20,006 nucleotides of DNA. It comes from Candidatus Hodarchaeota archaeon (GTDB taxonomy: Archaea; Asgardarchaeota; Lokiarchaeia; Sigyniarchaeales; SOKP01). The translations under genes were made by a program, and so were the position numbers. Shown one piece after another: positions 1 through 20,006 of this stretch. Every line of letters begins with the position of its first letter. Positions within the stretch are counted from its first letter, which is position 1. Under the pieces are notes generated by a model. The model saw nothing but the letters and a program-made list of their open reading frames with translations. It did no database searches and was not told where the DNA came from. Where the stretch lies: the NCBI GenBank assembly GCA_048886685.1, contig JBHLKM010000019.1, forward strand, positions 1-20,006, written 5' to 3'.

Positions 1-2915
1 TATACATCAACAGAAATAGTAACAATATTTCCCAATTCTAAAGGATCCTCACTCATAGTAAAATTTTCAATGGTAGGTCCAGTCGCTTCTACAACTGTTA
101 TATTTCCACTGGTCACATTCCAGTTATTTTCCATATCTTGCATATAAATGGTATATGAATGATTTCCTATGGCAGGTTTCCACTTACTCCAACTCCACGT
201 ATCTCCTACACTATTAACCATTGTATGATTTGAGGAATCATATTCTAAAAGAACTTGATTCACTCCTGATCCCGGGGAATCATAAACTTTAATTGTGATT
301 GTTTCATTTTGGCCTAGCTGTAATGGGTCCGCACTTTCAATTAGATCAGAAAAAGTTGGTGCTGTAGTATCTATCACTTCGATGGTACCGATAGTAGAAT
401 TCCAATTATTATAGTTATCCTGCATCCATATCGTATATGTATAATTATCTAAGCTGTTGGGAGTCCATGAGTCATATTGCCACGCATTTCCGGATATATT
501 TGCCATGGTATGATTTCTGATTACATGATCAGAGTCTTCAAATTCGATTTTCACTTGATTAATTCCTGAAGGATCAGAAACATTAATAGTAATAACCTCC
601 GTATCTCCTAATTCTAGTGGATCTGAACTTTCTATTAGATTGGAATAAGTAGGGGGGATATTATCGACATTTTCTTCTGAACCTACAGTCATGAAAGATT
701 GAGGATTGTATTGGTTGTTATATTCCGTTGCAATCCAGGCTGCGGGATGGGCAACATCTACAACTCGAACTTCATCGATTTTACCGTTCCATTCTTGTTC
801 TATAATTCCAGAACTTCTTCCAATATTGAGATAATGATTCCCTGTTTGTGAACTTCCACTATATGATGCTGTATTTCTTTGTATACCATCAAGATAGATT
901 CTTAATAAAGAATTAGTTGAATCTGCTACTCCAACGACGTAATGCCAATTATTATCATTAATCAAATTTAGATTGATTGAAACATTTTGATTAGAATCGA
1001 CATAAAAAGCAAAATCACTATTATTAAGCTTTCCGAGCCAATAATTTTGATTAGGCGGGTTTAAAGACCATTTAGTTATAACGACCTCTACATCAGGTTC
1101 ATTATCGCTTGTTTTTATCCACGCTGAAATAGTCATATCACTATTCAAATCAAGGCTATTGTCATCCGAAACATTTACACATGCTTCATTTTCATCATTA
1201 AATATAAGCCCCCCATCTATTTTCCCAGAAGTTTGATTTGATGAAAATAAATTAACAGCTGTTCCATCATTGTTATATGCTGTACTATCAGAAAATTGAG
1301 GTGCAGGGGCTGAAGGATTCTCTTTAAGATGCCAAACTCCCTTATAATTTGTATTCCATACTCCTGAAGGATTTTCTTTTGAGCTCATTGTAGAATTACC
1401 ATAATACATACGAATAACGGTATCAAAAGATGGTGATAACTCTGGTATACGAACCCAAGCTACTAATTGAGCATGACTGTCGTTATAAGACTTATCAAAG
1501 AATTCAATTTCATGGTCTAACCAAGAAAAACCATTAGAAAAAGCAATATCATTCCCATTTAATTGAACTTTATCATCCAAATCTTCATCAACAATAGAAA
1601 TTAAAACTGGGAAATTAAGAAGATCCTCTGAACCACTCACCATTGAATGATCTATTATTATATCTTTATAATATGCGAAATATTGAGCATTAGGTATATG
1701 ATCTATTACGTGATCTTCTTCTCCAATCGAATAAAAAGAACTTGGATCATATTGATTATTGTATTCTGTTTCAAACCAACCGGGTGAACGAACACTTGAA
1801 GTGATTCTAAATTCCTCAATTATTGCGTTAATAACATCAGTGTGATCTAAGTCAGTACCGATTGCATAGTTTGTCCACGAAGAAGAATTCCCTAAGGCTT
1901 CGCTATCATAATCATCTACATTTAATGTTCCGTTAAGATAAGCTCTTTTACGCCCAACTGATCCACCTTCCCATGTTATAACTAAATGATAAAATTGATC
2001 CTCCCATCCATCGAAGGAACATTCTATATCAAAAGTATTTCCAAGATGATTTTTAATCCGACTTATAATCCTGTTATCCCCTCCCAAAATTATATCAGGT
2101 CTGGCATTAGTTGCGGTAAAATATCTTTGATACTGAGAATATAATTGAGGTCTAAACCACATTTCAAGAGAGAGGGTGGTTGTCGGATTAGAAAAGCCTG
2201 AAGTGATTTCAAGATATTCTGAATTACTCATTCCATAATTTGTCGAATCGAACCTTATAGCTTTACCGATAACCCCATCTACAAGATCTCCAGAATTAAA
2301 TCCTGAACCAGGAGTCAAGTCATAATTATTAGCAGTGCTATCCAGAACGGAGGTCGAGCTTGGATCTTGATTCATATGATAAACTGCATAATAATTACTA
2401 TCCCATACACCTTCAGGATTTTGTCTCGAATCCATTGTATCATTCCCATAATACATGCTAAAAACAGTATCAGTGGTGACTGATAATATTGGAATTCGAA
2501 CCCATGCCACCAATTTAGCATGAGTGCTATTATAAGTCTTTTCAAATAGTTCAATTTCATGGTTTAACCACGTTGTATCATTCGCAAAAGCAATATCATT
2601 TCCATTTGATTGAACCGCATCATGTAAATCTGAATCAAAAATCGAAATTAGCACAGGGAAATTATTATGATCCACTGTTCCATTAACCCGATTATGGTCA
2701 ATTGTTATCGTTTTATAATATTTAAAAAAGTGTTTATTAGGGGGTCCACTTGAAGAAGTATGAACTAAAGTTTTTGAATCATCCATTAATTTTTCATAAT
2801 TTCTTGCATTGATATCGCTGTTTGGAAGGAGAAAAATTGAAGTTATGTTAAAGATGAGGATAAAGGAAACGATATAACAATATTTTCTTCTCTTAATATA
2901 CCTTTTTTCTATCGT
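1..2915 (-). CDS. Large surface protein/adhesin paralog, 3'-truncated by the window edge: N-terminal signal/TM, 2x (DUF2341-like + LamG/ConA-like), then Ig-like stalk repeats
   Basis: Not in the ORF track. Hand translation gives an open frame from 2915 to the edge (~971 codons): (T)IEKRYIKRRKYCYIVSFILIFNITSIFLLP...FKYYKTITIDH...NFPVLISIFDSDL...GNDIAF...WVRIP...YYGN...YKGVWHL...TISAWIK...WHYVVGV...IYLDG...NGKIDEVRV...WIATEYNNQ. It is collinear with 5099..11284. The start codon is uncertain (ACG at the homologous position). Confidence 0.93.
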
Positions 2916-2978
2916 TGTTCTTTCATCTCGTTTAACTCAAATTGATCGACAAAAAACTACTAATCTTTTAACAAATCA

Positions 2979-3032
2979 GTATAATATATTCTTATCTTTA
3001 AAAATAAAGAGAAAACGCTTATATAAATTTAT
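2979..3032 (-). promoter_or_regulatory. Conserved promoter of the left adhesin: TATA-like box (3019-3032) plus a 16-bp conserved element (2979-2994)
   Basis: gtataatatattctta and ttatataaatttat recur exactly at 11355-11370 and 11395-11408 with the same 24-nt gap. The minus strand reads ATAAATTTATATAA, containing an archaeal TTTATATA box. Confidence 0.75.
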
Positions 3033-3260
3033 TTAAATCATCTAGTGTAGTAGAAGAAATTATTTTGAAGGAATTTATCTTTTGTTTCTTAATATGAGAA
3101 AAACTTAAGCGGGATGAAAGATAAACTGCTTTAACTTACTAAATTTTATCTATTTTTAGATTTTCAAAAGTTTTTTTATATAAAAAAATTCGAGATCTAA
3201 TAGATTTTTTTAAAAGTTATTCAAGCCATCTCTAATCAAGCCTAGAAATTATTTTGTTTT

Positions 3261-3353
3261 CTAAGTAATTTTTTTTAAAAACTCAGTTTTTTAGTTTCTA
3301 AATTCTTCAATATTAATTACTTCTCCATCTTTTTCTAATTGTACAAATAATTG
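3261..3353 (-). pseudogene. Remnant of the extreme C-terminus of an adhesin paralog
   Basis: Translates QLFVQLEKDGEVINIEEFRN*KTEFLKKIT*. This aligns without gaps to QLLVQLEREEEIRSIEEFRYKKNACMKKF at the end of the 2061-aa protein (15/29 identical). An internal TAA at 3291-3293 sits where the intact gene has AAA. Confidence 0.8.
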
Positions 3354-3398
3354 AAGATTTCTAACAGATTAACCAGAAATAAGCAAATATTACCTTAT

Positions 3399-4505
3399 TT
3401 AATAAATTTCAAAAAATTTCCATATTCTAAGGAATTTCATATTTGGTATTTTGTATTTTTCGTAAATCTTGGGAGCATCTAATCCAACCATAATGGTTTG
3501 TATGTTTTTATAACAAGCTATTTGCATAACGGGATGATAATCTTTTTCGCTACATACAATTCCAAACCCTTTAATCCTACATCCTTCCAGAATTTCTACC
3601 CCATTGGCAATTAAATAACTGTCGATATCACTGCAAGCTCGTCCTTTAGGAACTTTTAAGATATGAAAAAATTCGTTATTTCGATTCTTCATACAAAAGT
3701 TGATTATAATTTTATTTGATAGTTCGAGATCAGTATCCAGTTTTGAGAAATAATGAATTATGTAATCGTCTTGAGTGTGAAAAGAGTGTTTAATAAATTC
3801 TAATAATAACTGATGAGCTCTCTCTAAAACAAGTTCAAAATTAAAGGGGATTATTTCTCTCAAAGATCGAATAAAATCAGGAAGATCCACTAAAACGACG
3901 AATTTATCTTTATGATATTTTAGAAATCTATTATAATCACTATATTTCATATTTAATAGTGGCATTTCCTCCATTTTAAAAATATGATTCGGTATTTCTT
4001 TTAAACCTGACTCAATTAAATTTTCCTTACTTATTTCAACATATCGCATATTATTTATGCGATTATCACTTTTTTCTTGATTATAAGCTTTAGAATTAGT
4101 GTTTTCGTTATAGTTGATAAAAAGCGGAGGAATACCTTCCCATTCATCCCGAAAAATATTATAACAGTAAGGTTTTAAATGAGTTTCACAATCGTTTCCA
4201 GTACAACTGAATCTTATTAATAATCTATGATTCCCATTATCTACAAGTTCTCGATTGTAAGATTCTCCACAAGATTCGCATACAGTTTTAAATAAATCTT
4301 CATACTGAATGTAATCTTTTATCAAGGCGAATGGTGTATCTTTATACTCACATTTTATATTCCAGCATTGATACTTGTCATACATCTCATTTGAATCTAC
4401 TTTTTTCAACATAACATTCTTGCAAAAAGGGCAATATACCCTCCTTTTTATGTAATTTTTATCAATATCAATGCTTTCAATCTCTGATTTTAATAAAAAA
4501 TACAT
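3399..4505 (-). CDS. Double Zn-ribbon + NYN/LabA (PIN-like) domain protein, putative RNase with atypical active-site motifs
   Basis: N-terminal CPFC..CWNIKC and CESC..CTGNDC pairs. C-terminal VVLVDLPD, SDIDSYLIANG and IVCSEKDYHPVMQ..TIMVG resemble the NYN motifs VFxDxxN, KxVDxxL and LxSGDxDFxP..VxVxG. The ATG at 4505 (MYFLL) is preferred over the track's 4568, but either is possible. Confidence 0.7.
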   Translation of the reverse strand: MYFLLKSEIESIDIDKNYIKRRVYCPFCKNVMLKKVDSNEMYDKYQCWNIKCEYKDTPFALIKDYIQYEDLFKTVCESCGESYNRELVDNGNHRLLIRFSCTGNDCETHLKPYCYNIFRDEWEGIPPLFINYNENTNSKAYNQEKSDNRINNMRYVEISKENLIESGLKEIPNHIFKMEEMPLLNMKYSDYNRFLKYHKDKFVVLVDLPDFIRSLREIIPFNFELVLERAHQLLLEFIKHSFHTQDDYIIHYFSKLDTDLELSNKIIINFCMKNRNNEFFHILKVPKGRACSDIDSYLIANGVEILEGCRIKGFGIVCSEKDYHPVMQIACYKNIQTIMVGLDAPKIYEKYKIPNMKFLRIWKFFEIY

Positions 4506-4682
4506 TTTTTTATACCTAAACCCAAATATTAGAGATAAACTAATTATGTGACATAAAATAAATTGCATATCTATTTAATAAATGTTTACATTTTTATCGG
4601 AAGTCTTCAGAATGGATCTCAAAAATTAGTAATAAATATCCTTTTTACTGATAAAATCTAGTGGGGAATATAAAATTGCTAA

Positions 4683-4934
4683 TTAAAACAAATTATTATA
4701 GAGGTTTTCAATATTTTCTATCTTTTCATTCAGTAAATTGAGTAAAATGATATTATCACCAATATAGGTATTTTCCAAAAAGTAATTTATAATGTCATTT
4801 GCAGTTTTCTGATCTTTTTTACTGTATTTATTCTTTTTAGATTTAAACAAGATCTCAAACTCCATTTTCAACCATTCCAAATCTTCCATCAAATTCTCTT
4901 CCAAAATTTCATCAAGTTTACTACTTACTCTCAT
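4683..4934 (-). CDS. Small acidic/helical hypothetical protein (83 aa)
   Basis: ATG preceded by purine-rich AGGATAAGGGGAAGGA. The composition is protein-like and amphipathic, and the ORF has no overlaps. Confidence 0.75.
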   Translation of the reverse strand: MRVSSKLDEILEENLMEDLEWLKMEFEILFKSKKNKYSKKDQKTANDIINYFLENTYIGDNIILLNLLNEKIENIENLYNNLF

Positions 4935-4994
4935 TCCTTCCCCTTATCCTAATTGGTTTTATCCTAAAAATTTTATTCTTTTCGAATAGTCGAT

Positions 4995-5019
4995 GAATTG
5001 AGATTAATTAACTCAATTC
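4995..5019. promoter_or_regulatory. Near-perfect palindrome (operator or hairpin)
   Basis: gaattgag[a]ttaattaactcaattc is a perfect palindrome apart from one extra A. It lies 60 nt upstream of the 83-aa ORF. Confidence 0.45.
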
Positions 5020-5039
5020 TAAATGAAAAACCTTAACCA

Positions 5040-5064
5040 TTAAAATGAAGAAAATTCATTTTAA
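5040..5064 (-). terminator. Inverted repeat with T-tracts downstream of the 2061-aa gene; possible terminator
   Basis: ttaaaatgaa-gaaaa-ttcattttaa (10-bp arms) about 35 nt after the stop, among minus-strand oligo-T runs. It is very AT-rich, so the signal is weak. Confidence 0.35.
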
Positions 5065-5098
5065 AAAATTTATTCATTTTTTAAAAGATTTTTCAAAA

Positions 5099-8000
5099 TT
5101 AGTTATTATCAAATTTTTTCATACAGGCATTCTTTTTGTATCTAAATTCTTCTATACTCCTTATTTCTTCTTCCCTTTCAAGCTGGACCAATAATTGGGA
5201 AATTTTTTCACATCTTTCATATAATTGAGCGGCATTTTCAAAATAGCTATTCTTGTATAATGATTCTGCTTCTTTATCCATATCAGATCGATATTTTTCT
5301 AAATCTACTAATATCCAATTATTATTTTGAAAGTAATTAATTAATTCAGCCTGATAAAAACTTGCAGCTTCTGGATCTCTTAATTTTTTCGATATATTAA
5401 TTAGATCCTGATGGATTTCAAAAATTTGTACCGCATTTCTCTCAATTTTTGCTTGGTCTAATAGTTCTAACCTCTTTTCTCGTTCTTCTATTAAACCATC
5501 AATTCCAGCTAGTAATTCTGAAAATAAGTTTGCTTCTTCCGCTCTTCCTACGTTTAAAAGAAGATCTCTTCCAAGCTTAAATTGCTCTTGAGCTTCCAAA
5601 TATGCCCCTTCAGCGAATAACTCCTCTCCTAAAGATTTAATTTTGTTAACTTGAATTTCTATTTCTTGTTCTTCGGTTAATTGTTTACTAATTAATAGTT
5701 TATCTTGTTTATCATCGAAGATAGGGGCTGAAAGGTTATTAAGATGGGAAGTAATAATTTTAAGTGGTACTTTTTTGCGTGGCGGAGCGATCTCCTTTTT
5801 TAACCTTTTTCTTACTATAACTATAGCTGTTACAGAACCAATTACACTCGCTATTATTATAATGATAATAATAAAATTGTTGTTACCAGGAGGACCACTC
5901 TCAATTGAGATAACAGTGAATGTTCCTGTAGTGTAATTACTTTGCTGCCCTAGTCCGTCAATTTGAGCTAAGAAATAGTAATATCTCCCTATTGGGAGTT
6001 CTTCGGGTAATTCACAATAACTACTTTCTGTATCTATATTTGTAATATTAAAAATATAAACATGATCTGTTTCGTTATCAATTATCAAAATGTAATATAA
6101 AATACCTGAAGGATCAGAACCATCCACCCAATCAAAAACAAGAATGCCACTAACGTCTCCACTTGGACTGATAGCAAATAATGGAGATGAGGGCGGGGTA
6201 GTATCCTGAACAGTAATATTAGCTGTTAAGAGATTCCAATTACCGCTCATATCCTCCATATAGATTCTATATTGATGCACAATCCAATTAGTTGGAGTCC
6301 ATGAATCATATTGCCATGTATTCCCATAGATATTTGTCATTGAATAATTTACACCTTCAAATTCTATTAAAACTTGGTTAATATCAGCCACATCATAAAC
6401 ATCTATTCTTATGGTCGGATTATCCCCCAACTCTAATGGATCAGCACTTTCGAACAAATTAGAGTATGTGGGTAAAACAGTATCTTGAAATAATATCGAA
6501 CTACTAACATAATTCAAATTATCATTGTTGTCTGTAATATAGATTTTATATGTATAATTACCAATTGAATCTGGCCTCCAGGAATTATGTTGCCATATAT
6601 CTGGACCTATGTTCGTCATAGTATGATTAGAGTTTTCATATTCTATTAAAACTCCTCCTGGATCCTTGATGCCCGCTAAATCGGTACAATTAATCGAAAT
6701 AATTAATTCACTCCCCAATTCGACAATGCTCGCGCTTTCATTTAAGTCTGAATACATCGGAGGAGTTAAATCTTGAACTAAAATTGAATCACTTACAGAG
6801 CCCCAATTATTGTTATTATCTTTTACCCATATTATGAAGGACCAATTTCCAGTAGGAGGACCTGGACTCCAAGAATCATATTGCCATATATCTCCAGTCA
6901 TATTTGTCATGGTATGATTATCGATTATATGATAAGAGTCTTCATACTCGATTAATGCTTCGTTAATACCTGATAAATCAGTGGAATTTACTGATATTAT
7001 TATTGTATTTCCCAGTTCTAAAGGTTCCTCGCTCTTGATAACATTTTCTATCACAGGTACAGTTGTATCAACAACATCGAAACTACCTGTAAAAGAATTC
7101 CAATTATTTAATGTATCATTTGCATAAATTACATATATAACCGTTCCTACCCAAGATCTCGTCCAAGTACATTCGTAGGTATTCCCCACAGTATGATTCA
7201 TTGTATAATTAGCACTTTCCAATTCAATTAAAACAGTCCCTATAGAACTATTATCATATACATCAACAGAAATAGTAACAATATTTCCCAATTCTAAAGG
7301 ATCCTCACTCATAGTAAAATTTTCAATGGTAGGCCCAGTTGCTTCTACAACTGTTATATTTCCATTGGTCACATTCCAGTTATTCTCCATATCTTGCATA
7401 TAAATGGTATATGAATAAATTACTGGGGATGCAGGCTTCCACTTACTCCAACTCCACGTATCTCCTACACTATTAATCATTGTATGATTTGAAGAATCAT
7501 ATTCTAAAAGAACTTGATTCACTCCTGAACCAGGAGAATCATAAACTTTAATAGTAATTGTTTCATTTTGGCCTAGCTGTAATGGGTCCGCACTTTCAAT
7601 TAGATCTGAAAAAGTCGGTGCTGTAGTATCTATCACTTCGATGGTACCGCTAGTAGAATTCCAATTATCATAGTTATCCTGCATCCATATCGTATATGAA
7701 TAATTATCAACGCTGCTAGGAGTCCATGAGTCATATTGCCACGCATTTCCGGATATATTTGCCATGGTATGATTTCTGATTACATGATCAGAGTCTTCAA
7801 ATTCGATTTTCACTTGATTAATTCCTGAAGGATCAGAAACATTAATAGTAATAATTTCAGTTTCCCCCAATTCTAACGGATTAGAACTTTCTGTTAAATT
7901 TGAATAAGTAGGAGGTGTTTTATCTAACTTTTTTTCTGAACCTATCGTCAAGAAGGCTTGAGGATTATATTGGTTATTATATTCTGTTTTTATCCAATCA

Positions 8001-11000
8001 GCAGAGTGAACCGTATCTAAAACGCGGACTTCATCAATCTGACCATTAAATTCATTCGGGAAAATATCAACATTTACATCTGCTATCCTCAAGGGCGCGT
8101 TACCTGTATCAGGCGTTGCCGTGGCACCAGTGTTTTGAGCGCGCTGAACGCCATTGACAAAAAGGGTTAGGGTGTCCGCACCCGCATCATGCACTCCTAC
8201 TACATGATACCATTGGCCTAAACTAAGCGATGTTACCCAGCTGGCTGCAACCGCATTACCAAATCCCGTAGAGGGTTCATAATAAACCTCAATCGCCTGA
8301 CCGGCAGTTAGAATTGCGTTCTCAAGCATAATTCCATAATTGTGGTTCTCACCGGGGTTATCGCTGGACATCCCCTTCCCCACTACGCTCCGTAGATCTC
8401 CAGCCGGGGGCAAATCATTGGTATTTATCCAAGCTGAAACTGTAAAGGAACCTGGAATGGTAAGCGAGGAGGAATCATTAGCCTCTAAATAATCATCGCC
8501 CCCGTCAAAATCTAAACTACCGTCGATCTGTCCTGGCACTTGGTCACCGCTCGTCATACTTCCGTAATCTGTGCCATCATTATTATTGGGAGTTGAATCC
8601 TTAAATGCTGGACTGGAATCCGTAGGGTCTTCGCTTAAATGCCACACGCCCTTATAATTAGTGTTCCATACTCCTTCAGGATTTTCTCTAGAACTCATTG
8701 TTGCATTACCATAATACATGCGAACAATAGTATTTTCTGACATTGATAGTCTTGGTATAGATACCCACGCAATAAGTTGAGCATGTGTACCGTTATAAGT
8801 TTGTTTAAAGAGCTCTATTTCATGATCCAACCATAGACCATTATAGGCAAATGCAATATCATTTCCATTTGCCTGTTCCACATCAAATTTTAAATCTGAA
8901 TCTAAAATAGAAATTAACAAGGGAAAATTAGTAAGGTCATATGAACCACTTACGATGGTATAGTCTATTATAATTTCTTTATAGTATTTGAAATATTGAA
9001 AATTAGGGAGAATACCAGATAGTGGATATTCTTTACTAATTGAATAGAAAGAAGAAGGATCATTTTGATTTTTGTATTCTGTTTTAATCCAGTCTGCGGA
9101 GCGAGCACTGTCAGAGATGCGAATTTCGTCTATTTTGCCATCTGCGGACCATCTATAGGTGCTCCACCCGGGATTTGCGATTCCAATTCTTAAAGCACCG
9201 ATGTCATAATCCCAGGGAGTAGTGCCACCAGTCCAAGTAGTTTGATCTTCAAGGTTTCCATTTACGTACAACTTAAGATAACCATCAAGGTTACTTACAA
9301 CAGCAACTATATGATAATATTTTCCTGGACCATAGGTTCCACTTGAGACAGCCCTTACAGAAGGTCCCCCGATATCAAGCCAGTGTTCCATAGCAAAATA
9401 CTGATCATGATCATAATATAGCCCATGATGCGGATTCCTTTTGATCATAATCCCATATCTGCGGCTGTTATTGTTAAGGGGCACTCCCGGAGGGACTTGA
9501 TCAGGGTAAAACCAAGCCTCGTAAGTATAATAATCTCCTTCATTGATACTGTTGAGTGAAGCATTAGCTGGCAATTGTACATACTCATCTTCAATATCAC
9601 CCTTAAAATCGATAGCACCATCTGATTTACCTGTTGAGCCAAATGTAGGGCTTCCATAATCAGTTCCATCATTTCCATTAATAGTTGAATCTTTTATTGC
9701 ATCAGTTCCACCAGTTGATTCACTTAGATGCCAAACGCCCTTATAATTACTGTCCCATACGCCTTCAGGATTTTCTCGCGATCCCATAGTTGAATTCCCA
9801 TAATACATTCGAATAATTGTATCCAAAGATGTTGAAAGTATTGGTATCCGAACCCAAGCTACTAATTGTGCGTGAGTCCCATTATAAGTCTGATTGAAGA
9901 GTTCAAGTTCATGGTCTAACCATTCTGTATTATAGGCAAATGCAATATCGTTCCCCGATGATGAATACACATGATCTTTTAAATCTGAATCTAAAAGAGA
10001 TATCAAAACAGAAAAGTTAAGAAGATCATTAGAACCATATACCATCGAATGTTCTACTACTATTTCTTTATAATACGCGAAGTAATGAGCATTAGATGGA
10101 TGACCTGACACACTTTTTTCTTTTCCAATTGAATAAAAAGAATTTGGTTCATTTTGATTGTTGTAAGATGTGCTTACCCATCCACTCGAAAGAGCTATAT
10201 TCAATAACCTAGACTCATCAAGTTGTCCATGAAACCCCTCGCTTACCATACCATCGTAGCCAAGATAGAATGGATCATTACTGGCTAAGAAATGATCAGA
10301 AGCGGTGTCACTTGCTATGCTAACTCCATCTCTGTATATTTTCCTAGTTTTGGTCGAGGCATCGTAAGTACAGGACCAATGATGCCAATCTGTATCAGTA
10401 TAGCTCAGTGAAGTATCCAAGTCATCCGCCCAAAAGGCAAATGTAAAGCTATTATTGCTACGGAATCCTACATGAAGGCCTGTATTTAGACCGGCGGGTC
10501 CTTGTTGAAAAATAATATCCGCACTGGTTGAACTTCCCCGTTTGGCCCATGTTGACACTGAAAAGCTTGATGAAGCGATATCGATTGATGAACCCATATC
10601 GATATAATCATCAGTTCCATCGAAATCAATACTACCATCAATTTGACCGTCTATTTGATCCGCTGAATTCATACTACCTTGAGGAGTCCCATCATGGTTG
10701 TTGGAAGTTGAGTCATATATTGTTCCCGTAGGTTCTTCTGATAAATGCCACACTCCCTCATAATTTGTATTCCATACTCCTGTTGGATTTTCTCTTGAGC
10801 TCATTGTAGTATTTCCATAATAGAGAGATATTTTGGTATCTAAATAGGTAGAAAGGGATGGTACTCGAACCCATACATTTAATTTTGCATGAGTTGAATT
10901 ATAATCCTGTTCGAATAATTCTATCTCATGATCTAACCAACCTGTATTGTCGGCAAAAGCTATATCATTCCCGGTTGATTGAACATCATCATGTAAATCT

Positions 11001-11284
11001 GAATCCAAAAGAGAAATTAAAATTGGAAAATTTTCATGGCTCCCAGTTCCAGAAACCTTGGAATGGTCAATAATTATTACTTTATAATATTTGAAGTAGT
11101 GTCTATTAGGAAGACTGCTTGAAGACGTTTGAATTAAGGATTTTGGACTTCCCAATGAATTTTCATAATCATTTTCCTTAATAGCGCCAATTGGAAGAAA
11201 AACAATAGATATAAGGTTAATAATGAAGAAAAAAAACACTAAATAACAATACTTTTTTCGCTTATAATATCTTTTTCTAATCAT
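5099..11284 (-). CDS. Giant type-I membrane surface protein (2061 aa): signal/TM, 3x (DUF2341-like + LamG/ConA-like), ~7 Ig-like repeats, TM, ~230-aa helical TPR-like cytoplasmic tail
   Basis: Three units of YYKxIxID..NFxxLIS..DIAF..WVxxP..YYGN..GVWHLSE..DST..DF.G..xSxW..WxH..YxxG..GxxDExR..WxxTxYxNQ. Stalk repeats follow DTTxP..PLELG..NHTM..WQY..W..D..NWN. The TM is IIIIIIIASVIGSVTAIVIV followed by RKR. There are many N-x-S/T sequons. Confidence 0.93.
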   Translation of the reverse strand: MIRKRYYKRKKYCYLVFFFFIINLISIVFLPIGAIKENDYENSLGSPKSLIQTSSSSLPNRHYFKYYKVIIIDHSKVSGTGSHENFPILISLLDSDLHDDVQSTGNDIAFADNTGWLDHEIELFEQDYNSTHAKLNVWVRVPSLSTYLDTKISLYYGNTTMSSRENPTGVWNTNYEGVWHLSEEPTGTIYDSTSNNHDGTPQGSMNSADQIDGQIDGSIDFDGTDDYIDMGSSIDIASSSFSVSTWAKRGSSTSADIIFQQGPAGLNTGLHVGFRSNNSFTFAFWADDLDTSLSYTDTDWHHWSCTYDASTKTRKIYRDGVSIASDTASDHFLASNDPFYLGYDGMVSEGFHGQLDESRLLNIALSSGWVSTSYNNQNEPNSFYSIGKEKSVSGHPSNAHYFAYYKEIVVEHSMVYGSNDLLNFSVLISLLDSDLKDHVYSSSGNDIAFAYNTEWLDHELELFNQTYNGTHAQLVAWVRIPILSTSLDTIIRMYYGNSTMGSRENPEGVWDSNYKGVWHLSESTGGTDAIKDSTINGNDGTDYGSPTFGSTGKSDGAIDFKGDIEDEYVQLPANASLNSINEGDYYTYEAWFYPDQVPPGVPLNNNSRRYGIMIKRNPHHGLYYDHDQYFAMEHWLDIGGPSVRAVSSGTYGPGKYYHIVAVVSNLDGYLKLYVNGNLEDQTTWTGGTTPWDYDIGALRIGIANPGWSTYRWSADGKIDEIRISDSARSADWIKTEYKNQNDPSSFYSISKEYPLSGILPNFQYFKYYKEIIIDYTIVSGSYDLTNFPLLISILDSDLKFDVEQANGNDIAFAYNGLWLDHEIELFKQTYNGTHAQLIAWVSIPRLSMSENTIVRMYYGNATMSSRENPEGVWNTNYKGVWHLSEDPTDSSPAFKDSTPNNNDGTDYGSMTSGDQVPGQIDGSLDFDGGDDYLEANDSSSLTIPGSFTVSAWINTNDLPPAGDLRSVVGKGMSSDNPGENHNYGIMLENAILTAGQAIEVYYEPSTGFGNAVAASWVTSLSLGQWYHVVGVHDAGADTLTLFVNGVQRAQNTGATATPDTGNAPLRIADVNVDIFPNEFNGQIDEVRVLDTVHSADWIKTEYNNQYNPQAFLTIGSEKKLDKTPPTYSNLTESSNPLELGETEIITINVSDPSGINQVKIEFEDSDHVIRNHTMANISGNAWQYDSWTPSSVDNYSYTIWMQDNYDNWNSTSGTIEVIDTTAPTFSDLIESADPLQLGQNETITIKVYDSPGSGVNQVLLEYDSSNHTMINSVGDTWSWSKWKPASPVIYSYTIYMQDMENNWNVTNGNITVVEATGPTIENFTMSEDPLELGNIVTISVDVYDNSSIGTVLIELESANYTMNHTVGNTYECTWTRSWVGTVIYVIYANDTLNNWNSFTGSFDVVDTTVPVIENVIKSEEPLELGNTIIISVNSTDLSGINEALIEYEDSYHIIDNHTMTNMTGDIWQYDSWSPGPPTGNWSFIIWVKDNNNNWGSVSDSILVQDLTPPMYSDLNESASIVELGSELIISINCTDLAGIKDPGGVLIEYENSNHTMTNIGPDIWQHNSWRPDSIGNYTYKIYITDNNDNLNYVSSSILFQDTVLPTYSNLFESADPLELGDNPTIRIDVYDVADINQVLIEFEGVNYSMTNIYGNTWQYDSWTPTNWIVHQYRIYMEDMSGNWNLLTANITVQDTTPPSSPLFAISPSGDVSGILVFDWVDGSDPSGILYYILIIDNETDHVYIFNITNIDTESSYCELPEELPIGRYYYFLAQIDGLGQQSNYTTGTFTVISIESGPPGNNNFIIIIIIIASVIGSVTAIVIVRKRLKKEIAPPRKKVPLKIITSHLNNLSAPIFDDKQDKLLISKQLTEEQEIEIQVNKIKSLGEELFAEGAYLEAQEQFKLGRDLLLNVGRAEEANLFSELLAGIDGLIEEREKRLELLDQAKIERNAVQIFEIHQDLINISKKLRDPEAASFYQAELINYFQNNNWILVDLEKYRSDMDKEAESLYKNSYFENAAQLYERCEKISQLLVQLEREEEIRSIEEFRYKKNACMKKFDNN
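5915..7924 (-). repeat. Tandem ~95-aa Ig-like stalk repeats (six similar plus one divergent)
   Basis: Units begin DKTPP, DTTAP, EATGP, DTTVP, DLTPP, DTVLP and DTTPP, at roughly 280-300 nt spacing. Confidence 0.85.
7257..7854. repeat. Near-identical direct repeat of window 1-595 (stalk region shared by the two paralogs)
   Basis: Position 1 matches 7257 (tatacatcaacagaaatagtaacaatatttcccaattctaaagg...). There are scattered substitutions and one 3-nt indel. Identity drops after ...cattaatagtaataa. Confidence 0.95.
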
Positions 11285-11354
11285 GCTTACTTAATCTCGG
11301 TTGAATAAAAATTAAACTTATAAAGCAAGCTTTATCAAATCCTTAGACAAAAGG

Positions 11355-11408
11355 GTATAATATATTCTTAGTTAACTGATACAAGTCTATCCATTTATAT
11401 AAATTTAT
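11355..11408 (-). promoter_or_regulatory. Conserved promoter of the 2061-aa adhesin (TATA-like box plus 16-bp element)
   Basis: Same two motifs and same 24-nt spacing as 2979-3032, while the flanks and spacer are diverged. Confidence 0.75.
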
Positions 11409-11771
11409 CTCAAGCTTAGATGAATTTAATTTACATTATCTGGAGTAAGATATGAAATTGTTTTGAAGTATATTAGATTTCTAAATTAGATATTAAGTTA
11501 AATTCAAAATTAAAAAAGATGAATAAAAATAGATTTTGACTAAATAATTTTTACCTCTTTTTGGATTTCTACAATATCCTTCATAGTTTCATCAATATAT
11601 AGTATTATTTTAACAAATTTGTTAAAAAATTATAGTTTTTTCTATTGTTCAATTTTTTAATTTTTTCTAAATTACTAATATAAATTTTAAATATTAAGAT
11701 GATTTTCTATTATCTGTTAAAGCAAGAGCCAAGTTGCGAATATCATATAAAAATTGATTAAGTTTAAAAAA

Positions 11772-12614
11772 ATGAATGAAATTCTAAAAACAGAGAAGAA
11801 GAAGATCCATAGCTTATTTATCCTCAAAGAGACAGGCACTTGCATTTATAGTAGAAATTTTACAAACAAATTTGAAAAAGTAGATCTTGATTTAGTATCA
11901 GGTTTCTTTGCTGCGTTTTTTTCATTTGCAGAGGAGGTCACCTCTGAAAAAATAGAAAATCTTGAAATGGTTAATGTTAGATTACTATTTATATCAAGCA
12001 AGGATGTTTTAGAGGATCCGAAGGAAAATCTTATCTTTTGTCTTATGGCTGATATTGATGAGAATAAGGTGTTTTTAAGGAACAGTTTATTTATGATAAT
12101 GTCGCATTTTTACAATGTCTATGAAGATTTAGTGCCAGATCGTGTAAAAGGGACTCCCAGAACGGTGTGGGATACGAAGAAGGATCATATTGTAATAAAA
12201 AATGATGAATTGAATTCTATTATTGATTCAATTATATCAGGAGAATGGGAAATAGATAGTTATGAAAGTTATTATAAAGAGGTAGAAAATTATCTTCATG
12301 ATCTGATCGCTGAAAATGAGATTTTGGGAGCTGCGCTATTATCTATTACGGGAAAAATTATAAATTCTAGTTTATCACAGAATATATTTGCACGTGCTAT
12401 AAAAGAATTGGAAATTAGACTCCAGATGGGATATTCAGATCTCCCTCTATTAATTTATGTTTTACAAGATGATTGCAAGGTTTTTACCAAAGAAATTGTA
12501 AACAATGAATTTTTAATTCTCCATTTTGACTCTTCAATTCCCTTAGGAATGTGTAATTTAACCTCAACTAAAATAGCAAATACTATTAAGAAATTGTTTA
12601 AAAGCTGGAGTTAA
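11772..12614 (+). CDS. Longin-like + roadblock/profilin-like two-domain protein (Asgard eukaryotic-signature type)
   Basis: The N-terminal IHSLFILKETGTCIYSRNF..DLDLVSGFFAAFFSFAEEV..IENLEM fits the longin pattern. The C-terminal EILGAALLSITGKIINSSL..LILHF..IPLGM fits the roadblock pattern. The ATG at 11772 is preferred to the TTG at 11754. Confidence 0.75.
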   Translation: MNEILKTEKKKIHSLFILKETGTCIYSRNFTNKFEKVDLDLVSGFFAAFFSFAEEVTSEKIENLEMVNVRLLFISSKDVLEDPKENLIFCLMADIDENKVFLRNSLFMIMSHFYNVYEDLVPDRVKGTPRTVWDTKKDHIVIKNDELNSIIDSIISGEWEIDSYESYYKEVENYLHDLIAENEILGAALLSITGKIINSSLSQNIFARAIKELEIRLQMGYSDLPLLIYVLQDDCKVFTKEIVNNEFLILHFDSSIPLGMCNLTSTKIANTIKKLFKSWS

Positions 12615-12767
12615 ATAAATTACAATTTTTGGTTCCCAATTCTCTTGAATTTGGTTTGATGTCATACCACTTTTTAAATCGTCCAGGAATTTTTTAATTG
12701 ATGTGTCTCTTGATATATCTTTTTCCAATCGTCGCTCTTCCATCTCATTTAATTCAATTAGATACAA
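12564..12767 (-). CDS. Possible small hypothetical protein (alternative start MEERR)
   Basis: Charged, protein-like first two-thirds, but it overlaps the 3' end of the convergent longin gene by 51 nt. No recognisable motif. Confidence 0.3.
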   Translation of the reverse strand: MYLIELNEMEERRLEKDISRDTSIKKFLDDLKSGMTSNQIQENWEPKIVIYLTPAFKQFLNSICYFS

Positions 12768-12903
12768 ATTAAATTCTTAAAGGATTTTAGGTCAATCTTA
12801 AAAGATAAGATTTTTTAATAAGCTTTCGAGTTTCTTCCGTGTTTAAATTTATATCTTTTCAAATGGACTCTTTTTTGAAATTAGAAGGATTGAAAAAAAA
12901 TAA

Positions 12904-12983
12904 TTTCCCTCAATTCATGGGAAAAAAGGGAAAAAAGTTGAAAATATTAGCAGATTTGTGATTTTCCATTAATTTCTGGGAAA
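12904..12983. promoter_or_regulatory. Two copies of a palindromic operator TTTCC(C/A)-N9-GGGAAA
   Basis: tttccc-tcaattcat-gggaaa (12904-12924) and tttcca-ttaatttct-gggaaa (12963-12983). They lie upstream of TTTAAATA (13017-13024) and the ATG at 13078. Confidence 0.55.
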
Positions 12984-13077
12984 AGAATGAAAAACTGGTC
13001 AATAATTCACTAAAGATTTAAATATAATCATATCTATTTATATAATTGAACTATTTTCATACAAAAATGGCGTATTT

Positions 13078-13581
13078 ATGAAAAATTTAGGAAAAGGGTT
13101 TTTAGCACTTTTAATAGGTGTTGGGGTGTTTTTAACTCCAGGTTTGAGCATATTCTCACCTGAGGGGTTTAATGAAGTAGATTTTGAAACTTCTGAAGAA
13201 AAAGAGGAAGGATTAGGTAAAAAAGTTAAACCTAAGAAAATAATAGCGACTATTGATATCGATCCTGATAAACTTAACTTAAAAAGTAAAGGAAAATGGA
13301 TCACTGCTTACATTGAATTACCTATTGAATTCGAATTGATTGATATTGAACTTGATGGAATATTATTAAATGAATTATTATCTCCTAAAGAGACTACTCA
13401 CAAAATAGGAGATAATGATAATGATAATATTCCTGATTTAATGTTAAAATTTGATAGGTCAATTGTGCAAAGTATTGTTGAAGTTGAAGGCTCACAATTC
13501 TGTGAGATTACCATTGAAGGTCAATTAGTTAATGGTAGAAGTTTTAAAGGTAGTTGTGAAATAGAAATATTAGGAATTTAA
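13078..13581 (+). CDS. Small secreted/membrane-anchored beta-rich protein with an acidic Ca-binding-like loop
   Basis: Signal-like MKNLGKGFLALLIGVGVFL, a charged linker, then ATIDIDPDKLNLKSKGKWITAYIELP...IGDNDNDNIPDLMLKFDR. From memory, not checked, this module occurs at the C-termini of prokaryotic extracellular proteins. Confidence 0.85.
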   Translation: MKNLGKGFLALLIGVGVFLTPGLSIFSPEGFNEVDFETSEEKEEGLGKKVKPKKIIATIDIDPDKLNLKSKGKWITAYIELPIEFELIDIELDGILLNELLSPKETTHKIGDNDNDNIPDLMLKFDRSIVQSIVEVEGSQFCEITIEGQLVNGRSFKGSCEIEILGI

Positions 13582-14126
13582 GATTACGGAATAGCAATTT
13601 TATAGAGTGATCTAATATTAAATTTTTTTAATCTCAGTTCACATTAGTTCCTATGAATTGAATAAGTAGGATTGCGGATCTGAAATAGAAGAATCTGCTA
13701 TGGTGATTCTAACTAGTTTGCTTCATTGTATCATAAGCTTTATATAACACTTCCTTTTATTTTGGATTGAATGTCAAATTTAGATTTGAATTGAAATTGT
13801 AAGGATAGAGTAAAGAAACATTAATATAACCTTCAAATAAATTCTTAATCTCTTCAAATCAAGAAAAGATATTCGTTTGATAGTTTACCTATCGTTCATG
13901 AAATTTGATTAAAGAAGTTTCTCATAAAAAATTCATGGCCTTTAATTAAAAAAAGAGTAAAATTTCCCATTTATATATAAAAGCATTAGAGAATTGAGTG
14001 ATAAATAAATTCTTAGAAGTTAGTATTTCATAATTTTTATAGATGAATTTAAATATGTCGTAAAAAGTTCTATCCAAAATAAGATAAATAAGGTGAACAT
14101 CTATTTCAGTATTTAATAAAAATAGC

Positions 14127-14666
14127 ATGGGGTTAACAGAACAATTATCAGATATTAACATTAAAATTATTCTGGCGGATTTGGGTAAAAATGAGGCTCT
14201 TCAACGAGATATCGAAGATAAATTTGGCGCAAATTATAAATTATCAGTGGGCATAGATATTTTAAGAAAATGTATAACGTTTGAGAATGGGCTAAATGGA
14301 AATCTTTCAATATGGGATGTATGTGGAGAAAATATATTTGAAGTAGTTAAAGATTTGTATCGTAAAGAAGACGGAATAGCATTAATTGCTTTTGATCTAA
14401 CAAAAATAAAAACTTATAATCAAATGATCAAATATCTTTCAAAAATTCGTCAATTCAATTTGGAAGAATATCCATATGTATTAATAGGAAATAAGGCATC
14501 CTTTTTAATGAAAGACGGTTTTTTTATGTACTCAGATGACGCCAAAATGCTTGCAGAAAGTGAAGGATGTATTTATCTGGAGACTTCCTCTCAAATTGAT
14601 TTAGATATTGATAAAGCTTTTAACCGATTAGTAAAAATAATCCTGAGACCTAAAGTACTGGCATAA
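14127..14666 (+). CDS. Rab/Ras-like small GTPase fold with degenerate G-motifs (probable pseudo-GTPase)
   Basis: Collinear with Rab-like proteins: KIILAD-LGKN (G1), YKLSVGIDI (G2), LSIWDVCGE (G3), IAFDLT, VLIGNKAS (G4), YLETSSQ..IDKAF (G5). No C-terminal prenylation cysteines. Confidence 0.85.
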   Translation: MGLTEQLSDINIKIILADLGKNEALQRDIEDKFGANYKLSVGIDILRKCITFENGLNGNLSIWDVCGENIFEVVKDLYRKEDGIALIAFDLTKIKTYNQMIKYLSKIRQFNLEEYPYVLIGNKASFLMKDGFFMYSDDAKMLAESEGCIYLETSSQIDLDIDKAFNRLVKIILRPKVLA

Positions 14667-14927
14667 TTGGATAATGTTAAAATAGATAATCATCTTCACA
14701 TATACGCTATCGCAAAAGAAATATATAATAATTTAAAAATTAAATATAAATATGGATTGGAGAGAGTGTTTTACATGGAGAATAGATCATATTTTCAGGA
14801 ACTTCATGAATTTAGGATACTATTAAATAAAGTTGTAATTCCGTTTGAACAATTTTTTAAGTCAGATGAAAAAAATATCTATGGTTCCCAGATTTTGGAT
14901 ATAATTAGCTCTGAAATAGAAACCTGA
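14667..14927 (+). CDS. Hypothetical protein (86 aa)
   Basis: The TTG start directly abuts the GTPase stop (TAA TTG), and the ORF fills the gap to the next gene. No motif recognised. Confidence 0.55.
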   Translation: MDNVKIDNHLHIYAIAKEIYNNLKIKYKYGLERVFYMENRSYFQELHEFRILLNKVVIPFEQFFKSDEKNIYGSQILDIISSEIET

Positions 14928-14956
14928 TATAATTTTTATAAAAAGGGATTTGGGGA

Positions 14957-17548
14957 TTGCGGGAGAGAAGAAATCATATTTTAAGTAATTGCATTAAATT
15001 AGAAAGATTTCTGATATCTCTGTTAGTTATATTTATAATAATAGCAAATCTAACCTCCTATTATTTCGATATCACAAAATTTTCTGAAGAGCTTTATACT
15101 GTTAGAAAAAATGGTTTTCTAAGGACCTCCTCATCTAGTGGTGGAGGTTATATCATGGATTATAATGCATCCTATTCATGGATTGAGATTTCAACAACAG
15201 GCACTCTAATGAATATTTCAAATGAAAATGATGGTTACGAGGTACTTTCTTTTAATAGTGACGGTTGGAATTTTACATACTATGAAACACAATATGATAC
15301 GGTTTATGTTAGCACGAATGGATGGATTAGTCTTACTAATTTAGGAGACACACAATTTAAGTGTGCACCAATACCAGATTTGAGCAACGAAAATATAGAC
15401 TGTGTAGCTTTGCTTTGTAGCGATTTAAATCCCATAAATGGAGGAGAGATATATTATGAATTTCGTGGACTAGCGCCTAATAACTATTTGGTAATAGAAT
15501 ATCGTAATATTTTCAGTGATGACAATAATTACGTTGGAAATTTTGAAGTCATATTTAACCGATCTGGAATGATTAAATTTCAATACCAAAATATTAATTA
15601 TTTAAATCAATATGATGCGATAGTTGGATTGGATCACGGAGATCTGATAAATTACAACATTTATTCAGGAATTAATAAAAATAATTTGCCTTACACAAAT
15701 AAAGCAATAGAATTTACATTTAATGAGATTTCTGAAATTGATTATTCACTTAATGTTTCAATTAACAAGGAATACACTTGGATTGTAGCAGAAATAGATA
15801 ATCTTATGATGAATCAGATTTTTGGTTCGGATTGGGAAAGCACTTATGGAATTTTTACTGATCCTGAGAAATTTACTAAATTTAAAATAAATATAACTGC
15901 CATTATAGAAAATTCAACTCATTGGAATATAAATTATTCCATGTGGAATTGGACTTATAAAGAAAATAATTTTAATAATACACCGGATGGAAATGATCTG
16001 TTAATATTTCGAAAAGAGCCATTAAATTATACATCTCCTCATAATTTAACTCATATTTTTCCATTTTTTATACCAAATCCTATTTTTCATTATCTTAATA
16101 GATCAAATCTTGCTGAATCTTACTCAAGAATAAGTAGTTTTGGAAGTGCTGGGGATTATGTAGAACTAGGAGATATAATAATGTCTTCGACTATAATAGG
16201 GGGTCACAATATCCAATTTGGTAGAAACGCGCATTACAATAAATATGGCATATTAGATTGGATGGATTTTTATTATGTAAATCAATCATGGGAATCTACT
16301 GATAAAAAATCAATTTTCACAATATACAATTTTTTTGAATCATCTAAACCCTCATTTATAGGGGTGAATGAATCTGATATTTATAATTATGGTGTTTTCT
16401 ATAGTGAAAGAAATGCTCCCCAAATACCTTTAAGAAATTATAGTAAAATGCCTAATATATTTAGTTTAAAAATAGATTTTATAGGGGGTTTTGATCCATA
16501 TTTCAATCGTTCTTTAGTTATTATTAATAATTCTGATGCTGCTTCAGCAATAGATCCTTATCCTGCTGGAAAACATCCTGAAATATATTATTTACCCCAA
16601 AATTTGACTAGATTTACTTTGCTAAAGAGGTTTATATTACCAACAGAAATAAATTGGTCTTTACTTGAGTCAATCCGTTCAGATATTATTGCCATTTCAA
16701 ATGGATTTATCATTAGTTTAAATATAATGGACGATATTTTCGAATTTGAGTACACATACACATCATTTGGTTTATTAAATACTTATTCAGAATATTATAA
16801 TGGAAAAGAATATTTCACAGTTAGATTCAATAAATTTAATTACCAATTTGACGATTATGAACCTGACAAAAGGCTGATAATGTTTTTAATCTTCACCGTA
16901 ATAATTGCTTCTGCGGTTGCTGTATCAGGCCCTTCATTTTATTATTATCGGAAAATTTATAAAAGAAAAACTAGGGACATCTCACCTCTATTTGAAGGAG
17001 ATGAGGAAACTTATCAATCCTGGCTTGGACCTTCAGCAAAAGAAATTTTGAATATTATTTCTAATAAAAAGTTAATATTTGACATAATTAACCAGGATGA
17101 ACTTGTTAAAAAAGAAGTAAAATTGACAACCATGAATATTGAAGTTCTGAGAAAAATTGATGCATTAGGTTTTGATGAATATGATAAAAGAGAATTCCTT
17201 CGGGAAATACTTGCTTTATCTCCTAAAGAAAGATATGAAATCATTAGAAATATTATGTCAAGACAAAGTGTAGGGTCAGAACAATTTTCAAAAGAAATTT
17301 TAAGTAAATTGAGTTATAAAGATTTATTACTTCAGATTTTTGATGAGACTACCCCTAGAAAGAAGAGAATTCAATTAGAAAAAATAGAATTAACAATTGT
17401 TTCAGAAAAATTTTTAAATAAGGTTGATGCAATAGGGTTGACGGGAGATAGTAAAATCAAGTTTATTAAAGAAATGCTTGCATTATCTCCTAAAGAAAGG
17501 GAAGAAATAATAAATAACATCTTAGATAAAAAGGAAACTTATAGTTAA
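14957..17548 (+). CDS. Single-pass receptor-like membrane protein: N-terminal signal/TM, NIDO (nidogen)-like domain, further extracellular domains, TM, duplicated cytoplasmic helical module
   Basis: YSWIEIS..WNFTYYETQYDTVYVSTNGWISL..VALLCSDLNP..GGEIYY..LVIEY..NFEVIF..GMIKFQY matches the NIDO-like FxFYG..YxSxNGxxxF..IAxxWxDL..FQxxL pattern. Many sequons. The TM is LIMFLIFTVIIASAVAVSG followed by basic residues. LALSPKER occurs twice. Confidence 0.85.
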   Translation: MRERRNHILSNCIKLERFLISLLVIFIIIANLTSYYFDITKFSEELYTVRKNGFLRTSSSSGGGYIMDYNASYSWIEISTTGTLMNISNENDGYEVLSFNSDGWNFTYYETQYDTVYVSTNGWISLTNLGDTQFKCAPIPDLSNENIDCVALLCSDLNPINGGEIYYEFRGLAPNNYLVIEYRNIFSDDNNYVGNFEVIFNRSGMIKFQYQNINYLNQYDAIVGLDHGDLINYNIYSGINKNNLPYTNKAIEFTFNEISEIDYSLNVSINKEYTWIVAEIDNLMMNQIFGSDWESTYGIFTDPEKFTKFKINITAIIENSTHWNINYSMWNWTYKENNFNNTPDGNDLLIFRKEPLNYTSPHNLTHIFPFFIPNPIFHYLNRSNLAESYSRISSFGSAGDYVELGDIIMSSTIIGGHNIQFGRNAHYNKYGILDWMDFYYVNQSWESTDKKSIFTIYNFFESSKPSFIGVNESDIYNYGVFYSERNAPQIPLRNYSKMPNIFSLKIDFIGGFDPYFNRSLVIINNSDAASAIDPYPAGKHPEIYYLPQNLTRFTLLKRFILPTEINWSLLESIRSDIIAISNGFIISLNIMDDIFEFEYTYTSFGLLNTYSEYYNGKEYFTVRFNKFNYQFDDYEPDKRLIMFLIFTVIIASAVAVSGPSFYYYRKIYKRKTRDISPLFEGDEETYQSWLGPSAKEILNIISNKKLIFDIINQDELVKKEVKLTTMNIEVLRKIDALGFDEYDKREFLREILALSPKERYEIIRNIMSRQSVGSEQFSKEILSKLSYKDLLLQIFDETTPRKKRIQLEKIELTIVSEKFLNKVDAIGLTGDSKIKFIKEMLALSPKEREEIINNILDKKETYS
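17039..17524 (+). repeat. Two ~75-80-aa cytoplasmic repeats
   Basis: KEILNIISNKKLI..KLTTMNIEVLRKIDALG..KREFLREILALSPKERYEIIRNI versus KEILSKLSYKDLL..ELTIVSEKFLNKVDAIG..KIKFIKEMLALSPKEREEIINNI. Confidence 0.9.
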
Positions 17549-17577
17549 TAAGAAAAATAAGAGAGAGACCCCATAAA

Positions 17578-18252
17578 ATGGTAGAAGTCATTGCTAGCAA
17601 TGAACAAACCGTATTAGAAATAATTAATGAATACTTAGATAAGAATAGATTTTTCAGCGTAAATGATATTATCCCCTTTATAAGTTCTAGATTTGCAAAA
17701 TCTGGTATTAATATCAACGTAAATGGTATCAGAACTATTTTAAAATCTCTTGTAGAAAAAAACTTTATAGTAGAAGGATCAAAACTTACTAGAGATGAAA
17801 TACTATTTAATCCTAATAGAAAAAAAATTTATGAGTTTATTCAACAAAATCCAGGAACTCATTTTTATAATATCGTAACTAATTTAGATCTAAATATCCC
17901 CGTAGTGGAGTGGCATCTGAATATTTTAATAAAATTTATGTATATTAGCAAAGAGGAAATTGAGAATATAGTAGCTTATTTCGATGTTAACGTAAAACCT
18001 GAAAGTAGGATGGTAATTTACTTGTTATCAAAAGATAAATGTAAACAAATAATAAATTTTCTTAAGGAAAATCAAGAAGGTATGACAAGATATCAAATTT
18101 CAGAGCAATTAAATATGCATTCAACCACAGTTGCTAAATATACTGATAAACTTAATGAAAATGGTATTCTAACTAAAAAATCTCTGTCGAACAAGACTTT
18201 ATATTTTCTTAACAATGAATATTATGATAAACTTGATCAAAATTTTTTTTGA
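17578..18252 (+). CDS. Multi-winged-helix transcriptional regulator (ArsR/MarR-like wHTH x2-3)
   Basis: NRKKIYEFIQQNPGTHFYNIVTNLDLNIPVVEWHLNIL and QIINFLKENQEGMTRYQISEQLNMHSTTVAKYTDKLNENGIL..YFL are typical wHTH units. The N-terminal ~70 aa also look wHTH-like. Confidence 0.9.
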   Translation: MVEVIASNEQTVLEIINEYLDKNRFFSVNDIIPFISSRFAKSGININVNGIRTILKSLVEKNFIVEGSKLTRDEILFNPNRKKIYEFIQQNPGTHFYNIVTNLDLNIPVVEWHLNILIKFMYISKEEIENIVAYFDVNVKPESRMVIYLLSKDKCKQIINFLKENQEGMTRYQISEQLNMHSTTVAKYTDKLNENGILTKKSLSNKTLYFLNNEYYDKLDQNFF

Positions 18253-18317
18253 TCATGATATACTGAAAAATAAAAATTATCGATCAGTAAATTTCTTTTT
18301 TTCAAATGAAAAAAATG
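18234..18317 (+). terminator. Hairpins and oligo-T tracts at the end of the four-gene cluster
   Basis: tgatcaaaa-tttt-ttttgatca (18234-18255) spans the stop codon, and a T-rich tract with tttttttca-aa-tgaaaaaaa follows near 18296-18315. Confidence 0.4.
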
Positions 18318-18582
18318 AATTTTTCTAAATTCTCAATCGACAAAAAAATCTAATCTATACAACGAAAGGACAGGAGGAATATTAACTGGTTAATAACTAA
18401 TAAAAAATCTCCAGTCTTTTAAGAATCTTTTCTTTTAACTCCAAATCTTTCGATTTTCCTTTCTCTCATGCGAAAAAGCGGAAATTGGTTAATTTCCTTA
18501 ATATTTAAATATGCAACAATAATTTCTTCATTCGACAGAAGTAAAAATAGACATAACTTTTTGAAAAAGATATACATATTTT

Positions 18583-20006
18583 ATGAAGAAAATTAACTTC
18601 AAAGTAAGAATAACGTTAGTGGGGATATTTTTTTTCTGCATCTTTGTGGCAGTAGTCATAACTCAAAATAATTTCTTTAATAGTGAACCCACTAATAAAT
18701 ACCCAAGCAAAGAGGTATCAAATCTTGGTTTGAATGATGTTCCACAAGAACCTGAAAATCTTTCGGCTTATCAAAAGTTCCAAGAATTTTGGACAGATGT
18801 GTATAACCAAGATGCAATTAATTGGAGTTATTCAGATTGGCGGGATTATATAATCCTACAGATATATAATAATACCGAAGAAAATTTAAATAATACAATT
18901 AAAGATGATCCTCTTTTTGAAAATAATATTAATATCTTCACTATTTATGTTATGGGGAAATATAATGGCTCTCTGAGTATTGAAGATATTACGAATTTAA
19001 AAAGTGAGTTAATCCATAATACTGTTAGTATTGGAGATATCTTATTTTTGAAGCATGACGATGCCCAAGTAAGGTTATTAATTTATATTGAGGTAGAATC
19101 ATCACCATCTATGTGGTACATCGCTGATCATTTGGAAATCTATTTAAAATCTGAAAATTCTACTGGAAAATGGTACAATGCATCAGATAATCATTATGTT
19201 AAGGTATTTGACATACCCAATTTAGAATTAGCTGATTCAATCTATACAGATGGGAAATATGAAAATCATATTGTTGGTCCGATAACAATAAATACTAATG
19301 CTATTGAAGAGAATATATCCTTAGTCGCTAAAGTAGATTATTTTCTTAATTTCTTAATGGAGGACTATGTTGCCAGATTAGAATTATTTAATCTTGTTGA
19401 TGATGATGAGCTGTCACCTGAAATTTTATACACATATACAGGCAATTATACTGATGGAAATCCAGGAGAACTTATTATTTCAGCTTTAGATGATTCTGGT
19501 CTTTCTGCTGATCCTAGCGGTACTTATAGTGTTCCAAACAGTTTAGGTTCTCATAATTTTACATTTACTGCCATAGATGCTGATAATGATAGATCTAATG
19601 ATACATTAGAATCTATTAAAGATATTTGGATTAACATTACAGATGATGACGTTTCATTTCCAGAAATTTCTTATATTTATACCGGTGATGGCACTGATGG
19701 AAATCCTGGAGAGCTTATTGTTAACGCTTCAGACATTTCCGGGTTATCTTTAGATCCCAGTGGAACATATCACGTACCCAACACGATAGGAAACCACAAG
19801 TTTGTCTTTACAGCTAGCGATGCGGATGATGACCGGCCTGATGACGTATTAAATACAACTATTACAGTATGGATAAATATCACAGATGATGACATCTCAT
19901 TTCCAGAAATTTCTTATATTTATACTGGAGATGGCACTGATGGAAATCCTGGAGAGCTTATTGTTAACGCTTCAGACATTTCCGGGTTATCTTTAGATCC
20001 CAGTGG
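18583..20006 (+). CDS. Surface protein, 3'-truncated: signal/TM, ~240-aa unique domain, tandem 81-aa acidic Ig/cadherin-like repeats
   Basis: Not in the ORF track. The frame is open from ATG 18583 (MKKINFKVRITLVGIFFFCIFVAVVITQ...) to the edge with no stop in hand translation. Confidence 0.92.
   Translation, partial: MKKINFKVRITLVGIFFFCIFVAVVITQNNFFNSEPTNKYPSKEVSNLGLNDVPQEPENLSAYQKFQEFWTDVYNQDAINWSYSDWRDYIILQIYNNTEENLNNTIKDDPLFENNINIFTIYVMGKYNGSLSIEDITNLKSELIHNTVSIGDILFLKHDDAQVRLLIYIEVESSPSMWYIADHLEIYLKSENSTGKWYNASDNHYVKVFDIPNLELADSIYTDGKYENHIVGPITINTNAIEENISLVAKVDYFLNFLMEDYVARLELFNLVDDDELSPEILYTYTGNYTDGNPGELIISALDDSGLSADPSGTYSVPNSLGSHNFTFTAIDADNDRSNDTLESIKDIWINITDDDVSFPEISYIYTGDGTDGNPGELIVNASDISGLSLDPSGTYHVPNTIGNHKFVFTASDADDDRPDDVLNTTITVWINITDDDISFPEISYIYTGDGTDGNPGELIVNASDISGLSLDPS
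19399..20006 (+). repeat. 243-bp (81-aa) tandem repeat, at least 2.5 copies
   Basis: Units start at 19399, 19642 and 19885 (DDDxxxPEIxYxYTGxxTDGNPGELIxxAxDxSGLSxDPSG...). Copies 2 and 3 are nearly identical in DNA. Confidence 0.95.

Follow-up and report, generated by a model that had tools for sequence, protein, structure and literature searches.

The window analysed here, a stretch of 20,006 nucleotides from a Candidatus Hodarchaeota archaeon (GCA_048886685.1 JBHLKM010000019.1:1-20006), raises the question of how a single gene of an AT-rich archaeal genome has come to combine a conserved DUF2341 scaffold with GC-rich LamG cores that differ greatly from one another. A preliminary description of the DNA had proposed that ligand-binding modules are imported from higher-GC donors or distant loci by recombination at conserved flanks, as a system of adhesin diversification. 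The gene, P0001, lies in a Promethearchaeota (Asgard) metagenome-assembled genome (MAG) of 31% GC and encodes a giant, receptor-like type-I surface protein of 2061 aa, anchored by a transmembrane (TM) helix and carrying a cytoplasmic tail. The protein runs from an N-terminal anchor through three (DUF2341 + LamG) units and an Ig-like stalk to the TM helix and a helical cytoplasmic tail. The features of the locus are as follows.

5099-11284, minus strand: P0001, whole gene (open reading frame and translation; Pfam PF10102 and PF13385, three times each)
10742-11089, minus strand: DUF2341 scaffold 1, native composition (own scaffold HMM; GC3 z = 0.2)
10181-10741, minus strand: LamG core of type L1, modest GC3 excess (0.32 against 0.23 expected, z = 3.3)
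9725-10075, minus strand: DUF2341 scaffold 2, native composition (own scaffold HMM and GC3 test)
9092-9724, minus strand: LamG core of type L2, modest GC3 excess (z = 2.8)
8636-8986, minus strand: DUF2341 scaffold 3, native; the scaffolds most similar to it (75-77%) stand before an unrelated type-A core
8640-8698, minus strand: 5' frame motif SRENPEGVWNTNYKGVWHLS, zone of the 5' recombination breakpoints (alignment; identity change at 8650-8710)
8054-8690, minus strand: L3 cassette, very probably exchanged, ~640 bp, GC 0.48, GC3 0.41 (DNA identity step; z = 6.9)
7970-8044, minus strand: 3' frame, staying with the resident gene (last LamG strand GQIDEVRV and helix WIKTEYNNQ)
5915-7957, minus strand: Ig-like repeat stalk, native (modules common to paralogs on contigs C19, C4, C22 and C15)
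5813-5875, minus strand: TM helix, an Ile run and then ASVIGSVTAIVIV (read from the translation)
5102-5812, minus strand: cytoplasmic helical tail, ~237 aa (no family match)
3-2786, minus strand: left paralog P0002, truncated at the contig end, with two units of core types B and C
1779-2372 and 741-1322, minus strand: P0002 core types B and C, respectively, GC3 native in both

Both Pfam assignments lie above the curated cut-offs (PF13385, 212 bits; PF10102, 72.7 bits; three stretches each), and segmentation with our own HMMs gave the order S-C-S-C-S-C, i.e. alternating DUF2341 and LamG domains. In each head unit, a ConA-like LamG jelly roll is predicted to follow a conserved DUF2341 beta-sandwich. 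In the AF2 model of unit 3 (pLDDT 76) the 3' frame forms a strand (322-331) and a helix (337-348), and the Foldseek matches of the unit are to lectin-like jelly rolls, the HCN subdomain of clostridial neurotoxin binding domains and domain 4 of AbnA (E ~1e-9 to 1e-11), which are generic fold matches only. The DUF2341-LamG family has 17 genes and ~29 LamG cores in the source genome. A blastn search of P0001 against this genome returned ~25 paralogous DUF2341 scaffolds at 65-76% identity and no match inside the cores (8056-8484, 9142-9650 and 10166-10601), in agreement with the picture of a conserved scaffold around divergent cores. The reported DNA likeness at the junctions (1330-1377, 8640-8686, 9730-9776 and 10746-10792) was also found, all four encoding ENPxGVWxxNYxGVWH, and the motif WxxTEYxNQ closes every core.

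The composition of the cores was examined at the level of both GC and codon usage. Seven hand counts of GC in 60-nt lines made for the preliminary description (33, 35, 30, 27, 14, 14 and 14) proved exact, and a GC profile in 300-nt windows peaks on the three LamG cores of P0001 (0.51 at 8101-8400, 0.42 at 9301-9600 and 0.43 at 10201-10500) over a scaffold background of 0.30-0.33 and a genome value of 0.31. The GC3 of L3 is 0.41 against the 0.23 expected from its own amino acids under the codon usage of the genome (z = 6.9), whereas the three scaffolds, the stalk and both left-paralog cores give |z| <= 1.2 in the same test. Among 4933 genome-wide windows of 170 codons, the Pfam LamG stretch of L3 (GC3 0.41) ranks in the top 0.24%, that of L2 (0.36) in the top 0.6% and that of L1 (0.34) in the top 1.2%. 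High GC is not a trait of the LamG family, since the genome-wide mean GC3 is 0.246 over 29 LamG domains (0.233 over 31 DUF2341 domains) and the cores of P0001 are the top three LamG values of the genome. The suggestion that amino-acid composition alone is insufficient holds for L3, in which composition accounts for ~60% of the GC excess over the scaffold; the excess of L1 and L2 is mostly compositional. Only L3 is clearly foreign by codon use, the codon excess of L1 and L2 being small (z ~3).

The borders of L3 are sharply marked in the DNA. In sliding windows of 60 nt, L3 and the corresponding cassette of another species (L019) are 95-100% identical in 8080-8680, against 60-78% outside, the steps at the borders taking place within 30-60 nt; at identical residues the two genes use the same codon in a proportion of 0.94 within L3 and 0.60-0.72 in the remaining gene. 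The 5' breakpoint falls within the ENPxGVW..GVWHL junction (8650-8710), one of the flanks at which recombination had been proposed. The 3' breakpoint (~8054) does not lie at the other named motif, WIKTEYNNQ, but ~15-25 codons upstream of it, in the GQIDEVRV strand; the 90% identity to the left paralog, which is also the identity between the two stalks, spans 7257-8053 and ends there. Codons of the ENP..GVWHL junction show no higher synonymous conservation than other conserved scaffold codons, and a special recombination signal at the junction was therefore rejected.

LamG cores fall into discrete types, with 55-97% identity within and 20-38% between types, when typed by average linkage on global identity (single linkage on BLAST hits merged 70 of them into a single cluster), and the types are combined differently between genes and between genomes. 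The mosaic structure of P0001 is evident from three homologues (P0171, P0085 and P0170), in which the type A/L3 breakpoints were mapped at the protein level. These are collinear with P0001 in the N-terminus, L1, L2, all scaffolds, stalk, TM helix and tail, and 70-100% identical to it over the full length except at aa ~920-1080 (10-35%), where the L3 slot holds an unrelated core (34%) between the same flanks. Stalk and tail are thus unchanged by the swap, as had been proposed. Since no synteny was found between the window and the flanks of L019, these relatives are termed collinear homologues rather than orthologous loci. L3-type cores are 92-97% identical in protein while the scaffolds before them are only 50-66% identical, and the scaffolds nearest to scaffold 3 (75-77%) carry a core only 34% identical to L3. 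The position of L3 in the array also varies, being first in G012/L023 and P0153, second in L019, third in P0001 and sixth in P0003. The L1 and L2 types, both present in the collinear homologues, recur in other combinations in other Asgard proteins (at 73-94% and 56-96%, respectively), and were found in only 2 and 4 other genomes, all of the same genus, among 398 genomes of the phylum; L3 is present in 2 of the 52 genomes of the genus of P0001. L1 and L2 are hence shuffled among genes, and the proposed import from higher-GC donors stands for L3 only.

Phylogenies of LamG and DUF2341 conflict. The L3 cores are recovered as a single clade (SH-aLRT 98), the scaffolds associated with them require 5 changes on the scaffold tree, and the AU test rejects these scaffolds as a single clade (p = 6.2e-7). 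Bacterial scaffolds form a separate clade, and in P0003, P0186, P0211 and the bacterial proteins the scaffolds of one protein group with each other. The latter pattern is what concerted evolution predicts if a whole bacterial DUF2341-LamG gene had been transferred and its scaffolds then overwritten by resident paralogs through gene conversion, and bacterial DUF2341-LamG proteins do have the same unit architecture. However, P0001 differs from its collinear homologues at the third core only and the identity steps are sharp, which makes such a history improbable; being collinear with and 70-100% identical to these homologues elsewhere, P0001 is resident as a whole gene. The preliminary description had stated that equal GC3 in cores and scaffold, congruent trees and relatives carrying the same cores in the same order would speak against import. 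For L3 the core differs in GC3 from the scaffold, the trees conflict, and the cores of relatives are neither the same nor in the same order, all of which supports the import of L3.

L3-like copies occur in bacteria as well, namely on a closed Anaerolineaceae (Chloroflexota) chromosome of 3.4 Mb and on metagenome contigs of 50-57% GC. The bacterial setting is genuine, the chromosome being closed, the genes next to the locus encoding a histidine kinase of the Cache/HAMP type and a PepX peptidase, and the bacterial scaffolds forming the separate clade mentioned above. By blastn, L3 is 87.6% identical to the Anaerolineaceae locus L022 over 540 nt, 83.1% to L021 over 664 nt, 89.7% to L056 over 667 nt and 84.7% to L057 over 704 nt, and the remainder of the 6.3-kb P0001 gene gave no alignment to these four loci. 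Same-codon identity between the archaeon and Anaerolineaceae in L3 is 0.80-0.81. The presence of L3 in DUF2341-LamG proteins of Chloroflexota and other bacteria indicates that sub-genic exchange crosses the domain boundary. For MAG proteins on short contigs, the taxon names ('Hodarchaeota', 'Syntrophobacterales', 'Thorarchaeota') derive from binning and may be wrong, and several archaeal MAGs (DZ3S/DZ3M) may share one study and so perhaps are non-independent.

The cassette keeps a GC of 0.45-0.49 and a GC3 of 0.38-0.45 in hosts with a background GC of 0.28-0.57, and is at compositional equilibrium only in hosts near 50% GC. Singleton changes on Promethearchaeota branches show decay from GC to AT (12 GC>AT and 0 AT>GC), as against 48 and 50 in high-GC hosts, and the high-GC copies are more divergent among themselves (74-85%) than the archaeal copies (90-95%). 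These observations support a GC-richer lineage of ~48-50% GC as the source of L3. A DNA tree built from eight L3 copies is star-shaped and lacks supported branches, so that the direction of transfer cannot be read from its topology; a bacterium-like donor and an archaeal recipient would be the probable direction. Anaerolineae does not qualify as the native source of the cassette, because a search of the other 400 of the 401 genomes sampled in this class found no L3. An old L3 type held by strong purifying selection, with its GC3 arising from codon selection or GC-biased gene conversion, would make transfer unnecessary. Such a view could draw on the 70-97% conservation of core types across Asgard classes and on the small GC3 excess of L1 and L2, which mostly travel with their own scaffolds. 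For L3 it is already contradicted by the same-codon identities within the archaea and between archaeon and bacterium, by the patchy distribution of L3 in both the genus and Anaerolineae, by GC>AT decay opposing any maintenance of GC, and by the AU test, which rejects a history shared with the scaffolds; its probability is thus close to negligible.

The source genome is a MAG of 47 contigs with 8.4% contamination, in which genes of the family stand at contig ends, and a chimera of assembly or binning, joining a GC-rich bacterial stretch into archaeal contigs at conserved motifs, must accordingly be weighed. Breaks in the Logan unitigs coincide with the cassette borders (8051/8066, and a second one between 8478 and 8662), and the unitig of the L3 core is 3-4 times deeper than its flanks. 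In favour of the exchange, unrelated runs from mangrove, sediment and soil show a depth peak over 8032-8647, the pieces listed having 0-3 differences, along with more divergent variants, and loose ends at 7961/7962 in these runs lead into a different continuation. Against a chimera, no bacterial copy is more than 90% identical to the archaeal copies of L3, which group tightly with one another (90-95%) and carry GC>AT changes of their own. L3 moreover stands in frame between low-GC scaffolds on contigs of 38 kb (L019), 57 kb (L023) and 16.7 kb (P0153), in a different context each time; the same pattern recurs in JGI metagenome proteins (P0156, P0157 and P0159), and exact matches at the junctions extend over just ~12-20 nt. 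As a general explanation a chimera is therefore very unlikely, though it could still account for the order of units in the source genome specifically, the order DUF3-L3-stalk there coming from a single assembly in which the assembler may have threaded two L3-bearing genes together.

P0001 is thus very probably a mosaic gene formed by cassette exchange, in which L3 replaced a type-A core by recombination, foreign DNA from a lineage of ~48-50% GC entering a resident frame. Homologous recombination in the conserved frame would replace ~640 bp, i.e. nearly the whole jelly roll, using, on the 5' side, the last part of DUF2341 together with the ENPxGVW..GVWHL strand and, on the 3' side, the GxIDEVRxS strand together with the WIxTEYNNQ helix, and the scaffold, stalk, TM helix and tail of the resident gene would be unaffected. 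In P0001, L3 (~8054-8690) would have arrived as foreign DNA in the place of a type-A core, and the cassette circulates among Asgard genomes at differing array positions. No recombinase, reverse transcriptase or integrase was found in the window or among the neighbouring ORFs, and the only inverted repeats were three AT-rich pairs resembling chance matches. All 29 cores of the genome lie in stop-free open frames of 919-2680 aa, with no silent cassettes, and blastn found no second copy of L3 in the source genome. Dedicated exchange machinery was hence rejected, which makes ordinary homologous recombination in the conserved frame the likely mechanism; it would be of the RecA/RadA type and follow the uptake of DNA. 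Of the 'system' proposed at the outset, the swapping of cores therefore stands and the dedicated components do not. The swap may change ligand specificity under diversifying selection.

Mosaics in which recombination acts on a conserved frame and swaps the binding module are known from phage tail fibres and receptor-binding proteins and from streptococcal and neisserial surface proteins, where exchange takes place within a species, genus or phage group. P0001 resembles them in being a compositional and phylogenetic mosaic around a conserved frame, with unrelated modules between the same flanks, conflict between module and frame trees, and sharp DNA steps that include synonymous sites, but its cassette crosses the boundary between Archaea and Bacteria and moves between array positions. 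Neisseria pilE/pilS and Borrelia vlsE draw on a reservoir of related copies to replace part of a surface protein; P0001 shares the replacement of a segment, while its genome has no promoterless or truncated cassettes. Silent-cassette gene conversion was rejected for P0001, as its LamG hits lie in long open frames and L3 has no second copy, and so were a diversity-generating retroelement (no reverse transcriptase family in the window ORFs, no repeat of core DNA in the genome) and an invertase shufflon (no recombinase, chance-like inverted repeats). In VARTIG, a large surface protein of Thermococcales, one domain of ~200 aa varies, its similarity departs from the species tree, and the variation is attributed to in situ recombination between species (Makarova et al. 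2021, PMC8416519). Both are large archaeal surface proteins with a variable domain whose variation is attributed to recombination; in VARTIG, however, the C-terminal Ig domain varies, small donor genes lie downstream and the hosts are Thermococcales only (PMC8416519). In P0001, which belongs to an Asgard archaeon, the variable part is an internal LamG jelly roll inside repeated DUF2341-LamG units, no small donor genes accompany it, and bacteria carry the cassette at 83-90% DNA identity. P0001 is accordingly not a VARTIG (arCOG07710 Ig protein), the domain family, variable position and taxon being different, although it works alike. DUF2341 proteins at archaeal and bacterial type IV pilus loci have been proposed to be PilY1-like adhesins (Makarova et al. 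2016, PMC4858521), with which P0001 shares the domain and a proposed adhesin role; the window lacks pilus genes, and the P0001 chain is receptor-like, with a TM anchor and a tail in the cytoplasm. Nothing on cassette exchange was found in the literature on DUF2341, nor on such exchange in that on Asgard LamG, Asgard hypervariable surface proteins or archaeal Laminin_G_3 recombination.

Transfer of gene fragments between archaea and bacteria has seldom been documented at such resolution. Genes of this kind disrupt assembly and can lead binning and annotation astray, and L1, L2, L3 and type A provide concrete domains for ligand work. The exchange of outward lectin-like modules as units, with stalk, membrane anchor and tail fixed, resembles exon shuffling. 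No closer relatives of eukaryotes are known than the Asgard archaea, which live alongside bacterial partners in close contact. It is conceivable, though rather doubtful, that anoxic sediments hold a pool of LamG cassettes which Asgard archaea and Chloroflexota/Desulfobacterota exchange sub-genically into their own DUF2341 frames. If so, these receptors would read common glycan or cell-surface ligands, for example in the recognition of syntrophic partners or the avoidance of viruses, and the receptor heads of Asgard archaea would be partly of recent bacterial origin.

The window is the stretch G000:C19:1-20006 of a source MAG (G000) of 4.42 Mb in 47 contigs, with 30.9% GC, whose close relatives carry the title Promethearchaeota, an Asgard group. 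The features relevant to the analysis are as follows.

Features of the window
3-2786, (-): left paralog, truncated, with two DUF2341-LamG units
5099-11284, (-): P0001, 2061 aa, the head of which bears the swapped core
11754-12614, (+): divergent upstream ORF, with a faint MglB/roadblock-like match
14127-14666, (+): small GTPase, PF00071

P0001 contains three DUF2341 and three Laminin_G_3 domains (Pfam), followed, as read from the translation, by Ig-like repeats, a single TM helix and a ~237-aa helical tail. Its neighbours are a Ras-family GTPase and archaeal HTH regulators. The GTPase (Ras/Roc-family, E = 4e-22) lies 3 kb from this receptor gene, and a small GTPase near a receptor-like gene is the usual Asgard setting; the match of the divergent ORF (E = 0.004) is far below the cut-off. 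The genome carries 29 LamG and 31 DUF2341 matches, distributed over 17 long open frames. Several of these lie at the ends of contigs, and five family genes run off them (C6:1, C19:3, C22:59851, C16:109080 and C4:267548). The P0001 stalk (5099-6850) matches stalks on C4 and C22 at 77-79% identity. Family genes interrupt the assembly, and the paralogs have stalk modules in common. Clustering of family genes is frequent (C6, C20 and C22; also a contig of the archaeal genome G012, where a second, divergent family gene, L023:3550-5035, lies just upstream of an L3-bearing one). In the member at C15:91660-96519 (+), a LamG core is split over two core-HMM matches (aa 191-274 and 571-655), and these pieces, ~300 aa apart, look like a jelly roll with a large insert.

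The preliminary description had reported GC-rich LamG cores in an AT-rich DUF2341 scaffold; its seven 60-nt GC counts are all exact, and similar DNA coding for ENPxGVWxxNYxGVWH is present at each of its four junction sites. GC over the three cores (types L3, L2 and L1, in the order of window coordinates) reaches up to 0.51, 0.42 and 0.43, against 0.30-0.33 in the scaffolds. Codon choice was tested apart from amino-acid content by computing the GC3 expected for a segment's own residues under genome codon usage.

GC3 of segments against expectation
L3: observed 0.41, expected 0.23, z = 6.9
L1: observed 0.32, expected 0.23, z = 3.3
L2: observed 0.30, expected 0.225, z = 2.8
Three scaffolds, stalk and both left-paralog cores: native, z -1.1 to 1.2

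A GC3 of 0.41 is reached by only 0.24% of 170-codon windows genome-wide. Amino acids account for ~0.10 of the 0.165 GC excess of L3 over scaffold, and codon choice for the remainder. GC-rich cores as a family-wide trait were rejected, mean GC3 in the genome being 0.246 for LamG and 0.233 for DUF2341 domains, with the three cores of P0001 at ranks 1-3.

Searches with P0001 against its own genome (blastn) matched ~25 paralogous scaffolds at 65-76%, with no match to the three core interiors. Over the stalk stretch 7257-8053, identity with the left paralog is 89.8%, and the match ends at 8053, within the last LamG strand. The collinear full-length homologues P0171, P0085 and P0170, drawn from protein collections and compared at the protein level, share 70-100% identity with P0001 chain-wide (40-residue windows), except at aa ~920-1080, where it falls to 10-35%. 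A fourth collinear homologue, L019 (Promethearchaeota MAG DZ3S.305, 38-kb contig), matches P0001 at 65-90% identity over its scaffolds and at 50-92% over stalk and tail, differs from it at all three core positions and carries as its second core an L3 type (93%). Sliding DNA identity between the window and L019 is 95-100% in 8080-8680 and 60-78% outside.

When a single genome of each GTDB species was scanned by pattern (>= 74% aa identity), the L3 type was matched in three other Promethearchaeota MAGs, at two loci of the closed Anaerolineaceae chromosome CP070708.1 (full core, 76-77% aa) and at the end of a Dehalococcoidia contig, taxon names on short MAG contigs being only as reliable as binning. 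Two further copies, L056 (White Oak River contig, 84%) and L057 (77%), came from a scan of metagenomes. The bacterial proteins repeat DUF2341-LamG units in the same architecture, and their neighbours, a Cache/HAMP histidine kinase and PepX, are bacterial. The remainder of the 6.3-kb gene gave no blastn alignment with the four loci listed below.

Alignments of the window with higher-GC loci (blastn)
L022 (Anaerolineaceae): 87.6%, 540 nt, ungapped, 7973-8512
L021 (Anaerolineaceae): 83.1%, 664 nt, 7985-8647
L056: 89.7%, 667 nt, 8020-8686
L057: 84.7%, 704 nt, 7971-8674

Protein-level selection as the source of this identity is ruled out by codon usage: at identical residues, the window and L019 use the same codon in 94% of cases in L3 against 60-72% in the rest of the gene, and the archaeal and Anaerolineaceae L3 copies in 80-81%.

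Forty-nine proteins were cut into scaffold and core segments with two HMMs made from the units of this genome, and full cores were clustered by average linkage at 55% global identity. Sixteen core types recur, and they are combined freely among genes; type B occurs in three genes of the source genome, at positions 1, 1 and 2.

Order of cores (x, core unique in the 49-protein set, or only partial)
P0001, as assembled in this MAG (one assembly): L1-L2-L3
P0171, P0085, P0170: L1-L2-A
P0153: L3-L2
L019: x-L3-M
P0003: G-x-x-x-L2-L3
P0020: L3-L2-x
P0184: L2-J-D
P0185: H-L2
P0195: C-L1
P0161: L1-C-F
L022, Anaerolineaceae: x-L3-K
P0155, 'Syntrophobacterales': x-x-L3-x-K

In G012 (L023) and P0153, L3 is preceded by a scaffold 91-95% identical to the first scaffold of P0001, and in the alignment (A1) G012 DNA tracks window unit 3 nearly letter for letter to the junction motif, and then window unit 1.

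L3 cores at 92-97% identity sit behind scaffolds at only 50-66% identity; the scaffolds closest to the third one of P0001 (75-77%) bear type A (core identity 34%). Separate LamG and DUF2341 trees, proposed earlier as a check, are incongruent. L1, L2, L3 and A each form one clade in the core tree (SH-aLRT 98-100), and the scaffold tree groups by host and by protein, with all bacterial scaffolds in one clade (99). On that tree the scaffolds that carry L3 require 5 changes, and their union in a single clade is rejected by the AU test (delta lnL 195, p = 6.2e-7). Scaffolds of the same protein often group together (P0003 with six, P0186 with three, P0211 with two), which fits either concerted evolution of the DUF2341 frame or duplication of its units within a lineage. 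Since L1 and L2 in the nearest homologues mostly travel with their own scaffolds and L3 does not, L3 is the recent replacement in P0001; by parsimony across the four collinear genes, the third position was earlier occupied by type A. In the core tree, type K (Ana_L022.3, P0155.5) groups with type J (G0_C6_7095.2, P0184.2) on long branches (SH-aLRT 98), a bacterial and Asgard grouping that suggests older exchanges of other cassette types.

The L3 cassette retains a GC of 0.45-0.49 and a GC3 of 0.38-0.45 in every host, with background GC of 0.28-0.36 in the four archaeal hosts, 0.49-0.50 in the Anaerolineaceae host, 0.50 in L057 and 0.57 in L056, where the cassette is a GC trough, not a peak. 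Changes private to one copy number 12 GC>AT against 0 AT>GC in three archaeal copies and 48 against 50 in four higher-GC copies, the latter being more diverse (pairwise identity 74-85% against 90-95% for the archaeal copies). Judged from these sequences, this is the pattern of a ~50% GC equilibrium sequence that would recently have entered AT-rich genomes. The L3 DNA tree is a star without supported branches, and none of the L3-bearing genomes, 2/52 in the window's genus and 1/401 sampled in the class of the Anaerolineaceae genome, is singled out as donor.

Logan unitigs of runs with the window stretch have breaks at 8051/8066 and in the interval 8478-8662, and the L3 core unitig, with four differences from the window, is 3-4x deeper than its flanks; that community therefore has the cassette in several contexts. 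Depth peaks over 8032-8647 in three studies unrelated to it (mangrove, sediment, soil), with listed pieces at 0-3 differences, more divergent variants alongside, and loose ends at 7961/7962 leading to a linker-like continuation in place of the stalk.

The AlphaFold model of unit 3 (pLDDT 76) comprises, from N to C terminus, a DUF2341 beta-sandwich, a low-confidence linker at SRENPEGVW, a jelly roll, its last strand GQIDEVRVLD and a helix over WIKTEYNNQY; Foldseek matched only generic lectin-like jelly rolls. On this model, the exchanged DNA (~8054-8690) spans the linker and the first to penultimate strands, the last strand and helix remaining with the resident gene. Recombination had been proposed to occur at the conserved flanks. 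The swap at frame motifs is borne out, but breakpoints are not confined to junction or frame motifs, because the first third of the L022 copy differs from L3, with a breakpoint near 8512-8530, and the mosaic therefore reaches below the domain level. Compared with window 8512-8650, L022:6000-6100 bears no relation to L3; it looks like the beginning of the L2 type. Synonymous sites are conserved no more strongly at the junction codons than at other conserved scaffold codons. Searches of the window's ORFs yielded neither a recombinase nor a reverse transcriptase, and neither silent cassettes nor inverted repeats at the flanks came to light. The most economical reading is ordinary homologous recombination at any place where the frames are sufficiently alike, with paralogs and DNA taken up from neighbours as putative substrates.

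Among described archaeal cases, VARTIG of Thermococcales comes closest: there, species exchange a C-terminal Ig domain (PMC8416519). For DUF2341, a role as an adhesin domain at the pilus tip has been proposed (PMC4858521). No published account of cassette exchange in DUF2341-LamG proteins or Asgard surface proteins was found in the literature. Four points are new: codon use proves that L3 is foreign, core and scaffold trees are in formal conflict, one cassette has moved among array positions, and archaea and bacteria have it in common at 83-90% DNA identity. A core swap would be expected to change the ligand, and selection may retain new head combinations.

Follow-up and report, generated by a model that had tools for sequence, protein, structure and literature searches.

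A C-terminal tail module of Lokiarchaeales-like membrane proteins and its linkage to a triple winged-helix protein family

Organization of the locus

The window analysed here, that is, the whole stretch of 20,006 nt from a Candidatus Hodarchaeota archaeon of the Asgard class Lokiarchaeia (contig JBHLKM010000019.1, positions 1 to 20,006), carries the following genes and putative regulatory elements:

14003..14126, + strand: promoter-proximal block upstream of the pseudo-GTPase gene (putative function)
14127..14666, + strand: pseudo-GTPase gene, an ORF of 179 aa, Rab-derived
14775..14927, + strand: small conserved protein gene, ~50 aa (called as ORF 14667-14927, "86-aa")
14957..17548, + strand: receptor-like membrane protein gene, 863 aa, single-pass, TTG start
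17578..18252, + strand: triple winged-helix (wHTH) protein gene, 224 aa
18243..18302, + strand: oligo-T tracts after the wHTH gene, candidate archaeal terminator
18380..18395, no strand: palindrome TATTAAC-TG-GTTAATA, candidate operator
18480..18511, no strand: putative element with the palindrome GGAAATT-GGTT-AATTTCC (18480-18497)
18583..20004, + strand: repeat surface-protein gene, running off the window

The original prediction described the first four genes as a co-directional cluster with gaps of 0, 29 and 29 nt. The + strand ORFs at 14127-14666, 14667-14927, 14957-17548 and 17578-18252 bear this out, as do both 29-nt gaps, but the 0-nt gap does not stand. The called 86-aa ORF, which starts at the most upstream TTG, is over-extended, its orthologs conserving only ~50 aa from a MEN... 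start that corresponds to M37 (14775) of the window ORF. An ORF of 49-59 aa with the core motif EFRxxLKKV(I/V)IPFxKFFR lies at the equivalent position in 7/7 orthologous loci (six retrieved by BLAST and aligned; the 53-aa ORF of G019 taken from inspection of the ORF list), and the protein has no family match in Pfam or NCBIfam. Judging from sequence, the gene most likely spans 14775-14927 (50 aa) and begins ~108 nt past the GTPase stop, which makes the 0-nt gap an artefact of ORF calling.

The pseudo-GTPase matches the Pfam Ras family (3.9e-22), and its closest PDB sequence matches are Rab1a, Rab22 and Rab14. Compared with a canonical sister paralog (GAAAVGKTS, DIGGQ, NKAD, SAK), its P-loop is 3 residues shorter (ADLGKN) and the other motifs read DVCGE, NKAS and SSQ, the NKxD and SAK motifs thus being lost; the orthologs keep these losses or lose more. 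This set of motifs no longer allows canonical nucleotide binding.

The order pseudo-GTPase, small ORF, receptor, wHTH protein and surface protein is complete in G015, G009 and G012, G186 has all five genes over two contigs, and G233 has the first four on one contig; in G348 and G019, where the flanks are too short, only the GTPase and the small ORF are visible. The four genes of the window's orthogroup are probably one operon. Upstream, the block at 14003-14126 contains TATA-like TTTTTATAGATG / ATTTAAATA (~14033-14055) and AAGGTG ~35 nt before the ATG, and is nearly invariant in an alignment of 7 orthologous loci. The cluster had been said to end in hairpin/oligo-T tracts; the oligo-T part was confirmed, with a T8 at 18243-18250 overlapping the wHTH stop and a T7 at 18296-18302 within TTTCTTTTTTTTCA, a block conserved in orthologs, whereas G+C-rich hairpin terminators were found at 0 sites.

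The region between the wHTH and surface-protein genes is conserved as well, with a mean column identity of 76%, so that both regulatory regions are conserved among the orthologous loci aligned. The arms of the palindrome at 18380-18395 are kept in 4/5 orthologous intergenic regions (1 mismatch in the fifth) and the palindrome at 18480-18497, just ahead of the surface gene's TATA-like TTTAAATA (18504-18511), is perfect in 3/5 orthologs and partially so in the other 2; the surrounding DNA is very rich in AT, and words of this kind are frequent in it. The surface protein itself carries 81-aa acidic repeats and is secreted or anchored, and its gene follows the wHTH gene in G015, G009, G012 and G186 at 70-74% identity. 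The neighbouring surface-protein genes had been proposed as regulatory targets because of conserved upstream elements. For the gene directly downstream (18583-), the proposal gains from conserved synteny; the shared elements do not hold up, as those at 2962-2994 and 11338-11370 are duplicates upstream of two paralogous adhesin genes and have nothing in common with 18253-18582. The downstream repeat surface-protein gene is therefore the only syntenic candidate target.

The receptor, its tail module and the winged-helix protein

The receptor comprises an N-terminal hydrophobic anchor, an ectodomain, one TM segment and a two-module tail:

15140..15742, + strand: NIDO-like N-terminal ectodomain, aa 62-262 (P0093 link and ESM Atlas structure)
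15743..16864, + strand: beta-rich rest of the ectodomain, aa 263-636, sequon-rich, model pLDDT >90
16865..16936, + strand: TM helix, ~aa 637-660 by sequence, model helix 638-651
17108..17278, + strand: tail module copy 1, aa 718-774, hmmsearch 5e-26, model helices 728-769
17375..17545, + strand: tail module copy 2, aa 807-863, extreme C-terminus, hmmsearch 3e-25, model helices 817-861

In favour of the TTG start, orthologs have an ATG at this very position and their N-terminus is conserved; P0001, the public gene call of 797 aa, has a later start and omits the anchor. N-x-S/T sequons number 20 in the ectodomain versus 0 in the tail, and the basic stretch YYYRKIYKRKTR directly follows the TM helix. 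About 20 receptor orthologs have an identical two-module tail. In the AF2 model, the pLDDT exceeds 90 in the ectodomain and is only moderate in the tail (26-76). Residues 62-262 share 32% identity (E 5e-13) with a region of P0093 that matches Pfam NIDO at 27.6 bits (cutoff 25), and the ESM Atlas structure reaches a TM-score of 0.84-0.85 to prokaryotic clusters with PF06119 in 54-77% of their members, with a language-model feature similarity of 0.94 to NIDO-annotated clusters; the receptor's own sequence does not match Pfam NIDO even at E up to 1. Similarity to the BDI_3050 lipoprotein was found for residues 262-460 (Z 8.8). With these results, all four predicted domain labels (pseudo-GTPase, NIDO-like ectodomain, duplicated tail module and triple wHTH) hold, and Pfam and NCBIfam agree with the prediction in placing no kinase or receiver domain in any of the four proteins.

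The tail module is a previously undescribed small helical module of ~55 aa, with three short helices and the motif F-[IL]-x-E-[IM]-L-x-L-S-P-K-E-R (alignment and model). It is almost confined to the window's own order (Lokiarchaeales-like): its profile matches only 315 clusters among 1.84 billion representative proteins, and by Asgard family it occurs in 55/67 genomes of f1 and 5/7 of f2, versus 0/76, 0/28, 0/21 and 0/19 in other families. Among the matches listed, it lies almost always a few residues from the C-terminus of proteins of 53-1906 aa, and a single genome can have up to 19 matches. In the window's own genome, only three proteins carry the module, each adjoining a wHTH paralog, while a fourth full-length wHTH paralog is fused to TM segments.

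The wHTH protein was modelled by AF2 with high confidence (pLDDT 94, pTM 0.83) as three WH domains. Its near-neutral overall pI of 6.9 and its whole-model Foldseek matches, which include the non-transcriptional tandem-WH scaffolds ScpB (E 8.6e-5), RPC34 (1.1e-4), ESCRT-II Vps22 (4.8e-4) and UFL1-DDRGK1 (3e-3), raise the question of whether it binds DNA. It could instead work as a tandem-WH adaptor, much like ESCRT-II, ScpB or UFL1/DDRGK1, that reads the module as a signal for sorting or modification and links the membrane proteins to the ubiquitin-like system or to trafficking. One paralogous module-wHTH pair does lie inside a ubiquitin/E1/E2/JAMM operon (3/3 genomes examined, two genera), the module partner ending in a ubiquitin-like domain, and variants with WH1-WH2 only, lacking the ArsR-like wH3, are still paired with module receptors. 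However, the scaffold superpositions are poor (TM-score <=0.3, rmsd ~10-13 A), and the individual domains match DNA-binding repressors far better: wH3 (138-224, pI 8.8) aligns with ArsR/SmtB repressors over 87 of 90 residues (Z 14.5, rmsd 2.6 A) and wH2 (73-140) with Fur, MarR and Mlc-type WH domains (Z ~11). The Pfam and NCBIfam matches are all transcription-factor HTH families (in Pfam HTH_24, HTH_HVO_0163_N and HTH_5, the last at 24.9 bits against a cutoff of 22), and neither EAP30 nor Vps25 gives a match at E up to 0.1. We consequently regard a non-DNA-binding adaptor as unlikely.

Linkage between module and winged-helix protein

Conserved co-occurrence of the module and the wHTH family, which a gene-neighbourhood survey across Asgard genomes had been suggested to reveal, was indeed found. 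Among 73 distinct module ORFs, whose loci were picked by module matches alone, a wHTH gene is directly adjacent on the same strand in 57 (downstream in 32, with gaps of -10 to 247 nt and a median of ~26, and upstream in 25), fused in 4, and within 1.5 kb in a further 4; adjacent or fused arrangements thus account for 61/73. In five cases, the flanks of the module ORF are long enough but contain no wHTH gene close by; three of these ORFs encode module-only proteins of 82-95 aa. The natural fusions are L090, L091, L096 and L097 in G296 (ectodomain-TM-module-3xWH) and a fifth, independent one, P0242 (multi-pass membrane protein-module-3xWH), such that two independent lineages join module and wHTH through a linker of only ~15-25 aa. 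A strong wHTH match (E below 1e-40) is present in 61/61 module-positive f1/f2 genomes, and 10/14 module-negative ones are without it. The paralogous pairs also co-diverge, in G296 (r 0.66; 0/2000 permutations as high) and in G068 (r 0.71; 66/2000 as high). Because of this adjacency, fusion, co-occurrence and co-divergence, the functional link foreseen between receptor tail and wHTH protein is strongly supported, and it is probably physical as well. We found no published description of this system.

As regulator genes often adjoin their own targets, the wHTH protein might be an ordinary local transcription factor for the neighbouring membrane-protein gene, with a module that serves, for example, oligomerisation or localisation and makes no contact with it. 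This we consider quite unlikely: the module is the sole feature common to wHTH partners that are unrelated in every other respect (type I, multi-pass, Zn-ribbon and Ubl-ending proteins), the two are fused across short linkers, other paralogs join the wHTH directly to TM segments, and module and wHTH are gained, lost and diverging together.

In its full form, the original prediction envisaged a four-protein complex in which the pseudo-GTPase and the small protein bridge tail and wHTH protein. Both genes are conserved, frames intact, ahead of this orthogroup's receptor in 8 genomes from two genera, with short gaps inside the block and a conserved promoter-like region in common. They are nevertheless confined to that one orthogroup (8/119 family genomes), which tells against the dead GTPase as a general adaptor, and no homolog of either lies beside any of the ~65 other receptor-wHTH pairs examined. 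The only neighbouring Ras-like ORF is weak (E 8e-5, 22% identity; 237 nt upstream of the L117 receptor), which is chance level given ~45 such genes per genome, and the fused forms show that tail and wHTH require no bridge. Such a complex is very unlikely in our view; the pseudo-GTPase and the 50-aa protein would be subfamily-specific accessories outside the core mechanism.

The pairing of module and wHTH protein thus points to a kinase-free route from membrane to genes. We think it fairly probable that the core is a two-gene cassette, namely a membrane receptor with a docking tail and its cognate wHTH regulator. From the gene content, domain folds, adjacency, fusions, co-occurrence and co-divergence observed, we infer physical docking, DNA binding, a direction of signalling and targets as follows. 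The input would be the membrane protein, whose outside part varies (NIDO-like and beta-rich here; Ig-like, multi-pass or others elsewhere), and the output would be the triple wHTH protein encoded right after it, with its ArsR/MarR-like domains 2 and 3. The tail module is the presumed docking site that would keep the wHTH protein membrane-bound; certain relatives combine both in a single polypeptide. Events at the ectodomain may then change the amount of regulator free for DNA, the likeliest targets being its own operon and the downstream repeat surface-protein gene, with palindromes near its TATA-like box.

Comparison with known systems

Several components have recognizable counterparts. wH3 superposes on whole ArsR/SmtB protomers, although those repressors have one WH domain and the present protein has three in tandem. 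Eukaryotic pseudo-GTPases are GTPase folds that have lost nucleotide binding, and the protein described here likewise keeps the Ras/Rab fold and remains conserved with G1, G4 and G5 destroyed; unlike them, it derives from an Asgard Rab-like paralog via a 3-residue P-loop deletion. The NIDO domain (Pfam PF06119) occurs in nidogen, mucin-4 and many bacterial surface proteins. Receptor residues 62-262 resemble NIDO-annotated prokaryotic clusters, with a transitive sequence link via P0093, but in contrast to Pfam NIDO members the receptor falls below the family model, the comparison being with annotated clusters only.

At the level of the cassette, anti-sigma/ECF sigma pairs similarly combine a variable extracytoplasmic sensor, one TM helix and a small cytoplasmic docking domain with a cognate transcription protein encoded alongside, in many paralogous pairs per genome. 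The output here would instead be a winged-helix protein, the module resembles anti-sigma domains neither in sequence nor in fold, and the locus has no evident site-1/site-2 protease. To our knowledge, archaea have no sigma factors.

CadC, ToxR/ToxS and VtrA/VtrC are membrane-bound one-component or co-component regulators (PMC9214523) whose signal, as proposed for the present pairs, crosses the membrane and reaches a DNA-binding domain with no phosphorelay; like the present pairs, they exist in fused and split forms and constitute fast-evolving, lineage-specific cassettes. Their OmpR-type wHTH forms the cytoplasmic N-terminal part of the TM protein itself, and the second component is periplasmic, whereas here the split is cytoplasmic (tail module and soluble 3xWH protein), with reversed topology and unrelated domains.

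Bacillus subtilis has a membrane signal-transduction protein, SdpI, that sequesters the ArsR-type autorepressor SdpR (PMC2910880). The present cassette likewise has no kinase and probably unites the genes for an ArsR-like winged-helix regulator and a membrane protein in one operon, the membrane protein being proposed to retain the regulator at the membrane. The SdpR model is the best NCBIfam match of wH3 (6.8e-8), but the score of 32 bits falls short of the cutoff of 100 and the protein is not an SdpR member. SdpI is multi-pass and binds SdpR via its membrane core; in the archaeal, expanded family described here, the corresponding part is a soluble C-terminal module carried by unrelated membrane proteins, and the regulator has three WH domains.

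Pairing of the tail module with the triple winged-helix protein

The cytoplasmic tail module of the receptor and the winged-helix protein encoded next to it form a conserved pair. The genome that holds the window, as bases 1-20006 of contig C19, is 4.4 Mb in size with ~31% G+C, and its close homologs are publicly named as Promethearchaeota/Lokiarchaeia MAGs. The four plus-strand ORFs from which a surface-to-DNA signalling module had been predicted are present as described:

14127-14666 (+), pseudo-GTPase gene
between 14666 and 14957 (+), small ORF
14957-17548 (+), receptor gene, with two copies of the ~55-aa tail module
17578-18252 (+), gene for the 224-aa triple winged-helix (wHTH) protein

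In Pfam, the first ORF matches Ras and the fourth several HTH families; the two ORFs between them match no family. As originally stated, none of the four proteins contains a kinase, histidine kinase or receiver domain recognizable by Pfam or NCBIfam.

The profile built from the module alignment (A1) scores the two window copies at 83.1 and 79.1 bits in the genome search (E 5.3e-23 and 9.2e-22). We define a cassette as a C-terminal A1 module together with an adjacent or fused triple winged-helix gene; the receptor and the wHTH gene, which lies 29 nt downstream, make up one such cassette. Only three proteins of this genome carry the module—the receptor, a 287-aa multi-pass protein (contig C24), and a 264-aa transmembrane (TM) protein (contig C1)—and each directly adjoins a wHTH paralog, while a fourth full-length paralog (contig C37) is fused to TM segments.

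The original prediction had looked to gene neighbourhoods in other genomes for support, and two surveys supplied it, in both adjacency and co-occurrence across genomes. In the first, loci were picked by wHTH similarity from 40 related genomes, and in nearly all of them the gene just upstream encodes a type I membrane protein that carries the module; the ectodomains of these proteins are quite different. The second searched 300 genomes of the phylum with A1, independently of the wHTH protein, and matched 55 of the 67 genomes of the window's family and 5 of 7 in a sister family, with none in four other families (0/76, 0/28, 0/21, and 0/19 genomes). Against 1.84 billion representative proteins, the profile found only 315 clusters; among the matches listed, the proteins range from 53 to 1906 aa and the module nearly always ends a few residues from the C-terminus. 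Linkage was counted for 73 distinct module ORFs in loci fetched around module matches. Adjacency to or fusion with a wHTH gene was seen for 61 of them, the gene lying directly downstream in 32 (gaps of -10 to 247 nt), directly upstream in 25, and fused in 4; a further 4 had it within 1.5 kb, 5 lacked it despite adequate flanks, and 3 had flanks that were too short.

Fused proteins run in the order signal peptide, ectodomain, TM segment, basic stretch, module, ~20-aa linker, and triple winged-helix region, and the public protein P0242 is an independent fusion that joins a multi-pass protein of the C24 type to the module and the winged helices. In the two families, a strong wHTH match is present in each of the 61 module-positive genomes and absent from 10 of the 14 module-negative ones, among them all four of one genus. 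Among paralogous pairs within a genome, module identity follows wHTH identity (r 0.66, a value reached in 0 of 2000 permutations), as it does in a second genome (r 0.71; 66 of 2000 permutations), which indicates that cognate parts undergo duplication and divergence together, as a cassette. One more family of the order has a divergent module ahead of a wHTH gene (locus L046), and closed genomes of the sister family contain homologous pairs (L048, L049).

In some genera the cassette has multiplied, with 12-19 module matches in each genome (G296, L087-L101; G068, L107-L116; G191, L117-L124), and the expanded sets include four ectodomain-TM-module-winged-helix fusions in G296 and pairs with a truncated, two-winged-helix partner. 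A Zn-ribbon precedes the module in some tails (L094, also L046). There are also module-only proteins of 82-95 aa that lack a TM segment (L107:5150-5437(-), L118:5133-5381(-), L111:8739-9002(+), and L108:2031-2309(+)); three of these four have no adjacent wHTH gene, and that of L108 has one 379 nt upstream. Such proteins might compete for the regulator or serve as soluble decoys. In 1.4-Mb Asgard genomes of another family (f7), a 1556-aa surface protein (L147:7085-11755(-), L148:6872-11530(-)) carries an LTLSPDERE helix in its cytoplasmic tail (E ~1e-8). We left this module-like tail out of the system because no wHTH gene of the family lies nearby; the resemblance reflects either distant kinship with the module or convergence.

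Architecture of the receptor and its winged-helix partner

The TTG start of the receptor at 14957 is correct: it is preceded by GGGGA, aligns with the ATG of orthologs, and opens a conserved N-terminal hydrophobic anchor. The public call for this gene (P0001, 797 aa) instead uses an internal Met 66 residues further on, leaving out 14957-15154 and with it the anchor. In the predicted structure, an ectodomain modelled with pLDDT >90 (aa 62-640) is followed by one TM helix and a helical tail; 20 N-glycosylation-type sequons fall in the ectodomain and 0 in the tail. Residues 62-262 are NIDO-like by predicted fold, outside the reach of the Pfam model: NIDO (PF06119) gives no match to the window receptor at E up to 1, and matches 4 of 56 receptor homologs (best 3.5e-6). 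The same residues are 32% identical to a region of public protein P0093 that Pfam does score as NIDO, and in the ESM Atlas, where models on both sides are predicted, they reach TM-scores of 0.84-0.85 to clusters with 54-77% NIDO members. The NIDO-like label first given to this receptor is upheld by these two lines of comparison.

The tail consists of two copies of an ~85-aa unit whose core is the three-helix module of ~55 aa, which has an invariant Phe and an invariant Arg (F30 and R42 in A1 numbering). Fold searches with the whole 863-aa receptor returned only TM ~0.07 from Foldseek against the PDB, and a wide fold comparison gave long-helix matches plus one of Z 8.8 for residues 262-460. For the tail (685-863), the ESM Atlas offered no usable feature match and structure matches that were merely generic and helical, and the module profile found no significant relative among PDB sequences (best E 0.064). 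A weak match to an addiction-module component (TIGR02574, 20 bits with an NCBIfam cutoff of 31.9) was considered and rejected; we put the similarity down to a common LSxxER helix.

The wHTH protein is predicted with high confidence (pLDDT 94) to contain three winged-helix domains (WH1-WH3), in agreement with its original description as a triple wHTH regulator. The third (aa 138-224) superposes on the ArsR/SmtB repressor 6j05_B with Z 14.5 and rmsd 2.6 A over 87 of 90 residues, in an alignment that covers whole ArsR/SmtB repressors, the winged-helix fold together with its flanking helices; HTH_5 of Pfam is matched at 24.9 bits (cutoff 22). The second (aa 73-140) superposes on Fur/MarR/Mlc-type domains with Z ~11. 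Whole-chain Foldseek matches are to other tandem winged-helix proteins at low TM. ESCRT-II (2zme_A) was hit at E 4.8e-4, yet with TM 0.25 and rmsd 13 A, and no EAP30 or Vps25 match was found by Pfam at E up to 0.1. The score for the SdpR autorepressor family (NF033789), 32.3 bits, lies well below its curated cutoff of 100. Truncated WH1-WH2 variants are still paired with module receptors, and more distant matches cover WH2-WH3 alone, in ~420-aa frames; WH1 is the best candidate for the domain that would bind the module. The labels given in public annotations are 'hypothetical protein' or 'winged helix-turn-helix transcriptional regulator'.

Start codons vary among the orthologs. Where the window has the ATG of the wHTH gene, two orthologs (G015, L003:1503-1510; G009, L004:1503-1510) have ATA-ATT after GGGGAG, and GTPase orthologs in G015, G009, and G348 have ATA at the window's ATG position (columns ~388-392 of A5, the alignment upstream of the GTPase gene). 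Each of these reading frames stays open and is conserved, and no canonical start precedes it, a pattern that suggests non-canonical initiation in some congeners.

The pseudo-GTPase and the surrounding DNA

The first protein of the cluster is a Ras-family member in fold and sequence (Pfam Ras, E 3.9e-22, 79 bits against a cutoff of 21.6), and its nearest PDB sequences are Rab1a, Rab22, and Rab14 (E 2.7e-16 to 3.7e-16). Its closest relative is a sister paralog that most genomes of the family possess (C13:101656-102180 in the genome holding the window) and whose motifs are canonical (GAAAVGKTS, T, DIGGQ, NKAD, SAK). In the window protein, the G1 P-loop, GxxxxGK[S/T], is replaced by ILADLGKN, a 3-residue deletion relative to GAAAVGKTS with Ser/Thr changed to Asn; G4 (NKxD) reads NKAS, G5 (SAK) reads SSQ, and G3 (DxxGQ) reads DVCGE, which retains DxxG and has Glu for Gln. 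The deletion, ADLGKN, DVCGE, NKAS, and SSQ are common to the window protein and its orthologs, with variants: the P-loop Lys is Glu or Asn in some, G4 is mostly NKPC, NKSS, or NKSK (KKPF in G186), and G012 and G019 also change the G3 Asp to Asn. By its motifs, the protein is a conserved, Rab-like pseudo-GTPase, as first labelled, with G1, G4, and G5 lost relative to the canonical paralog; it documents in archaea a clear case of a pseudo-GTPase that arose from a Rab-like gene.

Of the 119 genomes of the family, 8, from two genera, have an ortholog of the pseudo-GTPase gene, with the small ORF after it in every case. At 7 orthologous loci this ORF encodes 49-59 aa with a conserved MEN... start ~110-120 nt past the GTPase stop, and that start corresponds to M37 of the window's 86-aa ORF. 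Hence the true gene is most likely 14775-14927, and the 0-nt gap once reported between the two genes is an artefact. The small protein retains a core of EFRxxLKKVIIPFxKFFR and belongs to no known family in Pfam or NCBIfam. The dead GTPase had been cast as an adaptor of the signalling module, a role that the comparison does not favour: no homolog of it or of the small ORF was found beside the other receptor-wHTH pairs surveyed. The L117 receptor has one weak Ras-like ORF (E 8e-5) 237 nt upstream, about what chance predicts at ~45 such genes per genome.

Nearby, a 286-aa ORF (11754-12614, +) has only weak longin/roadblock-type matches (Sybindin 0.055, MglB 0.0043, Trs23 0.52), and its paralogs include copies on C8 and C12. 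In G009 a roadblock-looking 245-aa ORF lies upstream of the GTPase gene, and in G012 an ORF weakly related to the 286-aa one (E 6.6e-5); a GTPase-partner relationship is possible. Between the 286-aa ORF and the cluster, a secreted-looking 167-aa protein (13078-13581, +) has a 57% identical paralog on C22 and no synteny in orthologous loci.

The full order of GTPase, small ORF, receptor, wHTH, and repeat surface-protein gene is kept in G015, G009, and G012; one contig of G233 carries the first four, two contigs of G186 together carry all five, and G348 and G019 show GTPase and small ORF within short fetched flanks. DNA upstream of the GTPase gene is nearly invariant in 7 loci and contains TATA-like words. 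The 330-nt spacer ahead of the surface-protein gene has a mean column identity of 76% and contains an oligo-T block, the palindromes TATTAAC-N2-GTTAATA and GGAAATT-N4-AATTTCC, and the TATA-like TTTAAATA:

18380-18395 and 18480-18497, conserved palindromes, candidate sites for wHTH binding

The cluster had been said to end in hairpin/oligo-T tracts; oligo-T tracts do follow the wHTH stop, and no hairpin terminator was found. The scan behind the latter result, for sigma-70 promoters and hairpin terminators, is ill-suited to archaea and gave 34 sites against 38 expected, which is no enrichment, and 0 terminators. The layout fits a four-gene operon followed by a surface-protein gene with a separate, possibly regulated promoter. 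Four upstream elements had been singled out for tests of wHTH binding, and no motif common to them emerged: only two adhesin promoters are alike, as paralogous duplicates. They share a 33-nt element (2962-2994 and 11338-11370, 82% identical) upstream of two large paralogous adhesin genes; the element is a duplicated promoter region, unrelated to the spacer after the wHTH gene.

A ubiquitin-like operon and the signalling reading

One paralogous pair has a different setting. In the genome holding the window (C1:127668-133021, L053), as in G005 (L051) and G296 (L092), a wHTH paralog is followed by the 264-aa module protein, which comprises two TM segments, the tail module, and a C-terminal ubiquitin-like (Ubl) domain, and the pair sits within a ubiquitin-like operon with two Ubl genes, a ThiF-type E1, a UBC E2, and a JAB/MPN protease. 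The arrangement is kept in all three genomes examined, from two genera. A pair in a Ubl/E1/E2/JAMM operon, with a module partner that bears a terminal Ubl domain, suggests the main rival reading, namely that the triple winged-helix protein does not act on DNA and is an adaptor linked to the ubiquitin-like system. The same facts—the operon in 3/3 genomes and a membrane partner ending in Ubl—led us to a bolder proposal, that a large family of transcription factors in Lokiarchaeia is tethered to the membrane and is released or turned over under the control of their ubiquitin-like system; we regard this as improbable. If true, the archaea most closely related to eukaryotes would have a prokaryotic counterpart of the ubiquitin-dependent activation of eukaryotic membrane-bound transcription factors (Spt23/Mga2, Nrf1). 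A winged-helix protein and a membrane-anchored Ubl protein in a Lokiarchaeial ubiquitin operon bear on the wiring of ubiquitin signalling before eukaryotes.

Our preferred reading is that of a receptor-to-regulator system. Sensors vary and the small cytoplasmic module stays constant, its partner is a cognate ArsR-like protein, the two occur both split and fused, and the family has expanded in particular lineages; such a pattern is the signature of transmembrane signalling with a direct, phosphorylation-free output. From this pattern we read the module as a docking site that would hold the wHTH protein at the membrane. The ectodomain would set, through release or capture and with or without proteolysis, the amount of regulator available to DNA.

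How Asgard archaea sense their surroundings is little known, and few of their many surface proteins have been linked to gene control. The analysis defines a lineage-specific, kinase-free receptor-to-regulator cassette with a new putative docking module, variable sensors, and constant output, which reaches up to 19 module matches per genome, occurs naturally in fused and split forms, and supplies concrete protein pairs and DNA regions for testing. The literature searched returned no description of the module, of the module-wHTH pair, or of wHTH and TM-module-Ubl genes in a Lokiarchaeial ubiquitin operon. The closest working analogues are SdpI/SdpR (PMC2910880), anti-sigma/ECF sigma pairs, and the CadC/ToxR/VtrA-VtrC systems (PMC9214523), none of which is homologous to the cassette; the principle of a membrane-tethered transcription factor is known, and the parts and architecture described here are new.
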